64,000 nucleotides of DNA. It comes from an uncultured Gemmatimonadaceae bacterium. GTDB lineage: Bacteria > Gemmatimonadota > Gemmatimonadetes > Gemmatimonadales > Gemmatimonadaceae. A program made the translations under genes and the position numbers. The stretch covers positions 3,104,001-3,168,000 of the forward strand of contig CAVXGK010000002.1 of NCBI GenBank assembly GCA_963761305.1. The letters are read 5' to 3'. The notes beneath the pieces were generated by a model. The model was not told the DNA's origin. It worked only from the letters and a program-made list of their open reading frames with translations, and ran no database searches. Within the stretch, counting starts at the first letter, position 1; every line of letters begins with the position of its first letter. This document shows positions 1-64,000 of the stretch, piece after piece.

Positions 1-84
1 GTGTCCGTCGAATTCGTCGACTAACCCGGCTCCTCGGGCGCGACGCAGCTCGCCGAGACGCCGCCGCGCCGCGGCGCCGTCTCC

Positions 85-111
85 TTGACGCCACCGCCGG
101 CCAGGTATACT
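85..111 (+). promoter_or_regulatory. possible sigma70 promoter for the histone-like gene
   Basis: TTGACG (85-90) and TATACT (106-111); the 15-bp spacer is short. Confidence 0.35.
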
Positions 112-246
112 AGAGGCGTTGCAGCGAGCCGATTCGCGCACGCGATCGCGCGCATCGGAGTCGATGCGGGCGCCACACGGCCGTCGCCGATGTTGTAGGC
201 CGATCATTCAAATTATCTGATCACAACAACCTCTCAGGAGGCGTGC

Positions 247-834
247 ATGCCGTTGGATGATGAGGTGCGCGGGCAGTACCGGTTCTCCGATCGCGATGAC
301 GACGTCGACGATCTGGGATATGGCGGCGGCGGTGGTGGCGGCGGCAGTGCGTCGTACGACGACGACGAAGAGGAAGACGGCGGCTGGATGACCCACAAGG
401 ACGAAAGCGACGATTTGTGGGACAGCACCGATGACGTCGACGACGACGACGACGAACCGGCGGTCGAGACGGTCGAGGAGGAAGAGGAGATCGAGGTCTT
501 CGGCACCGCGAAACCGCCGCGCACGCGCTCCGCTCCCGCGAGCGCGCCCGCCGCGACCGTTGCCGCGGAGAAAGCCGGCGCCAAGAAGGCGGCCGGCGCC
601 AAGCCGGCGGTGAAAGCGGTCGCGAAAGTGGCCGTCGCAAAACCGGCAGTGAAGCCGGCCGCGAAGCCGGCCGCGAAGCCCGCCGCAAAAGCGGTCAAAA
701 CGGTCGCGAAGAAAGCAGCCGCCAAGAAACCCGTTGTAACGAAGAGCGCCAAGAAAGCCGCCAAGAAGAGCGCGAAAAAGGCGGCCAAGACGGCGAAGCC
801 GGCCAAGAAGGGCGGCAAGAAAAAGAAGCGCTGA
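247..834 (+). CDS. histone H1-like Lys/Ala-rich protein with acidic N-terminal half
   Basis: AGGAGG RBS; D/E-rich N-half, KPAA/KKAA-repeat C-half; followed by a terminator. Confidence 0.8.
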   Translation: MPLDDEVRGQYRFSDRDDDVDDLGYGGGGGGGGSASYDDDEEEDGGWMTHKDESDDLWDSTDDVDDDDDEPAVETVEEEEEIEVFGTAKPPRTRSAPASAPAATVAAEKAGAKKAAGAKPAVKAVAKVAVAKPAVKPAAKPAAKPAAKAVKTVAKKAAAKKPVVTKSAKKAAKKSAKKAAKTAKPAKKGGKKKKR

Positions 835-851
835 GCGTCTGATCACGCGGG

Positions 852-899
852 GCGCGGCAGCGGGGCGGCGGCATGCACGCCCTGCTGCCGCGCTTTTTT
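852..899 (+). terminator. intrinsic terminator
   Basis: GCGCGGCAGCGGGGCG / CGCCCTGCTGCCGCGC stem followed by T6. Confidence 0.85.
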
Positions 900-1006
900 G
901 CTCCCCGCCGCCGTCCCCTCAACGCCCGCCGCCACTTCGGTTATTGTACGATGTCGCTCGACCGTCAGTCGCGCGTTATCGTCTCTTGCATCCCCGCGCT
1001 CCCGCC

Positions 1007-1555
1007 ATGGCCGATTCGCCGATCCTGCTTCTGCGCGCGCACGCACGCCATGCCCCGTGGAATGCACGCGGGCTTGCGGCGCACGTGACTGCGCTGGTCG
1101 ATGCGGCCGGCGTTCGGCCCACGAACGCGTCGGCACGAGCCGCGCCGAGCGCTCGCTCGATTCGCTTCTACATCGCGAATGGGCTGTTGTCGCGACCCGA
1201 AGGCGCCGGGACGTCGGCCACGTACAACTACCGGCACTTTCTCCAATTGGTCGCGATCAAGGTTCGGCAGCGCGAAGGCGCGACGCTCGACGCGATCAAG
1301 AAGGAAATGGGAGACGCCACGGGCGATGCCCTCGAGCGACGCGTCGCCACGTCGCTCGCCGCGGCGCTTGGTGCCACCGTCGAAACACGCAAGACCGTTG
1401 GCGAAGGAGACTTTCCCGCCAGTTGGCGGCGAATGCCCGTCGCCGACGGTGTCGAGCTGCACGTTCGAGACAACTCCCCGGCGTCGCGCGACGAGGCGCT
1501 CGTCGCGATGCGCGAGGCTGTTCGCGCGGCGTTGGGCCGCGAGGACATCCGCTAG
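1007..1555 (+). CDS. MerR-family HTH regulator
   Basis: SARSIRFYIANGLLSRPEG..TYNYRHFLQLVAIK..GATLDAIK MerR-type pattern; start moved to ATG 1007. Confidence 0.8.
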   Translation: MADSPILLLRAHARHAPWNARGLAAHVTALVDAAGVRPTNASARAAPSARSIRFYIANGLLSRPEGAGTSATYNYRHFLQLVAIKVRQREGATLDAIKKEMGDATGDALERRVATSLAAALGATVETRKTVGEGDFPASWRRMPVADGVELHVRDNSPASRDEALVAMREAVRAALGREDIR

Positions 1556-1588
1556 CCGCGCCGTACGGTCTTTTTCCGAGGACGCGCC

Positions 1589-2317
1589 ATGCCCGACCCC
1601 GCCAGCGCGACGTTCAGCGGATCGACCGTTCTATTGACCGGCGTCGGCACCGACGGACAGGTCGGGCAGGCCGTGGCTCGTGCGTTCGCCGAAGCGGGCG
1701 CCTCGCTTCTCCTCGTCGATCGCACGAAGGAACACATCGACGCGCGCGCCGCCGAGCTGACCCGCGACGGCTACCGCGCGACCGGGTTCGCCTGCGACCT
1801 CACCGACGGCTCGGCGGTGAAGTCGCTCGCCGGTCAGATCCGCGACGCACACGGCGCAGCCATTCACGCACTGGTGCACATGGCCGGCGGGTTCGCCATG
1901 AGCGGACCGGTTGCCGAGAGCACCGACGACGTGTGGAATCGCCAGATCGCAATCAACCTCACGACGGCGTTCACGACGTCGCGCGCCTTCCTGCCCATGC
2001 TGCGCGCTGGCAAGGGCTCGATCGTGTTCTTCGCGTCGGAGGCGGTGCTCCCGGGGTCCACCGGCGCTCGGATGTCCGCGTACTCAGTCGCCAAGGCCGG
2101 AGTCGTGGCGCTCATGCGCGCGATCGCCGCCGAAGAGCGACCCAGCGGCGTGCGTGCGAACGCCGTCGCGCCGTCGGCGATCCGCACGGCGACGAACGTT
2201 CGCGACATGGGCGACGGCGCCAAGTACGTCGAGCGCGAGCAGGTCGCCGACGTCGTTCTCTTTCTTTGTTCCCACCGCGCGAGTGCGATCTCCGGCCTCG
2301 TGGTGCCTGTCGCGTGA
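1589..2317 (+). CDS. SDR-family NAD(P)-dependent oxidoreductase
   Basis: TGxxxxGQVG Rossmann motif, YSVAK catalytic motif, GVRANAVAP. Confidence 0.9.
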   Translation: MPDPASATFSGSTVLLTGVGTDGQVGQAVARAFAEAGASLLLVDRTKEHIDARAAELTRDGYRATGFACDLTDGSAVKSLAGQIRDAHGAAIHALVHMAGGFAMSGPVAESTDDVWNRQIAINLTTAFTTSRAFLPMLRAGKGSIVFFASEAVLPGSTGARMSAYSVAKAGVVALMRAIAAEERPSGVRANAVAPSAIRTATNVRDMGDGAKYVEREQVADVVLFLCSHRASAISGLVVPVA

Positions 2318-2330
2318 CGACTCGCGCCTC

Positions 2331-3191
2331 ATGACGCTGCCGGCGAAGCGCCGCACTCCCGCGCGAACGGCGCTCCTGGACCGTTCGCTCGAGGAGTTTC
2401 CGGTCTTTCGCCTGAGCGACACACCGGACGAGCCGTCGCTCTCTTACACAACTGAAGAAGGCGGCCGGTGGCGCGTGCTGGCGTCACCGGGCGACCGCCT
2501 GCCCGGCACGTTCGATCAGGACGTGTACGTGGAGCTCATGCACCGCTTTCAGGAGGCGGGCGAACCCGCCGACGGTGCGCTCACCTTTACGCTCCACGCG
2601 TTTCTTCGCTCGATGGGACGTCAGGCGGACGGCCGTACGTACGAGCAACTGCGCGGCGCGCTCGCCCGTCTCGAACGAACCACGCTCCAGTCGGAGCGAA
2701 GCTACTTCGACGCGACCGGACCCGGCCTCACCGACGTCAGCTTCACGCTCCTCACGTCGGTCGCCGTCGAACGGCGCCGGACGCGCGAGCGCGAACAGCT
2801 GGTTCTGTTCCCCGGATCGCCGACTGCCGAACCGGGTGAGGCCCGCGTCGTCATCTCCCCCATCGTGCGGCAGAACCTGGTCGCGAGGCACGTCATCCCC
2901 TTGGCAATCGGCCGATACTTGGCGCTCGCGTCTCCCGTGGCGAGACGTCTCTACCGGCTCATCGAGCTGGCCCGCGCCAGCGACATCCTCACCTGGCGGG
3001 TTTCATTGGACCGTCTGCGCGACCAACTCCCCCTCACCCAGCGCTATCCGTCCCATCTCCAGAGAGTGTTGCAACCCGCCCACGACCTCCTCCGAGAGAC
3101 CGGAGTGATTCGGGAGGCCGTCATTCGTCAACAACAGAGGGACTGGTTCGTGGATTACATGTTGGCCGGCCGGAGGGCCGAGTCCGGCTAA
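2331..3191 (+). CDS. replication initiator protein A (plasmid RepA/RPA-like)
   Basis: LEEFPVFRLS, LPGTFDQDVYVEL, FTLHAFLRSMG..GRTYEQLRGALARL, YLALASPVARRLYRL resemble RPA-family initiators; start at ATG 2331. Confidence 0.7.
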   Translation: MTLPAKRRTPARTALLDRSLEEFPVFRLSDTPDEPSLSYTTEEGGRWRVLASPGDRLPGTFDQDVYVELMHRFQEAGEPADGALTFTLHAFLRSMGRQADGRTYEQLRGALARLERTTLQSERSYFDATGPGLTDVSFTLLTSVAVERRRTREREQLVLFPGSPTAEPGEARVVISPIVRQNLVARHVIPLAIGRYLALASPVARRLYRLIELARASDILTWRVSLDRLRDQLPLTQRYPSHLQRVLQPAHDLLRETGVIREAVIRQQQRDWFVDYMLAGRRAESG

Positions 3192-3255
3192 TCTCCACGC
3201 AACGCTCGAAAGCGAACGAATCCGTTGTTTGTCGTGTACCATTTCCAAAAGCACT

Positions 3256-3456
3256 ATGGCCACCAAGCTCGACAAGACGATCCGGCGCGAGATCGAAATC
3301 GACGGCGAGGCATACACCGTCGCCATTTCGCCCGACGGATTTCGGCTCACGAAGAAGCGGTTTCGCTCCGGCGTGGCACTATCCTGGAAGACGGTTTGGA
3401 CCCGTCATGGCGGAAATGCCGCCGAGCAGCCGGAAGAGCCCGCCGTCGAGCAGTAG
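3256..3456 (+). CDS. small hypothetical protein
   Basis: 66-aa ORF MATKLDKTIRREIEIDG with coding-like codon usage, filling the gap after an AT-rich stretch. Confidence 0.75.
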   Translation: MATKLDKTIRREIEIDGEAYTVAISPDGFRLTKKRFRSGVALSWKTVWTRHGGNAAEQPEEPAVEQ

Positions 3457-3546
3457 CGCACTCGCGCGCACTCGCGCGCAACTTGCGCACAACGGCTAGT
3501 TGCCGGTCGCAGTATACCTTCCTAGACCCTAAGCTGGACTCGACGC

Positions 3547-5163
3547 ATGCCTCGTATTCGGAAAGCCGCCTTCATTGGTGCGTTGTTGGTCCCTGTCGTC
3601 GCAGGTGGATTCCTGCTGCAAGCCCGCTCGCAGCGCGAAGGCGCTGAGCTGCTTGATCAAGTGATGCAGTTGGTGAACGACCGCTTCGTCGACACGCTTC
3701 CGCTGTCCGACGTCTACGCGAAGGCGGCAACCGGACTCGTCAAGGAGCTGAACGACCCGTATAGTGAGCTCCTCACCCCGAAAGATCTCAAACAGTTCAG
3801 CAGCCGAACCGGCGGTCGGTACGGCGGACTCGGCATGCTGATCGAGCCGGACAACGAGACGAAGACAGTTCGCGTCGTGACCGTCTATCCGAATACGCCG
3901 GCCGAGGCCGGCGGCGTGCGGGAGGGCGACCTGATCATCAGAGTCGACACGCTCTCGACGCGCGGCTGGACGATCAACCAAGTTTCCGATTCTCTGACCG
4001 GCACGCCGGGAACGAAGGTCAAGGTTTCGTTCGCGCGTCCGGGCGTCGCCGTGCCGATCACCGCGTCGTTCACACGCGCGATCATCAACGTGCCGGCGGT
4101 TCCCTACGTCATCACGTTCGCCAACAAGATCGGCTACATCCCGCTCCAGCAGTTCAACGAGAACGCCGCGGACAACATCCAGGCCGCGGTCAAGCGGCTC
4201 GAGGACCAGGGTGCGCGCGGCATCATTCTCGACATGCGCGGCGACCCGGGCGGCATTCTCGATCAGAGTCTGCGCGTCGCGAACACGTTCCTGCCGCAAG
4301 GTCAGTTGCTCGCCACGGTGAAAGGACGCGAGGGCCCGATCCAGGTCGAGACGGCGAAGTCCACTCCGATCGCGCCGACAGTTCCGCTCGTCGTGATGAC
4401 GGATGACCGCACCGCCTCGGCGTCGGAGATCGTCGCCGGCGCGTTGCAGGACCACGACCGCGCGCTCGTCGTCGGCCAGACGAGCTTTGGCAAGGGTCTG
4501 GTGCAGGGTGTGTACGATCACCTCGATGGTGGGTACGCCCTCAAGCTGACCACCGGCAAATGGTTCACGCCGAGCGGCCGCTCGATTCAGCGTCCGCGCA
4601 AGTTCGTGAACGGCCAGTTCGTCGAGGAGACGCCGGATTCGAACGAGACGAACGCGACGAAGAAGAACCGCCCGGCATTCAAGTCGGACGCCGGTCGCAC
4701 GGTGTATGGCGGCGGCGGCATCACGCCCGACGTGATCGTGCAGGACGACACGCTGACGACGGCGGAGCAGACGTTCGCCAAGACCATCGCGCCCAAGGGA
4801 CAGGATTTCCTCACCGTGCTCGCCGACTACAGCATGGAGTTGGCGAAGACGGCGTCGCCGACGTTCACGGTTCAGCCGACGTGGGACAACGAGTTCTACA
4901 CCCGGCTCCAGGCGAAGGGTGTCGTGGTGGATCGCAAGACGTTCGACGGCGCGAGCCGCTACGTGAACCGCATGCTCGATCAGCGCATCGCACACTTTGC
5001 ACTCGGCGATTCGGCGGCCAAGCGACGCGATCTCCCGTACGACGCGCCGCTTCGCAAGGCGATCGACCTGCTCGACAAGGGCGGATCGCAACGCGAGCTG
5101 TTCGCCGCCGCCGGCGAGCCGTTGACCTCGACCCACTCTGTCCCGCCCGCGCGAAAGCCGTAA
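3547..5163 (+). CDS. ctpA: carboxyl-terminal processing protease, S41 family (PDZ)
   Basis: signal peptide, LNDPYS, GLGMLI PDZ, DMRGDPGG, TASASE, GKG Ser-Lys dyad. Confidence 0.92.
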   Translation: MPRIRKAAFIGALLVPVVAGGFLLQARSQREGAELLDQVMQLVNDRFVDTLPLSDVYAKAATGLVKELNDPYSELLTPKDLKQFSSRTGGRYGGLGMLIEPDNETKTVRVVTVYPNTPAEAGGVREGDLIIRVDTLSTRGWTINQVSDSLTGTPGTKVKVSFARPGVAVPITASFTRAIINVPAVPYVITFANKIGYIPLQQFNENAADNIQAAVKRLEDQGARGIILDMRGDPGGILDQSLRVANTFLPQGQLLATVKGREGPIQVETAKSTPIAPTVPLVVMTDDRTASASEIVAGALQDHDRALVVGQTSFGKGLVQGVYDHLDGGYALKLTTGKWFTPSGRSIQRPRKFVNGQFVEETPDSNETNATKKNRPAFKSDAGRTVYGGGGITPDVIVQDDTLTTAEQTFAKTIAPKGQDFLTVLADYSMELAKTASPTFTVQPTWDNEFYTRLQAKGVVVDRKTFDGASRYVNRMLDQRIAHFALGDSAAKRRDLPYDAPLRKAIDLLDKGGSQRELFAAAGEPLTSTHSVPPARKP

Positions 5164-5172
5164 GTTTCGCGC

Positions 5173-6249
5173 ATGCGAATCGAGACCCTCACCGCCGCCG
5201 CGATTGTCGCGGCGGCGGTTTCTTCTTGTGCCCATCGCGCGGCCGGTAATCCGGCCACGGCAAGCACGACGAGCAACTCGGCGGGTCCGTCGCCCGAACC
5301 CGGCGAGCGGCACTTCGCCAAGATTCGTCAGCTCACGTTCGGCGGCGAGAATGCCGAAGCGTATTTCAGTCGCGACGGCAAGCGCCTGATCTTCCAGTCC
5401 ACGCGCGGCGGCCGAACGTGCGACCAGCAATACGTGATGAACGTCGACGGCAGCGGCGTGCGTCGCGTCTCCACCGGATTCGGCAAGACGACCTGCGGAT
5501 ATTTCTTCGACGCCGACCGGCGGATCTTCTTCGCGTCGACGCACGCGGCCGACACGGCGTGTCCGCCCAGACCCGATCCTTCCAAGGGCTATGTGTGGGG
5601 GCTCGACCCGTACGACATCTACGTCGCCAACCCCGACGGCTCGGCGCTTCGGCGCCTGACGAACTATGGCGTCTACACCGCGGAGGGCACGCTCTCGCCC
5701 GACGGTCAGACGATCGTGTTCACGTCGCTCAAGGACGGCGATCTCGACATCTACACGATGCGGGTCGACGGGAGCAATCTCAAACGACTCACCTTCCAAC
5801 CCGGCTACGACGGCGGCCCGTTTTTCTCGCCCGACGGGAAGAAGATCGTCTACCGCGCGTGGCATCCGAGCGACACGGCGCTCGTGTCGTACCGCGAGCT
5901 GCTCCGCCAGCGGCTGGTGCGACCCAACCGCATGGAGATCTGGGTCATGAACGCCGACGGCTCGGACCAGCACCAGATCACCAACCTCGGCGGGGCCAAC
6001 TTCGCGCCGTATTTCACGCCGGACGGTCGCCGGATCATCTTCTCGTCCAACTACAAGAATCCGAAGAGCCGAGATTTCGAATTGTATCTTGTGAACCCGG
6101 ACGGGTCGGGACTGGAGCAGGTGACGCACCACGTCGAGTTCGACGGGTTTCCGATGTTCAGTCCGGATGGTACGAAGCTCGTCTGGGCGTCGGGGCGATC
6201 GTCGCGCGAGGGAGAGCTGAACCTCTTCCTCGCCGACTGGGTCCCCTAG
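5173..6249 (+). CDS. TolB-like PD40 beta-propeller lipoprotein
   Basis: lipobox VSSC; repeated (F/L)SPDG..I.F motifs. Confidence 0.88.
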   Translation: MRIETLTAAAIVAAAVSSCAHRAAGNPATASTTSNSAGPSPEPGERHFAKIRQLTFGGENAEAYFSRDGKRLIFQSTRGGRTCDQQYVMNVDGSGVRRVSTGFGKTTCGYFFDADRRIFFASTHAADTACPPRPDPSKGYVWGLDPYDIYVANPDGSALRRLTNYGVYTAEGTLSPDGQTIVFTSLKDGDLDIYTMRVDGSNLKRLTFQPGYDGGPFFSPDGKKIVYRAWHPSDTALVSYRELLRQRLVRPNRMEIWVMNADGSDQHQITNLGGANFAPYFTPDGRRIIFSSNYKNPKSRDFELYLVNPDGSGLEQVTHHVEFDGFPMFSPDGTKLVWASGRSSREGELNLFLADWVP

Positions 6250-7376
6250 CGCAGCGCGGCGCGCAGATTCTCGTCGACGTGCTCGACGCGCTTCATGCCG
6301 ACGAGCGCCGTCGTGACGCCGGGGGCCGACCGCGCGAACGCGATCGCGCGCTGCGCGTCGTTGTCGAACGACGGGAACGCCTCGGCCAGCGCCGGCGGAA
6401 GTCCGGACGACAATTTGCCCTGCATCAGCGTCGCGCTGCCGACCACCATCACGTCGAGCGCGGCGGCCGCTTCGGCCGCCGGCAGCAGTTGCCCGCGCAC
6501 GCTTTGCGTCGGCGTGCGGATCGCTTCGGGCATCGCGAGGTTGATCGGCATCTGAACGGCCCGGAAGTGGTGGTCCTTCCCGGCGAGGTCGCGCGCCAGT
6601 CCGACCAGTCCTTCGATCTCGAGGTGATCCGGCGCGTCCGGTGTCGAGCGCAAACCGTTCCAGGTCGCGCAACCGTACACGCCGATCTCTCCGCGCGACG
6701 CCGCGTCTTCGAGGATCACGAACGCCGAGCGAATGCGTGCCATGAGCTCGTCGCGGCCCACCGCGCTCGCCTGCTGTTCCGGATTGTGCAAGTAGTAGAC
6801 GTCGATGCGCCGCACGCCGAGGTTCTGCCGGCTCTTGGCGAGGCAAAACCGGATGAATCGGGGAGCCAGGCTGTGTCCGCCGCCGACGATCTCGGTCTGC
6901 TGCAGAATCTCCGTGTCGATGAACTCCCGCTTCACGTACGCGCGGTACTCGTCGCGCGACGCTGGCGGCTGGGCATCCAGCGGGATATATCCGCCCTTCG
7001 AGCACACCACTAGTTCGTCGCGCGTCAGGTCGCCCGAGGTCGTCAGGCGGCGCAGGGCCGCGCCCACGGCGCGCTCCGACCGCTGCCCGCGATAGTTCAG
7101 GGCGGTGTCGATCAGATTGATCCCGGAGCGAGCAGCATGCTCGATCGAAGCAGCGTACGCCGCATCGTCGCCCGCCGTGGACTCGCCCAGATACGTCCCG
7201 ATGCCGATCGACGAGACGCTGGCGCCGAGCGGTCCCGCTCGGAAATAGTCCGAGACGAACCGGGGCGCGAGACGATCCCGATACCGCGCCGTGCCGGCGC
7301 CGTTCGCGCGCGGCGCCGGAGCGGCGTCGCTCGTCAGCTCGACGGTCTCGCGCGTACGGGGGGTCCTGCTGGTCAT
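6246..7376 (-). CDS. aldo/keto reductase
   Basis: SSIGIGTY, GINLIDTALNY, SERAVG, CSKGG, IDVYYLHNP; start at ATG 7376. Confidence 0.88.
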   Translation of the reverse strand: MTSRTPRTRETVELTSDAAPAPRANGAGTARYRDRLAPRFVSDYFRAGPLGASVSSIGIGTYLGESTAGDDAAYAASIEHAARSGINLIDTALNYRGQRSERAVGAALRRLTTSGDLTRDELVVCSKGGYIPLDAQPPASRDEYRAYVKREFIDTEILQQTEIVGGGHSLAPRFIRFCLAKSRQNLGVRRIDVYYLHNPEQQASAVGRDELMARIRSAFVILEDAASRGEIGVYGCATWNGLRSTPDAPDHLEIEGLVGLARDLAGKDHHFRAVQMPINLAMPEAIRTPTQSVRGQLLPAAEAAAALDVMVVGSATLMQGKLSSGLPPALAEAFPSFDNDAQRAIAFARSAPGVTTALVGMKRVEHVDENLRAALR

Positions 7377-7477
7377 CGGTGTCTCAGAGCTACTCCCGCT
7401 CGGGAATCGACGCAAGTTACGTCGGTCGCCGCCGGGTGCGCATTGCCGTCCCTCGTCGCCGCACGGAGGAAAGCCGC

Positions 7478-9529
7478 GTGCAACGCGTGATCGCGTTCGT
7501 CGTCCTGGTCGGTTCGGCATCGTGTATTGGCCGCGGCGCACCGGTCCTCGTACCGGTGCGCATCGATTCGCTGCGCGAGCTGGCGACCGAACTGGTCGCC
7601 ACGCCGACGCGCCCGATCGTCACCGTGGACGCCGACCCGTTCCGTCGGCTGGGCCGGATGGACTGGCCGGGCCCGAACGAGTATCGCGGCGCCGACGGCG
7701 CGCCGGGTCCGGCATACTGGCAGCAACGCGCGGATTACACGATCGTCGCCACCCTCGACACAGCCGCGAAGAGGATCCGGGGCTCGGTGAGCATTCAGTA
7801 CACCAATAACTCGCCGGACACGCTTCGCTACGTCTGGATCCAGCTCGACCAGAATCTTTATCGTCCGGCGAGCAAAGGCGCCGCGATCTTTCCGCCGGAC
7901 TCGCGAGTTGCCGCGCGAGGTTTTCGAGGCGGCTACGAAGTCACGGGCGTCGAGGTGAACGGCCGCATCGCGGTCGGCCGCGAAGACGATACGATGATGG
8001 AGATCGAGCTCGAGTCGCCGCTCATGCCGCGCGGCGGCGTCGCGACCGTCGGCTTGCAGTACTCGTTCGAGGTGCCGGTGCTCGGCTCCGATCGCATGGG
8101 CCGCGACAGCGCGCTGTACGAGATCGCCCAGTGGTACCCGCGCATGGTCGTGTACGACGACGTGCGCGGCTGGAACACCGATCCCTACCTCGGGCAAGGC
8201 GAGTTCTACCTGGAGTACGGCAACATCGACTATTCGGTCACGGTACCTGCCGGGTTCGTCGTGGCCGGGAGCGGCGTGCTGCAGAATCGCACCGCGGTGC
8301 TGACGGCGACGCAGATCGATCGGCTCGACCGTGCGGCGCGATCGCCGACGGTCGTGCAGGTCATCAACGCCGACGAAGCCGCCGCCGCGCGGCGTCAGGC
8401 CGTGCCGGGAACGAAAACCTGGTGGTTCCACGCCGAGCACGTGCGCGACGTCGCCTGGGCCGCGGCGCCGGACTTTCGCTGGGACGCCGCCGGCTGGAAC
8501 GGTATCATCACACAAGCGCTATATCAGTTTCCGAAAGCCGGACGCGCCTGGGAGTCCGCCGCCGAGCAGACGCAGTGGTCCATTCGCACGTATTCCGGTC
8601 TCTGGATGCGCTATCCGTATCCACAGGCGACGACGGTGGCCGGCCCTGTCCATGGCATGGAGTATCCGATGTTCATCATGGCCGGGTACGGCGCCGCCGA
8701 CCCGGCGTCGATCTTCCCCACCGTCGATCACGAACAGGGCCACGAGTGGTTCCCGATGATCGTGGGTTCGAACGAGCGTCGCTACGCGTGGATGGACGAA
8801 GGCATCAACACCTATCAGAACGCGTTCTCCACCGAGCGGCGCTCGCCGGGCACCGACGCGTTTCCGGGCTACATGGCGAGTTGGCGCGCGGCGGTCGACA
8901 ACGGACGACAAGTGCCGCTCATGACACCGCCCGACCGCATCGACATCGACGGCCTCGGCGCCATCGGCTATCGCAAACCGGGAGCGGTGCTTCTGGCGTT
9001 GCGCGACGACGTCATCGGCCGCGAAACGATGGATCGCGCGATGCGCGAGTACGTGCGCCGCTGGGCGTTCAAGCATCCGACGCCCGGCGATTTTTTTCGC
9101 ACCGTGGAGAACGTGTCGGGCCAGGATCTCTCGTGGTTCTGGAACTCGTTCTTCTACGCGACCGACGTGCTCGACATCGCCGTCGATGCCGTCACCATGC
9201 GACAGGCCAATGAGCAGAACGTCGCTGAGATCCATCTGCGCCGCGTGACGAGCGTGCCGTTTCCCGTGACCATGCGGCTCAAGTTCAACGACATGACGAC
9301 GCAAGACGTGCGGTTGCCGGTCGAGATCTGGTCGCGCGGCGACCGTTACATGGCCAGCATCATCGTGCAACGACCCGTCGTCGGTGTGCGCTTGTGGCCC
9401 GACCAGAGCGTGCCCGATTTCAACGCGGCGAACGACGTCTGGGGCGACGCCCCGCCGGCCGATGTCCGGCCCGCGTCCACCGCCGGCGGCATCGTGCCCC
9501 CTATTCCGCCGCCGCCCGATCGACGCTAG
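7478..9529 (+). CDS. exported M1-family Zn aminopeptidase (probable lipoprotein)
   Basis: GGAGGA RBS before GTG 7478; GMEYP, HEQGHEW..WMDEG, YRKPG. Confidence 0.9.
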   Translation: MQRVIAFVVLVGSASCIGRGAPVLVPVRIDSLRELATELVATPTRPIVTVDADPFRRLGRMDWPGPNEYRGADGAPGPAYWQQRADYTIVATLDTAAKRIRGSVSIQYTNNSPDTLRYVWIQLDQNLYRPASKGAAIFPPDSRVAARGFRGGYEVTGVEVNGRIAVGREDDTMMEIELESPLMPRGGVATVGLQYSFEVPVLGSDRMGRDSALYEIAQWYPRMVVYDDVRGWNTDPYLGQGEFYLEYGNIDYSVTVPAGFVVAGSGVLQNRTAVLTATQIDRLDRAARSPTVVQVINADEAAAARRQAVPGTKTWWFHAEHVRDVAWAAAPDFRWDAAGWNGIITQALYQFPKAGRAWESAAEQTQWSIRTYSGLWMRYPYPQATTVAGPVHGMEYPMFIMAGYGAADPASIFPTVDHEQGHEWFPMIVGSNERRYAWMDEGINTYQNAFSTERRSPGTDAFPGYMASWRAAVDNGRQVPLMTPPDRIDIDGLGAIGYRKPGAVLLALRDDVIGRETMDRAMREYVRRWAFKHPTPGDFFRTVENVSGQDLSWFWNSFFYATDVLDIAVDAVTMRQANEQNVAEIHLRRVTSVPFPVTMRLKFNDMTTQDVRLPVEIWSRGDRYMASIIVQRPVVGVRLWPDQSVPDFNAANDVWGDAPPADVRPASTAGGIVPPIPPPPDRR

Positions 9530-9630
9530 TGTCGAGAGCGTCAGGTGGTCGTCATTGATGGCAGCGACCCAGGTTACGGCTTAAATTATCTATCTTGGTC
9601 GTTCCCGCCTTCTCAGAATTCGGAGTCGCA

Positions 9631-10380
9631 ATGCCCGGTTTCGGCGTGTGGGCCGCGCGTTGGTGGATGCCTGTGGTATTCATCCTCGTCGCCGGACACC
9701 TCACGAACGTGTGTGTCACGCTCTTCTTGCATCGGTCGCAGACCCATCGCGGCGTGCGTCTGCACTACTTCGCGGCGCTCCCGATGCGCCTCTGGCTCTG
9801 GCTCACCACGGCGATCGTCACCAAGGAGTGGGTCGCCTGTCATCGTAAGCACCACGCTTTTGCCGATCGCGAAGGCGACCCGCACAGTCCGCTCCTCGAG
9901 GGACTTCGGAACATCGTCTTCAAGGGCGCTTTCTATTACCGGCGCGCGATCCGCCAGCCCGGCATGCTCGAGAAGTACGGCAAGGGCACCCCGAACGACT
10001 GGATCGAGCGGGCTCTCCTCAGCCGCCTGAACTGGCTCGGCATCGTCATCATGCTAGTGCTCGACGTCTATCTGTTCGGCTTCTTCGTCGGACCGCTCGT
10101 CTGGGGCGTGCAGATGATGTGGATTCCGTTCTGGGCCGCGGGCATCGTGAACGGCGTCGGCCACGCGCTCGGTTATCGCAACTTCCCGGTGAAGGACGAA
10201 AGCCGGAACATTACGCCGATCGCGATCTGGCTTGGCGGCGAAGAGCTCCACAACAACCATCACGCCGATCCCAAGTCCGCGCGCTTTGCCGCGCGCTGGT
10301 TCGAATTCGACATCGGCTGGGTCTACATCCGGCTTCTGCAGTTCTTCCGGCTGGCGAAGGTCGACTACGCTCGCGAGTAG
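9631..10380 (+). CDS. fatty acid (acyl-CoA delta-9-type) desaturase
   Basis: His boxes HRSQTH, HRKHH, HNNHH. Confidence 0.92.
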   Translation: MPGFGVWAARWWMPVVFILVAGHLTNVCVTLFLHRSQTHRGVRLHYFAALPMRLWLWLTTAIVTKEWVACHRKHHAFADREGDPHSPLLEGLRNIVFKGAFYYRRAIRQPGMLEKYGKGTPNDWIERALLSRLNWLGIVIMLVLDVYLFGFFVGPLVWGVQMMWIPFWAAGIVNGVGHALGYRNFPVKDESRNITPIAIWLGGEELHNNHHADPKSARFAARWFEFDIGWVYIRLLQFFRLAKVDYARE

Positions 10381-10431
10381 ACGCTCGCGAGCAGTCGCTC
10401 GAGCTGGGGCCTAAGAGACGATGGTGAAGCT

Positions 10432-10464
10432 GCGGGCGGCCTTTGCGGGCCGCCCGTTGTGTTT
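10432..10464 (+). terminator. intrinsic terminator after desaturase
   Basis: GCGGGCGGCC / GGCCGCCCGT stem then TGTGTTT. Confidence 0.7.
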
Positions 10465-10517
10465 GGCGCGCGGCCTGGTACGACGGCGCGCTTAGATTTT
10501 CGAAAATCAGGAGACCT

Positions 10518-10796
10518 ATGTCCGAAATCACGTGTGCGCACTGCGGACAGGTGAAGACCGCGTTCGAGCGGCCTCCCTTCCCCGGTGCGATCGGCCAGCG
10601 CATCGTCGAACACATCTGCCAGGATTGTTGGGCACTGTGGCTGCGGCAGCAGACGATGCTGATCAATCACTACGGGTTGAACGTCATGGACCCGCAGGCG
10701 CGGAACTTTCTCAAGCAGAACATGCAGGCGTTCCTCTTCAAATCGGGCGCGGAAGAAGAGGTCGATACGTCCAAGAAAGGCACGATTCAGTGGTGA
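10518..10796 (+). CDS. yggX: Fe(II)-trafficking / oxidative damage protection protein
   Basis: AGGAG RBS; PPFPG..G.RI..ICQDCW..W..QTMLINHY.L..ARNFL. Confidence 0.88.
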   Translation: MSEITCAHCGQVKTAFERPPFPGAIGQRIVEHICQDCWALWLRQQTMLINHYGLNVMDPQARNFLKQNMQAFLFKSGAEEEVDTSKKGTIQW

Positions 10797-12691
10797 GGTT
10801 GCTCGACCGTGTGCGATGCGGGCGACGCGGCGCGACTGTCGCCGCCCTCGCGGCGGCGATCGCGTGCGCTCCGTCCGCCGCGAACGGCCCGGCGCCGGCG
10901 AGCGGCGCAACGCCGGCCAGCCATTCCGCGTGGGCGGACTCGGTCCTCTCGACGATGACGCCGCGCGACAAAGCGGCGCAGCTCGTCTGGCCGCAGCTCC
11001 TCGGTGATTACACGCCGACGTCGAGCAGCGCCTGGACGCGCGTCGAACAGTTGATCGCACACGAACACGTCGGTGGTTTCATCATGTCGATCGGCTCGCC
11101 GATCGAGACGGCGGTCAAGCTCAACGCCATGCAACGGCTCAGCCAACTGCCGCTCGTCATCGGCGCGGACTACGAGACGGGTGTCGCGTTCCGACAGCGC
11201 GGCGGCTATTTCCTGCCGAACGACATCTATCTCGGCGGCGGGACCATGTTCCCGTACCAGATGGGGATCGGCGCGACGCGCGACACGTCGCTCGCGTACG
11301 ACGAAGGCCGCATCACCGCGCTCGAGGGCCGCGCGCTCGGTGTGCACATCGCGTTCGCGCCCGTGCTCGACGTCAACAACAATCCGGCGAATCCCGTCAT
11401 CGGGATGCGCTCGTTCGGTGAGGATCCGCACCTCGTCGCGGCGATGGGCGCGTCGTTCATTCACGGCGTGCAGGAACACGGAATGCTCGCCACCGGCAAG
11501 CACTTTCCGGGACACGGCGACACCGACGAGAATTCGCATCTGACGATCACCACGGTTCACGCGAGCCGCGCCCGGATCGATTCGGTGGAGCTCGTCCCGT
11601 TCGAGCGCGCGATCGCGGCCGGCGTGCAGGGCATCATGACGTTTCACGGCATCATCCCGGCGCTCGACACCGCGTCGGTGCCGGCGACGCTGAACCCCGC
11701 GATCATGACGGGGCTGCTGCGAAAGCGGCTCGGCTTCAAGGGGCTGCTCGTGACCGACGCGATGGACATGAGCGGTGTGCTCGCGCGCGTCACCGTGCCC
11801 GGCGCTCCCGCAGGACAGGCGACGAGCGGCAACTACGGCGGCACGCTTCGAAACGCACTGAGCATCGGCGAAGCGTGCAAGCTCGCCCTCGCCGCCGGCG
11901 CGGATATCCTGCTCATGCCGAGCGACGTTCCAGGAGCGATCGATGCCGTCGTCGACGGCGTGAAGGAAGGTCGATTCACGCAGGCGCGCGTCGACTCGTC
12001 GGTGCGACGTGTGCTGGAGATCAAAGAAGAGCTGGGGCTCCAGCGGCAGCGCTTCGTGAGCCTCGACAGCGTGCGGGCGATCGTCGGCGACAGCGCGCAT
12101 CTCGCCGTCGCGGCGGCCGCGGCTCAGCGTTCGATCACGCTCGCCAAGGATTCGCTGTCGCTCGTTCCGCTCGCACGCTCGGGCGACTCGGCGACGCGTC
12201 GGATCTTGTCCATCACGATTGCAGCGCGAACCGATCTGCCGGCGGGCGCCACGTTCAATGGAGAGCTCCGCCGATCACTGAACGTCCGCGCCGAGTTGGT
12301 GAATCCCGACGATCCGTCGACGAATTTCGATCGGCTGTTGGCGGCCGCCGACTCGTCGGACGTCACGATCGTGAGCTCCTATCTGTCGACCGGCACGAAC
12401 GTTTCAAATCCAAACGCGCCGGAGCCGATCGCGCAGTTCATGCGAGCGATGGTCGAACGCCATCCGCGCACGATCGTCGTCGCTTTCGGAAATCCATATC
12501 TGCTTCAACAGGTGCCGTCGTCGTCGACATACGTCGTCGGCTGGGGCGGATTCCCGGTATCACAGGCAGCCGCTGCGCGAGCGCTGCTTGGCGTCACACC
12601 GATCACCGGCCGACTGCCCATCAGCATTCCGCCGCTACTGCGGTTTGGTGCCGGACAAGACCGATCAGTTTCGGCGCGCACGTCGCCCTGA
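10790..12691 (+). CDS. GH3 beta-N-acetylglucosaminidase (lipoprotein)
   Basis: ADYETG, APVLDVNNNPANPVI, RSFGED, KHFPGHGDTDENSH, TDAMDM; start approximate. Confidence 0.88.
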   Translation: MVRLLDRVRCGRRGATVAALAAAIACAPSAANGPAPASGATPASHSAWADSVLSTMTPRDKAAQLVWPQLLGDYTPTSSSAWTRVEQLIAHEHVGGFIMSIGSPIETAVKLNAMQRLSQLPLVIGADYETGVAFRQRGGYFLPNDIYLGGGTMFPYQMGIGATRDTSLAYDEGRITALEGRALGVHIAFAPVLDVNNNPANPVIGMRSFGEDPHLVAAMGASFIHGVQEHGMLATGKHFPGHGDTDENSHLTITTVHASRARIDSVELVPFERAIAAGVQGIMTFHGIIPALDTASVPATLNPAIMTGLLRKRLGFKGLLVTDAMDMSGVLARVTVPGAPAGQATSGNYGGTLRNALSIGEACKLALAAGADILLMPSDVPGAIDAVVDGVKEGRFTQARVDSSVRRVLEIKEELGLQRQRFVSLDSVRAIVGDSAHLAVAAAAAQRSITLAKDSLSLVPLARSGDSATRRILSITIAARTDLPAGATFNGELRRSLNVRAELVNPDDPSTNFDRLLAAADSSDVTIVSSYLSTGTNVSNPNAPEPIAQFMRAMVERHPRTIVVAFGNPYLLQQVPSSSTYVVGWGGFPVSQAAAARALLGVTPITGRLPISIPPLLRFGAGQDRSVSARTSP

Positions 12692-12737
12692 CGCGACCGC
12701 CGCCGGTTCCCCCTCGGATCCGACACCAAGAAAGCAC

Positions 12738-12774
12738 AAAAAAGGAAGCGCCTCGACGCACGCCGAGGCGCTTC
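12738..12774 (-). terminator. intrinsic terminator of the first csp gene
   Basis: GAAGCGCCTCG / CGAGGCGCTTC stem with adjacent A6 on + strand (U-tract on -). Confidence 0.8.
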
Positions 12775-12799
12775 GACTTTCGACTGTCGCCGTTCTCGG

Positions 12800-13009
12800 C
12801 TAGGACGCCTTGGTAACGTCAGCCGCCTGCGGCCCTTTTTGGCCCTGGACGATCTCGAACTCAACGCGATCTCCTTCCGCGAGCGACTTGAAACCGGCGC
12901 CCTGGATCGCGCTGAAGTGCACGAAGACATCCGGCCCGCCTTCGCGCGAGATGAAGCCGTACCCCTTTGCGTCGTTGAACCACTTCACGGTGCCTGTCAG
13001 ACGTGGCAT
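12800..13009 (-). CDS. csp: cold-shock protein
   Basis: [15 protein letters not shown] (RNP1), DVFVHFSAI (RNP2). Confidence 0.97.
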
Positions 13010-13254
13010 TGCAACGTTCCCCTTTCAAAAACTGGTAGTCGTGAACCCGGGCGTCCTGAGACGAACAGCGTCGTTCGGACCGGCAGGGCCCGATGCTGCC
13101 GCGGACCTCGGCCGTTCCATGGAACGCGCGCAAGTTTTGTGCACGCCGCAACCTCCGTTGTCTCCGTTGCGCTTGGTGCGGGCGCATCGAGAGCGGAAAC
13201 GAAACGGTTGTGATCGAGCTTACAGTTGGATCTTGAAGTGCGCGGCGAGGGAGA

Positions 13255-13464
13255 TCAGGCCGCGCCCGCGATATAACGCGCAATCCTGCCGCACGTCTGG
13301 CAGCGAAGCGTGACCTGGGAACGCGGTGCCGGCGGGAACTGGCGCGGAGTTCGCTCGATTGGGCCCGAGCATGACGGGCAGCTGAGCGGTGAACCGGTAC
13401 GGTCGTTCGCGATCAAATTCAAAGCTTGCGCGGGATTGTACGTCGCTGGACGCGGCTTACGCAT
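13255..13464 (-). CDS. small Zn-ribbon protein
   Basis: GAGGAG RBS; CPSC..CQTC. Confidence 0.7.
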   Translation of the reverse strand: MRKPRPATYNPAQALNLIANDRTGSPLSCPSCSGPIERTPRQFPPAPRSQVTLRCQTCGRIARYIAGAA

Positions 13465-13577
13465 TCGCCCCTCCTCAACAGCTAACAGCCCGGGAACAGC
13501 GGCGCCGGTTCGCCGAGTGCAGGTAACTCTCTACAACTGTAACGCTATAATTAGATGGAATTTATAGCGTGCCCCGT

Positions 13578-13680
13578 GGTCGGCGCGCGGAGCCGGATCA
13601 CATCCGGAGCGGCGGCTTCTTAGATACCACCGAAGGGCCGCAGGAGTTTCCTGACCCCCCATGGACAACGCGCACCAACC
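13578..13680 (-). ncRNA. candidate structured RNA (four-way junction)
   Basis: 12-bp closing stem plus three inner hairpins; non-Watson-Crick pairs are mostly G.U on the - strand. Confidence 0.35.
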
Positions 13681-13688
13681 CGTCACTG

Positions 13689-14612
13689 TTATACCCCTGA
13701 AGCGCCAGTTTGGTCCCCTTGTTTCGGCGCCGAGCTGGGCAAGTGGGCCGTCAGCCAGTCTGAAACCAGGTCAAAAACCCGGTCTCGGCCGTAGTCCACG
13801 GTGATGATGTGCGCGGCCTCGGTCACCCACTCGAGTCGTTTTTCTCTCGCGCCGATCGCCGCGAATGCGCGCTCGGCGTCGCTCGTAGAGATGCGGTTGT
13901 CCTCGCGGGACTGCACCATCAGCGTCGGCGCCGCGACGCGTGACAACGCCTCGTTGGCCCGCTGAACTGTCTGTCGCAGAGCGCGCAGAGCGGCGGGGGT
14001 GAAGACCCCGTAGGCCAGACTCTTCGCACGTTCGACGGGATCGAGCACCGAGAACCCTTCGCTCGATTCGAACACCGGGATGATCGGGCCCCACAAACGC
14101 GACAGTCGCGCGGCTCGGTTCGCGCCGGGCCGCAACGCGAGATATGGCGCAAGCAGGCAGAGCGCGGGGAGCTGTGGCGCTTCGGCGGCGAGGCGGACCG
14201 CGATCGCTCCTCCCATCGACAGCCCAATGACCGCGACCCATTCGTGTTGCTGTTGCATCTCGCGATAGCTCGATCGAGCCGCGTTCATCCAGCCCGTCGC
14301 GCTCGTTCGCTTGAACGCTTCGAGCGATCTGCCATGTCCTGGCAGCAGCGGAGCTTCCACGTGGAACCCACGCGTGAAGAGCGCCTCGCCGAGATATCGC
14401 AGGGTCTGCGGAGTGTCGCCGGCTCCATGAATCAGCAGCACGGCCGGGGCGTCGGCGCGCGTGAGCGTGAATGGCTCCGCCCCGACGACGACTCCGTCCG
14501 CGCCGAGCGGGAGGTGGTCGGTAGACAGTCGCTCGATCGATCGAAGGTGCCACGCGCGAAAGGCGAGCCCGACGACGAGAGCGACGGCGACCGACGCGGC
14601 AAGGTAGACCAT
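13689..14612 (-). CDS. membrane-anchored alpha/beta carboxylesterase (Est/YvaK-like)
   Basis: N-terminal TM, LIHG, LLPGHG, GLSMGG nucleophile, ED..H triad; start 14612 or 14636. Confidence 0.88.
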   Translation of the reverse strand: MVYLAASVAVALVVGLAFRAWHLRSIERLSTDHLPLGADGVVVGAEPFTLTRADAPAVLLIHGAGDTPQTLRYLGEALFTRGFHVEAPLLPGHGRSLEAFKRTSATGWMNAARSSYREMQQQHEWVAVIGLSMGGAIAVRLAAEAPQLPALCLLAPYLALRPGANRAARLSRLWGPIIPVFESSEGFSVLDPVERAKSLAYGVFTPAALRALRQTVQRANEALSRVAAPTLMVQSREDNRISTSDAERAFAAIGAREKRLEWVTEAAHIITVDYGRDRVFDLVSDWLTAHLPSSAPKQGDQTGASGV

Positions 14613-14715
14613 GCGCGAGTGTGAATGTGCGCGCACGCGTCGCGTGCGCCGGGACAGCGAGCGCGTCGAATATACATCCGGCGGCTACCGACCTACCCCG
14701 GCACTCTTCGTCGAA

Positions 14716-15438
14716 CTACTGCAGCGTCGCCTGCTCTTGCTCCTCGGGCACCGCCGCCAATGGCAGTTCCGCGTCCATGCCGCTGTCCAACCGCTCGGCG
14801 AGCTGCTCCGCCGGTGAGACGAGCAACATCTGCCCGCGACGCTCCACGAGCCCCCCGTGAATCAAGCGGCCAAGCACGAGCGAAACAGACTCGCGCGTCG
14901 CACCGACGAGCTCACACAGCAGGCGATAGCGCGCCGGGCACAGAACGATGCGCCCTTCCTCTCGCTCGAATGTTTCGTCACGCGCCATTCGGACGAGCGT
15001 CGCTACCACACGCTGCTCGACGCTGAGCGTGGTCAGCTCGCGCAGTCGATCCAGCAGCGATGCGCGTTCCGCCAATAGCTGGCTGATCAGCGCGAGTGAA
15101 TGCTGTGGCTGCTCGCGCACGAACGCGCGAAACCGAGCGGTGCTCAGAAAGAGCGTCTCGGCTTCCTCGTCTGCCCGAGCATCCGTCGCATATCGACGAG
15201 TCGACGAGAGTCCTTCAGAACCGAAGGTCTCGCCGGGTCCCGCGACACACGGCACGAACCCGCGTGACGCGCGAACGCGACTGCGCAACACCACCCGCCC
15301 CCGGGCCACGACGAACAGCCCATCCGCCGGCGCACCGCGCTGATAGATGCCGAATCCCGCTGGCCACGACGCATGCGCCGCATACTCACTGAGGGCGTCG
15401 CGATTCTCCTTCTCGAGACGCGCGCGACCGTAATCCAT
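14716..15438 (-). CDS. Crp/Fnr-family transcription regulator
   Basis: cNMP-fold GETFGSEGL; C-terminal HTH ELVGATRESVS; GGAG RBS before ATG 15438. Confidence 0.88.
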   Translation of the reverse strand: MDYGRARLEKENRDALSEYAAHASWPAGFGIYQRGAPADGLFVVARGRVVLRSRVRASRGFVPCVAGPGETFGSEGLSSTRRYATDARADEEAETLFLSTARFRAFVREQPQHSLALISQLLAERASLLDRLRELTTLSVEQRVVATLVRMARDETFEREEGRIVLCPARYRLLCELVGATRESVSLVLGRLIHGGLVERRGQMLLVSPAEQLAERLDSGMDAELPLAAVPEEQEQATLQ

Positions 15439-15605
15439 ATCCGACAACTCCACCATCCTCTCAGCTTGCAACGATTTGTGGGGGGTGCAATGTCTGGGCC
15501 GCTCTTGACAGGCTCCGCTTTTCGACCTTCGTTCTGAAGTTTGATTCAAGGGAGGTCGGCACCTCCATTTCTTTCGGCTGAACCGGCTACGGAACAACGC
15601 ATTTC

Positions 15606-17336
15606 ATGAACTTGGCGGCGGCCGCACCAGAGCAGACCGAATCCACCGTTTCGCAAACCGTGCCCGTGGTCGTTCTCGGGACGGATGCGTTGCTCGCCGC
15701 CGCGCCCTACACCGCCGTGCAACTCGCCCACGCGTGCTTGCAAGCGGGATACGCGAACGTCGTTCCCGCGAGTTGGGGCGATGAGTTGGTCGCCGCCGCG
15801 GTGATTCGACGATTGCCGACGTTCGGTCCCGGTCCGGCGATTCAGTGCAGTTGTCCGATCGTCGCTCATCGTTTGCTCACGACGGGCGGCGATTTGCGGC
15901 CGGTGATGTTGCCGCTCGTATCGCCGCCGGTGGCGCTCGCACGATATCTTCGCGCGGTGTCGCACCCCGCGCGCATGCGCATCACCTACGTCGGTGGTTG
16001 CCCCGGCGCGGTCGACGACTCGATCGACATCCGCATGTCGCCGGGAACACTGATCGGAATGCTCGCCGAACGACAGATCGTCCTCGATGACCAGCCACGC
16101 GTTTTCGAGTCGATCATTCCGCCTGACCGGCGCCGCTATTTCTCACAGCCCGGCGGCGTCCCGTCCGCGGAGCGACTGTGGACCGACCTCGGCGCGCGCG
16201 CGCTCGTCGACGTCGAGTCGGACGATTTCGTGAGCGAGATCGCCGACCATCTTCTCGCCGGCGAGCACGTGTTGATGGACGTCGCACCGCGACTCGGCTG
16301 CGTGTGCAGCGGCGCGATCGCCGGCACTCCGGCGCGCGAAGCGCGCGCGAGCGTTGTCGCGCTCGAGCCGCCGCGCTCCAGCGCGCCGGTGGTCGAAGAG
16401 CAGACACCGCTCAATCTGGATCTGCCGATTCCCGCCGTTCCGCGCACGCCGGTGGACGTCGTGCTTGGGTCGTCGCGCACGCCGTCGTCTCCGCTCGGAC
16501 TGCCGAACCCGCCAGGGGCGCATCGCAATACGCCGACCGTCACCGAACCACGCATTTCACGAACGCCGCCTCCGCCGCCGGCTCGGCCGATTACCGGCGG
16601 CGTGGTTCCCACGGCGAGGCACGCCGACGGGAAGTCACTCCCGCGGGCGTATGTGGCGCGTCGCCGTCACTCGGCACCAAAAGGAAATCCGTCAGTTCCT
16701 CCGCCCGCGTCGAACGAACAGGCGCCCGGCGCGTCGATCGCGCCCGAGACGGCGGATGTCGCGCTCGCAGCGTCGATCGAGATGCCGCCGCCGGCCGCGA
16801 CGGAGACGAGCGTGGCGGAGCCGCAAGTCGAAGCGACGAACGTTTCGACGGTCGAGGTGCCGAGCACCAAAGCACCGAGCGCGGAAGCGCCGAGCGTCGA
16901 AGGGCCGACAACCGAAGCGAGAATCGTCGGACCGTCACCCGACGAAACGTCTTCGGTCGTCGCCGTCACGGATGCCGACAGTGAGAAACTGATCGCGGCA
17001 ACGGACGAACCGGAGTCTTCGGCGGCCGCTGACGCCTATACGGATCTGAATCAGTTGAACTTCGAAGGACTGGTGCCGCCGCCGGAGCGGCTCCCGATTT
17101 TTACGCCGACGCCTCCTTCCACAATCGCGGTGTCGACGAGGCCATCAGACCCAACGCCATCAAACCCAACGCCGTCAAACCCGACACCAACGACCGTTGC
17201 GGCACCGCGCGTACAATCGCGTATCGCGATGTACGTCATCGCCGTCGCCATTGTGATCCTGGTCGTCGCCGGCGTTGCGTACGTGATGGGGCGGTCGGCG
17301 CAGACACCGAACGCGCCGACCGAGCAGCTCCCCTGA
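15606..17336 (+). CDS. membrane-anchored protein with N-terminal degenerate [FeFe]-hydrogenase H-domain-like fold and Pro-rich linker
   Basis: QCSCP, LPLVSPPVALARYL, TYVGGCP, RYFSQPGGV, GCVCSG in H-domain order; C-terminal TM IAMYVIAVAIVILVVAGVAYV. Confidence 0.65.
   Translation: MNLAAAAPEQTESTVSQTVPVVVLGTDALLAAAPYTAVQLAHACLQAGYANVVPASWGDELVAAAVIRRLPTFGPGPAIQCSCPIVAHRLLTTGGDLRPVMLPLVSPPVALARYLRAVSHPARMRITYVGGCPGAVDDSIDIRMSPGTLIGMLAERQIVLDDQPRVFESIIPPDRRRYFSQPGGVPSAERLWTDLGARALVDVESDDFVSEIADHLLAGEHVLMDVAPRLGCVCSGAIAGTPAREARASVVALEPPRSSAPVVEEQTPLNLDLPIPAVPRTPVDVVLGSSRTPSSPLGLPNPPGAHRNTPTVTEPRISRTPPPPPARPITGGVVPTARHADGKSLPRAYVARRRHSAPKGNPSVPPPASNEQAPGASIAPETADVALAASIEMPPPAATETSVAEPQVEATNVSTVEVPSTKAPSAEAPSVEGPTTEARIVGPSPDETSSVVAVTDADSEKLIAATDEPESSAAADAYTDLNQLNFEGLVPPPERLPIFTPTPPSTIAVSTRPSDPTPSNPTPSNPTPTTVAAPRVQSRIAMYVIAVAIVILVVAGVAYVMGRSAQTPNAPTEQLP
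17142..17190 (+). repeat. 15-nt imperfect coding tandem repeat (PS(D/N)PT x3)
   Basis: ccatcagacccaacg ccatcaaacccaacg ccgtcaaacccgaca. Confidence 0.7.
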
Positions 17337-17351
17337 GTCGCTAGGCTCGCC

Positions 17352-19451
17352 TCACGGCGATCGCGGCCGAAGCGACTCTCTCGCGTCGGCGACGGCCTGC
17401 GCCGCGCGCTCGAACCGCGCGGCGAGATCGTCCACTTCAGATTTCGTCAATCGTTCGTCGTTTGTGCGGATCGCTTCGTTCACCGATGGAAGCGGCATGT
17501 TGGCGTAGCCGTTGTTTTCGTCGGCCACGTAAACCAGGCTTCGGAACCAAGGCCGAGTGCGAAGACCCTCCGGCCGCGTGAGCGCTCGTTCCACGCGCAT
17601 GAGCGCCTGGTTCGTGCGCTCGAGCATCGCATTCGACGGCGTCGTCGCGAGCACGGAGTCGCGCACGAGCGCGAACGACGACCCTTCCCGCTCGAGGTGA
17701 TCGATCGCTCCCCGCAGCGCCGTCGTCGGCACGCTCCAGCGGTGATCGGCCACGGCTTTGTCGATCGGCGCGAGATAGCGACGCATCGTCCGCGCGAATT
17801 CCACATAGTCGTACGGCAAGACGTCGGCGTTCGCCACGCGCAGCACCATCGCCGCGGCAACCCGGCCGGCCGCGGCGTGATACAGAAAACCGGGATCACC
17901 GAACTTCGTCATCCACGTGTAGTCATCGTACTGTGAGTGATAGACGCCACCCTGGCCGCCGAAGCCCCACTCGGCGATCGGAATTCCAAGGTGATTGGCG
18001 AAGCCCGCGAAGTCCGATCCACCGCCCGGATCACCCATCGCAGGCTCTGCCGTGTCGGGAACAGCCGACGCTCGCCGCCATTCCGCGTACACGCTTCCCT
18101 TCCCGTTCGGGTCCGGCACGCTGCGCGCGACGTCGCGCAGCATCGGACGGAGCGACGGCGATCCGCCGCCGCTGAAGCGCGGCCCTTGCGCGGCTACATC
18201 CTGATTGAAGTACGCGACGGCCTCGCGCGATAGACGAAGCGAATCATCTTCCACGAACTCCGTCGAGCCAAGCAGTCCCCATTCCTCGGCGTCCCATGTC
18301 GCAAAGACGATCGTGCGTTTCGGACGGGCGCCGGCTTTCACTTCTTCCGCCACGGCGCGCGCTGCCTCGAGCACGCTCACGGTGCCGCTCACGTTGTCCG
18401 CCGTTCCAGGACCCCAGCCGTCGCGATGGCCGCCGATGATCACGAGCTCGTTCGGAAACTCGCTGCCACGAATCACTCCGAACGTGTCGAAGATCGGCTT
18501 GAGAGGTTTGGTCGCTCGGTCGTCGCTCACCTGAACGCGCGCGCGCACCGGCCCGGGACCAACGTGATAGTGGAACGACAGTCCGCCTTGCCACCCGCGG
18601 GGAACGCCCGGCCCTTTCACGTACTTTAACAATTCTCCCGCGTTACCGTAGCTGATCGGAACGACAGGAATGTGAGAGATCTCCATCCGATCCGGCGTGA
18701 GGCGCGGAACGCCCGGCGTGCTTCCGTATCCGGGCGTCGACGGATCGCCGTCGGGATTCAGAATGCTGCCGCGCTGGACGCCGTTGCTGTTGCGCATCGG
18801 GCCGTCGGGATACACGTCGCCGACGACGAAGCCGTCGTCTTGCGGATCGCTGTAGATGAGCAGCGCCACCGCGCCGTGCTTTTCGGCTTCTCGCGCCTTG
18901 ATGCCGCGATACGACCGTCCGTAGCGCGCGATGGCGATCTTTCCTTTCACGGAAACGCCCATCGAATCGAGTTGCGCGTAGTCCTCGATGAGACCGTAGT
19001 TCACGTAGACGACGTCCGCGGTCGCGTCGCCCTGCCCGCTGTATCCGTTCACCGTGGGATACTGCGGCAGCGCCGACGTGGGATCGCCTTTCACGGGCGG
19101 CTCGGCCAGCGCGAATTGCTTCGCGTCGGGAGACACGCGCGCGACGTGGACAGACGTCGGGTGCGGCATCCACACGTCGTACGCTCGCACCTCCGTCTCG
19201 ATCCCCCACGACTTCATCTGCGCGATGACATAGTCGCGAGTGCGCGCCTGCGCCGGCGTTCCGGCAACGTGCGTTTCACGCGAGAGCTCCTTCGAGTTCG
19301 CGGCCGCGGTGGTCGGTGAGGGGCGTTTGATCGCATCGGCCTCGAGATCGCGCTCACGAGCCGCACCCGCGGCCGTGTACCCGACGAGCGGTTGCTGTGC
19401 GGTCAGTGTCGCCGCGGAACACAGGGTCAAGAACGCGATGGAGATTTTCAC
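17352..19451 (-). CDS. M28 peptidase (glutamate carboxypeptidase II-like, PA and TfR dimerisation domains)
   Basis: signal peptide, VYVNYG, IARYG, GGHRDGW, DNVSG, WDAEEWG, GSDF, YHSQYD. Confidence 0.92.
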   Translation of the reverse strand: MKISIAFLTLCSAATLTAQQPLVGYTAAGAARERDLEADAIKRPSPTTAAANSKELSRETHVAGTPAQARTRDYVIAQMKSWGIETEVRAYDVWMPHPTSVHVARVSPDAKQFALAEPPVKGDPTSALPQYPTVNGYSGQGDATADVVYVNYGLIEDYAQLDSMGVSVKGKIAIARYGRSYRGIKAREAEKHGAVALLIYSDPQDDGFVVGDVYPDGPMRNSNGVQRGSILNPDGDPSTPGYGSTPGVPRLTPDRMEISHIPVVPISYGNAGELLKYVKGPGVPRGWQGGLSFHYHVGPGPVRARVQVSDDRATKPLKPIFDTFGVIRGSEFPNELVIIGGHRDGWGPGTADNVSGTVSVLEAARAVAEEVKAGARPKRTIVFATWDAEEWGLLGSTEFVEDDSLRLSREAVAYFNQDVAAQGPRFSGGGSPSLRPMLRDVARSVPDPNGKGSVYAEWRRASAVPDTAEPAMGDPGGGSDFAGFANHLGIPIAEWGFGGQGGVYHSQYDDYTWMTKFGDPGFLYHAAAGRVAAAMVLRVANADVLPYDYVEFARTMRRYLAPIDKAVADHRWSVPTTALRGAIDHLEREGSSFALVRDSVLATTPSNAMLERTNQALMRVERALTRPEGLRTRPWFRSLVYVADENNGYANMPLPSVNEAIRTNDERLTKSEVDDLAARFERAAQAVADARESLRPRSP

Positions 19452-19516
19452 GTGAGCGATTGTCAGGGGTGGACAGGCGCCTCGCGCGCCGGAAAGATTC
19501 TACGGACTCTACGATC

Positions 19517-20134
19517 TCACTCGTACTGCTCGAGCGCTACCCGAACCGCGCGCCGAAGCCGTTCGTCGCGGCCGGGGGCGTCGCCGACGCTCGCCGCGAT
19601 CGCGCCAAACTGCCGTAGCATCTCGCCTTGCACGAAGGCCTCGGTGTCCTTTACGCCGAGGGCCTCGAGTGCACGAATGGCGAGGTGTCGGAGCGACGTG
19701 CGGGTATCCGGATCGAGCGACTCGAGCGATGGCGGTGTCGGTCGTATCGGAGCCACGACGCCCCGACCGCGGTTTCGCTTCGGCGACTCCCACAGCGACG
19801 ACACCGGCGCCATCTCGACGACGAACGAGCCGGGACTGTGCTCGCGGTGCGTGACGACTACCCCGCGCCGGCGAAGCGCATACAGCAAGCGCTCCACCGC
19901 GGCGCGGACCGGTGAAACGCCGTCCTCACTCTGATTGCCGCGGCCCGTGATGATGAGCACCTCGCCGGCCCGGTCAACCTGCTGTTGCCGCAGCCAGGCC
20001 TCGGCGCGCGACGTCGCCTCGCCGACCGACGGCAACAACTCGCGAAGGTTGAGCGTGCGCCGTTCGCCGAATCGCGCTTCGTCGAACGCGCGATGCAGAT
20101 TCGACAACCCCAAGCGCCGGGGTGAGCCCTTCAT
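19517..20134 (-). CDS. stand-alone Smr/MutS2-domain protein
   Basis: TLNLR..EA..WL..VLIITGRGNQS..SPVR..PGSFVV. Confidence 0.78.
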   Translation of the reverse strand: MKGSPRRLGLSNLHRAFDEARFGERRTLNLRELLPSVGEATSRAEAWLRQQQVDRAGEVLIITGRGNQSEDGVSPVRAAVERLLYALRRRGVVVTHREHSPGSFVVEMAPVSSLWESPKRNRGRGVVAPIRPTPPSLESLDPDTRTSLRHLAIRALEALGVKDTEAFVQGEMLRQFGAIAASVGDAPGRDERLRRAVRVALEQYE

Positions 20135-20169
20135 GATGAAACAAATGTACCGGCGGGTCGCCGCGGTGT

Positions 20170-20748
20170 TTAGGCCACCTGGCGACGGATACGCTCGCGC
20201 GGCGCGATCGCGATGCCCGGTCCCGGCTGCGCGAGACCGCCCTCGCGCCGGCCCTGGCCTCCGGCCAGCGCATCGACCTGCAGGTTTTTCGCGAAACAGT
20301 GCTCGTCGCAGGCGAAACGCCGCGCGCAGGCCAGACAATCCCGGCCAATCTTTTCCGGATAGCGGGCGCGATCGACGCGTTGGTAGCCGATGGCCGAGAA
20401 AAACGCCGGCTGGAGCGTGAGCGCGAAAACGTCGTACGTGCCCCGCTTGATCGCCAACTCCTCAACCGCGGCGACGATCGCGCGGCCGACGCCCCGCCCG
20501 TGCGCGTCGCGCGACACGGCGATCGCCGCGATCTCGGCGACCGACGGCGAATACTCCTTGAGCGCGCCGCATGCGACCACACGGTCCCACGCGTCGACGC
20601 CGACGACGTAGTCGTCGATGGTCAATTCGACCATCTCCGGGGTGCGCCGGAGCATGAGCGCGTCAGCGGCGAACGCGCCGATCAACCGGACGATCGGTTC
20701 GACGTCCTCGAGGCGCGCGCGCCGCACGACCACTCCGAGCGGTTTCAC
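20170..20748 (-). CDS. argA: short GNAT amino-acid N-acetyltransferase (ArgA-like)
   Basis: GTGA overlap with argD; VVACGAL, AEIAAIAV, HGRGVG, VFALT, PEKI.RDC..C..CDE. Confidence 0.8.
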   Translation of the reverse strand: MKPLGVVVRRARLEDVEPIVRLIGAFAADALMLRRTPEMVELTIDDYVVGVDAWDRVVACGALKEYSPSVAEIAAIAVSRDAHGRGVGRAIVAAVEELAIKRGTYDVFALTLQPAFFSAIGYQRVDRARYPEKIGRDCLACARRFACDEHCFAKNLQVDALAGGQGRREGGLAQPGPGIAIAPRERIRRQVA

Positions 20749-21917
20749 AAGACCTCTTCGAGAATACGCAGGCCGTCGGCGAGGTCGTCGCGCGTCGCGA
20801 CGAGCGGCGGCAGGAGGCGCACGGTGTACTCGCCTGCCGTGCACGCGAGCAATCCGGCCTCGAACGCCTCGTTCACGACGTGCGCCGCGGAGCCCATTAC
20901 GTCCAGGCCCCACATGTAGCCGAGGCCGCGCACCGCACGAATTCGCCCGCTGCGTTGGGCAAGGTCGTTGAGCTGCTTGCCGAACCACGCGCCGGTCTGC
21001 GAGACGTGCTTGAGCATCGCCGGGTCGGACAGACGATCGAGCACGTGGTTGGCGACGCTCGCCACGAACGGTCCGCCGCCGAACGTGGTGCCGTGATCGC
21101 CGGGCTGAATCGTCGCCGCAACGTCGTCGGTCATCAGCACGACGCCCATCGGTAATCCGCCGGCGATCGGTTTGGCCAATGTGAGAAGATCCGGCTCGAC
21201 GCCGAACTGCTCGTAGGCGAACAGCGTCCCCGTGCGAGCAAGGCCGCACTGAATCTCGTCGAAGATGAGCAGGACATCGCGCTCGCGAGTGAGCGCGCGC
21301 ACCTCGCGCACGAACCCGGCATCGAGCACTCGCACGCCGCCCTCGCCCTGAATCGGCTCGAGGATCACCGCCGCCGTCGTCTCTGAATCGATCGCAACAC
21401 GAAGGTCCTCGATGTCGCGCTCGACGATCGAGATGCCGGGCGCGAGCGGTCGGAACGGAAGCCGGTAGCTCGGCCGGTCGGTGGCCGCGAGCGTGCCGAA
21501 CAGCCGTCCATGAAATGCGCCTCGCAGCGCGAGGATCTCGTGTTTCGCCTCTCCCCTGCTCCGCGCCCAGCGTCGCGCGAACTTGAACGCGCCTTCGTTC
21601 GCTTCCGCGCCCGAGTTGCAGAGAAACGCCTTGCCCGCGAACGACTTCTCGACCAACGCGGCCGCCAAGCGTTCGCCGGGCGCGGTCGAATAGAGGTTCG
21701 AGACGTGAATGAGTCCGTCGGCCGCCTCGAGCATCGCTTGGCGGAGCGCCGGGTCGCCGTACCCGAGGGCGTTGACGGCGATCCCGCTCACGAAGTCCAG
21801 GTATCGCTTTCCGTCGGCGTCGATCAGGTACACGCCTTGGCCATCCACGAACAGAGCAGGCGCACGCTTGTAGTTCGCCAACAGCGCGCTGGTCGTCGGT
21901 TCCATCGAAATCGTCAT
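20745..21917 (-). CDS. argD: acetylornithine aminotransferase
   Basis: LDFVSGIAVNALG, CNSGAEANE, FHGR, EPIQGEGG, FDEIQCG, LAKPIAGG, HGTTFGG. Confidence 0.93.
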   Translation of the reverse strand: MTISMEPTTSALLANYKRAPALFVDGQGVYLIDADGKRYLDFVSGIAVNALGYGDPALRQAMLEAADGLIHVSNLYSTAPGERLAAALVEKSFAGKAFLCNSGAEANEGAFKFARRWARSRGEAKHEILALRGAFHGRLFGTLAATDRPSYRLPFRPLAPGISIVERDIEDLRVAIDSETTAAVILEPIQGEGGVRVLDAGFVREVRALTRERDVLLIFDEIQCGLARTGTLFAYEQFGVEPDLLTLAKPIAGGLPMGVVLMTDDVAATIQPGDHGTTFGGGPFVASVANHVLDRLSDPAMLKHVSQTGAWFGKQLNDLAQRSGRIRAVRGLGYMWGLDVMGSAAHVVNEAFEAGLLACTAGEYTVRLLPPLVATRDDLADGLRILEEVL

Positions 21918-22678
21918 GAGAGCTCTCCACATCGGCGCAACACGGTTCCACGGTCCGGATCGTCGATTGCGACGAGATCGGAAATCCGCACTTGAGGGAC
22001 GCCGCCGGCGAGCGCATTGAGCGCCGCCTGCAGCTTGGCTTGCATGCCGCCGGCCGCGACGCCGTCGGCGATCAACGCCCGGGCCATGTCCGGCGTCAGC
22101 GATGTAATCACCGCACCATCGCGCATCACACCCGGCACGTCGGCGACGAGCAACAACTCCGCGGCCCCGAGCGCGGCGGCGATCGCCGCGGCGGCATCGT
22201 CGCCGTTCACGTTGAGCGCTGCGCCGAGCGTTCCGCTCGCATCGCGGCTCACCGGCGAGATGACCGGCATGTAGCCGCCGGATAAGAGATGCTTCAGGAA
22301 CGCCACGTTCACCGTTCGGGGAACACCGACGTGTCCGAGGCGCTGCGCGTCCATCGGCGAGGCGGCGATGAGACCCGCGTCTTCGCCGGAGAGGCCGACC
22401 GCTTCGATGCCGCATTCAACGAGCGTCGCGACGAGCCGCTTGTTGGCGCTGCCCGACAGCGCCATGCGGACGAGGTCGATGTCCTTCGCGGTCGTCACCC
22501 GACGCCCCTCGACGAACGTCGACGTGGATCCGAGCGCGGCCTGCAACGCCGACACTTCGTCACCGCCGCCGTGCACCAGTACCACGTTTCCCGCGTCGCG
22601 CGTCCAGCACGACGCAACGATCCCCGCGAGCCGCGGGTCCGATTGCGGCCGTCCTCCGACCTTCACGACGCGCGTCAC
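21914..22678 (-). CDS. argB: acetylglutamate kinase
   Basis: VVKVGG, VHGGG, EGRRVT, GLSGED, NVNGD, GGMQAKL. Confidence 0.92.
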   Translation of the reverse strand: MTRVVKVGGRPQSDPRLAGIVASCWTRDAGNVVLVHGGGDEVSALQAALGSTSTFVEGRRVTTAKDIDLVRMALSGSANKRLVATLVECGIEAVGLSGEDAGLIAASPMDAQRLGHVGVPRTVNVAFLKHLLSGGYMPVISPVSRDASGTLGAALNVNGDDAAAAIAAALGAAELLLVADVPGVMRDGAVITSLTPDMARALIADGVAAGGMQAKLQAALNALAGGVPQVRISDLVAIDDPDRGTVLRRCGELS

Positions 22679-23634
22679 GCGACGAGCCCCGCGGTTTCGG
22701 CCAGGCCGAGCATGAGGTTCGCGTTCTGAACCGCCTGCCCCGCCGCGCCTTTCACGAGATTGTCGATCGCCGACGTGACGAGCAGCATCGGCGATCGCGT
22801 GTTCGCGACGTGCGTCGCCGAGATCCGAACGACGTTCCGGTGGAGGACATCGCGCAGGGACGGCGACGTCGCGGCGATCTCGATGAACGGCTCGCCCGCG
22901 TAGGCGCTCTTCCATGGCGAAAGCGGATCGTCCAAGCGCCGCGTGAGCGGCACGGTGATCGTCGAGAGAATGCCACGGGCCACCGGAAGCAGATGCGGCG
23001 TGAAGACGAGCTCCGCGTCGGTGTTCCACGACTCGAGCGTGGCGCGCATCTCCTTCGTATGACGGTGCTCGTTGCCAATGCCGTACGCGCGATAGTCCTC
23101 GGCAATCTCGGCGAACAGCAGCTCGCGCTTCGCCGAATTCCCTGCCCCGGTCACGCCGCTCGCCGAATTCGCGATGACCGTCGCGCCGCGGGCGACGAGG
23201 CCTTGCGCGAACAGCGGCGCGAGCGCGATCAGGATCGACGTCGGATAGCAACCGGGATTCGCGACCAACTCGGCGTTCTTGACGAGCGGGCGATTCAGCT
23301 CCGTGAGACCATAGGCGATTCCCTCGCACCCGTTGCCAGGACGCAGGTCCGCCGATAGATCAACCACACGCGCGCCGGCGCTTCGGGCGCGCTCCACCAT
23401 TTCCTTCGAGGCGCCGTGCGGGAGCGCGCTGAACACGAGCTCAGTGTCGGTCAGCGGCGCGTCGTCGTTGCTGCAGTACGTGATCTCTCGGCCGCGCACG
23501 CGCACACTCGAACCGCGCTGCTCGTTCGCGGTCGCGAACGTCAGTGCCAGGTCTGGGTGACGTTCAATGAGTGCGCAGAGCTCGCGCCCCGCGTAACCGC
23601 TGGCGCCGAGGACGCCGACTGGAATCTTGTGCAC
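22675..23634 (-). CDS. argC: N-acetyl-gamma-glutamyl-phosphate reductase
   Basis: GASGYAG, ALPHG, DLSADLR, ANPGCYPT, SGVTGAG, DNLVKGAAGQAVQN. Confidence 0.95.
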   Translation of the reverse strand: MHKIPVGVLGASGYAGRELCALIERHPDLALTFATANEQRGSSVRVRGREITYCSNDDAPLTDTELVFSALPHGASKEMVERARSAGARVVDLSADLRPGNGCEGIAYGLTELNRPLVKNAELVANPGCYPTSILIALAPLFAQGLVARGATVIANSASGVTGAGNSAKRELLFAEIAEDYRAYGIGNEHRHTKEMRATLESWNTDAELVFTPHLLPVARGILSTITVPLTRRLDDPLSPWKSAYAGEPFIEIAATSPSLRDVLHRNVVRISATHVANTRSPMLLVTSAIDNLVKGAAGQAVQNANLMLGLAETAGLVA

Positions 23635-23638
23635 GCAG

Positions 23639-23656
23639 AATGCATAATAATGCAAA
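23639..23656. promoter_or_regulatory. ARG box between argC and argR
   Basis: AATGCATAATAATGCAAA, palindromic TGCAT-N4-ATGCA. Confidence 0.85.
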
Positions 23657-23729
23657 TGCAACCCGTCAACTCGTTGGCCAAATGTCGGGAAGGGAGGGGC
23701 TCGCGACCCTCGATCCAGCGCATCGCGGT

Positions 23730-24188
23730 ATGACGAAGAAACGCGAACGCCACGGATCCGTGGTCCGGCTGATCGGCAGCCATCGGATCGCAAGCCAGGA
23801 GGAGCTCAGGCGCCTTCTGGTCGCCGAAGGCTGGGACGTCACACAGGCGACACTATCGCGAGACCTGCGAGATCTGGGTGTCGTCCGGGCTCCCGGCGAC
23901 GACGGTGCTCGCTACATGCTCCCCGAGATGGTCTCGGATGAAGCTAAACCCTCTCTGGATGGTCTCTTACCGCAGCTCTTCTCGAGGATCGATGGAGTGG
24001 GGGAGTTGATCGTCCTTCACACACTCCCGAGCGGCGCCCAGCCGATCGCCGAGGCTGTCGATGCGCAGGGCTGGCCCGAGATCATCGGAACGCTCGCCGG
24101 CGAAAACACGATCCTCATCGTTTGCCGGTCCGCTGCCGCCCGGACGATCCTCACCCAGCGCCTCGTCGCCTTGGCCGGCAGGAAATAG
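23730..24188 (+). CDS. argR: arginine repressor
   Basis: SQEEL, VTQATLSRDL, IIGTLAGENT. Confidence 0.93.
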   Translation: MTKKRERHGSVVRLIGSHRIASQEELRRLLVAEGWDVTQATLSRDLRDLGVVRAPGDDGARYMLPEMVSDEAKPSLDGLLPQLFSRIDGVGELIVLHTLPSGAQPIAEAVDAQGWPEIIGTLAGENTILIVCRSAAARTILTQRLVALAGRK

Positions 24189-24209
24189 CGCGCAACGCGG
24201 TTCCGCCCA

Positions 24210-24265
24210 TTGACGGTCGGGACACCAATGAATTAATATGCTGTCTGACTGCATAACATCGCACA
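24210..24265 (+). promoter_or_regulatory. argG promoter overlapped by tandem ARG boxes
   Basis: TTGACG-N18-TAATAT; boxes AATGAATTAATATGCTGT (24227-24244) and ACTGCATAACATCGCACA (24248-24265), 3 bp apart. Confidence 0.8.
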
Positions 24266-24281
24266 GACAGGAGCGGCGTCA

Positions 24282-25547
24282 ATGCCCCGGACAATCGTTC
24301 TCGCATACTCGGGTGGCCTCGATACATCCATCATCGTTCCCTGGCTCAAGGAGCACTACGCCGGCGCCAGGGTCATCTGTGTGGCAGCCGACATCGGACA
24401 AGGGAGCGACGAGCTCGCCGGCGTACGCGCCAAGGCGCTCGCCTCGGGCGCCGACGCTTGCTACGTCGAGGACCTGCGCGAGGAATTCGTGGAGTCCTTC
24501 ATTTTCCCGACCCTTCGCGCCGGCGCCATCTACAATCGCAAGTACCTCCTCGGCACGTCGATGGCGCGGCCGCTCATCGCGCGGCGTCAGGTCGAAGTCG
24601 CGCGTCAGGTCGGCGCGGACGCGCTCGCGCATGGATGCACAGGGAAGGGCAATGACCAGGTTCGCTTCGAGCTGACGTACGCGGCGTTCGCACCCGATCT
24701 GCCGGTGATCGCGCCTTGGCGCGAATGGAACATCCGGAGCCGCGAAGACGCCATCGCATACGCCGAGTCACGCGGCATTCCGGTCGCGGCGACGCGGCAA
24801 AAGATCTATTCGCGCGACGCCAACCTCTGGCACCTCTCGCACGAAGGCGGTGTGCTCGAGGACCCGAACGCCGCGCCGCCTGACGATCTGTTGATGCTCA
24901 CACAGAACGTGATGAACGCGCCCGACACGCCGGAGACCGTGACGATCGGTTTCGATGCCGGCACGCCCGTTTCGGTAAACGGCGTATGCCTCGGCGCGGT
25001 GGATCTCATCGCCGAGCTCAATGCGATCGGCGGCAAGCACGGATGCGGCGTCGTCGATCTCGTCGAGGATCGCCTCGTGGGCATGAAGTCGCGCGGCGTC
25101 TACGAGACGCCCGGTGGCTCGCTTCTCTACACGGCGCACTCGGAGCTCGAGCAGCTCGTGCTCGATCGCCGCACACTCGCCGCGAAGGATCTCATCGCCC
25201 CGCGCTACGCGGATCTCGTCTACGAGGGCCGTTGGTGGACGACCGAGCGCGAAGCGTACGACGCGTTCGTGGGCGTGACGCAGGAGCGCGTCAGCGGAAC
25301 AGTGACGCTCCGCCTGTACAAGGGCTCGACCGCCGTCGTCGGCCGAGAAAGCGAGCATGCGCTGTACGACGAGCGCTTCGTCACCTTCGGCGAAGACGAC
25401 GTCTACCAGCAGAGTGACGCGGCAGGATTCATTCGATTGTTCGCGTTGCCGGCGCGCGTCCGTGCGCTCAAGGATCAGGAGATGGGCCTCACGCCGGCCC
25501 CAGTGCCCGTCGAGGCGCCGGCCGAGGCGGAGTTGCAGATCGCGTGA
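24282..25547 (+). CDS. argG: argininosuccinate synthase
   Basis: [36 protein letters not shown]. Confidence 0.98.
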
Positions 25548-26944
25548 CCGCCACGTCGCCTGCCGGCGAGTCCGGCGTCGCTCACAAGCTCTGGGGCGGC
25601 CGCTTTTCCGCGGACGTCGCAACCGAATTCGACGCGCTCAACTCGTCGATCGCCGTCGATTTCCGGCTGTGGCCGCATGACGTGCGTCTGTCGAAGGCGT
25701 GGGCGGTGGCGCTGTACCACGCCGCCGTCTTGTCGCTCGAGGAAAGCAACGAGATCGAGCAGGGACTCGACCGAGTCGCCGCGCGATTGCAGGGCGGGGA
25801 AGCGCCGGCGCCGACCGATGAAGACGTCCACACGGTCATCGACCGGCTGTTGCATCAGGAGATCGGCGAGACCGCCTCGAAGCTCCACACGGGTCGAAGC
25901 CGCAACGATCAGGTGGCGACCGCGACGCGGCTGTGGGCGATGGACGCCGCCAAGGCGCTCGACCTCGCCGTGAAGCGTCTTCAGCAAACGATGATCGACC
26001 AGGCACACGGCTTGGAAACGGCGCTCATGCCGTCGTACACGCACATGCAACGCGCCATTCCCGTATCGGCTGCACATTGGATGTTGTCGCACTTCTGGCC
26101 GCTGCATCGCGATCGGGGCCGCGTACGCGCCGCCGCTCGCGCGGCGTCGGTGTTGCCGCTCGGATCGGGTGCGGCGGCCGGCAGCGCATACCCCGTGTCG
26201 CGCGTGCTGTTGAAAGGCAGCCTCGGGTTCAGCGCCATCTCGCAAAATTCGATCGACGCGGTGAGCGATCGCGACTTCGTCGCCGAGCTGCTGTTCGCCA
26301 CGACGATGATCGGGACGCACCTCTCTCGCCTCGCCGAAGATCTGATCATTTACGGGACGAGCGAATTCGGCTTCGTGCAGTTCGGCGATCGGTTTACGTC
26401 TGGATCGAGCATGATGCCGCAGAAGCGGAATCCCGATGCGCTTGAGCTCGCGCGCGGATCGGCGGCGCGCATACTCGGCGATCTCACGACGTTGCTCGCC
26501 ACATTGAAGGGCCTTCCGAGCAGCTACAACAAGGATCTGCAAGACGACAAGCGCGTGCTGTTCGACGCGGTCGACACGCTGCTGCTCGTCCTGCCGGCGG
26601 TGGCCGGCGCGCTCGAGGAGTGCGAGTTCAACACGCAACGCATGCGCGGCGCGCTGTCGACGACCATGATGGCGACGGATCTCGCGGACTACCTGGTGCG
26701 CAAAGGTGTGACGTTCCGCGACGCGCACCGCGCGGTCGGTCGCCTGGTTCGTCATGCCGAAGAGCAACGCGTCGGGCTGGACACGCTGCCGCTGTCCGCG
26801 TTCCTGGAAGCGCATGCCTCCTTCGACGCCGACGTGTTTGACGCCTTGTCGCCCGCGCGTTCAGTGGAGTGGCGCGAAGTAGACGGGGGTACAGGACCCG
26901 CCGCCGTTCGCGGCCAGCTCGAGGCGGCGCAGCGTTCGCTCTGA
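25544..26944 (+). CDS. argH: argininosuccinate lyase
   Basis: [30 protein letters not shown]. Confidence 0.98.
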
Positions 26945-26954
26945 TGTCGCGGTT

Positions 26955-26983
26955 GTATTTATACTCAGAAATGAGTTAAATAC
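26955..26983. promoter_or_regulatory. AT-rich inverted repeat (putative operator or hairpin)
   Basis: GTATTTA-T-ACTCA GAAA TGAGT-TAAATAC. Confidence 0.5.
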
Positions 26984-27027
26984 GGCACGGACGGCCAGTA
27001 AAAGATCCTCTGCCAAGAGTAGGTATT

Positions 27028-27411
27028 GTGTCTCGGTCGTATCACGTTGATGTGGCTAGACATGTCGCCGCCGCGGAAGCCCGCTGGGTAGACAATCTGC
27101 TCGCGAGATTCGCCCTGCCAGGCATCGAGAGCATCGGCCAGGGATCGACCAGGCGAATCTCGAATCTGGGCATCTACCACGTCGCTTTGGTGTCTCGCCT
27201 CGTAGTGACTTTGGGTGTCCCCCTCGAGGCGGCCACCGCGCTGGCGGTCAAGCTCCTCGACGCCGGCACCGGCGAGCGGCTCGGCGTGTTCGAAGAGCTC
27301 GAGTTGCGGTTCGATCGACAGGCCTTCGTCGAGTCAGTGGATGCGCGAATCGGTGAAGCGGTGGAGTCGGTCGTGCCGCCACGCCGCGGCAGGCCGCCGC
27401 GACAAGCCTAG
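27028..27411 (+). CDS. hypothetical protein, possible MerR-like HTH
   Basis: WVDNLL..GQGSTRRIS..LV..LGVPLEAA; C-terminal RRGRPPR (AT-hook-like). Confidence 0.65.
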   Translation: MSRSYHVDVARHVAAAEARWVDNLLARFALPGIESIGQGSTRRISNLGIYHVALVSRLVVTLGVPLEAATALAVKLLDAGTGERLGVFEELELRFDRQAFVESVDARIGEAVESVVPPRRGRPPRQA

Positions 27412-27480
27412 CCCAGCGGCCGGCGTCGCCCGCCACGGCGCCTTCGCGGCGGTGCGCTGCCGATGCAGCCGGAACGACAA

Positions 27481-27510
27481 CGGGGCACTCCTCTCTCGAG
27501 AAGTGCCCCG
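27481..27510. terminator. hairpin between convergent genes
   Basis: CGGGGCACT / AGTGCCCCG stem. Confidence 0.65.
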
Positions 27511-27529
27511 TGATCGTCTTTCGATTTTT

Positions 27530-27745
27530 CTAACGCGCTACAACTTTGCTGACGTTCTCCGCGGCGGGTCCCTTCTGGCCCTGCACGAGGTCAAACTCGA
27601 CGGGCTCGCCTTCGGCAAGCGTCTTGAACCCGTTTCCCTGGATGGAGCTGTAGTGGACGAAGCAGTCCTTGTCTCCGCCATCCGGCGTGATGAACCCGAA
27701 CCCCTTGGCGTCGTTGAACCACTTCACCTTTCCCGTCGTGCGCAT
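27530..27745 (-). CDS. csp: cold-shock protein
   Basis: [32 protein letters not shown]. Confidence 0.97.
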
Positions 27746-27848
27746 GATCTACTCCTGAGGTGCGTCCGCTACAACACCGTGTTGCGCGGGTCGTGGAGCC
27801 CAAACCCGCCATCCGACACCCGCGGACGCTTCGGTTTCAGGCCGGGCG

Positions 27849-27877
27849 AAAGTAGTAGCCCGGGGAAGCGTGGTCAA
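27849..27877 (-). promoter_or_regulatory. sigma70 promoter of the second csp gene
   Basis: TTGACC-N17-TACTTT on - strand; implies a 5' UTR of about 95 nt. Confidence 0.6.
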
Positions 27878-27956
27878 GAATCCAACTTGCAGCCGGCGCC
27901 CTAGTAGTCGAGCGCGGCGTATCTTTCGACGTTTCGCGCGAACGGAGGCGACGATC

Positions 27957-29183
27957 GTGGCTCAGCCGAATCGGCGACGGACAGTCAGCACCTGGATCGA
28001 CGGCGTACAGGTCGGATCGGCCTCGCCCATCGTAGTGCAATCCATGACCAACACGGACACAGCCGACGCCGTGTCCACGGCCGCACAGGTCGTCGCGCTC
28101 GCCGGCGCCGGGTCACAGCTCGTTCGAGTCACCGTCAACAACGAACCGGCGGCCGCGGCGGTGCCGGAGATCGCGCGGCGCGTGGCCGGCGAAGGCGTGA
28201 CGGTCCCGATCGTCGGGGATTTCCACTACAACGGCCATCTGTTGCTCGTGAAATACCCGGAGTGCGCGTCGACGCTGGCCAAGTATCGCATCAACCCGGG
28301 AAACGTCGGCGGAAAACGGCGCGACGAACACTTCCGCACCATCGTCAAGATCGCCGTCGACAACGGGAAACCGGTTCGCATCGGCGTCAACTGGGGGTCG
28401 CTGGACCAGGATCTTCTCACGACGATGATGGACGAGAACGCGCACGCCGACTCGCCTCGTGATGCGCACGACGTCTACATCGAGGCCATGCTCGCGAGCG
28501 CGCTGCGCTCGGCCGAATTGGCCGAGGACGTCGGCCTGGGCCATGACCGCATCATCATTTCGGCCAAGGTGTCTGGCGTGCAGGAGCTCGTCGACGTGTA
28601 TCGTCGGCTCGCCGCACGCTGCGACTACCCGCTGCATCTCGGGCTCACCGAAGCCGGGATGGGCACCAAGGGCGTCGTCGCCAGCACGGCGGGCTTGTCC
28701 ATTTTGTTGGCGGAAGGCATTGGCGACACCATTCGCGTGTCGCTTACGCCGCGACCGAACGGCGACCGCACCGAGGAGGTGCTCGTCGCGCAGCAGATCC
28801 TCCAGTCGCTTGGCCTGCGGAGCTTCGCGCCGCAGGTGACGGCTTGTCCTGGCTGCGGCCGAACGACGTCCACGTTCTTTCAGCAGATGGCCGAGGACAT
28901 TCAGATGTACATTCGCGACCAGATGCCGGCGTGGCGCGAACGCCACAAGGGCGTCGAGGAGTTGCGCGTGGCCGTCATGGGCTGCGTCGTGAACGGACCC
29001 GGCGAATCGAAGCACGCGAACATCGGGATCTCGCTGCCGGGATCGTTCGAGGAACCGAAGGCGCCGGTGTACGTCGACGGCCAGCTGTTCACGACGCTCA
29101 AGGGCGACGCGATTGTTCAGGAGTTTCTAAAAATTCTCGACGACTACGTCGCCGCGCGCTATCGCGAGACCGCGGCAGTCTGA
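27957..29183 (+). CDS. ispG: (E)-4-hydroxy-3-methylbut-2-enyl-diphosphate synthase
   Basis: [56 protein letters not shown]. Confidence 0.97.
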
Positions 29184-29193
29184 GCGGCGACGC

Positions 29194-29823
29194 TCAGGGC
29201 GCGACCGGCTGATCGCTTTGCGCCGCCGCCTCGAGCGCGGCGACCACCATCTCGAGCTCGGCCATGATCTCGGCGCGAAACCCCACCACGCGTAGCCGGT
29301 CGACGGCGCGCCGGTAGGCACGGACCGTCTCCGCCGGGCCAGCGGCAAAGCGCGTCCAGACCGTACCCGGATCGATTGTCCGGCGAAGGTCGGCGAGCAG
29401 CGTGCCGGCGTTGTGCAACACGTGCGCGGCGGAGACCCAACGCGCGGACTCGCTCGCATCGGCGAGTCGCGCCAGCGCGTCCTCGCGGCGCTCGTCCGGC
29501 GCCAGCTCGATCCCGTCGTCGTCGAAACGACGCTCGATCACTTCCAGCGCCAGCGCGAGCGATGGCTCGCCGAACTTTCCGGCGATACGCTGGTCCAACG
29601 TCTCGCGTGACTGTCCTTGCTGGACGGAATCCTCGACGACCTCGAAGAGAATCCCGGCGACGACGTCAGTGTCGTCTCGCTGATAGCGCGTCAGGATGAT
29701 CGCGACATTCGCGGGGTGCGTAGAGTACGGCGCACGCGTTCCTCGACGCACCTGCTGATCGTGGTGCTTGGCGGCAAACGCCAGCGCATGGTTCACGCGA
29801 TCAGAGTAGCCGGGTGCGGTCAT
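29194..29823 (-). CDS. RelA/SpoT-type HD-domain protein (Mesh1/SAH-like) with degenerate HD motif
   Basis: ALAFAAKHH.QQVRRG..PYSTHP..VA; AGILFEVVED where HDVVED is expected. Confidence 0.8.
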   Translation of the reverse strand: MTAPGYSDRVNHALAFAAKHHDQQVRRGTRAPYSTHPANVAIILTRYQRDDTDVVAGILFEVVEDSVQQGQSRETLDQRIAGKFGEPSLALALEVIERRFDDDGIELAPDERREDALARLADASESARWVSAAHVLHNAGTLLADLRRTIDPGTVWTRFAAGPAETVRAYRRAVDRLRVVGFRAEIMAELEMVVAALEAAAQSDQPVAP

Positions 29824-29857
29824 GGCCAGATCAGCCTACTCACCGTGTACGGGTGCG

Positions 29858-30352
29858 TCAACCACGACCTTCTCCCGCGAACCACCGGACGATGCGCTCG
29901 AGACCGTCGGCGTCGGCTTGGTCGAACGCGGCGCGACGCTCCGAATCGATGTCGAGCACGGCGATCAGCGACGCCGAACGGTCGAACACCGGGACGACGA
30001 TTTCCGATTTCGCGCGCGCGTCGCACGCGATATGGCCCGGAAACCGTGAAACGTCCGGTACGATCACGGTGCGGCGTTCGGCCGCAGCCGTTCCGCATAC
30101 GCCGCGGCCAAACGCGATCTCCAGACAGCCGAGCGTGCCCTGATAGGGACCCACGCGCAGCAGTTGCGGCCCCACGACGCGATAGAATCCCGTCCACAGA
30201 TGGCCGAACGAGTGTTGGAGCAGCGAAGCGAGCGTCGCCATCGCGGTGACCTCGTCGTCGACGCCCGTGAGGACGGCGATCAACTGCGCATGGAGAAGAC
30301 CGTAGGCGCGATCGCGAGGTTCCCGCCGCAAGTCCATCATCGTCTCACTCAT
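29858..30352 (-). CDS. msrC: GAF-domain free methionine-R-sulfoxide reductase-like protein
   Basis: WTGFY, GPYQGTLGC, GRGVCG, FPGHIACD, SEIVVP, LDIDS. Confidence 0.85.
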   Translation of the reverse strand: MSETMMDLRREPRDRAYGLLHAQLIAVLTGVDDEVTAMATLASLLQHSFGHLWTGFYRVVGPQLLRVGPYQGTLGCLEIAFGRGVCGTAAAERRTVIVPDVSRFPGHIACDARAKSEIVVPVFDRSASLIAVLDIDSERRAAFDQADADGLERIVRWFAGEGRG

Positions 30353-30358
30353 CGCTGG

Positions 30359-30787
30359 TCACCTCGAGATCGCGGCCGCAAGCTGGAGGTCGAGGATGAG
30401 CAGCGCAGCGCCCTGCAGGGCGAGTCCAGCGCCCGCGCCCATCCCCGCCAGACTGCGCCCGAGGATTCGCGACGCGCTCGCCAGCACGACTCCCATTCCC
30501 ACGATGCCGGCGTCGAAACCGGCCCGCGCCCACGTCGCGCGCTCGAAGCGCGTCGCGCTCGCCAGGTCACGCAGGTGAAGGCCCTGCCACCTCAGCGTTG
30601 CAATCACACCCAACACCAGGCCCCAACCGCCGAGCTGCAGGGCGAACTGCGCAAGGATCGGCGATTTGAGCCGTCGCACAGCAAGAGAAGCCGCGATCGC
30701 CGTCGCGGCAACGACCGACAGCGCAGCCCAGGCGAGTGTGCGCGCGACGTACTGCCGCTCGGCGTTCAGAATGGTGTCGGCCCACAC
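30359..30787 (-). CDS. hypothetical membrane protein (about 4 TM)
   Basis: several hydrophobic segments; GAGG RBS before GTG; tight spacing with neighbours. Confidence 0.7.
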   Translation of the reverse strand: MWADTILNAERQYVARTLAWAALSVVAATAIAASLAVRRLKSPILAQFALQLGGWGLVLGVIATLRWQGLHLRDLASATRFERATWARAGFDAGIVGMGVVLASASRILGRSLAGMGAGAGLALQGAALLILDLQLAAAISR

Positions 30788-30839
30788 GCCTCGGATGGTA
30801 GTCGCGCGTCTCCCGGGCAGGAAGCGCGCGACTCTCGGC

Positions 30840-32576
30840 TCAGTGGTTTCGCGTCAGCGCTCGCATCTCTGCCGTCTGCAGCGGGCGCCGACTGACTCCC
30901 ACTCGCTCCGGCGCCAACGGCGGCGGCGGAATGCCGTCCCACAGCACCACGCCGAGCGGCGTGCCGCCGCCCTGGCGCACGCCGTCGAGTGCTCGCTTGA
31001 GATCAGCGAGCCTCGTGTGACCGATGCGCGCGCAGACGACGACATCCGGAACGGGGAGCGCACCGGCAAGACCAGCGGCCGCTTGTTCCAGCGTCGAAAC
31101 CAGCACGATCGCCTCGTAGTGACGCGCGAGGCGAATCGCCTCCTGTCGAAACAGTTCCGACAACGCCGCCACGTCGAGCGGCGTGGGAGATGTGCCGCTC
31201 GGGATGACGTCGATGGTCCGATCGCGACCAGCCATTGTTTGCGTTGTCACTTCCGCCCAGTCGATGTTTGACCGAAGAACGTCGGCGACTCCAGGCTCGG
31301 CGTGACAGCGAAGCGCCGCGGCGAGCGGCAACGATTGCGCGTCGGTGTCGATGAGAATGGTGCTGCGTGCCTCGTCCGCCGCGATGGCGGCGACGTTCAT
31401 GCCGACCACGGCCGCGATGCTCGTCTCCGCGCCGGTGACGGTCAAGGACAGCCGCGTCGCCCCGGGGCGGACGACATGCAAGTAGGTCAGCTGATAACTC
31501 GGCGCACGCGGGTCGAAGTAGGGAGGTGCAATCCGATCGGCGAGCCGGCGGTCGCGGTTTGGGTCGCGGGGACGCCGCGACGCCGTAGCGAGCACTCTGA
31601 CGCCGGTCACGCGCTCGACCTCGTGTTCATCGCTGATGCGCGGGTGGCTCATCTCGCCAAAGAACGCGGTCCCGAACCCGAGAACCACGCCGATGACGAG
31701 CGCCGCGCCGAGCAGGGCGACTGGCGGCGCGCTCACCTGGGACGTCGCGCGTTCGCGCGCGCTCTCGCGATCGTAGTCCTCCGCTCTTCGGCGCGCCCCG
31801 ACGAGCGCCGTGTCCGCGTCGACGACCAATGATTGCGCCGAGTCCCGCTCAGCGGCCCAACCGGCAGTATCGGTGATTTGCGCGACCGGTGTCAGCTGTG
31901 GTTCGCCTGCCACGCCGATGGCGGCGGCTGATTGACGAAGCGAGTCCCGCGTCGCACGACCGATCGCTTGGATCGCCTGGCCGACGGCGGTCACCCGGGC
32001 CGAGAGAGTCGCGGCGGCGGAATCGCCGCCACCCGGCAGACCGAATGCTTCGCGCTCACGTTCGAGCTCGTTGAGCGAATCGAGGAGTGTCCTGACGCGC
32101 GGCGCGGCTGCGAGCGGCGGGGACTGCGCCAGCGCCCTGTATGACGCCACGACAGGTGCGGTCTCGATTCTCGTGAGCAGCGCATCGAGGTTCCCCGCCG
32201 CCGCCGAGAGTGAGTCCCGCGTAACCAAAGTGAGACTGACGGTCGACGCGCCGGGCGACGGCGCCATCGCCGCGGACCGCGCCCGTGCGAGCGCCGACTC
32301 GACCGACGCCAGTCGCGCGCGCGCCTGCACCACAGCGGTGGCGGGGAGCGCGGTGTCCGGCCGGACCGCTCGCGACGCAGAGAGGGGCGAAGCGGATCGC
32401 CGCGCCTGGAACGGCGTGATCACGAGCGACACGAGGACGGCGACGAACGCGCCGACACCAACTGCGCCGATGAAAATCGGCCGATTGACGGCGTTCCTCG
32501 CGCGAGCCGTGAGCCAGGCGTTCCGCGAAGTTCCGCGATGGTGGGACGCCGAGGACTGGCTGGGCGGGTGCGTCAT
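30840..32576 (-). CDS. Wzc/polysaccharide co-polymerase-like protein with degenerate kinase domain
   Basis: TM-coil-TM, RISDEHEVERVTGVRVL, LIDTD, PGVADVL, VIPSG; no GK(S/T) Walker A. Confidence 0.72.
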   Translation of the reverse strand: MTHPPSQSSASHHRGTSRNAWLTARARNAVNRPIFIGAVGVGAFVAVLVSLVITPFQARRSASPLSASRAVRPDTALPATAVVQARARLASVESALARARSAAMAPSPGASTVSLTLVTRDSLSAAAGNLDALLTRIETAPVVASYRALAQSPPLAAAPRVRTLLDSLNELEREREAFGLPGGGDSAAATLSARVTAVGQAIQAIGRATRDSLRQSAAAIGVAGEPQLTPVAQITDTAGWAAERDSAQSLVVDADTALVGARRRAEDYDRESARERATSQVSAPPVALLGAALVIGVVLGFGTAFFGEMSHPRISDEHEVERVTGVRVLATASRRPRDPNRDRRLADRIAPPYFDPRAPSYQLTYLHVVRPGATRLSLTVTGAETSIAAVVGMNVAAIAADEARSTILIDTDAQSLPLAAALRCHAEPGVADVLRSNIDWAEVTTQTMAGRDRTIDVIPSGTSPTPLDVAALSELFRQEAIRLARHYEAIVLVSTLEQAAAGLAGALPVPDVVVCARIGHTRLADLKRALDGVRQGGGTPLGVVLWDGIPPPPLAPERVGVSRRPLQTAEMRALTRNH

Positions 32577-32630
32577 GTCTCGAAGTCTGTCATGTCACGG
32601 GTGCCGGTGCCACCGAGCTTGCTTGAAGTC

Positions 32631-32661
32631 AAAAGCGCGGGGCCGATTGGCCCCGCGCTTT
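32631..32661 (-). terminator. intrinsic terminator of the cupredoxin gene
   Basis: AAAAGCGCGGGGCC gatt GGCCCCGCGCTTT. Confidence 0.8.
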
Positions 32662-32683
32662 GACTGTGCTCGACCGTTCCGCG

Positions 32684-33190
32684 TTACTGAACGGTGATCG
32701 TCCCCTTCATGTTCATCGCGAGGTGCGGTGTGCAGTGGTACTCGTACTTGCCGGGCTTCACGCCGCCAAACGAGATCGTGTAGGCGTCGTTCGGGTTCAT
32801 GAGGTTCGGGCTCATCAGCTCGCCGGCCTTTTCGTCCATATTCGCGTCGAGCTGGGACTTCGACGTTGGGTCGGAGATCGTCGAGGGGTCGAACGACACG
32901 CTGTGGGGCCCGCCGCCGACCATGATGAACTTCACGGCGTCGCCGGACTTGATCGTGAGATCGGCTGGCTCGAAGCGATATCCCTTCTCATCGCCGATCA
33001 TCTTGACTTCATGCGTCGCGCCCGTCGCCGGGATCTTGGCCACCGCTCCGGCCGCCGGGGCCGGGGTTGCGGCGGGAGCCGCTGCTGCAGCCGGCGCCGT
33101 GGCCGCTGAGTCTTTTGCCTTATTCTCGCCGCCGCCACAGGCGCCGATGAGAGTCGCGCTCGCGAGGAGCGCAATTCCGCTAAACCGCAT
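32684..33190 (-). CDS. plastocyanin/azurin-family blue copper lipoprotein
   Basis: lipobox LIGAC; FEPADLTI, GPHSV, YHCTPHLAMNM type-1 Cu ligands. Confidence 0.93.
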   Translation of the reverse strand: MRFSGIALLASATLIGACGGGENKAKDSAATAPAAAAAPAATPAPAAGAVAKIPATGATHEVKMIGDEKGYRFEPADLTIKSGDAVKFIMVGGGPHSVSFDPSTISDPTSKSQLDANMDEKAGELMSPNLMNPNDAYTISFGGVKPGKYEYHCTPHLAMNMKGTITVQ

Positions 33191-33252
33191 TGCTGGGAAC
33201 CTCCGGAGTGCCTAGCTGGTCGTGGTTTGGAGCACTACGAGAACTGCGGAGA

Positions 33253-33270
33253 ATGTGAATTTATTCACAA
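33253..33270. promoter_or_regulatory. Rex- or CRP-type operator
   Basis: ATGTGAATTTATTCACAA matches TGTGAA-N4-TTCACA (Rex) and TGTGA-N6-TCACA (CRP). Confidence 0.75.
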
Positions 33271-33323
33271 GGCCAAGTTCGCGCAACGCGGGCTCGTCTT
33301 AGCCAGGCAGCGTACCTTGTCTC

Positions 33324-34022
33324 ATGCTCGTCGTCCCCAAACTCGAGCTCACCGGTGGCGCCTGTGCGCGCGTTGGCGACGCGGGCGCGTTCGGATCGGA
33401 CGAACCACTCACCGTGATGCATGCCTGGGCGGCCGAAGGGTTCGCGCGACTGCAGGTCGTCGACCGCGATGCGCTGGCCGGCCGGGGGTCCAACATGCCG
33501 CTGATCGAGGTCATCGGACGCGACGGAAGCATTGACGTCGATCTGGTCATTGGTGCCGAATCCACCGACCAGATCGAGGCATGCCTCGACGCCGGCGCAA
33601 GTCGTGTCGTGCTGGGTCCCCGCGCGCTCGCCGAGCCCGATTGGCTCGGGTCGGTGGCTGACTGTTTTCCGGGCGCGCTCATCGTCGAGACGAGCGTTCG
33701 GGAACGCCGAGTGGTGACGCGTGGATGGGTCCGCACGCTCCCCGTCGACCTGCTCGACCTCGTCGACGATCTCGCCGGCGTTCCGCTCGCCGGCATGCTG
33801 GTCAGATCGCTGGACGGCGCCGCGGGAGACGGTCTCGAGCTCGCCTTTCTCGAGGACGTCGCGGATGCCTGCGGATTGCCCGTCTTCGTCGAAGAGACGC
33901 GCCCGACCATGAACGATCTACGCGCGTTCGAGCATCGCGGGCTCGCCGGAGTCGTTGTGCCGGGCGCGGTGCTCGCGACGCTGCTCGACGCCCGCTTCGT
34001 CGCGAGCGAATTCGGAGCCTGA
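33324..34022 (+). CDS. HisA-like TIM-barrel protein, divergent
   Basis: GFARLQVVDRDA..GSN..LI, CLDAGASRVVLG, VVTRGW; catalytic and phosphate motifs altered. Confidence 0.72.
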   Translation: MLVVPKLELTGGACARVGDAGAFGSDEPLTVMHAWAAEGFARLQVVDRDALAGRGSNMPLIEVIGRDGSIDVDLVIGAESTDQIEACLDAGASRVVLGPRALAEPDWLGSVADCFPGALIVETSVRERRVVTRGWVRTLPVDLLDLVDDLAGVPLAGMLVRSLDGAAGDGLELAFLEDVADACGLPVFVEETRPTMNDLRAFEHRGLAGVVVPGAVLATLLDARFVASEFGA

Positions 34023-34024
34023 GC

Positions 34025-35347
34025 TCAGAACTGCGCCATCAAGTCGCGCGGCAGCGCGTCGAGTTTGCCGAGATAGACGAATCGGAAATCGTGCATGTAC
34101 GTGTTCGCCACACGACGAACGTCCTCCGGCCGCACGCGCCGGAGATCGTCGATGAAGTTGTTCGCCGAGCGATAGTCGCCGTCGTAGATCTGCGCGCGCG
34201 CCAGGAACGTGGCTTGGTCGCCGTTCGTCTCGTTGCGCAGGAAGTACTCGGTGATGAACTGCTGAACGAGCCGTTCCAGACCGTCGGGGTCGAGCAGCTC
34301 GCGTTGGATTCGGGTTATCTCCTCGCGCATTTGCGTGAGCGTCGCCTTGGGATCGACGGTGGTGACGTACACGCCTCCGCTGGCGACCGCCCGCTCGACG
34401 AACGGCGCATCGACTTCGTACGAGAGATTTCGCCGAGACCGGATCTCGGTGAAGAACCGACCGGACAACACGGCTGACGCGACGCGCAAGGCCTGGTAGT
34501 CGGGGCTTCGCGCCGGCGGGCCCGGGTAATAGCCGAGGAGATAATTGGTCGGAAGCGGCATCGCGCGTGCGACGAGCGCCCGACCGACGGACCGGGACAC
34601 GCCGGGCGCCGTCCACGTGTACGAGCCGCGCGGGAGTCTGCCGATCGTTCGCTGAACCAGATCTTCGATGTGGCCTCGGTCGACGTTGCCGACGACGACC
34701 AGCAGCATCCGCGACGTCACCATCTGAGTTTCCTGATAGCGCTTCAGCTGCCCGAGCGTGATCGATTGCAGCGACCGGTCGGTCCCGCCGGGATCGAAGC
34801 CATACGGCTGACCCACGTACGCGAGGCTGTCGGCGAGGCGGTTGAGGAGCGCGTCTGGAGCGCTCTCCTCTTCGCGTGCCGACGTCACCATCCGCTCACG
34901 CACGAGCTCGACCTCGCCGGAGTCGAGCGTCGGTTCCATCAGCCGGTTGGCGAGGACGTTCCACACGGAATCGAATGACGTGCGGATGCACGTGGTGCCG
35001 AACACCGTCCAGTCGTCCGACGCCGTGATCGAGATGGCACAGCCGGACCTCGCGGTGGCCTGTCGGACTCTCTCGCCCGGATAGCGCTTCGTCCCGCTCT
35101 CCGACGCACGAAGGAGCATGACCTCGATGCCCTGTGTGGCCGGCGTGAGCTGCTGGGTGCCGCCGAGCAAATACACATTCGCCGCGATGACGTCGTTGGC
35201 CGTGTTGCGGCGAAGAATCACCTTCAGGCCGTTCACGTCGAAGCTGGTCGTCGACGTATCCGTCTGGGCGCGCGCCGGTGCCGCGCCGGCCCCACCGATC
35301 CCCAACACGATTGCCGCGACGAGACCGATCAGCCTGTTCGCGCTCAT
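34025..35347 (-). CDS. M16 peptidase non-catalytic subunit (exported)
   Basis: signal peptide, NGLKVIL, LVVVGNV, LSGRFFTEIRSRRNLSY; no HxxEH; ATGA-coupled to the upstream M16 gene. Confidence 0.85.
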   Translation of the reverse strand: MSANRLIGLVAAIVLGIGGAGAAPARAQTDTSTTSFDVNGLKVILRRNTANDVIAANVYLLGGTQQLTPATQGIEVMLLRASESGTKRYPGERVRQATARSGCAISITASDDWTVFGTTCIRTSFDSVWNVLANRLMEPTLDSGEVELVRERMVTSAREEESAPDALLNRLADSLAYVGQPYGFDPGGTDRSLQSITLGQLKRYQETQMVTSRMLLVVVGNVDRGHIEDLVQRTIGRLPRGSYTWTAPGVSRSVGRALVARAMPLPTNYLLGYYPGPPARSPDYQALRVASAVLSGRFFTEIRSRRNLSYEVDAPFVERAVASGGVYVTTVDPKATLTQMREEITRIQRELLDPDGLERLVQQFITEYFLRNETNGDQATFLARAQIYDGDYRSANNFIDDLRRVRPEDVRRVANTYMHDFRFVYLGKLDALPRDLMAQF

Positions 35348-36729
35348 TGCCGGGTTCCCGTCTCGATGAGGTCGGCCGTCGTGAGGTTGAGGGACCGGCG
35401 CGCAGCAGGCGAAATGAGAACGCCCGTGACGTGCGGCTTGCCCACGATGTATTTGGCGGCGTACGCCGCGAGATCGGCGGGGCGCTGTTTCGCCATGTTG
35501 TCGACGTACCCGAAGAAGTAGTCGAGCCCCGTAACGGCCCACCAAAAGCCGATCTGGTGCGCGAAGCCAGACGCGCGCTCGAGCTGGAGCTCGGTGTCCA
35601 CGGTGCGCCGCTGTTTGACGGCGTCGAGCTGGTCGGCGGCGAAGTAGCCCGGGTCGCCGACTTTGCTCAACTCGTCGCGCAACGACGCCAGCGCTTGTTT
35701 GAGGTGCTGCGGTGTGGTTTCGCCTTCGACGGTGATCGGGCCGACGTGATTGAGCGTGTAGTAGTTCACGCCGACGGACTCGAACAATCCGCTGTCGACC
35801 AAACGGCGCTGAAATCTGGAACCGGGTTGATTGAGAACGTCGGAAAAGACGTCGGCGGCGTAGGTGGACGCCGGGTCCGCCGTCGCGCCGGGCCCTTGCC
35901 ACTGCAGCATGATGATCACACCACCGATCTCCTGCTCGGCGATCACCGCCGTGTCGCGAGTCAACGGCGGAATGGGCGGAATCGGCTCGGTGGTGAACGG
36001 ATCCGGTCCTTTTGACCATCCACCGAACACCGAGTGCGCGAGAAAGAACGCGCGGTCGGGGGCGATGTCGCCGGTCACGATGATCGCGGTGTTGTTGGGG
36101 ATGTAGTACCGCTTTTCGATCGTCCGCATCTTGTCGGGCGTCGTGCTCTCGATGACGGCGCGTTCGCCGAGGGGATTCTTGCGGCTCCACGCCGAACTCC
36201 AGAGCGCCTTACCCATGTCTTGAGAGAATCCGAACATCGGATTCGACTCGTTTCGGTCATATTCGCCGATCACAACCTGACGCTCGCGCTCCAGCTCGTC
36301 CGTGCGGAACTCGGGGTACATCAGCGCCTCGGCCAAGAACTTCATCCCGCCTTCGACGCTGTCCGCCGGAACCGTGAGGTAGTAGTTGACGCGCTCTTCA
36401 CTGGTCGTGCCGTTGAACGACGCGCCCAAGTCCGAGGCGCGCGCCACGAATTGGTCGGGATTCGGATACGCTTTATTCGCCTTGAAGAACATGTGCTCGT
36501 AGAGGTGCGACAGTCCCTCGTATGCCGGGCCCTGTGTGAACGAGCCGTTCTTCACGTCGGCTTCGATCGTCACCAGCGGCACACCGGGATTGCGCACCAC
36601 GATCACGTCGAGGCCGTTCGGCAACGTCCGGCGCTGAATGAGGCGTTCGAGCTCGGCGCGCTGCGCCGCGAGGAGCGACGGCGCCAGAATGGCCAATGCG
36701 ATCGCGACGGCGCCCCACGTTCGGACCAT
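35344..36729 (-). CDS. M16 (pitrilysin-like) zinc peptidase, catalytic subunit
   Basis: LPNGL, GLSHLYEHMFF (HxxEH), FNGTT, YYIPNN. Confidence 0.92.
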   Translation of the reverse strand: MVRTWGAVAIALAILAPSLLAAQRAELERLIQRRTLPNGLDVIVVRNPGVPLVTIEADVKNGSFTQGPAYEGLSHLYEHMFFKANKAYPNPDQFVARASDLGASFNGTTSEERVNYYLTVPADSVEGGMKFLAEALMYPEFRTDELERERQVVIGEYDRNESNPMFGFSQDMGKALWSSAWSRKNPLGERAVIESTTPDKMRTIEKRYYIPNNTAIIVTGDIAPDRAFFLAHSVFGGWSKGPDPFTTEPIPPIPPLTRDTAVIAEQEIGGVIIMLQWQGPGATADPASTYAADVFSDVLNQPGSRFQRRLVDSGLFESVGVNYYTLNHVGPITVEGETTPQHLKQALASLRDELSKVGDPGYFAADQLDAVKQRRTVDTELQLERASGFAHQIGFWWAVTGLDYFFGYVDNMAKQRPADLAAYAAKYIVGKPHVTGVLISPAARRSLNLTTADLIETGTRQ

Positions 36730-36790
36730 TGCGGATCCGCGCGCCCGCCGTGGCGCGCGCGTCGTCTCGTGACTTTCTTTATTCCCGACC

Positions 36791-37747
36791 ATGGCCGGCT
36801 CTGATCTCCCGTCTGTCGAACGTCTCGCCGCTCGCTTGAACGGCGCGTTTCTCCGACGCCACCAACCGATCGCGCCGTACACCACGTTCCGAATCGGCGG
36901 ACCCGCCGATCTGTTCTACGACGCGACTTCGGCCGGCGCGCTGGCCGATGCGGTCGTTGCCGCTCGCGAAACCGGTGTACCCTACTTCGTGCTGGGGCTC
37001 GGCGCCAACATCCTCGTTGGCGACCGAGGGTTTCGCGGACTCGTGATTCGCAACGCGGCCCGGGCTCACGAGTTCCGCGAAATGGGTGACGAGTGCAAGC
37101 TCCGGTCCGAGAGCGGCGCGATCGTGAAAGACCTGATTCGCGAATCCGTCGCCAAAGGCTGGTCCGGGCTGGAGCATTACGTCGGCATCCCGAGCACGGT
37201 CGGCGGCGCGATCTGGCAGAATCTCCATTTCCTGTCGCCCGCCCCGGAACGCGAGCGCACGATGTTCATCGCCGAAGTGTTCGAGTCGTGCGAGATCCTT
37301 TCCGAAGAGGGTGAGCGTAAGACGGTCGGACCCGACTACGTCCGCTTCGGCTACGACGACACCGTCTTTCATCACCGGCGCGACATCGTGCTCGAGGCGA
37401 CCTTTCGTTTGAGCCGCGGCGACCAGGCGGCGCTGCACCGGATTCTCCAGGAGAATCTGAGCTGGCGCGGAAGCCGTCATCCATGGCTCGATTGGCATCC
37501 GAGCGCGGGATCGATCTTCAAGAAAATCGAAGGCGTCGGAGCGGGGCGTCTCGTCGATCAATGCGGCCTCAAGGGATTCCGACAGGGCGGCGCGCAGATT
37601 TCGCACATTCACGCCAACATTCTGGTCAACCTCGGCGGTGCCACCGCGAAGGACGTTCGCGAGTTGATCGCGATCGCGCAGCGCGCGGTCGAGGAGCAGT
37701 GCGGCGTTCACCTCGAGCCCGAGATCGGATTCGTCGGCGAATTCTGA
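36791..37747 (+). CDS. murB: UDP-N-acetylmuramate dehydrogenase
   Basis: TTFRIGGPAD, LGLGANILV, GIPSTVGGA, PSAGSIFK, HANILVNLG, LEPEI. Confidence 0.95.
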   Translation: MAGSDLPSVERLAARLNGAFLRRHQPIAPYTTFRIGGPADLFYDATSAGALADAVVAARETGVPYFVLGLGANILVGDRGFRGLVIRNAARAHEFREMGDECKLRSESGAIVKDLIRESVAKGWSGLEHYVGIPSTVGGAIWQNLHFLSPAPERERTMFIAEVFESCEILSEEGERKTVGPDYVRFGYDDTVFHHRRDIVLEATFRLSRGDQAALHRILQENLSWRGSRHPWLDWHPSAGSIFKKIEGVGAGRLVDQCGLKGFRQGGAQISHIHANILVNLGGATAKDVRELIAIAQRAVEEQCGVHLEPEIGFVGEF

Positions 37748-37754
37748 AACGCGT

Positions 37755-39896
37755 TCAGAAGATCGTGCCGAATCCGGCCACGAGACGCCAGGGAGCGGCG
37801 TGATCGATCGGTCGCGCGACGCCGACGTGCAGAATATTCGAAAAAAAGCTGAGACCTGCACCCGCGGTCGCGCGGATTCCGTTCGTTGCCGTCGAGAGCG
37901 GAGTCCCCGTGTCGTCCACGCCGAGTTGTCGGACGGAGAGCGCCGCGCCGGACGATGAGATCTCCGTCCACCCGCCCTGAACGCTCGCGACGAGCCCGGG
38001 ACTCACGCCGGGTATGAGAATGCCGCGGAACAGGCGAATCGGTTTCTGCCAGACGCCGAATCGATAGCCGGCGAACGTGCGAAACAGCGCGGCGCGGTCG
38101 CCGGCGAACTGTTTGTATCGATAGCCGGGCAGCGCCTCGTTTCCGCCGAGTTCGAATAGCTGCTGCGGCGGGGGATCATCGCCGAGCACCGTACCAAAAT
38201 CAGCGTGCGCACCGAGCGCGAGCGGTCCCAGGTACTCGCGCGCCGACAGTCCGAGTTCGGCTCGTTGCCACTCGAGTTCGCCCGACGCGTATTCATAGTG
38301 GAGGCGCGCCCCGACACCGGGCCGCAGGTAGTCGCCCGTGACGCTCGGATGAAACTCGGCCGTGAGCGAACCGAACGAGTAGTCGCCCGCCTCGACGCCA
38401 CGGTTTGGCCGGAACCCGCCGTTCGTGGAGATCAGACCTTGCGACAACCGGGCGCGCTCTGGACGATCGTCGCCGAACCCGGCTTCGGCGGTCACGACGG
38501 CGAAGTCGATCCCGCGAACGATTCGCGTCACCGACGCGTCGACGCGGCGCCGGTCGACATAGTCATTGTCGTCGACCGAAGAGATGAGGGCGCTGAATCC
38601 CGGATCGTCGCCGAGCGGCACCGTAAAATCGTTCGTCGAGGCGAGCGTGCGTTCCGCGCGCACCCCGAATGTCTGCGAGCCGCGCTTCCACGACGCGTAC
38701 GCGCCTCCGCGCGCGGTCTGTTCGGTGAACGCCCAGCCACCGAACACGCCGGCCGACAGTCCCGGCGCCGCCGATCGAAACTCGATTCGCGGAGCGACGC
38801 CCATGTAGAGGCCTTCGACGCGGTTGAATCGAAACACGCGATCCAATCCGCCTGAGAACAGCAGCAACTGCGGCGGGCCGTTCGCGCGCCACATCGGCGG
38901 CGCGAGGTCGGCGAAATCGTCGGCTCGCACGGCGCTGGTCTCGGTTCCGATCGCGCTGCGCCAATCGGAGAACGAGTCGACGCTGTCCCTCGGCGCCCAC
39001 GTCACGACCACGCGAGGATGCGGCGTCGTGTCCGGAACCACCGCGCCGGTGTCCGTGACCAGATCGGCGATGGTTGAGACAATTCGAAATACGGGACGGG
39101 TCTGGCCGATCGGTGGGAAGCTGGCTTGAAACTCGGTGCGCTGAAACGACGGCAGCCAATACCGCCCGTCGTACTCGCCGTTGACGAATTCCACGTATGC
39201 CGCGGCGACGACGCCCATCGAGCGGATGACCTTCTCGCCCACGGTCTCGCGGCCGCCGAGGACCACCATTTGGCCGCGCATTCGCACGATCTCCATGCGC
39301 GTCGCATCGAGGTCGATCTCTCCGTCGAATGCGGCGAGACGTGTTTCGCCGTGGAAATCGGGACTCACGCGAATGCGCACGATCGGCACCGACCGTGTTC
39401 CCACGCGCAGCGTCGTGACCGTGTCGCCGCCGCTGAACCGGTAGTATTGATCGCGGTCGCCGGCGAAGGGATGAACGGCGATCACCGTGTCGCGACGGTT
39501 CACCCGCGTCATGTACGCGCCCAGTGAGAGCCGTTCTCCATAGAGCGTCGGCACGGTCCATCCGCGCACGATGGTCAAGCTCGAATACGGGACGCCGACG
39601 GTCTGCGATCGATACCCGATCACGTGCAGATCGTATGGTCCGTCGCGCGTCCAAGTGGCGCGCGACGTCATCTGTTCGATCTCACCGGCATGCTCTCGGC
39701 CGAGCGAGTCGCGAAGGATGAGGCCCACTTCAGTCTCGACGCGACTCGTGTAGCCCCGCAGTTCGCGCGGCGGATTCCGATTCGAATCGGCCGCCGCCGC
39801 AACCATCGCGCGAAGCGCGGGGGACGAATACGTCGAATCCGCGTTCGCCGGCCCCGCCTGAGCGAGCAGAGTGATCGCCAAAAGGTTCGCCAACAC
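37755..39896 (-). CDS. putative outer-membrane beta-barrel protein
   Basis: signal peptide; RFNRVEGL; LGG..LPGY..F.GD BamA/TamA-like segment; terminal Phe. Confidence 0.7.
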   Translation of the reverse strand: MLANLLAITLLAQAGPANADSTYSSPALRAMVAAAADSNRNPPRELRGYTSRVETEVGLILRDSLGREHAGEIEQMTSRATWTRDGPYDLHVIGYRSQTVGVPYSSLTIVRGWTVPTLYGERLSLGAYMTRVNRRDTVIAVHPFAGDRDQYYRFSGGDTVTTLRVGTRSVPIVRIRVSPDFHGETRLAAFDGEIDLDATRMEIVRMRGQMVVLGGRETVGEKVIRSMGVVAAAYVEFVNGEYDGRYWLPSFQRTEFQASFPPIGQTRPVFRIVSTIADLVTDTGAVVPDTTPHPRVVVTWAPRDSVDSFSDWRSAIGTETSAVRADDFADLAPPMWRANGPPQLLLFSGGLDRVFRFNRVEGLYMGVAPRIEFRSAAPGLSAGVFGGWAFTEQTARGGAYASWKRGSQTFGVRAERTLASTNDFTVPLGDDPGFSALISSVDDNDYVDRRRVDASVTRIVRGIDFAVVTAEAGFGDDRPERARLSQGLISTNGGFRPNRGVEAGDYSFGSLTAEFHPSVTGDYLRPGVGARLHYEYASGELEWQRAELGLSAREYLGPLALGAHADFGTVLGDDPPPQQLFELGGNEALPGYRYKQFAGDRAALFRTFAGYRFGVWQKPIRLFRGILIPGVSPGLVASVQGGWTEISSSGAALSVRQLGVDDTGTPLSTATNGIRATAGAGLSFFSNILHVGVARPIDHAAPWRLVAGFGTIF

Positions 39897-39904
39897 GGTT
39901 GGGC

Positions 39905-41848
39905 CTACGACGAACGGTCGGCGAGGGTGTCAGCGATCTCCGTGGCGGCCGCCCATTCGTCGAGCGAACGATCGAGGTTTCGCTTCGCGTCCTCCAGCTC
40001 GCGGCCGAGCGCGCTCGCGCGCTTCGCGCCGTCCGGCGCGACGTACAGGCCGGGATCCTCCAACTCCCGCGTCACGTCGGCGACGCGTCGTTCGAGCGCC
40101 TCGATCTCGGCCTCGAGCTCCGAAATTCGACGCTGCGCGTTTCGCACGGCCACCTTGGTCGAGCGCGCCGCCTCGTCGCGTCGATGGGTCTTCTTCTGTT
40201 CGTCGACGCGACGGATCCGTTCGTCTTCCTGGGCGACGAGCGCGGCGGCGCGAGCGCGCTCGGCCGACACGACTTCCCATTCGGCAAAACCGCCGGCGAA
40301 CGTCGTGATCCGGTGATCGTAGAGCAACCATATTTGCGTGGTGAGTCCGCGGAGCAATTCGCGGTCGTGGCTCACGAGTAGCACCGTTCCTTCGTAGTCG
40401 CCGATCGCATCCTCGAGCGCTTCGATCGACTCGACATCGAGATGATTCGTCGGCTCGTCCAGCACGAGCAGGTTGGCGCCGCTCAGCATCAGCATCGCGA
40501 GCCCCACGCGTGCGCGCTCGCCACCGGAGAGCGAGTCGGATCGTCGGGAGACTTCGTCGCCAGAGAAACCGAACCGGCCAAGATGGCCTTGGACCAACCG
40601 CCGGTCCCATGTCGGGCGAAGATCGTTGATGACGTCATATAGCGTCCTGTCGAGCGGCACCTGCGCCAAATCCTGCCGGTAGTACCCGACGGTGACGCCC
40701 GCGCCGACCCGCAAGGATCGGTTCGGTTCCCCGTGATCGTCGAGCAACGTACGGAGTAAAGTCGTCTTGCCCGATCCGTTGGGCCCGACCAGGCCGAGCA
40801 CTTCACCGCGCATCAGTGTGCCGGTGGCTTCCTCGACCAGCACTCGCGAGCCGACACTCACGCTCGCACGCTCGGCTACCACGACGCGATCACCGCCGCG
40901 CGCGACGGGCGTGAACCGGAGCGACATTGCCGCTTCGTCGCCCGGCGGCGGACTCAAACGCTCCATTCGCGCCAGTCGCGTGCGGCGCCCTTTGGCTTGA
41001 CGAGTGTTCTGTCCCGCGATGTTGCGCGCGATGTAGTCCTCTTCGTTCGCGATCTTCCGCTGTTGCTGCGCGAATTGGCGCTGTGCGGTGAGCCGCCGGA
41101 GAGAGCGTTGCTCTACGAACGATGCGTAGCCCCCGTCGTACGCGGTCGCCGTGCCGCCCTCGAAGTGAAGTACGTGATCCGCGACGGCCGCCAGGAACGC
41201 CCGGTCGTGGCTGATCAGCAGGACCGTCGTTCGCACGCCGGCGAGGTACGACTCCAGCCACGCCGTCGTCTCCAGATCGAGGTGGTTGGTCGGCTCGTCC
41301 ATCAGCAGCACGTCCGCCGGTGCGACGAGTTGGCGCACCAGGCCGAGACGGCCACGCTCACCGCCGCTTAGGTGCGCGACGAGCGCACTTCGCGCGGCCG
41401 CGGGCTCGAACCCGAGCCCGTGGAGCACCGCGTCGACGCGCGGCGCGACCGTGTAGCCGCCTTCGCGCTCGAATCGCTCGAGGTTGTGTCCGTACGCCGC
41501 GAGCTCTGCTTCGCCACCCTCGCTGAGTCGTTTCGCCTGTTCGATCAGATCGCGCTCGAGCGCGAGCAAATCGGCATACGGGCCGGCGGCCGCCTCCCAT
41601 ACGGTCAATGCACCTCCGAACTCGCGGTGCTGCTCGAGCAATGAGACTCGAAGACCCGGCTGCTTCGCGATCTCACCCCGAGTGGGCTCGAGCTCTTCCG
41701 TGAGAAGCCGAAAAAGCGTCGTCTTGCCGGTGCCGTTTCGTCCGACGATCCCCCACCGCTGTCCCGCCGCGACGGTGATCGAGATATCGTCGAAGACCTG
41801 CGTCGCCCCGAAGTCGACGCCGACCCTCGCCAGCGAGAAGAGCGTCAC
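39905..41848 (-). CDS. ABC-F family ATPase
   Basis: two NBDs (GRNGTGKT, GPNGSGKT; LSGGE; DEPTNHLD x2), no TM, C-terminal coil. Confidence 0.93.
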   Translation of the reverse strand: MTLFSLARVGVDFGATQVFDDISITVAAGQRWGIVGRNGTGKTTLFRLLTEELEPTRGEIAKQPGLRVSLLEQHREFGGALTVWEAAAGPYADLLALERDLIEQAKRLSEGGEAELAAYGHNLERFEREGGYTVAPRVDAVLHGLGFEPAAARSALVAHLSGGERGRLGLVRQLVAPADVLLMDEPTNHLDLETTAWLESYLAGVRTTVLLISHDRAFLAAVADHVLHFEGGTATAYDGGYASFVEQRSLRRLTAQRQFAQQQRKIANEEDYIARNIAGQNTRQAKGRRTRLARMERLSPPPGDEAAMSLRFTPVARGGDRVVVAERASVSVGSRVLVEEATGTLMRGEVLGLVGPNGSGKTTLLRTLLDDHGEPNRSLRVGAGVTVGYYRQDLAQVPLDRTLYDVINDLRPTWDRRLVQGHLGRFGFSGDEVSRRSDSLSGGERARVGLAMLMLSGANLLVLDEPTNHLDVESIEALEDAIGDYEGTVLLVSHDRELLRGLTTQIWLLYDHRITTFAGGFAEWEVVSAERARAAALVAQEDERIRRVDEQKKTHRRDEAARSTKVAVRNAQRRISELEAEIEALERRVADVTRELEDPGLYVAPDGAKRASALGRELEDAKRNLDRSLDEWAAATEIADTLADRSS

Positions 41849-42192
41849 TTCGCGGTCCAGCCCTTCCAGTCCTGTTCGGCGAGCCCGACAGTGAGCGCGT
41901 TGCCGTTGCGGACTAGCGGCATCACCAACAGGTGCGGTTCGTCGACGAGCTTCTCGAGCCATCGTTCGTCGGAAAACCGAGCGTGCCGCAAGCCGAGCTC
42001 GTCGAATCGACGCGATTCGCGATCGATCAATCGGTCGAGTCCGAACCTTTGCGCGAAACGCTTGAGCTCGCCCGGCGACGCCGCACGTTCGTCCAGATCG
42101 ACGAAGTGCGTCTTGATCCGTCTTTCGGCGAAGAACCGCAACGCCTTTCTCGTGTCCGCGCTTTTCTTCACTCCGAAGACCTGAACTTCCAT
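41845..42192 (-). CDS. ArsC/Spx-family protein lacking cysteines
   Basis: VFGVKKSADTRKALRFF..EPHLLVMPLV; GTGA overlap with ABC-F. Confidence 0.82.
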   Translation of the reverse strand: MEVQVFGVKKSADTRKALRFFAERRIKTHFVDLDERAASPGELKRFAQRFGLDRLIDRESRRFDELGLRHARFSDERWLEKLVDEPHLLVMPLVRNGNALTVGLAEQDWKGWTAK

Positions 42193-42231
42193 CGCTCGCG
42201 CTTGGCTGTTATTGATCGCGGTCACCCAGCG

Positions 42232-43260
42232 ATGCCCACGAGAGGCCCGTTCGTGCCGCCTGCGTCCCGCCGACGAAGCGAGTATACCTACCGCCCGGCG
42301 TGGTGGGTACCCGGCGCGCACGCGCAGACAATGTGGGGAAAGTTCTTTCGCCGGCGAGACACCTATGGCGCACGCCGAGAACGGTGGGACACGCCCGACG
42401 GCGATTTTGTCGATCTGTACCGCATCGACGCGCCGGACGGCGCTCCCCGGCTGTTCTTCCTGCACGGCTTGGAAGGAACCATCCGGTCACATTACGTATC
42501 GGGGTTCTTTGGAGAAGCCCGTCGTCGCGGGTGGGGTGCCGATCTCCTGATCTTTCGTGGCTGCGGTGACGAACCCAACCGCGCGCCCCGCTTCTATCAT
42601 TCCGGCGAAACCGGGGACCTCGCCTTCGCACTCGGCCGCGTGTTGGCCGAGTACCCTCGCTCACCGATTGTGGTCGCCGGCGTTTCGCTCGGCGGCAACG
42701 TGCTGCTCAAGTACCTCGGCGAACGGGGCGATTATCTCCCGCCAAGGGTGCGTGGTGCTGCCACCATCTCGGTTCCCTATGACCTGGAGAGAGGCGCGCG
42801 CCACATCTCGACCGGATTCGCGCGAGTGTACGATCGCCACTTTCTGCGCACACTCCGCACGAAGGCGGAGGCGAAGCTGGCTCGCTATCCCGAGCTATTC
42901 GATCCGAAACAACTGGCGGCGGCGACCTCGATCTACGAGTTCGACGACGCGGTGACCGCACCAGTGCACGGGTTCGCCGATGCGCACGACTATTACGCCA
43001 AGTCGAGCTCGCTGCGGTGGCTTGGGCGGATCAGGCGACCTACGTTCCTCATGAGCGCGGTGGACGATCCCTTTCTGCCGCCTGAAGTGCTCGATGAGGT
43101 TCGCCGCATCGCGCGCGACAACCCGGAATTGACGCTCGAATTCACGGCGCACGGTGGGCACGTCGGTTTCGTCAGTGGCCGTTGGCCGTGGGCCGCATCG
43201 TATTACGCGGAGTGGCGCGCGTGCGAGTTTCTTGCGAATTCGTTGCTTCGCCGAGCTTGA
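42232..43260 (+). CDS. YheT-like alpha/beta hydrolase
   Basis: HAQT, TPDGDFVDL, HGLEG, FRGC, YHSGET, GVSLGG, DDPF, GGHVGF. Confidence 0.92.
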   Translation: MPTRGPFVPPASRRRSEYTYRPAWWVPGAHAQTMWGKFFRRRDTYGARRERWDTPDGDFVDLYRIDAPDGAPRLFFLHGLEGTIRSHYVSGFFGEARRRGWGADLLIFRGCGDEPNRAPRFYHSGETGDLAFALGRVLAEYPRSPIVVAGVSLGGNVLLKYLGERGDYLPPRVRGAATISVPYDLERGARHISTGFARVYDRHFLRTLRTKAEAKLARYPELFDPKQLAAATSIYEFDDAVTAPVHGFADAHDYYAKSSSLRWLGRIRRPTFLMSAVDDPFLPPEVLDEVRRIARDNPELTLEFTAHGGHVGFVSGRWPWAASYYAEWRACEFLANSLLRRA

Positions 43261-43337
43261 AAAGGACGCGCATCGCCTCACATTCCGTTCGTCGACCGGG
43301 CGCTCGAAGGCCGCCAGGCAACCCGAACAACTGACGC

Positions 43338-43865
43338 ATGACGGTTCTTTACCTCGCGAGCTTCATCGGCGGCTTGATTCTGGCCGTGCGCATCATGACC
43401 CACGGCGTCGAGCGGCCGCGCGAGGAACACCCGACGGGCGACCGATCCTTTCGACTGTCGACGCCCGTGATCGTGAGCTTCACGATGCTGTTCGGGGCTG
43501 CGGGCTACCTCCTGACACGCGGCGGCGCCTCGTCGTCGATCGCGATACCGGTGGCGGCCCTGCTCGGTGCCGCGGGAGCGATCATTGCTGCGAATCTGGT
43601 CAGGAGATGGTGGCGTGTAGTGCCGGAACACGACGTCGACGACGAGCGTTATGTATTGCAGGGACACCTGGCTCGTGTGACGAAATCGATCGGTCCGGAT
43701 GTTGACGGTGAAGTAGCGTTCGAGTTGGGTGGCGATCGCAAGCGACTCCGGGCTCGGGGTTCTCTCGGGGGAGCCATTGCCGCCGACACGGACGTGGTCA
43801 TCGAGCGAGTCGAGGCGGACGTCGCGTACGTAGAAGCCTGGGCCGACGTCGAGAAGCGACTGTAG
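43338..43865 (+). CDS. short NfeD-like membrane protein
   Basis: three TM segments plus C-terminal OB-like GHLARV..GEV..ARG..VVIERVE..AYV. Confidence 0.7.
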   Translation: MTVLYLASFIGGLILAVRIMTHGVERPREEHPTGDRSFRLSTPVIVSFTMLFGAAGYLLTRGGASSSIAIPVAALLGAAGAIIAANLVRRWWRVVPEHDVDDERYVLQGHLARVTKSIGPDVDGEVAFELGGDRKRLRARGSLGGAIAADTDVVIERVEADVAYVEAWADVEKRL

Positions 43866-43891
43866 GCCGTTAGCGGAGGAGGGGAGGGGCG

Positions 43892-44167
43892 ATGTGGGAC
43901 GCGATCCTGTGCATTCTCATCATCGGCGGCTTCTTCGTCCTGCGCGCCGTGCTCGCTACTGTCTTCTTCTTCTACCTACTGCCGCAGGGCGATCACTGCC
44001 CGAATTGCGACGCGGTGACTTTACGCATTCAGTCGCGCGCCTGGAATTTCTTTTTCCCTAAGTTCAGGACGAGTTGGTGCTACGAGTGCGGATGGCACGG
44101 CCTTCTGCGACACGGGCCGCTCGGAGCGCCGACCGCGACAGCCGAACTGACGCGCCACCCGCGTTGA
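43892..44167 (+). CDS. small membrane protein with Zn-ribbon
   Basis: GGAGG RBS; N-terminal TM; CPNC..CYECGW. Confidence 0.75.
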   Translation: MWDAILCILIIGGFFVLRAVLATVFFFYLLPQGDHCPNCDAVTLRIQSRAWNFFFPKFRTSWCYECGWHGLLRHGPLGAPTATAELTRHPR

Positions 44168-44171
44168 ACCG

Positions 44172-44459
44172 TCAAGCGCTCGCCGCCAGCACCGCGAGCC
44201 ACTCCGGCCAGTTGCCGCTCAACTCGAAGAAGTCGTCGAAATAGTTGAGGCCGAGCCGCTCGAGCTCGGCGATGACGTCAGCCACAGCATCTCCCTCGCC
44301 GTAGATCGGGCCGATCACGACGAGGCCGCCTTCGACGCGGAACTCGTCGGTGGTCAAGCCAAATCGCTCGTCAATCGTCGCGCGAGTCAGCCCGCTCGAT
44401 TCGTAAGCGAGTCGGCGAATCAGAATGGAGGGAGCGCCGGCTTGAATTGAGAGTGCCAT
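44172..44459 (-). CDS. hypothetical protein
   Basis: 95-aa ORF fills the gap; globular composition. Confidence 0.7.
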   Translation of the reverse strand: MALSIQAGAPSILIRRLAYESSGLTRATIDERFGLTTDEFRVEGGLVVIGPIYGEGDAVADVIAELERLGLNYFDDFFELSGNWPEWLAVLAASA

Positions 44460-44629
44460 GGTAGTCCCGAGCTCTGGGTCGCTGCGTGGTGGGAGAGGGG
44501 CGGGAATATAGGTAGGTCATCGGATGGCGATCGATTCGCGGATGGCCGAGATCGTAACGGGTGGGACAGCCGGAGCCGGCTCCCTGCGCGCGTCCGCCAG
44601 CCGTAGGTTTGCGAATGGGTTCCAGTCTC

Positions 44630-46564
44630 ATGCACGCTGATTCCAGCTTGGAAGCGTCGTTCGACGTCATCGTCGTTGGCGCCGGACACGCGGGCACCGA
44701 GGCCGCCGTCGCGGCCGCGCGATCGGGAGCGAGCGTCGCGATCGTGACGAGCGCCCTGGAGACGATCGGCCAGATGTCTTGCAATCCGGCGATCGGTGGG
44801 ATCGCGAAAGGCACGGTCGTCCGCGAGGTCGACGCGCTTGGCGGGATCATGGGGCGCGCTACCGATCTCGCGACGCTTCAGTTTCGAATGCTTAACCGGA
44901 GCAAGGGTCCAGCCGTATGGGCACCTCGCGCCCAATGCGATCGCGGCCTGTATCGCCGTGCGGTGCGTACACTGCTCGAAGAGCAGCCCGCGATTCACAC
45001 GGTGCAGGGCACGGTGGCGCGGCTTCTGTTCGATCCCGCCGAACCGGTCGTTCAGGGCGTCGAGACGCTGGAAGGGAGGCGCTTCGGTGCCAGAGCCGTC
45101 GTCATCACGACGGGCACGTTCCTCCGCGGACGGATCCACATCGGGACTACGACGAAGATCGGCGGGGGTCGCGCCGGCGAGTCGGCGGCAACCCATCTCG
45201 CCGAACAGTTGGAGGCGGTCGGGCTGACGGTTGCGCGCTTCAAGACCGGTACGCCGCCGCGAATCGATGGCCGCTCGGTCGACTTCGAGCGTCTCGAGCA
45301 GCAAGAAAGTGAGATCGAGCAGTTCGACTATTCGTGGTCGCATTTCTGGCCCGCACCACGGCGAACCGGCCAATCGACGCGCCATCCGGGTCAGCTGCCG
45401 TGCTGGATCACCTTCCTCGGCGCACCCGGTAAGCAGATCATCCAGGACAACATCGGCCGCTCGGCGATGTACGGCGGCGCGATCGAGTCGCGCGGGCCGA
45501 GGTACTGCCCGTCGGTCGAGGACAAGATCGTGAAGTTCCCGGCGGCGGAGCGCCATCAGCTGTTCCTCGAGCCGGAAGGACACGACACGTCCGAGCTGTA
45601 CGTCAACGGGCTCTCCACGTCGCTGCCGGCGCCCGTGCAGATGGACATCCTGCGCACCATTCCCGGCCTGGAGCGCGTGCGGATGACGCGCGCCGGCTAC
45701 GCGATCGAGTACGACTACTACCCGCCGACGCAGCTCGATGCGACGCTGCAGGTCAAGGCGGTTCGCGGCCTGTATTTCGCCGGCCAGATCAACGGCACCA
45801 CGGGCTATGAAGAGGCGGCGGGCCAGGGCACGGTCGCCGGCCTCAACGCCGCCCGCGCCGTCCGCGGCCGCGCGGGGGTCGTCCTGGGCCGAGAGAGTTC
45901 TTATATAGGCGTGCTCGTTGACGATCTCATAACGCGCGGCGTCGACGAACCCTATCGCCTCTTCACGTCGCGCTCCGAGTTCCGGCTGACGGTTCGGCAG
46001 GACAATGCCCTGCGCCGATTGGCGGCGATCGGGGTCGAGATCGGCCTCTACACGCCGCGCGAGCGAGAAGTGATCGCGCGTCGATCCGACGACGAATCTG
46101 CCGCGCTAAGCCTCGCCGGGACGACGAGCCTCAACCCGGTGAACGCAGCGCCGTTGCTCGCTCGAGCCGGCAGCGCGGCTCTGGTTCAATCAACGCGAAT
46201 CGCGGACCTGGCGAAGCGGCAAGGCGTTTCGCTCGGCGAATTGTTCGGGGCCGCCGGCGTTGGGGGCGGTCTTCTCGCTGACGCCGTCGTAACGGCCGAC
46301 CTTGAGATCAAATACGCCGGCTACTTCACGCGTGAGCGTGACCAGGCGGCGAAGTTGCGGCGGATGGGAGAGTTTTCACTCGAGGCCGATGCGCCGTACG
46401 ACGAGATGCGTTCGTTGTCGCTGGAGGCGCGGCAGAAGTTGGCGGCGGTCCGGCCGACGACCTTGGCGCAAGCATCGCGCATTCCCGGCGTCAGCCCAAC
46501 CGACCTTCAGAACCTGGTCATCGAGATGGAGAAGCTGCGCCGCGCTTCCGCCGGCGCAACGTAG
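44630..46564 (+). CDS. mnmG: tRNA uridine-5-carboxymethylaminomethyl(34) synthesis enzyme
   Basis: [57 protein letters not shown]; start 44615 or 44630. Confidence 0.98.
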
Positions 46565-46674
46565 TGGCCGAACGTCCGGGTTGCGATATATCGCTCTCGA
46601 GACGGCGACTGGCTGGACCGACCAACCAGGCGCACACCTCGACTCGGCTGCGCGCCAATAGATGGGAGGAGACG

Positions 46675-47397
46675 ATGCGAAGTGTGTGTGCCGGTGCTGC
46701 ATGCGGCGTCTCGTTGTTTGGCGCGCTCCTAGGAGCTCAGACGTCGAGCACTTCGTTGGTAGCGCCAGCGCAGCTGGTTACTACAGGGGTCGGCGAGGCT
46801 TCGGCGGTTCCAGATCGCGCGACGATCTACATCAGCGTTCATTCGAGGGCCACTACGGTGGCGTCTGCGTCGGCCGATAACGCCCGTCGGGTTCGAGCGG
46901 TGATGGATTCCCTGCGGGCGATGGGAATTGGCGCGGACCAAGCGACAACCGCGAGTTACAGCGTGAATCCCGAGATGGCGTATTCGACGACGTCGTCGGA
47001 GTCGCCGCGGGTTGTGGCGTACACGGTGATGAACTCCCTGCGCGTGAAGTTGAAGACGGTGGATGAAGTCGGTCGGGTTATCGACGCGGCGCTGGCGAAG
47101 GGGGCGAATGAGATTTCGAGTCTTCAGTTCTTCTCGTCAAAGGCGGATTCCGCTCGCTCTGTCGCACTGGCGGCCGCGGTCGCCGATGCGAAAGCCCAGG
47201 CCGAGGTAATGGCGCTAGCCGCCGGCGGGTCGCTCGGGCCACTTCTCGAGTTGAATACGTCGTCTGTACCGATTCGTCCGATGCCGCTTATTCAGCCGAT
47301 GATGATGCGCGCGGCGAACCCGACGCCCATCACGCCAGGGGAGCAGACCGTGAGCGCAACCGTCACTGGGCGCTGGGCGTTTATCTCCGGCCGCTGA
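46675..47397 (+). CDS. SIMPL (DUF541) periplasmic protein
   Basis: GGAGG RBS, signal peptide, TGVGE..PDRA, IDAALAKGAN, ADAKAQAE, PITPGEQTVSATV. Confidence 0.88.
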   Translation: MRSVCAGAACGVSLFGALLGAQTSSTSLVAPAQLVTTGVGEASAVPDRATIYISVHSRATTVASASADNARRVRAVMDSLRAMGIGADQATTASYSVNPEMAYSTTSSESPRVVAYTVMNSLRVKLKTVDEVGRVIDAALAKGANEISSLQFFSSKADSARSVALAAAVADAKAQAEVMALAAGGSLGPLLELNTSSVPIRPMPLIQPMMMRAANPTPITPGEQTVSATVTGRWAFISGR

Positions 47398-47428
47398 CAT
47401 TTGGCCGACCGGTCGAATGAACCGACAA

Positions 47429-47444
47429 AGTGCCACGTGAAACA
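47429..47444. other. parS: parS site (degenerate)
   Basis: AGTGCCACGTGAAACA versus consensus TGTTNCACGTGAAACA. Confidence 0.7.
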
Positions 47445-47469
47445 CTTGACCGATCCGAGACGACCAGAA

Positions 47470-47485
47470 CGTTTCACGTGGAACG
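47470..47485. other. parS: parS site
   Basis: CGTTTCACGTGGAACG, directly upstream of parA. Confidence 0.88.
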
Positions 47486-47589
47486 TTGTTCGGGTTGGCC
47501 GTCAGCCGTTAGATTGGCCGGCCTGACCGGATCCGACGCATCGGCAGCAATCTTCGTTCAGCGCCAGCAGCGACTCAAACCGAACAAAA

Positions 47590-48357
47590 GTGGCCCGTGT
47601 TATCGCGATAGCCAACCAGAAAGGCGGGGTCGGCAAGACCACGACTGCGGTGAACCTTGCGGCCAGCCTAGCTGCGGCGGAAGCAAAGACGCTCCTGGTC
47701 GATGGTGATCCACAGGGAAACGCCACGAGTGGCGTTGGGGTGGATCTGGCCCGAATCCACGGAACGATCTACGACGTCGTGCTCGGCGCGATGGGGCTCG
47801 ACGAGGTAATTGTCGACGACGTCAACTTCGGCCATCTCGACGTAGCGCCGGCGACGCCGGATCTCGCTGGGGCGGAAGTCGAACTGGTGGACCGTCCCAA
47901 CCGCGACCGGATGATGCGCGACGCGCTGTCGGCGGTTCGAGATCGGTACGAGTTCGTGCTCATCGACTGTCCGCCGTCGCTGGGACTCATCACGCTCAAC
48001 ATGCTTGCGGCGGCGGACTCCCTCCTGATTCCTCTGCAGTGCGAGTACTACGCCCTCGAGGGCTTGTCCCAGTTGCTGAACACAGTTCACCTCGTGCAGC
48101 GAAGCGTCAATCAAGACCTGGCGATCGTGGGAGTGCTGCTTACGATGTACGACGCCAGACTCAACCTCTCTCGACAGGTCGCTGCCGACGCACGCGAGTA
48201 CTTCGGCGCTGAGGTTTTCGAGACGGTTATCCCGCGCAACGTTCGGCTAGCTGAGGCACCAAGCTTCGGAAAGCCCATCATGCTTTACGATATTGCGTCT
48301 ATCGGTGCCCAGGCCTATATGGCTGTGGCCAAAGAACTTATGCGGAGGACTCGATGA
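47590..48357 (+). CDS. parA: chromosome partitioning ATPase
   Basis: NQKGGVGKTT, DPQGNAT, IDCPPSLG, QCEYYALEG, LAEAPSFG. Confidence 0.97.
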   Translation: MARVIAIANQKGGVGKTTTAVNLAASLAAAEAKTLLVDGDPQGNATSGVGVDLARIHGTIYDVVLGAMGLDEVIVDDVNFGHLDVAPATPDLAGAEVELVDRPNRDRMMRDALSAVRDRYEFVLIDCPPSLGLITLNMLAAADSLLIPLQCEYYALEGLSQLLNTVHLVQRSVNQDLAIVGVLLTMYDARLNLSRQVAADAREYFGAEVFETVIPRNVRLAEAPSFGKPIMLYDIASIGAQAYMAVAKELMRRTR

Positions 48358-49241
48358 GTTCGGATCGTCGTTTGGGCCGCGGCCTCGAGGCGTTGATTTC
48401 ATCGGCGACATCCTCCGCCCAGTCTACCAGTGAACTGCAGAGAATCCCGTTATCGCGGGTGCGTCCCAATCCGTTTCAGCCGAGGCGGGAATTTGATCCG
48501 ACGGAAATGGGAGAATTGGAAGCGTCGCTACGGGCCAGTGGCCTGTTGCAGCCGATCAGCGTTCGCCGCCATGGCGACACCTTCGAGCTGATTGCCGGCG
48601 AGCGTCGCGTGCGCGCCGCCACGAACCTCGGCTGGACTGAGATTTCCGCGCTTGTTCGGGATTTCGACGATCGGACCATGCTCGTTCTCGCGCTGGTTGA
48701 GAATCTCCAGCGGACGAATCTGAATCCGCTAGAAGAGGCGCGGGGATATCGTCGCTTGATCGATGAGTTTCATCTCACGCACCAACAGGTCGCGGAGTCG
48801 GTGGGGAAGGACCGCACGACGATCACCAATCTGCTGCGGATTCTCGGATTGCCCGAGACGGTGCAGCGAATGGTGGAAGACGGGCGACTCTCGAGTGGCC
48901 ACGCGAGAGCGCTTCTGGCGCTGGCGGACGCAGGCCAGGCGGAGGAGGTTGCCAGTCTCGCGGCCGGGCGTGGGCTCAGCGTTCGCGAGATCGAGGCGTT
49001 GGTCCGCGAGCGGACAGCGGGTTCTGAGCGACACACGCCGAAGTCACGGCCGGCCGCCGAGGCCGATGGGCAGTCTAACGCCGCCGCCAGGAGTATCGAG
49101 GACGAACTGAGGCGATATCTCCAAACCGACGTGCGTGTCCGGCTTTCCGGCCCGGCGAAGGGCACGATCGAGGTGACGTTTTACTCGAACGAGGATCTTG
49201 ACCGCCTACTCGGCATGATTGTGAGAGGAGAGCGCTTCTAA
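48354..49241 (+). CDS. parB: chromosome partitioning protein
   Basis: LGRGLEAL, PNPFQPR, LIAGERR, ENLQR, GHARALL. Confidence 0.97.
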   Translation: MSSDRRLGRGLEALISSATSSAQSTSELQRIPLSRVRPNPFQPRREFDPTEMGELEASLRASGLLQPISVRRHGDTFELIAGERRVRAATNLGWTEISALVRDFDDRTMLVLALVENLQRTNLNPLEEARGYRRLIDEFHLTHQQVAESVGKDRTTITNLLRILGLPETVQRMVEDGRLSSGHARALLALADAGQAEEVASLAAGRGLSVREIEALVRERTAGSERHTPKSRPAAEADGQSNAAARSIEDELRRYLQTDVRVRLSGPAKGTIEVTFYSNEDLDRLLGMIVRGERF

Positions 49242-49393
49242 ACGCCAAATATCGCGACACTAACAGGCCATTTGAGGATCTCTATAAGGCCACTTGTTCT
49301 GGAGCTGTAGCGAGCCTAGCGAGACCAGGCCGGCGCAGGAATCCACGCTTGTGAACACCGTCGTAAGTCTATTAAACAAAAGGGATTGATCGC

Positions 49394-50422
49394 TTGAGCG
49401 AATCTCTACTTCGCCAGTTGTCCACCCTCGTCGCGCTTACGCCAGTTCTGGCAGTGATCGCCTGCAGCGACCACCAGAATCGGTCCGGCAACGATACATC
49501 GGCCGCTCCATTCAGGGTCGCGCTCCTGACGCCGGGCCCAGTCTCCGACCAGTCCTGGAACTCGGGCGCCTACCGCGGCCTGCTTCAGATTCGCGATTCC
49601 CTCGGCGCGCGGATCAGCAACATCGAAACGAAGACGCCGGCGGAGTTCGACGAGAATTTCCGCCAATACGGGAGCCAGGGCTACAACCTCGTCTTCGGCC
49701 ACGGCTTCGAGTTTCAGGACGCCGCCCGTCGAGTCGCACCAGAATTTCCTCATACGATTTTCGTAACGACATCGGGCAGCACGGCCGGGCCCAATCTCGC
49801 CGGGCTGACCTTCGGATTCGCTGACGCCTCCTACCTGGCCGGGGTCCTCGCCGGTGCGATGACGAGATCGAATGCTGTTGGTGTGATCGGCGGAACCGCG
49901 CTGCCTCCGGTCGTGGAGAGCTTTCATGCGTTCGAGCGCGGCGCGCACGACGTGAATCCGCGCATCCGCGTCGTCACGGCTTACATCGGCAACTGGGATG
50001 ACGTGAGCGCCGGCAAGGAGCAGGCGCTCGCCCAGTTCTCGCGCGGTGTCGACGTCGTCTTTCAAAACGCCGACGCGGCTGGGCTCGGCGTGTTTCAGGC
50101 GGCCCGGGAGCGCGGCTCCGTCTTCGTCATCGGCTCCAACTCGGACCAGAACGGCGTCGCGCCGGAAATCACACTCGGAAGCGTGGTCATCGATCTGCCG
50201 CTCGCTTTTCTCACCGTCGCGCGTGAGGTCAAGGCGGGGACGTTCAAACCGCGGGTGGTCGAGCTCGGCGAGGCGAGCCAGGTCGTGAAGCTCGTGCTCA
50301 ATCCGGGGTTGCAATCGAGAATTCCCCCGGCGACGCGGCAGCGGATCGACTCGCTGCAGACGATGATGCTCGCCGGCAAGCTCACAATCTCGGCCGACTC
50401 GACGCACACGCCCAACCCATGA
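49394..50422 (+). CDS. BMP-family ABC substrate-binding lipoprotein (nucleoside-type)
   Basis: lipobox VIAC, DQSWN, HGFEF, YLAG, YIGNWDD; TTG start uncertain. Confidence 0.9.
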   Translation: MSESLLRQLSTLVALTPVLAVIACSDHQNRSGNDTSAAPFRVALLTPGPVSDQSWNSGAYRGLLQIRDSLGARISNIETKTPAEFDENFRQYGSQGYNLVFGHGFEFQDAARRVAPEFPHTIFVTTSGSTAGPNLAGLTFGFADASYLAGVLAGAMTRSNAVGVIGGTALPPVVESFHAFERGAHDVNPRIRVVTAYIGNWDDVSAGKEQALAQFSRGVDVVFQNADAAGLGVFQAARERGSVFVIGSNSDQNGVAPEITLGSVVIDLPLAFLTVAREVKAGTFKPRVVELGEASQVVKLVLNPGLQSRIPPATRQRIDSLQTMMLAGKLTISADSTHTPNP

Positions 50423-51207
50423 CCGCGAGCCGCGCGGTTTCACTGAGCACGATCGCCGAGTTTCTCGACTCGACGCTCGACATCGCCGCGATTCCCGACT
50501 ATCCCAACGCGCTCAACGGCATCCAGCTGGCGAACGTCGGTCCGATCGAACGAATTGCGACGGCCGTCGATTTCTCGACCGCAACCGTTCGCGAGACCAT
50601 CGCGCTGGGCGCGAAGCTGCTCGTCGTCCACCACGGAATGTTCTGGGGCGGGACGCAACCGATCACGGGGCATCGGTACGAACGACTCCGCGCACTATTC
50701 GCGAACGACGTCGCCGTGTACTCGGCGCATCTCCCACTGGACGTCCATGCGCGATTCGGCAACAACGCGCTCCTCGCCAGTCGTTTGGGCCTCACACCGA
50801 CCGGTGGGTTTACGCGGTACCAGACGATCGAGGTGGGCGTGAGCGGCGTCGATGAAATTCCAACCCAGGTGTTGGCCGATCGCGCCGGTGAAATGGCGCG
50901 GGAGTTCCGTGGCTCGCTGGTCGCCACGCCGTTCGATTCCGCGAGGGTCACTCGGCGTTGGGGGATCTGCACGGGCTCCGGCGCGGATTCGTCGAGCTTG
51001 CGCGAGGCCACGAGCCGCGGTCTCGACACGCTGATCGTCGGCGAAGGGCCGCATCACACGGCCATCGAGGCGACCGAGCTCGGAATCGTCGTCATCTATG
51101 CGGGTCACTACGCGACCGAGACGCTCGGCGTGCGCGCGCTGGGCGACGCGACGGCAGCGCACTTCGGGCTGTCGTCGACGTTCGTCGACGTCCCGAGCGG
51201 ACTGTGA
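50419..51207 (+). CDS. Nif3/YbgI dinuclear-metal hexameric protein
   Basis: NGIQ, AVD, VHHG.FW, HLPLD.H..GNN, GE..HH, GHYATE. Confidence 0.93.
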   Translation: MTASRAVSLSTIAEFLDSTLDIAAIPDYPNALNGIQLANVGPIERIATAVDFSTATVRETIALGAKLLVVHHGMFWGGTQPITGHRYERLRALFANDVAVYSAHLPLDVHARFGNNALLASRLGLTPTGGFTRYQTIEVGVSGVDEIPTQVLADRAGEMAREFRGSLVATPFDSARVTRRWGICTGSGADSSSLREATSRGLDTLIVGEGPHHTAIEATELGIVVIYAGHYATETLGVRALGDATAAHFGLSSTFVDVPSGL

Positions 51208-52691
51208 CGGACGGCGAGGGCCACGCTCCGGGCAAGGCAGTGATGTTGGAGCTGACGGGCGTCTCGAAGCGATTCGGCGCGACGCAGGCGCTGCGAGACG
51301 TTTCGATTCGAGTGCGCCAGGGAACCGTCCACGCGTTGCTGGGAGAAAACGGAGCGGGGAAGTCGACGCTGGTCGGTGCGGCGTTCGGGCTTATCGCCGC
51401 CGACTCGGGCACCGTCGTTGGTGGGTCGCCGGGCCGCCCGATCTCATCGCCGGCCGAGGCCATGGCGGCCGGCATCGGAATGGTGCATCAGCATTTTACG
51501 AATGTTCCGGCGATGACCGTGGCTGAAAACGTCGCCCTCGGCGGGCGGGGCTCATTTCGCGCCGAGCGCGCCGCGGCGACGGTTCTCGAGATCGGAAGGC
51601 GCACAGGCCTCGCGCTCGATCCGTGGGCTACGGCCGGAACACTTCCGGTCGGTGGGCAGCAACGTCTCGAAATCGTCAAAGCACTCGCACGCAGCGCCAC
51701 CACGCTTCTGCTGGACGAGCCGACGGCGGTCCTCGCGCCGACCGAGGCGGCCGAATTGCTGACGTGGCTGCGCACCTTCGCGAACAGTGGCGGCAGCGTC
51801 GTGCTCATCACCCACCGGTTGCGCGAAGCACTTTCGATCGCGGACGACGTCACGGTGCTGCGCCGCGGATCCGTGGTACTCAGCGAGCCCGTCACGTCGG
51901 TCAATGAGCGGTCTCTCGCCGGCGCGTTGCTCGGCGAAGAAGTGCCGTCCGAAGTGATCGCGGCGCGAACGATCGAGAGCGATTCGGGCTCTCCGGCGGA
52001 TGTGGCGAGCGCTCCGATCGCGCGGCTGACGAAGGTCTCCGTGAAAGACGACCGCGGCGTGGTCGTCGTGCGCGAGGTGACCCTCGCGGTGCACGCCGGC
52101 GAAATACTCGGCATCGCCGCCGTCGAGGGGTCTGGCCAGCACGCGTTGCTGCGTGTGCTGGCCGCGCGGACTAGCGCGACGAGCGGTGCGGTCGAGCTGC
52201 CTTCGACGATCGGGTTCGTGCCCGAAGACCGGCAACGCGACGGGCTCGTCCTGGATTTCTCGCTCACCGAGAATCTGGCGTTGCGCGGAGCGGGCCAACG
52301 GGCCGGACGAATTCGATGGAATGCGGAGCGGCACTCCGCTGACGAGACACTCCGCGCCTTCGATGTTCGCGCGCGCGACGCGTCCGAACGCGCGCGCGTG
52401 TTGTCGGGCGGCAATCAGCAGAAACTCGTGCTCGCGCGAGAGCTCTCCGACGCGCCGGCGCTCGTCGTCGCGGAGAATCCGACGCGCGGGTTGGACATTC
52501 GGGCTACCCAGCACGTGCATTCGCGCCTTCGTCGCGCGGCGTCGACCGGCGCCACCGTTGTGGTGCACTCGAGCGATCTGGACGAAGTGCTCGCCCTGTC
52601 GAATCGAGTGGTCGTCATGCACCGGGGCGAACTGCGCGCGGTCGCGGGCGATCGTGAGGCGGTCGGTCGCGCGATGCTCGGCGTCGCGTGA
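51204..52691 (+). CDS. nucleoside/sugar ABC transporter ATPase (tandem NBD)
   Basis: GENGAGKST, GIGMVHQHF, DEPTAVL, LSGGNQQK, PTRGLD; start 51204 or 51243. Confidence 0.92.
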   Translation: MTDGEGHAPGKAVMLELTGVSKRFGATQALRDVSIRVRQGTVHALLGENGAGKSTLVGAAFGLIAADSGTVVGGSPGRPISSPAEAMAAGIGMVHQHFTNVPAMTVAENVALGGRGSFRAERAAATVLEIGRRTGLALDPWATAGTLPVGGQQRLEIVKALARSATTLLLDEPTAVLAPTEAAELLTWLRTFANSGGSVVLITHRLREALSIADDVTVLRRGSVVLSEPVTSVNERSLAGALLGEEVPSEVIAARTIESDSGSPADVASAPIARLTKVSVKDDRGVVVVREVTLAVHAGEILGIAAVEGSGQHALLRVLAARTSATSGAVELPSTIGFVPEDRQRDGLVLDFSLTENLALRGAGQRAGRIRWNAERHSADETLRAFDVRARDASERARVLSGGNQQKLVLARELSDAPALVVAENPTRGLDIRATQHVHSRLRRAASTGATVVVHSSDLDEVLALSNRVVVMHRGELRAVAGDREAVGRAMLGVA

Positions 52692-53911
52692 CGACCACTG
52701 CGCTCGACGGTGTTCCGCGAGACACCGACACGCGCCGATGGCGCGCCCTCACGCTCCTCGCGTGTGCCGAGTTGCTCGGCATGTCGCTCTGGTTCGCGGG
52801 AAGCGCAGTGGCGCCGCAGCTCGCCGTCCGGTGGAGCTTGTCGCCGAACGAAACGGCCTGGCTCACGACGAGCGTGCAGCTTGGCTTCGTGTGCGGCACC
52901 GCGATCGCGGCGCTGCTCAATCTCGCCGACGTCGTCCCGTCGAAACGATACTTCGCGGTCGCCGCGATGCTCGGCGCTCTGGCCAATGCGGGTGTGGTGG
53001 TGAGCGGCGGTTTCGCCGTCGCATTGGTGATGCGCGTCGGCACGGGGATGGCCCTCGCCGGCGTGTATCCGCCAGCAATGAAAATGGCGGCGACCTGGTT
53101 TCGTTCGCGACGCGGTTTGGCCATCGGCACCGTCGTCGGCGCGCTCACCGTGGGGAAAGCGACGCCGTATCTGGTTCACGCGATTCCGGACGTCGGACCG
53201 GCGGTCGTCGTCCTCACCGCCTCGGCGTGCGCGCTCGTCGCGGCCGCGCTCGTGGGCGCTCTGTATACGGAAGGGCCGTATCCGTTTCCCCCTCGTCCCT
53301 TCTCGTGGAGCTTGGTGCGAACCGTGTTCGACCGGCGTGAGTGGCGGCTGGCGACCGGCGGCTACCTGGGCCACATGTTCGAGCTGTATTCGTTTTGGAC
53401 GTGGATACCCGCATTCATCAGCGCGAGTATCGTCGCGGAGCGCGGCTCGGTGTCGCCCGAGCTCGCGTCGCTGATCGCGTTCGGCACGATCGCCGTCGGC
53501 GGACTCGGATGCGTGTGGGGCGGACTGGAAGCGGACGCGCGTGGTCGCGAGCGATTGGTGGTGATCGCGATGGCGTTGAGCGGAAGCTGTGCGCTGCTCA
53601 CGCCCGTGGTATTCGGGCGCTCGCTCGGAGTATTGGCGCCGCTCGCTCTCGCATGGGGATTCTTCGTAATCGCCGATTCGGCGCAGTTCAGCACTCTCGT
53701 GACCGAAGCCGTGCCGCCGCACGCCGTCGGTACCGCGCTCACGGTGCAGACGTCGCTCGGTTTCTTGCTGACGATAGTCTCCATTCAGCTCGTGCCACCG
53801 ATCGTCGCGGCGGTTGGCTGGCGCTGGGCGTTTCCGATGCTCGCGCTGGGTCCGGCGGCCGGTATCGCGGCGATTCGACGACTCGCGGGCGTGCATCACC
53901 GCGCCTCATGA
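52688..53911 (+). CDS. MFS transporter
   Basis: about 12 TM; VQLGF, YPPAMK, GHMFELY, DSAQFS. Confidence 0.9.
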   Translation: MTTTALDGVPRDTDTRRWRALTLLACAELLGMSLWFAGSAVAPQLAVRWSLSPNETAWLTTSVQLGFVCGTAIAALLNLADVVPSKRYFAVAAMLGALANAGVVVSGGFAVALVMRVGTGMALAGVYPPAMKMAATWFRSRRGLAIGTVVGALTVGKATPYLVHAIPDVGPAVVVLTASACALVAAALVGALYTEGPYPFPPRPFSWSLVRTVFDRREWRLATGGYLGHMFELYSFWTWIPAFISASIVAERGSVSPELASLIAFGTIAVGGLGCVWGGLEADARGRERLVVIAMALSGSCALLTPVVFGRSLGVLAPLALAWGFFVIADSAQFSTLVTEAVPPHAVGTALTVQTSLGFLLTIVSIQLVPPIVAAVGWRWAFPMLALGPAAGIAAIRRLAGVHHRAS

Positions 53912-53924
53912 CGCCAGCCTGCTG

Positions 53925-54980
53925 ATGGGCTCAAGGGGACGCGACGCGGCGGGAGCACGATGGCTCGCGCTCGGGTTGGTGATGGCGATCGTCGCTGGAA
54001 CGACCATCACACTCGTCGCACTTGGGTTCGACGTGAGACGAGCGGCGCGCGCGCTGGCCGGCGGATCGTTTGGATCGTGGTACGCACTCGGATCGGGAAC
54101 GCTCGTCCGGGCGACGCCACTCATTCTGACCGGCCTCGCGGTCGCGCTCGCGTTTCAGGCGGGTGTGTTCAACATCGGCGCCGAAGGCCAGTTCCTGACC
54201 GGCGCGGCGGCTGCGAGCGCGGTCGCCCTGTCGGCATCGGGAGCACCGAGATGGGTGCTGCTGCCGGCGCTCCTGCTCGCGGGAAGCGCCGCGGGCGCGG
54301 CGTGGGCGTGGATCGCGGCGGAGCTACGCGCTCGATTTCAGGTCTTGGAAGTCATCAGCACGCTCATGCTGAATTTCGTCGCGGCCTATCTCGTTTCGTA
54401 CCTGGTGCGTGGTCCGCTGCAGGAGCCGACGCACATCTACCCGCAGACCGAAACGTTCGTGCTTGCCGCGCAACTGCCGCGTTTCGGACAGAGCACGCGG
54501 CTCCATGCGGGATTTGCGATCGCGTGCGCGGCGTGCGCGATTTGCTGGTGGGTCCTGCGATACACCGCCGCCGGTTTTCGGGTGCGAGTCGCCGGCGCGA
54601 ATCCGGACGCGGCACGATCGGCAGGTCGAATCGACGTCCGTGGCGTAACGACGCGTGCGTTCGTGGTGAGCGGCGCGTTGGCCGGTCTGGCGGGAGCGGT
54701 CGAAGTGTCGGGCGTCACGTACGCCCTCTACGAAAACATTTCGCCGGGATTCGGCTACACGGCGATCGCCGTGGCGTTGCTGGCGCGTCTGGACGCGCTC
54801 GCAGTGCTCGGCACGGGCATTCTGTTCGGCGCGCTGGAAGCCGGAGCGACGGCGATGCAGCGCGACGCGGGCGTCCCATCCGTCGTGGTCTCGGTTGTCG
54901 AGGCGAGCGTCATCCTCATCCTCATCGCCGCCGACCGGGCGCGGATCGCGCGCGCCACGACGGGAGCCGCCGCAACGTGA
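53925..54980 (+). CDS. nucleoside ABC permease
   Basis: ATPLILTGL, FNIGAEGQ, EVISTLMLNF, GYTAIAVALL. Confidence 0.9.
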   Translation: MGSRGRDAAGARWLALGLVMAIVAGTTITLVALGFDVRRAARALAGGSFGSWYALGSGTLVRATPLILTGLAVALAFQAGVFNIGAEGQFLTGAAAASAVALSASGAPRWVLLPALLLAGSAAGAAWAWIAAELRARFQVLEVISTLMLNFVAAYLVSYLVRGPLQEPTHIYPQTETFVLAAQLPRFGQSTRLHAGFAIACAACAICWWVLRYTAAGFRVRVAGANPDAARSAGRIDVRGVTTRAFVVSGALAGLAGAVEVSGVTYALYENISPGFGYTAIAVALLARLDALAVLGTGILFGALEAGATAMQRDAGVPSVVVSVVEASVILILIAADRARIARATTGAAAT

Positions 54981-55891
54981 TCTCCGTCGGCGGCGCATTC
55001 CTCGCATCCGCCGTCCGCACGGCGACGCCCCTGGCGTTGGCCGCGCTCGGCGAGTTGGTCGTCGAGCGCGCCGGCGTGATCAACATCAGTCTCGAGGGCG
55101 TCGTGCTCGCGGGCGCATTCGGCGCGTTGGCGGGAGCGACGCACGGCGGCGTGGCGGGTGGGTTCGCGGCCGCCGTCGCGTGCGGCATTCTGACGGCGGC
55201 GGTGTTCTCGGTGTTCGCCGTGGGATTGCGCGCCGATCAGATCATCACGGGAACGGCGGTCACGCTGCTGGCGTTCGGCGCGACCGGCACGCTGTATCGT
55301 GCGTTCTACGGGGCGCAGGGCGCGGCGTTGTCGATTCCGACGGTTGGGCCCGTGGCCATTCCGTTGCTCTCGCGGATCCCGGCGCTCGGACCCGGCTTGT
55401 TCGACCAGCCCGCCGTCACATATGTCGTGTATCTACTCATTCCAGTTCTCTGGTGGTGGATGTATCGGCGTGCGGCGGGGTTGTCGCTCCGCGCGATCGG
55501 CGAGTCGCCGGCGGCCGCCCGTGCAGCCGGGATCGCGGTCGACCGCGTTCGTTCGCTGGCCGTTCTATTCGGCGGAGCGGCCGGCGGGCTCGCCGGGGCG
55601 ACGCTGGTGCTGGCGCAGGCCGGCACGTTCGCCGAAGGCATGTCAGCCGGACGCGGATTCGTGGCGATCGCCATCGTCGTGCTCGGCCGATGGCACCCGG
55701 GCGGCGTGGCGTTGGCGTCGCTCGTCTTCGGCGCGGCGAGCGCGTTGCAGTTTCTCGTCCAGTCGCTCGGCCTCGCGATCCCCTATCAGTTCGCGCTCGC
55801 GTTGCCGTACGTGCTGACGCTGGTGGCGCTCGCCGGCGTGGCCGGTCGCGTCGGCGCGCCGGCGGCGCTGGCGCGCATCGACGAGGGCTGA
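54977..55891 (+). CDS. nucleoside ABC permease
   Basis: ATPLALAALGE..ERAGVINISLEG, GRGFVAIA, LPYVLT. Confidence 0.9.
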   Translation: MISVGGAFLASAVRTATPLALAALGELVVERAGVINISLEGVVLAGAFGALAGATHGGVAGGFAAAVACGILTAAVFSVFAVGLRADQIITGTAVTLLAFGATGTLYRAFYGAQGAALSIPTVGPVAIPLLSRIPALGPGLFDQPAVTYVVYLLIPVLWWWMYRRAAGLSLRAIGESPAAARAAGIAVDRVRSLAVLFGGAAGGLAGATLVLAQAGTFAEGMSAGRGFVAIAIVVLGRWHPGGVALASLVFGAASALQFLVQSLGLAIPYQFALALPYVLTLVALAGVAGRVGAPAALARIDEG

Positions 55892-55901
55892 GGGACGACC
55901 G

Positions 55902-56801
55902 TCAGCAGTGGCGGCGCCTGCTCGTCCAGCGCACGCGCCAACGCCCGTCGGCTCCGCGCTCGACCACGCTATACGCGTTCTCGTCGCCGAAATCGCGAGA
56001 GAGAACGATGGCCGGAGTTCTGGCGTCACCGATCAAGAGCGCGGCGAGCAGCTCGCGACTCTCGATCGTTTCCTCCTGGCCGTACGAACGCTCCGCGTAT
56101 CCCATGGTGAGCGTCGTGTCGGCAGCGTGATGCTCGCCGATGACGAGCGTGCGTTCCTGCAGCGGCGTGGCTTCCTGATTGATCTGGCGTACGAGCGATC
56201 CGACGACGACGGCCGGCCCGTCGGCGACGTTGAAGCGCCAGAGGGTCTGAACCACGAAGGGCAGACCGGCGAATCGTCCGGCGGAATCGTTGGGGAGACC
56301 GGAGGCAAGGCGTGTGAGCGACGCGACGAGCGTCAGTGAGTCCGCGTGCGAGACGGACAGCGCGGAGTCGACCGACAGCGGCGCGACCACGCCGCCGATG
56401 AAACCCACGCTCCATGGGTGGGGCGGTGGCGCCGCGGTGAGCGGCGCGACGAGGCAGCCGGCGCTGTCGTGCGCGCTCGGCAGTTCCGCAGTCTGTACGT
56501 CGCCACCGCGGCCCAGGAGTGTGACCGACGCGGGGTGCGGGATGGTCGCGAGGGCCGCGGTGTCACCCTCGGTCGGCAAAATGACGAGCGCCCGCGTTGG
56601 CGAATCGGTCGCGACGAGCAGCGCGGCGCCTGCACCGGGATCCCACGTCGACGCCGCTCTCGCGGCGGCGGAATCGGGGCGCGACGCGGACGGCGCGTGG
56701 GTGGTATCTCCACCCGCGATCGGCTTGTCGCGCCGACAGGCGAGTACGGCGACGATCCCCCAAACCGACACGGCGGCGGACAAGCGGCGGAACCACTTCA
56801 T
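55902..56801 (-). CDS. hypothetical lipoprotein
   Basis: MKWFRR..VAVLAC lipobox; fills the gap. Confidence 0.7.
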   Translation of the reverse strand: MKWFRRLSAAVSVWGIVAVLACRRDKPIAGGDTTHAPSASRPDSAAARAASTWDPGAGAALLVATDSPTRALVILPTEGDTAALATIPHPASVTLLGRGGDVQTAELPSAHDSAGCLVAPLTAAPPPHPWSVGFIGGVVAPLSVDSALSVSHADSLTLVASLTRLASGLPNDSAGRFAGLPFVVQTLWRFNVADGPAVVVGSLVRQINQEATPLQERTLVIGEHHAADTTLTMGYAERSYGQEETIESRELLAALLIGDARTPAIVLSRDFGDENAYSVVERGADGRWRVRWTSRRRHC

Positions 56802-56945
56802 TCGTCTTAATTTGGACCCGCTCGAGCCCGCGTCAACGGTGGCGATCGCTACGTCAGCCAACGTATCGCCCTCGAACCCCTCGCCGCGTAGTGTCCAATC
56901 GGCCGGCAGCGCCGGCCTCCATTTCGGACAAGAGGTTCTCGCCGA

Positions 56946-58343
56946 GTGATTTATGCGTTGATGCGCGCTGTCGCCGGTCTCGCGCTGCGCTGGTTTTACC
57001 GCAGCATCGACGTAGCTGGCGTCGAACGAATTCCGGCGCGGCGGCCGTTGCTGCTGGTGGTGAATCATCCGAACGCGTTGGTCGACGCGCTCATCGTCGC
57101 CTGGATCGTTCCGCGACGCGTCTTGATCACCGCAAAGGCGACCATCTTCGAACACCCGCTCGCGAACTCGTTGTTGCGGTGGGTCGGTGTCGTGCCGCTC
57201 CGACGCGCAAGCGACGAGCGCGCGTCGGGAGCCCCGGGGCTCGATGCGGCGCGCAATCGCTCGACGTTTCGCGCCGTACAGGCGGCGCTCCAGCGCGGGG
57301 GAACCGTCTTGATCTTCCCGGAGGGCCGCTCGACCGACGCGCCTTCGCTGGGCCCGCTCAAGACCGGCGCCGCGCGCATGGCGCTCATGGCGCGCGAGTC
57401 GGGCGACGTGCCGGGGCTCGCCATCGTCCCGATCGGGTTGACCTTCGAGCGCAAACAGTCGCCGAGGACTCGCGTGTTCGCACAGGTGGGCGAGCCGATC
57501 GTCGTGGACGATTGGCGGCCGACGGCCGGCGTGCCCGACGCGGATGCGTTGACCGCTGAAATCGAAACGCGCCTGCGCGCGCTGACGCTCAACTACGCGA
57601 CGATTGACGACGCGGCGCGCGCCGTACGACTCGCGTCTGCCGTCGCGGCGGTGCTCGATGGACCGCCCTCGATCGGATCGGGTGAACGTCGCCTGGGCGT
57701 CGAGGCCGCGATTGCGAAGCGCGTCGACGTGCTCACGGCCCGGCTTCCCGACGCGTCGCCGACGGTACGCGAGCAATCGGAGCGAGTCGTCGCACGACTC
57801 GACGAGTTGCAGCGAGAGGTGTCGGAGCGCGGCCTTCGGATCGAAGACGTCGACATCAAGGTCGACGGACTGTCAGGCGCGCGCTTCGTCGTGCGCGAAG
57901 GGTGGATTCTTCTTCTCGGCGGGCCGGTCGCGATGTGGGGCGCCGTCAACCATTGGCTGCCGTTCTGGGCCGCGCGCTCGATCGCGGTCCGGCGCGGTGG
58001 CGACAACGCCGACCCAGCGATGCGCGCGGTGGTGGCCGGCAGCGTGTTCGTGTTGATCACGTACGCCGCCCAGTCGCTCCTCGTCGATCGCGTGTGGGGC
58101 TGGCGTGTAGCCCTGTTGTATCTCGCGAGTCTCCCGATCGCCGCCGACATTAACTTCTCGATTCGCGAGCGTCTGTCACGCGCGCGCCGGCGCGCGACGG
58201 CGTTTTTGGTCTTTCGGCGCGAGCCCGCGTTACGCGATCGGCTGACGAACGCCTTGGCCTCGCTGCGCGAGGACGTGCTCACGCTCGACCGCGAGCTCGG
58301 CGGAATCGATGGGCCGTCCGACGCGCTCAGCGCGCCGGCGTAG
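56946..58343 (+). CDS. PlsC-family lysophospholipid acyltransferase with C-terminal TMs
   Basis: NHPNALVD, IFPEG, LKTGAAR. Confidence 0.9.
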   Translation: MIYALMRAVAGLALRWFYRSIDVAGVERIPARRPLLLVVNHPNALVDALIVAWIVPRRVLITAKATIFEHPLANSLLRWVGVVPLRRASDERASGAPGLDAARNRSTFRAVQAALQRGGTVLIFPEGRSTDAPSLGPLKTGAARMALMARESGDVPGLAIVPIGLTFERKQSPRTRVFAQVGEPIVVDDWRPTAGVPDADALTAEIETRLRALTLNYATIDDAARAVRLASAVAAVLDGPPSIGSGERRLGVEAAIAKRVDVLTARLPDASPTVREQSERVVARLDELQREVSERGLRIEDVDIKVDGLSGARFVVREGWILLLGGPVAMWGAVNHWLPFWAARSIAVRRGGDNADPAMRAVVAGSVFVLITYAAQSLLVDRVWGWRVALLYLASLPIAADINFSIRERLSRARRRATAFLVFRREPALRDRLTNALASLREDVLTLDRELGGIDGPSDALSAPA

Positions 58344-58620
58344 CTGGCGGCGGAAGGTAGGGGCCACCGAGGTCCCAGTGCCACGCGTCGCGCCGCACCC
58401 CGGTGCGCGGATCCTTGAGCGGTTTGAACTGAAGACGTCCGGCATCGATTCCGACGGCGGCGCCATACTCGAGAAGCAGCGCACGATTCGTCGAGACGAG
58501 ATGCGCCATGCGACGACCTCGCCACAGGTGGCGGTGGAGCCAGAGGCCGCCATCCATGGCGAAAATCATCCCTTCACGTCGCTTGTCGAATTCGCGGTAC
58601 CGCGGGGGAACGCGCGTCAC
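58327..58620 (-). CDS. small protein, DUF4031-like
   Basis: MAHLVS..L..G..Q..HWDL pattern; GGAG RBS. Confidence 0.6.
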   Translation of the reverse strand: MTRVPPRYREFDKRREGMIFAMDGGLWLHRHLWRGRRMAHLVSTNRALLLEYGAAVGIDAGRLQFKPLKDPRTGVRRDAWHWDLGGPYLPPPATPAR

Positions 58621-58633
58621 GCGCGCGCTCCCG

Positions 58634-59107
58634 TCAGTTGCAGGTCACGACTCCCTGGGCGGTCGCGGGAGCAACCGGAGCCGCCGCGCCGAGAAAGAGC
58701 GCGCAAAAGTGCGGATACGACTGCGGGTTCTGCGATGTCGCGGACCAACCGGTCGGCGTCGCCTCGGTGATGATCACGGTGTTCCCGTTCGTGGGCGTGA
58801 GCTGCACCGAGTCGAGCACGTTGCTGTAGGCCGCGTGGTCGTAGAAGTACCCTTCTTCCGACGTCGCGAGGTTGCGGAGGTCGCTCCGCATGCCGGCGTA
58901 GTAGGCTTTGCCTTTGGTCGCTTGGAACTTCGGGATCGCGATCGCGGCCAGGATGCCGATGATGACGACCACGATCAGCAACTCGATCAGGGTAAAGCCC
59001 GTTCGACGACGCGGCCGGACCCGGCTGGTGTGAATGCCGATGATCCGCTGATGGGCGGAGGCTAGCTCCACCACACGCGGGGCGGGCTGAGTTTTTTTGT
59101 CGAGCAT
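58634..59107 (-). CDS. type IV pilin
   Basis: G/FTLIELLIVVVIIGILAAIAIPKF class III signal; C-terminal Cys pair. Confidence 0.9.
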   Translation of the reverse strand: MLDKKTQPAPRVVELASAHQRIIGIHTSRVRPRRRTGFTLIELLIVVVIIGILAAIAIPKFQATKGKAYYAGMRSDLRNLATSEEGYFYDHAAYSNVLDSVQLTPTNGNTVIITEATPTGWSATSQNPQSYPHFCALFLGAAAPVAPATAQGVVTCN

Positions 59108-59143
59108 GGGCACGAAGCCGGTCAGGTTGTGCCCGCTTTGAAG

Positions 59144-59158
59144 GCAAAGCAGGTGCCT
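59144..59158 (-). promoter_or_regulatory. sigma54 -24/-12 promoter of the pilin gene
   Basis: AGGCAC-CTGCT-TTGC (GG-N10-GC) on - strand. Confidence 0.65.
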
Positions 59159-59303
59159 GAGTAAGGCTGCTGCCTTCAAGTCGCTTTTTCATAAGGGGTT
59201 AGCCAAATAGCAGCGTGAGTCAATGCGGGTATTTTCCCGTTCGCGGCCATTCGATTTGCGGCTGGTCTCGCAAGCTGCGATGGCGCCCATGTGACGCACG
59301 TCA

Positions 59304-62249
59304 CTAGTCCATCTTGGTGGCCAGCCAGTTTTCGCCGACTCCGACATCGACGACCAGAGGGACCGCCAGGTCGGCAGCGTGCTCCATTTCGTGCCTGACC
59401 AGCGCCGAGAGGCGGACGAGCTCAGACGGCGGGGTCTCGAAGACCAGCTCGTCGTGCACCTGGAGCAGCATTTTGGCGTCGAGGGCATTGGCGGGCAGGG
59501 CGCGATGGATGCGAATCATCGCCGCCTTGATGAGGTCGGCCGCCGAGCCCTGAATCGGGGAGTTCGCGGCGGTTCGCTCGCCGAACGCGCGGATGTTGAA
59601 GTTCCGGTCGCGCAGCTCGGGAATGTAGCGGCGCCGGTTGAAAATGGTTTGCACGTAGCCGTGCTGCCGCGCGAACTCGACCATCGAATCGAGGTATTCT
59701 CGCACGCGATGAAACCTCTCGAAATAGCGTTCGATAAATTCCTTCGCTTCGGCGTGGGCGATTCCCAATTGGCGTGAGAGCGCGTGGGGTCCTTGACCGT
59801 AGATCGTCGCGAAATTGATCGTCTTCGCGCGTGCGCGCATCTCCTTCGTCACCGCGTCGATCGGCACGTCGAAAATGAGCGCCGCCGTCTGCCGGTGGAT
59901 GTCGCCGCCGGCGCGGAACGCTTCGACGAACGCCGGGTCGCCGGACAGGTGGGCCAGCAAACGCAGCTCGATCTGCGAGTAGTCGGCGGCGACCAGCACC
60001 CAGCCGCGGCGCGGAATGAATCCGCGCCGGATGTCACGACCCAGCTCGCGGCGGATCGGTATGTTCTGCAGGTTCGGATCGCTCGACGACAGGCGGCCCG
60101 TGGCGGCCGTCGTTTGGCTGAACGACGTGTGCACCCGCCGTGTCGTCGGGTGGACGTACAACGGCAACGCGTCGATGTACGTGCTCTCGAGCTTCGCGAT
60201 CTCGCGATACTCGAGCAGCAACACCGGGAGCCGGTGCCCTTCCTCGGCGAGTTGCTGGAGCACGCTCGCATCGGTGGACGCACCGGTCGCCGTCTTTTTC
60301 AGCACCGGCAACTGAAGCCGGTCGAAAAGGATTTCGCGAAGTTTGGGGTTGGAGTTGATGTTGAACTCCTCCCCCGCGAGGGCGTAGATCTCGCCCTCGA
60401 CGCGCCGGCGTTCGCGCTCGAATCGCTCTTTGAGCGACGCGAACCATTCGACGTCGATGGTGATGCCCTGCCACTCCATTTCGGCGAGCACCTCGACGAG
60501 CGGCATCTCGACGTCGTGAAAGAGGCGGCCGAGCTGCAGCTCGTCGAGCTGCGGCTCGAAGCGCTCGCGGAGGCGCCACACGACGTCGGCGCGCTCGCAT
60601 GCGTAGTCGCGCGCACAGGGCACCGGCACTTCGTCGAACGGAATGGCCTCCTTCGCTTTGCCACACAGCTCGTCGAGCGACGTCGTCTTGCGATCGAGAA
60701 ATTCGAGGGCGAGCTGGTCGAGCGCGTGCGAGCGCCGGCCGGGGTCGAGCACGTAGCTCGAAACCATCGTGTCGAAGTCGAGGCCGCGAAGCGTGACGCC
60801 GGACCGCCGCAGGAGCAGAATGGCGTACTTCGCATCCTGCGCGGACTTGTTGACCGCCGGATCCTCGAGCAGCGCGCGAAGCGGTGCGAGCTCGGGGCTG
60901 TCGAGTGGTGGAAGCGACACCGGCGGCGGCGCTCCCTGCGCCAACACGCGTGCCGCGATGCTCGTCGGCTCGGCGACCTTCCGCGCACGCGGACGCTTCA
61001 CGCCCGTGGCGTCGTCCGGCCGCTCCTCGGCCATCAACTCCTCGAGACCGAGGCCGACCTGTCCACCGACGTTGCGCGGACGGTGCGCGAGCGGGAAGTA
61101 ATACGCCTCACCCGGACCGACGGCGATCGAGAGTCCGGAGAGGGTCGTTCGAAGCGGGTCGTTCGTCTGCGGCGCGCTCGCGTCGACGACGCCTTCGACG
61201 TCGATGGAGATGTACGGCGCCGTCCGCGCGCGGTCGATTGCGTCGGCGAGACCGTCGAGGGTATCGACCGTCGCGTAGTTGGTCGGCGGGGCAGCGACGG
61301 CGGTTGCTTGCTCGACGGGCGCGTCATCGCCGGCCGGAAGGTTGCGGGCGAGCGAATGGAACTCGAGTTCGACATAGAGCCCACGAAGCCTCGCGTAGTC
61401 GGGCGTCTGCAGGCGCAGCTTGTCGAGCTCCAGCCCGATCGGCAGATCGACGCGAATGGTGACGAGCTCCTTGGAGAGCAACGCCAGACCACCATGCTCG
61501 AGCAGTGCTTCGCGCGGACGCTTCTTGGTGAGCTCGGCCGCGTGCGCGAGGATGTCGTCGAGCGACGCGTACGCGTTGACCAGCTCTTGCGCCGTCTTGT
61601 CGCCGATCCCCTTCACGCCCGGCACGTTGTCCGAGCTGTCGCCGACGAGGGCCAGATAGTCGGTCACACGCTCCGGGGGAACGCCGAGCCGCTCGCTGCC
61701 GTTCTCGACGCTGACCCATTGCTCTTCGACCGCGGCGGCCCCGCCGCGTCCGGGGTTCAGCAGCCAGATGCCCGGACGAACGAGTTGCTGAAAATCCTTG
61801 TCGCCGGAAACGACGACCACGCTGACGCCGGCGTCGACGCCCTGAACAGCGAGCGTTCCAATGACGTCGTCGGCTTCATAGCCATGTAACGAGAGAACTG
61901 GTATGTGGTAGGCGTCCAGTACGGCCCGAATCCGTTCCATGCCGCGATCGAAGTCGGACTGGAGCTCTTCGGTGAGCTTCTCGCGGGTGGCCTTGTACGC
62001 GGGATATCGCTCGTGACGAAACGACAGGCCCGAGTCGAGCACCCACCCGAGGTAGTCCGGTCGGTGCGTTTCGACGAGGCGCTGCAGGAAGTTGACGACG
62101 CCCCACGCCGCGGAGGTGTTCTCGCCGCGGCTCGTCGTGAGCGGCCGCGAGATGAGCGCAAAGAACGCGCGATAGATGAGCGCGTAGCCGTCGACGAGGA
62201 AGAGTCGTGGCGACGGAGGCATCGTGGCGCGGGCGGCTGGAGCGGTCAT
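59304..62249 (-). CDS. polA: DNA polymerase I
   Basis: LVDG..YRAF, YEADD, GDSSDN 5' nuclease; TGRLSSSDPNLQNIP, DYSQIELR, KTINF, QVHDEL; start 62249 or 62222. Confidence 0.98.
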   Translation of the reverse strand: MTAPAARATMPPSPRLFLVDGYALIYRAFFALISRPLTTSRGENTSAAWGVVNFLQRLVETHRPDYLGWVLDSGLSFRHERYPAYKATREKLTEELQSDFDRGMERIRAVLDAYHIPVLSLHGYEADDVIGTLAVQGVDAGVSVVVVSGDKDFQQLVRPGIWLLNPGRGGAAAVEEQWVSVENGSERLGVPPERVTDYLALVGDSSDNVPGVKGIGDKTAQELVNAYASLDDILAHAAELTKKRPREALLEHGGLALLSKELVTIRVDLPIGLELDKLRLQTPDYARLRGLYVELEFHSLARNLPAGDDAPVEQATAVAAPPTNYATVDTLDGLADAIDRARTAPYISIDVEGVVDASAPQTNDPLRTTLSGLSIAVGPGEAYYFPLAHRPRNVGGQVGLGLEELMAEERPDDATGVKRPRARKVAEPTSIAARVLAQGAPPPVSLPPLDSPELAPLRALLEDPAVNKSAQDAKYAILLLRRSGVTLRGLDFDTMVSSYVLDPGRRSHALDQLALEFLDRKTTSLDELCGKAKEAIPFDEVPVPCARDYACERADVVWRLRERFEPQLDELQLGRLFHDVEMPLVEVLAEMEWQGITIDVEWFASLKERFERERRRVEGEIYALAGEEFNINSNPKLREILFDRLQLPVLKKTATGASTDASVLQQLAEEGHRLPVLLLEYREIAKLESTYIDALPLYVHPTTRRVHTSFSQTTAATGRLSSSDPNLQNIPIRRELGRDIRRGFIPRRGWVLVAADYSQIELRLLAHLSGDPAFVEAFRAGGDIHRQTAALIFDVPIDAVTKEMRARAKTINFATIYGQGPHALSRQLGIAHAEAKEFIERYFERFHRVREYLDSMVEFARQHGYVQTIFNRRRYIPELRDRNFNIRAFGERTAANSPIQGSAADLIKAAMIRIHRALPANALDAKMLLQVHDELVFETPPSELVRLSALVRHEMEHAADLAVPLVVDVGVGENWLATKMD

Positions 62250-62322
62250 CGTGGCGAAAGGTCGGAGCGTCGTGGGGCGGGTTCAACCCGCGACTGTTTC
62301 GCGGTGCCTCGCGCCGGGTCCC

Positions 62323-62359
62323 AAAACAGCACCGCCCGCCATCGCTGGCGGGCGGCTGC
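62323..62359 (-). terminator. intrinsic terminator of the third csp gene
   Basis: CCGCCCGCCA / TGGCGGGCGG stem; CTGTTTT tail on - strand. Confidence 0.7.
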
Positions 62360-62383
62360 AGGGTTGTTCTTCCCGGGGTCGAG

Positions 62384-62584
62384 TCAGACCCGGACCACGT
62401 TGGCGGCGTGGAGCCCCTTCTCGCCGGTCCGGATTTCGAACTCCACTTCCTGCCCCTCGGCGAGCGTCTTGAACCCTTCCATACTGATGGCGGAGAAGTG
62501 GACGAAGACATCTTCTCCGCCGTCCTGCTCAATGAAGCCGTACCCCTTGGCGTCATTGAACCACTTCACCTTCCCTCTGGCCAT
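62384..62584 (-). CDS. csp: cold-shock protein
   Basis: [32 protein letters not shown]. Confidence 0.97.
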
Positions 62585-62654
62585 GCGAGCTGCCTCCGCC
62601 AGGATGAATCACTCCTGCGTGGTGCCGCGCAAGCCGGACGGCTTGCGCGGGCCC

Positions 62655-62684
62655 TATATAGGAGAGGCCTATCGGTTTTGTCAA
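62655..62684 (-). promoter_or_regulatory. sigma70 promoter of the third csp gene
   Basis: TTGACA-N18-TATATA on - strand. Confidence 0.6.
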
Positions 62685-62738
62685 GCAACGTGGACAGGCG
62701 TTCTTGCCCCGCCTCCCACCCGACGTTAGGTTCGCGCC

Positions 62739-63650
62739 GTGCCCCGGGAAAACCTCGTCGGACAAACGATCGCTGGCTATTCGCTGCAAAGCGAAGTCGG
62801 CGAAGGCGGAACGTCGGCCGTCTTCCGCGCAACCCACGCCGCGCACGGCACCGTCGCCGTGAAGGTGCTCCGCGAAAAACTGCGGCAGGACCGAACCGCC
62901 GTCGCGCGCTTCCTGCGCGAGGCGCGCTATGGCGAGCGCGTGCAGCATCCGAACGTGGTCCGCACGATTGAAATCGGCGAAGCCGAGCCCGGGATGCATT
63001 TCCTGGCGATCGAGTGGGCGGCCGGCGACATCCTCGAGAAATACGCGAAGCAAAAAGGGCCGTTGCCGGTCGATGAGGTCTGCACGGTCGTGCGACAGAT
63101 CGCCGACGCCGTGCATGCGGCGCATTCGGTCGGCATCGTGCATCGCGACCTCAAGCCTGAAAACGTGATGTACGATCCGACGGCGAGAAAGGTGAAGCTG
63201 CTGGATTTCGGCATCGCGACGGACACCGACCAGTCACCCGAACAGCGCCTCACGCGCGCCGGCTTCTTCGTCGGCACGCTGATGTACGTCGCCCCCGAAG
63301 CACTCTCGGGGGAGCTGGTCGGCCCGCTCGCCGACCAATACAGTCTGGCCACGATCGCCTACTTCCTGCTGACGGGTTCACTGCCGTTCCCGGCGAAGAC
63401 GCCGCGCGAGATGTTCTCGCAGCTCCTGTCGCAGCCGCCGATCCCGCTCAATCAGGCGAAGCCCGGACTCAAGTTCTCGGCCCCGGTCGAAGGCGTGGTG
63501 ATGCGCGGCTTGAGCAAGGAGCCGCCGAAACGCTACGTGGACGTGGTCGAGTTCGCGCGCGAGTTCTGCCAGGCGACGGCGACGCCCGGGCAGGCCGAAA
63601 AGCAGGGCTTCACGGCGAAGCTGGCGTCGATCTTTCGTCGGAAGGACTGA
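62739..63650 (+). CDS. cytoplasmic Hanks-type Ser/Thr protein kinase
   Basis: GEGG, VAVK, HRDLKPEN, DFG, GTLMYVAPE; no TM. Confidence 0.95.
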   Translation: MPRENLVGQTIAGYSLQSEVGEGGTSAVFRATHAAHGTVAVKVLREKLRQDRTAVARFLREARYGERVQHPNVVRTIEIGEAEPGMHFLAIEWAAGDILEKYAKQKGPLPVDEVCTVVRQIADAVHAAHSVGIVHRDLKPENVMYDPTARKVKLLDFGIATDTDQSPEQRLTRAGFFVGTLMYVAPEALSGELVGPLADQYSLATIAYFLLTGSLPFPAKTPREMFSQLLSQPPIPLNQAKPGLKFSAPVEGVVMRGLSKEPPKRYVDVVEFAREFCQATATPGQAEKQGFTAKLASIFRRKD

Positions 63651-64000
63651 GCGTCGCGCCCATCGCGGGCGCCTCGACCGACTCGCCGTCCGCCGCCTCG
63701 AGGTCCGCCGTGTTCACCGGCAGCCAGAGCGTGAACGTCGATCCCTTGCCAAGCTGGCTCTCCACGCGAATATCGCCCCCGAGCAGCTGGGCGAGCCGTC
63801 GCGAGATCGCCAGACCCAGGCCGGTCCCCCGCTGCATCGATTCGCTGCGCGGACCGGCGTTCACCTGTTCGAATTCTTCAAAGATGCGCAACTGATCGGC
63901 AGGCGCGATGCCGACGCCGGTGTCGACCACCTGCAGCGCAATCCAGATGCGGCGCGCGTCGGGCGCTTGCGAAGCCAACACCGGGTCTTCGGGCGTGGCG
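63610..64000 (-). CDS. sensor histidine kinase, C-terminal HATPase (partial; runs off window)
   Basis: VVDTGVGI (G1), IFEEFEQ (F), GTGLGLAI (G2), GKGSTF. Confidence 0.9.
   Translation of the reverse strand, partial: ATPEDPVLASQAPDARRIWIALQVVDTGVGIAPADQLRIFEEFEQVNAGPRSESMQRGTGLGLAISRRLAQLLGGDIRVESQLGKGSTFTLWLPVNTADLEAADGESVEAPAMGATLSPSDERSTPASP

Follow-up and report, generated by a model that had tools for sequence, protein, structure and literature searches.

A tail-anchored bacterial relic of the [FeFe]-hydrogenase H-domain as a candidate membrane-tethered Fe-S sensor

A gene of a soil Gemmatimonadaceae bacterium encodes a 576-aa protein in which a relic of the H-domain of [FeFe]-hydrogenases is joined by a long disordered linker to a single C-terminal transmembrane (TM) helix. 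The gene occupies positions 15606..17336 (+ strand, stop codon included) of the window, the whole 64,000-nt stretch of DNA that was analysed, and its start ATG is aligned in 12 of 12 orthologous loci. The residues and the maturases needed for the [2Fe] subcluster have been lost. The reading we favour, tentatively and at a little under an even chance, is that of a maturase-independent H-domain relic that carries a predicted Fe-S cluster only and acts as a redox or O2 sensor tethered to the inner membrane, not as a hydrogenase. An earlier note on this DNA had described an H-domain-like, tethered open reading frame (ORF) and had taken it for an H-domain fold that is not a hydrogenase; the observation is confirmed and the interpretation is supported. 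The ORF list and the translation reproduce the ORF as it had been described, and the motifs quoted from it all lie at the residues given: QLAHACLQAGYANVVPASWGDELV, IQCSCP (C81/C83), LPLVSPPVALARYL, ITYVGGCP (C132), RYFSQPGGV and MDVAPRLGCVCSG (C232/C234). Because an exhaustive HMMER search retrieved at least 478 cluster representatives at E<=1e-3, and because its motifs vary hardly or not at all among 266 relatives, the ORF feature is more than a product of chance.

The full-length AlphaFold2 model divides the protein into an ordered part (aa 19-285), a stretch with pLDDT values of ~40-60 (aa 286-534) and a helix with a pLDDT of ~94 (aa 535-564). The ordered head (15660..16460, +), predicted to be cytoplasmic, adopts an H-domain-like fold in the model and in Foldseek and VIA-align comparisons, and ends in a C-terminal wrap segment, aa 252-285 (ALEPPR..PVVEE..LDLPIPAVPRTPVDV). 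A model of aa 1-265 (pLDDT 91.2, pTM 0.87) gave 73 Foldseek matches at E<=1e-3, of which the top ones listed were all [FeFe]-hydrogenases, CpI (E 7.9e-8) among them. VIA-align superposed 244 residues on CpI 220-552 with a Z of 17.2 and an rmsd of 3.4 A, and the number of matching chains was 74 at Z>=8 and just 76 at Z>=5. As modelled, the head has the [FeFe]-hydrogenase H-domain fold. When set against catalytic H-domains (CpI, HydA1 and apo-HydA1 3LX4), 244 of its 265 residues superpose at Z 16-17, but the domain is shorter, ~250 aa versus an aligned range of ~330 aa, and identity is 10-16%.

At the level of sequence, the link to hydrogenases is firm only via an intermediate family, since direct comparisons are weak. 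A phmmer search with aa 1-265 against PDB chains returned nothing at E<=10, a domain-only profile reached T. maritima HydA at a mere E 0.93, and direct hhalign to four true hydrogenases gave P 28% and E 6e-4 over aa 35-168 only. A profile that included the linker was also tried against PDB chains and set aside, its matches being low-complexity ribosomal proteins only. The intermediate is a family with a Fer4-H-like-FeS-GGDEF architecture, which hhalign connects to the tail-anchored family with P 99.85% and E 1.5e-30 across 245 columns, and to true hydrogenases with P 98.96% and E 8.9e-18. In each of four genomes the family profile also picks up the true hydrogenases, with E-values between 1e-12 and 1e-15. 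Through this intermediate family, profile alignment shows the head to be homologous to true hydrogenases. Two of the checks proposed in the earlier note, a profile search against Fe_hyd_lg_C (PF02906) and AlphaFold2 modelling followed by Foldseek, have thus been run, and the similarity to the H-domain fold on which its reading hinged is present in both. PF02906 scored 19.8 bits for the full protein, 21.8 for aa 1-265 and 21.7 in a six-frame search of the genome, with a gathering score of 22.1 bits; the 576-aa protein narrowly misses this threshold and has no other Pfam match, and 38 of 47 relatives match PF02906 at E<=0.01. An NCBIfam search of the protein gave no match, and the ESM Atlas returned nothing beyond the protein's own Gemmatimonadota clusters.

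The conserved cysteines of the head coincide with cluster-ligand positions of hydrogenases. In the L1 motif of hydrogenases, TSCCP, one Cys serves as a proton relay and the other as a cluster ligand. Its counterpart is C81-S82-C83 (15846..15854, +), as placed by an HMM alignment to T. maritima HydA and by hhalign, with C83 aligned to the second, ligand Cys of TSCCP and C81 to its Ser; the position of the first Cys is Ser, Ala, Val or Thr in the family (profile alignments, relatives). In L2, hhalign pairs C132 of ITYVGGCPGA (15999..16001, +) with the Cys of MPCxxKxxE, and in the alignment of GGC132PGAVDD with MPCTAKKFE the Cys is kept and the Lys and Glu are absent. In L3 (ExMxCxxxC), transitive hhalign via the GGDEF-linked family to true hydrogenases places C232 of C232-V233-C234 (16299..16307, +) on the second Cys, the bridging position, with R229 at the first Cys position, A227 at the Met position and C234 without a counterpart. 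By these alignments C83, C132 and C232 take three of the four [4Fe-4S]H ligand positions, which we take to be those numbered C300, C355 and C503 in CpI, and Arg229 takes the fourth.

The cysteines named in the earlier note are conserved among homologs: every one of 266 relatives has C83, C132 and C234, and all but one have C232, with C81 (261) and C44 (251) next. R229 is kept in just 173 of the 266, its position varying among Arg, Ala and Ser. Each conserved Cys lies in a loop after the end of a beta-strand (E78-81, E124-129 and E222-225 in the AlphaFold2 model of aa 1-265). Many other pocket residues are strictly invariant across the 266 relatives, for example PASWGDE and DRRR..SxPGG. The latter belongs to the loop D174-R175-R176-R177..S180.P182-G183-G184 (16125..16157, +; conserved in 264-266 of 266), in which SxPGG is the counterpart of the SGG(V) element of hydrogenases. 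The triple Arg is specific to the tail-anchored and GGDEF-linked clades, the same motif (EERRRHWSTAGG) occurring in the GGDEF-linked family.

As the earlier note had proposed, the protein is most probably not a hydrogenase. Profile alignments bear out that the L2 Lys and Glu and the first L3 Cys are missing, and reveal substitutions at the Met positions that flank the [2Fe] site. The earlier note saw no hydE, hydF or hydG in the window and called for a search of the genome; none of HydE, HydF and HydG is found above the curated NCBIfam cut-offs anywhere in the 5.2-Mb assembly (G000, 93% complete), the best scores being 34 bits against a cut-off of 255 for HydE, 75 against 326 for HydF and 18 against 312 for HydG. 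As a positive control, HydG and HydF were recovered in 2 of 2 Gemmatimonadota genomes with true hydrogenases. Unlike catalytic [FeFe]-hydrogenases, the protein is also predicted to be membrane-tethered and has no accessory clusters, Pfam agreeing with the earlier note that ferredoxin domains are absent. The H-domain fold recovered by Foldseek and VIA-align could be taken to mean that the head is a genuine, very divergent [FeFe]-hydrogenase, but with its [2Fe]-site residues, accessory clusters and maturases all missing this is hardly credible.

The head is followed by a disordered linker (aa 286-534; 16461..17207, +) rich in Pro, Ala, Arg and Ser (16.6%, 16.1%, 9.5% and 9.3%). A disordered linker leading into a TM helix had been described before, and this part stands; its length does not, as the full-length model gives ~250 aa instead of ~300. 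Linkers of the family run from 90 to 487 aa, with 217 aa as the median. Conservation singles out a short linear motif within it, L345-PRAYVARRR-354 (16638..16667, +), which is invariant in 12 of 12 close relatives, with P346 and R353 at least 90% conserved in 50 relatives; among 268 relatives, a strict regular expression for LPRAYVARRR matches 161 and a loose one 188. The TM helix (aa 535-564, hydrophobic core ~540-562; 17208..17297, +) is single, as previously noted, has a Kyte-Doolittle 19-mer score of 2.96 at aa 540, and leaves a tail of 12 aa (17298-17333, +). A TM segment follows the linker in 226 of the 268 relatives; the 42 without one include many fragments and some proteins that may be soluble. 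More than 60 residues extend past the TM segment in 40 of the 226 TM-bearing relatives (268 examined), some of these extensions containing a conserved helix, E(I/L)xxIRAELxRRxARLDSI, and a Pfam scan of the post-TM regions of 11 longer relatives found no domain beyond PF02906. Inspection of the 576-aa sequence, as opposed to a dedicated predictor, found no hydrophobic N-terminal segment or signal peptide, and with its one TM segment near the C-terminus the protein is laid out as a tail-anchored one. The head would face the cytoplasm, because no signal peptide is seen by inspection and only 12 residues follow the sole TM helix. It is unusual for an Fe-S protein to be tail-anchored by way of a long disordered tether that carries conserved linear motifs.

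The tail-anchored family was seen solely in Gemmatimonadaceae, in 31 of 94 sampled genomes and at 1-3 copies. The intermediate family consists of uncharacterised Gemmatimonadales cyclases with the architecture Fer4 - Fe_hyd_lg_C - FeS(PF04060) - GGDEF (L081-L087, P0270-P0389), whose H-like domain is homologous to the head over its whole length. Both groups belong to Gemmatimonadota and have in common a PASWGDE-like GDELVA motif, (D/E)RRR..S.xGG and EPxR..PV, cysteines at the C300, C355 and C503 positions, and the lack of the L2 Lys. HydG and HydF are absent from 3 of 3 genomes with such cyclases that were tested, as they are here. The cyclases differ in beginning with a 2x[4Fe-4S] ferredoxin, in having a C-terminal FeS domain plus a GGDEF output, in being soluble (seen in L083) and in keeping both L3 cysteines as CxxC; the protein described here has none of these domains, and instead has CxC twice, the linker and the TM helix. 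In the GGDEF-linked relatives the DRRR, SxxGG and EPxR motifs precede the GGDEF output domain. The cyclases were found in sister families (153 of 166 genomes in f2, 2 of 2 in f5 and 12 of 30 in f6) and not in the Gemmatimonadaceae genomes sampled. In a phylogenetic tree the tail-anchored and GGDEF-linked groups form a joint clade against true hydrogenases with a support of 100/100; the tail-anchored clade is monophyletic in just 30% of bootstrap trees, so the tree resolves neither its monophyly nor which of the two architectures came first.

Other H-domain proteins outside hydrogen catalysis offer points of comparison. HydS proteins have a complete H-cluster, depend on maturases, and carry FeS and PAS domains. 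Like these putative sensory enzymes of groups C and D, for example Thermotoga maritima HydS, the protein may use an H-domain as a signalling input instead of for bulk catalysis, a role treated in PMC10055695, but it is without the complete H-cluster site, the maturases, and an FeS, PAS or other signalling domain. The eukaryotic CIA factor Nar1/NARF/CIAO3 is likewise an H-domain relic devoid of the [2Fe]H cofactor and of hydrogenase activity, with cysteines retained for Fe-S binding. Its Fe-S clusters are O2-labile according to PMC12621388, and HydDB counts NARF among the homologues that are not hydrogenases (bioRxiv 10.1101/061994). Nar1, a soluble eukaryotic protein with a role in cytosolic Fe-S protein assembly, has an additional ferredoxin-like cluster site at its N-terminus, whereas the protein described here is bacterial, predicted to be membrane-anchored and has one canonical ligand replaced. 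No equivalent of the N-terminal four-Cys site 1 of Nar1 was found, there being no Cys before C44 and no Fer4 match in Pfam. At site 2, cysteines are present at three of four positions, Arg229 takes the fourth, and the invariant C234, two residues past C232, is a possible substitute. A literature search, with supplements outside its scope, found no description of a tail-anchored H-like family.

In the sensor that we favour, C83, C132 and C232, together with C234 or C81, would ligate a [4Fe-4S] cluster adjoining the emptied [2Fe] cavity, and its place next to that cavity would leave it exposed to small oxidants. The state of the cluster may alter the head and the wrapped segment (aa 252-285), and a partner could read out this change near the membrane via linker motifs such as LPRAYVARRR. 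The idea gains indirect support from the nearest relatives, as they fuse the same domain to a GGDEF output. Fe_hyd_lg_C with Fer4 and FeS domains is also listed, in PMC6615313, among the regulatory inputs of sigma-54 activators. Against a sensor stands the lack of any output domain recognisable by Pfam in the 576-aa protein, and the case is weakened by the Arg, Ala or Ser at the fourth canonical ligand position, which means that the ligand set must be rewired via C234 or C81. In a bolder version that we consider unlikely, the CxC pair (C81-x-C83 and C232-x-C234) and C132 would form a new kind of Fe-S switch in a rebuilt active-site pocket: a [4Fe-4S] cubane joined, in the cavity that once housed [2Fe]H, by a fifth Cys or by a further small cluster, along the lines of a recent proposal for Nar1. 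Oxidation by O2, NO or thiol oxidants would free the wrapped segment and expose LPRAYVARRR, thereby recruiting or releasing a membrane partner. If true, a single tail-anchored protein would make up the whole Fe-S signalling device, with no enzymatic output domain, and would be a living bacterial example of an H-domain turned to non-hydrogenase use.

Upstream of the H-like gene and divergent from it lies a gene for a 246-aa Crp/Fnr-family regulator (14716..15456, -, ATG at 15456; cNMP_binding and HTH_Crp_2 by Pfam). A Crp-like gene occupies this place in 41 of 63 related loci, a frequent neighbour that is not obligatory. The two genes are adjacent and divergent in 10 of 10 sampled genomes that have both; among genomes shared by the two samples, the H-like gene stands without the Crp-like one in 5 and the Crp-like gene without the H-like one in 10 (including the unpublished G157). 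In 5 of 6 fetched genomes without the H-like gene, crp stands directly beside the M28 peptidase gene, so that the H-like gene is seen to be an indel in a conserved backbone. Locus alignment revealed an invariant 25-nt element between the two genes (TGCAATGTCTGGGCCGCTCTTGACA; 15486..15510, no strand assigned), which is identical in 11 of 12 aligned loci, the remaining one (L030) having one 3-nt insertion. The element is unique in the genome at 0 mismatches, and a genome-wide regulon search at 2 mismatches gave 5 sites besides itself versus 9 for the control. In L090, a genome without the H-like gene, the region upstream of crp contains a related palindrome, TGTCC-N6-GGACA. Judged by its sequence, the 25-nt element is likely an operator or promoter element. 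Rfam gave nothing meaningful for the intergenic region, a sigma-70 scan found no promoter in it, and a terminator-like hairpin at 15551-15566 is not conserved in other loci.

This arrangement brings to mind an anti-regulator, in which the head or the linker would sequester the Crp-like regulator at the membrane according to cluster state, much as anti-sigma factors do. The divergent pairing, the invariant element between the genes and the fact that the regulator has no sensory Cys cluster in its own sequence would all fit. We nevertheless regard it as highly improbable, as the two genes co-occur loosely, the H-like gene is an indel, synteny extends over the entire neighbourhood so that the adjacency may be inherited, and crp has the intergenic element upstream even in the absence of the H-like gene. 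A complex prediction for aa 1-365 (head and proximal linker) with the Crp-like neighbour, run without controls, scored 0.00 and has no bearing on binding either way. The rest of the window neighbourhood is of a housekeeping kind (peptidases, arginine biosynthesis, IspG). Distant members of the family lie beside varied genes, encoding Crp-like proteins, ThiF/MoeB-rhodanese, DUF4097 and penicillin amidase, or sulfocyanin, and thus no conserved functional partner backs a signalling pathway.

Three other functions of the head were weighed. It could be an Fe-S carrier or adaptor as proposed for Nar1/CIAO3, passing a labile cluster to clients in or near the membrane with the linker motifs as docking sites; Nar1 has the same relic fold without a [2Fe]H site and is proposed, in PMC12621388, as a trafficking factor with labile clusters, and the linker has conserved short motifs. 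We find this rather improbable for a protein that lacks the N-terminal ferredoxin-like site of Nar1 (Pfam, sequence), has no Fe-S assembly genes nearby, has signalling enzymes as its closest relatives and is patchy within one bacterial family, which would be odd for a core maturation factor. Alternatively, a stable [4Fe-4S] head on a flexible tether might exchange electrons with a respiratory complex of the membrane. Conserved cysteines at ligand positions and the modelled TM helix agree with such a module, as does the finding that, in two distant members (L068, L075), the next gene downstream encodes a sulfocyanin (SoxE-type cupredoxin); yet no redox-enzyme partner is conserved across loci, a single cluster would have no relay partners, and electron carriers rarely need disordered linkers of 90-487 aa with conserved motifs, which makes this role improbable. 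Comparably doubtful to the carrier is a scaffold without a cofactor or stabilised by zinc, in which the head would be an interaction domain with structural or Zn-binding cysteines and the protein would organise the cell envelope as a bitopic membrane protein. The TM helix and the long linker rich in Pro and Ala are reminiscent of such organisers, the post-TM extensions, some with a conserved helix, would suit one, and the fourth canonical cluster ligand is missing. However, three conserved cysteines fall exactly on [4Fe-4S]H ligand positions, Fer4 and FeS domains still flank this domain in the sister family, and many non-Cys pocket residues (PASWGDE, DRRR..SxPGG) are strictly invariant.

Non-hydrogenase descendants of the H-domain are known mainly from eukaryotes (Nar1/NARF), and a recent survey (PMC11216029) noted that the tree of [FeFe]-hydrogenases is hard to root for lack of homologues that are not hydrogenases. 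Here, a bacterial clade of several hundred sequence clusters has dispensed with the [2Fe] site but retains the fold along with three of the four positions for cubane ligands. PF02906 matches in Gemmatimonadota carry a warning for annotation: they do not indicate H2 metabolism. A compact (~265 aa), maturase-independent H-domain is a probe of what the bare [4Fe-4S]H pocket does alone, and the tail-anchored family is a natural comparison for Nar1, coming from soil bacteria in which no maturase genes were found and having a sister clade wired to c-di-GMP synthesis.

The open reading frame described in the earlier note at 15606-17336 (+) was recovered in the ORF list, reads in translation just as that note has it, and encodes 576 amino acids; the G+C content of the window is 64-70%, with composition unbroken at this gene. 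Homologues and 63 related genome loci carry source names that put it in Gemmatimonadaceae. AlphaFold2 modeling of residues 1-265, using 47 diverse relatives, gave a confident head (pLDDT 91.2, pTM 0.87). Modeling of the whole protein with 50 relatives yielded an ordered head (aa 19-285), a low-confidence linker (aa 286-534), a confident C-terminal helix (aa 535-564; hydrophobic core Kyte-Doolittle 2.96) and a 12-residue tail. The head ends in the segment ALEPPR..PVVEE..LDLPIPAVPRTPVDV (aa 252-285), which was modeled with pLDDT 81-93. Because the sequence lacks an N-terminal hydrophobic segment, the protein is probably tail-anchored, with the head in the cytoplasm. A transmembrane (TM) segment follows the linker in 226 of 268 relatives, and many of the 42 in which none was seen are metagenomic fragments. 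Across the 268, the linker ranges from 90 to 487 aa (median 217), is rich in P, A, R and S, and carries a motif, LPRAYVARRR, that is invariant in 12/12 close relatives and detected by strict pattern in 161. Forty of the 268 continue for more than 60 residues past the TM segment, some with a conserved helix. In P0148, P0169, P0240, P0260 and P0268, the 150-220 aa that follow the TM helix combine more low-complexity sequence with the conserved helix E(I/L)xxIRAELxRRxARLDSI; Pfam gave no match to the extension in these longer relatives.

A Foldseek search of the PDB with the head model returned 73 matches at E<=1e-3. Among the matches listed, all were [FeFe]-hydrogenases, the best being CpI (E 7.9e-8), with the apo-HydA1 entry 3LX4 also present. 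VIA-align superposed the head on CpI 220-552 with a Z of 17.2 and an rmsd of 3.4 Å over 244 residues; 74 chains scored Z>=8, and the signal is specific, since only two more fell between 5 and 8. Judged by sequence comparison, the link to hydrogenases is weak if tested directly and strong if tested indirectly. The PF02906 (Fe_hyd_lg_C) score is below threshold (19.8 bits for the full protein and 21.8 for the isolated head; cut-off 22.1), PDB chains searched by phmmer and by family profile gave essentially no match, and direct hhalign of the window family with four true hydrogenases reached only P 28% (aa 35-168). PF02906 did match 38 of the 47 diverse relatives at E<=0.01 (best 3.4e-8). The family also aligns with a GGDEF-linked form from Gemmatimonadales (P 99.85%, E 1.5e-30, 245 columns), which in turn aligns with true hydrogenases (P 98.96%, E 8.9e-18), and the window-family profile matched true hydrogenases of four genomes at E 1e-12 to 1e-15. 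These two-step and profile matches establish homology to the H-domain. The fold proposed in the earlier note is thus upheld by Foldseek, VIA-align and hhalign via the GGDEF-linked form, and the head is almost certainly both an H-domain in fold and homologous to one.

Residues were mapped to the hydrogenase motifs from HMM and hhalign alignments, including via the GGDEF-linked form, using CpI numbers (C300, C355, C499, C503) and the residue roles there (cluster ligand, proton relay, bridging). In TSCCP, C83 occupies the cluster-ligand cysteine position (C300), S82 that of the proton-relay cysteine and C81 that of the serine. C132 corresponds to the cysteine of MPCxxKxxE (C355), with the Lys and Glu missing. 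In ExMxCxxxC, D225 and A227 take the E and M positions, and R229 and C232 those of the first and second cysteine, the second being the bridging-cysteine position (C503); C234 is without a counterpart. As R229 aligns with the first of these cysteines, C499 has been replaced, and the alignments agree with the losses reported earlier in L2 and L3. TSCSP was seen in two full-scoring [FeFe]-hydrogenases (~320 bits, PF02906) beside HydG/HydF in another Gemmatimonadota family (L077:838-2556:+ and L079:1297-3267:-), and serine therefore aligns with the second Cys of TSCCP there; their paralogues at L076 and L078 have canonical TSCCP. Conservation was counted in 266 domain-covering relatives of 269 rows examined, with the window's own protein counted twice. 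The cysteines singled out previously proved conserved in 265-266 of the 266 (C83, C132 and C234 in all, C232 in 265), followed by C81 (261), C44 (251) and R229 (173). D174, R175, R177, S180, G183 and G184 are likewise found in 266/266, as are P54, G58 and E60 of PASWGDE, and R176 in 264. Each conserved cysteine lies in a loop right behind a beta-strand end in the aa 1-265 model, where alpha/beta folds would place ligand sites. There is precedent in ferredoxin:thioredoxin reductase for a CxC pair that ligates a single cubane.

The absence of hydE, hydF and hydG noted for the window extends to the whole genome (5.2 Mb, two contigs, 93% complete), in which no HydE, HydF or HydG scored above cut-off and the H-like gene is the only PF02906 match. 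This test is informative because HydG and HydF adjoin hydA in 2/2 Gemmatimonadota genomes with true hydrogenases; neither was found in 3/3 tested genomes with the GGDEF-linked form. We have very little doubt that the protein is not a hydrogenase.

An exhaustive HMMER search found 478 cluster representatives at E<=1e-3 (303 at E<=1e-30), and a word-indexed search at least 836 clusters at 90% identity, the homologues mostly labelled 'hypothetical'. When 401 Gemmatimonadota genomes were scanned with PF02906, two further groups came to light: true hydrogenases (~320 bits) in one family (f10, 5/13 genomes), and an abundant group of 35-80 bits in sister families, consisting of Fer4 - Fe_hyd_lg_C - FeS(PF04060) - GGDEF proteins. 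Genes of this GGDEF-linked form immediately follow a gene for a sigma-54 activator (L081-L087, e.g. L083:1246-2937:+). Family-profile matches of 209-390 bits were confined, among sampled genomes, to the window's own family (the window's genome and 30 of the other 93, 1-3 copies each). The GGDEF-linked form scored ~110-147 bits (f2, 153/166; f5, 2/2; f6, 12/30) and was not found in sampled genomes of the window's family. A maximum-likelihood tree of 53 rows, all of them retained, grouped the two forms together, apart from true hydrogenases, at 100/100 support; the tail-anchored form was monophyletic in only 30% of bootstrap trees. Relics of the H-domain (Nar1/NARF) and H-domains with a sensory role (HydS) were already known; no paper describing a tail-anchored form was found in the literature searched.

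The gene neighborhood bears on a rival reading, in which the protein is an anti-regulator of a Crp-like protein. A Crp/Fnr-family regulator gene (crp; 14716-15456, -) is the divergent neighbor, with an alpha/beta hydrolase gene beyond it and a convergent M28/PA/TFR-type peptidase gene on the other flank. Genes farther out are housekeeping; ORFs at 3529-7005 (-, 1157 aa) and 30840-32576 (-, 577 aa) lack a Pfam match at E<=1e-5. In 41/63 related loci the Crp-like gene lies upstream in divergent orientation; the hydrolase and peptidase are also conserved there, so its adjacency is general synteny. Neighbors of distant members include ThiF/MoeB-rhodanese (L042, L044), DUF4097 with penicillin amidase (L061, L065) and sulfocyanin (L068, L075). 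When two genome samples were compared for co-occurrence, the genes were adjacent in 10/10 genomes having both; five genomes had the H-like gene without this regulator and ten, including the unpublished G157, the reverse. In 5/6 fetched genomes without the H-like gene, crp is immediately beside the peptidase gene, which makes the H-like gene an indel within a conserved backbone. A 25-nt element between the two genes (TGCAATGTCTGGGCCGCTCTTGACA, 15486-15510) is conserved in 12/12 loci, one with a 3-nt insertion. At L090, from a genome in which the H-like gene is missing, this element's left half recurs upstream of crp (~2033-2058) in a perfect palindrome (CAATGTCCGGG/CCCGGACATTG; TGTCC-N6-GGACA), which points to the regulator's own site; the element is most simply a putative operator of the Crp-family regulator that would serve the H-like gene as well. 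In the H-like gene's presumed 5' leader, a hairpin resembling a terminator, GGAGGTCGGCACCTCC, with a T-rich run after it, is present at 15551-15566 (+); it is not conserved in aligned loci.

Other rival readings make the protein a cluster carrier, an electron-transfer module or a metal-free scaffold. We judge Fe-S binding probable. A sensor role is more tentative and is argued by analogy: in the sister clade a GGDEF domain takes its input from the same domain, PMC6615313 lists Fe_hyd_lg_C, accompanied by Fer4 and FeS, among the regulatory domains of sigma-54 activators, and PMC12621388 describes Nar1 clusters as O2-labile. The best-supported reading is a membrane-tethered, [4Fe-4S]-binding H-domain relic that would serve as a redox or O2 sensor. 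This maturase-independent relic would bind its cluster via C83, C132, C232 and C234 (or C81), beside the emptied [2Fe] pocket. The long disordered tether would keep the head near the membrane, and output would run through the wrapped segment (aa 252-285) and the linker motifs to a partner.
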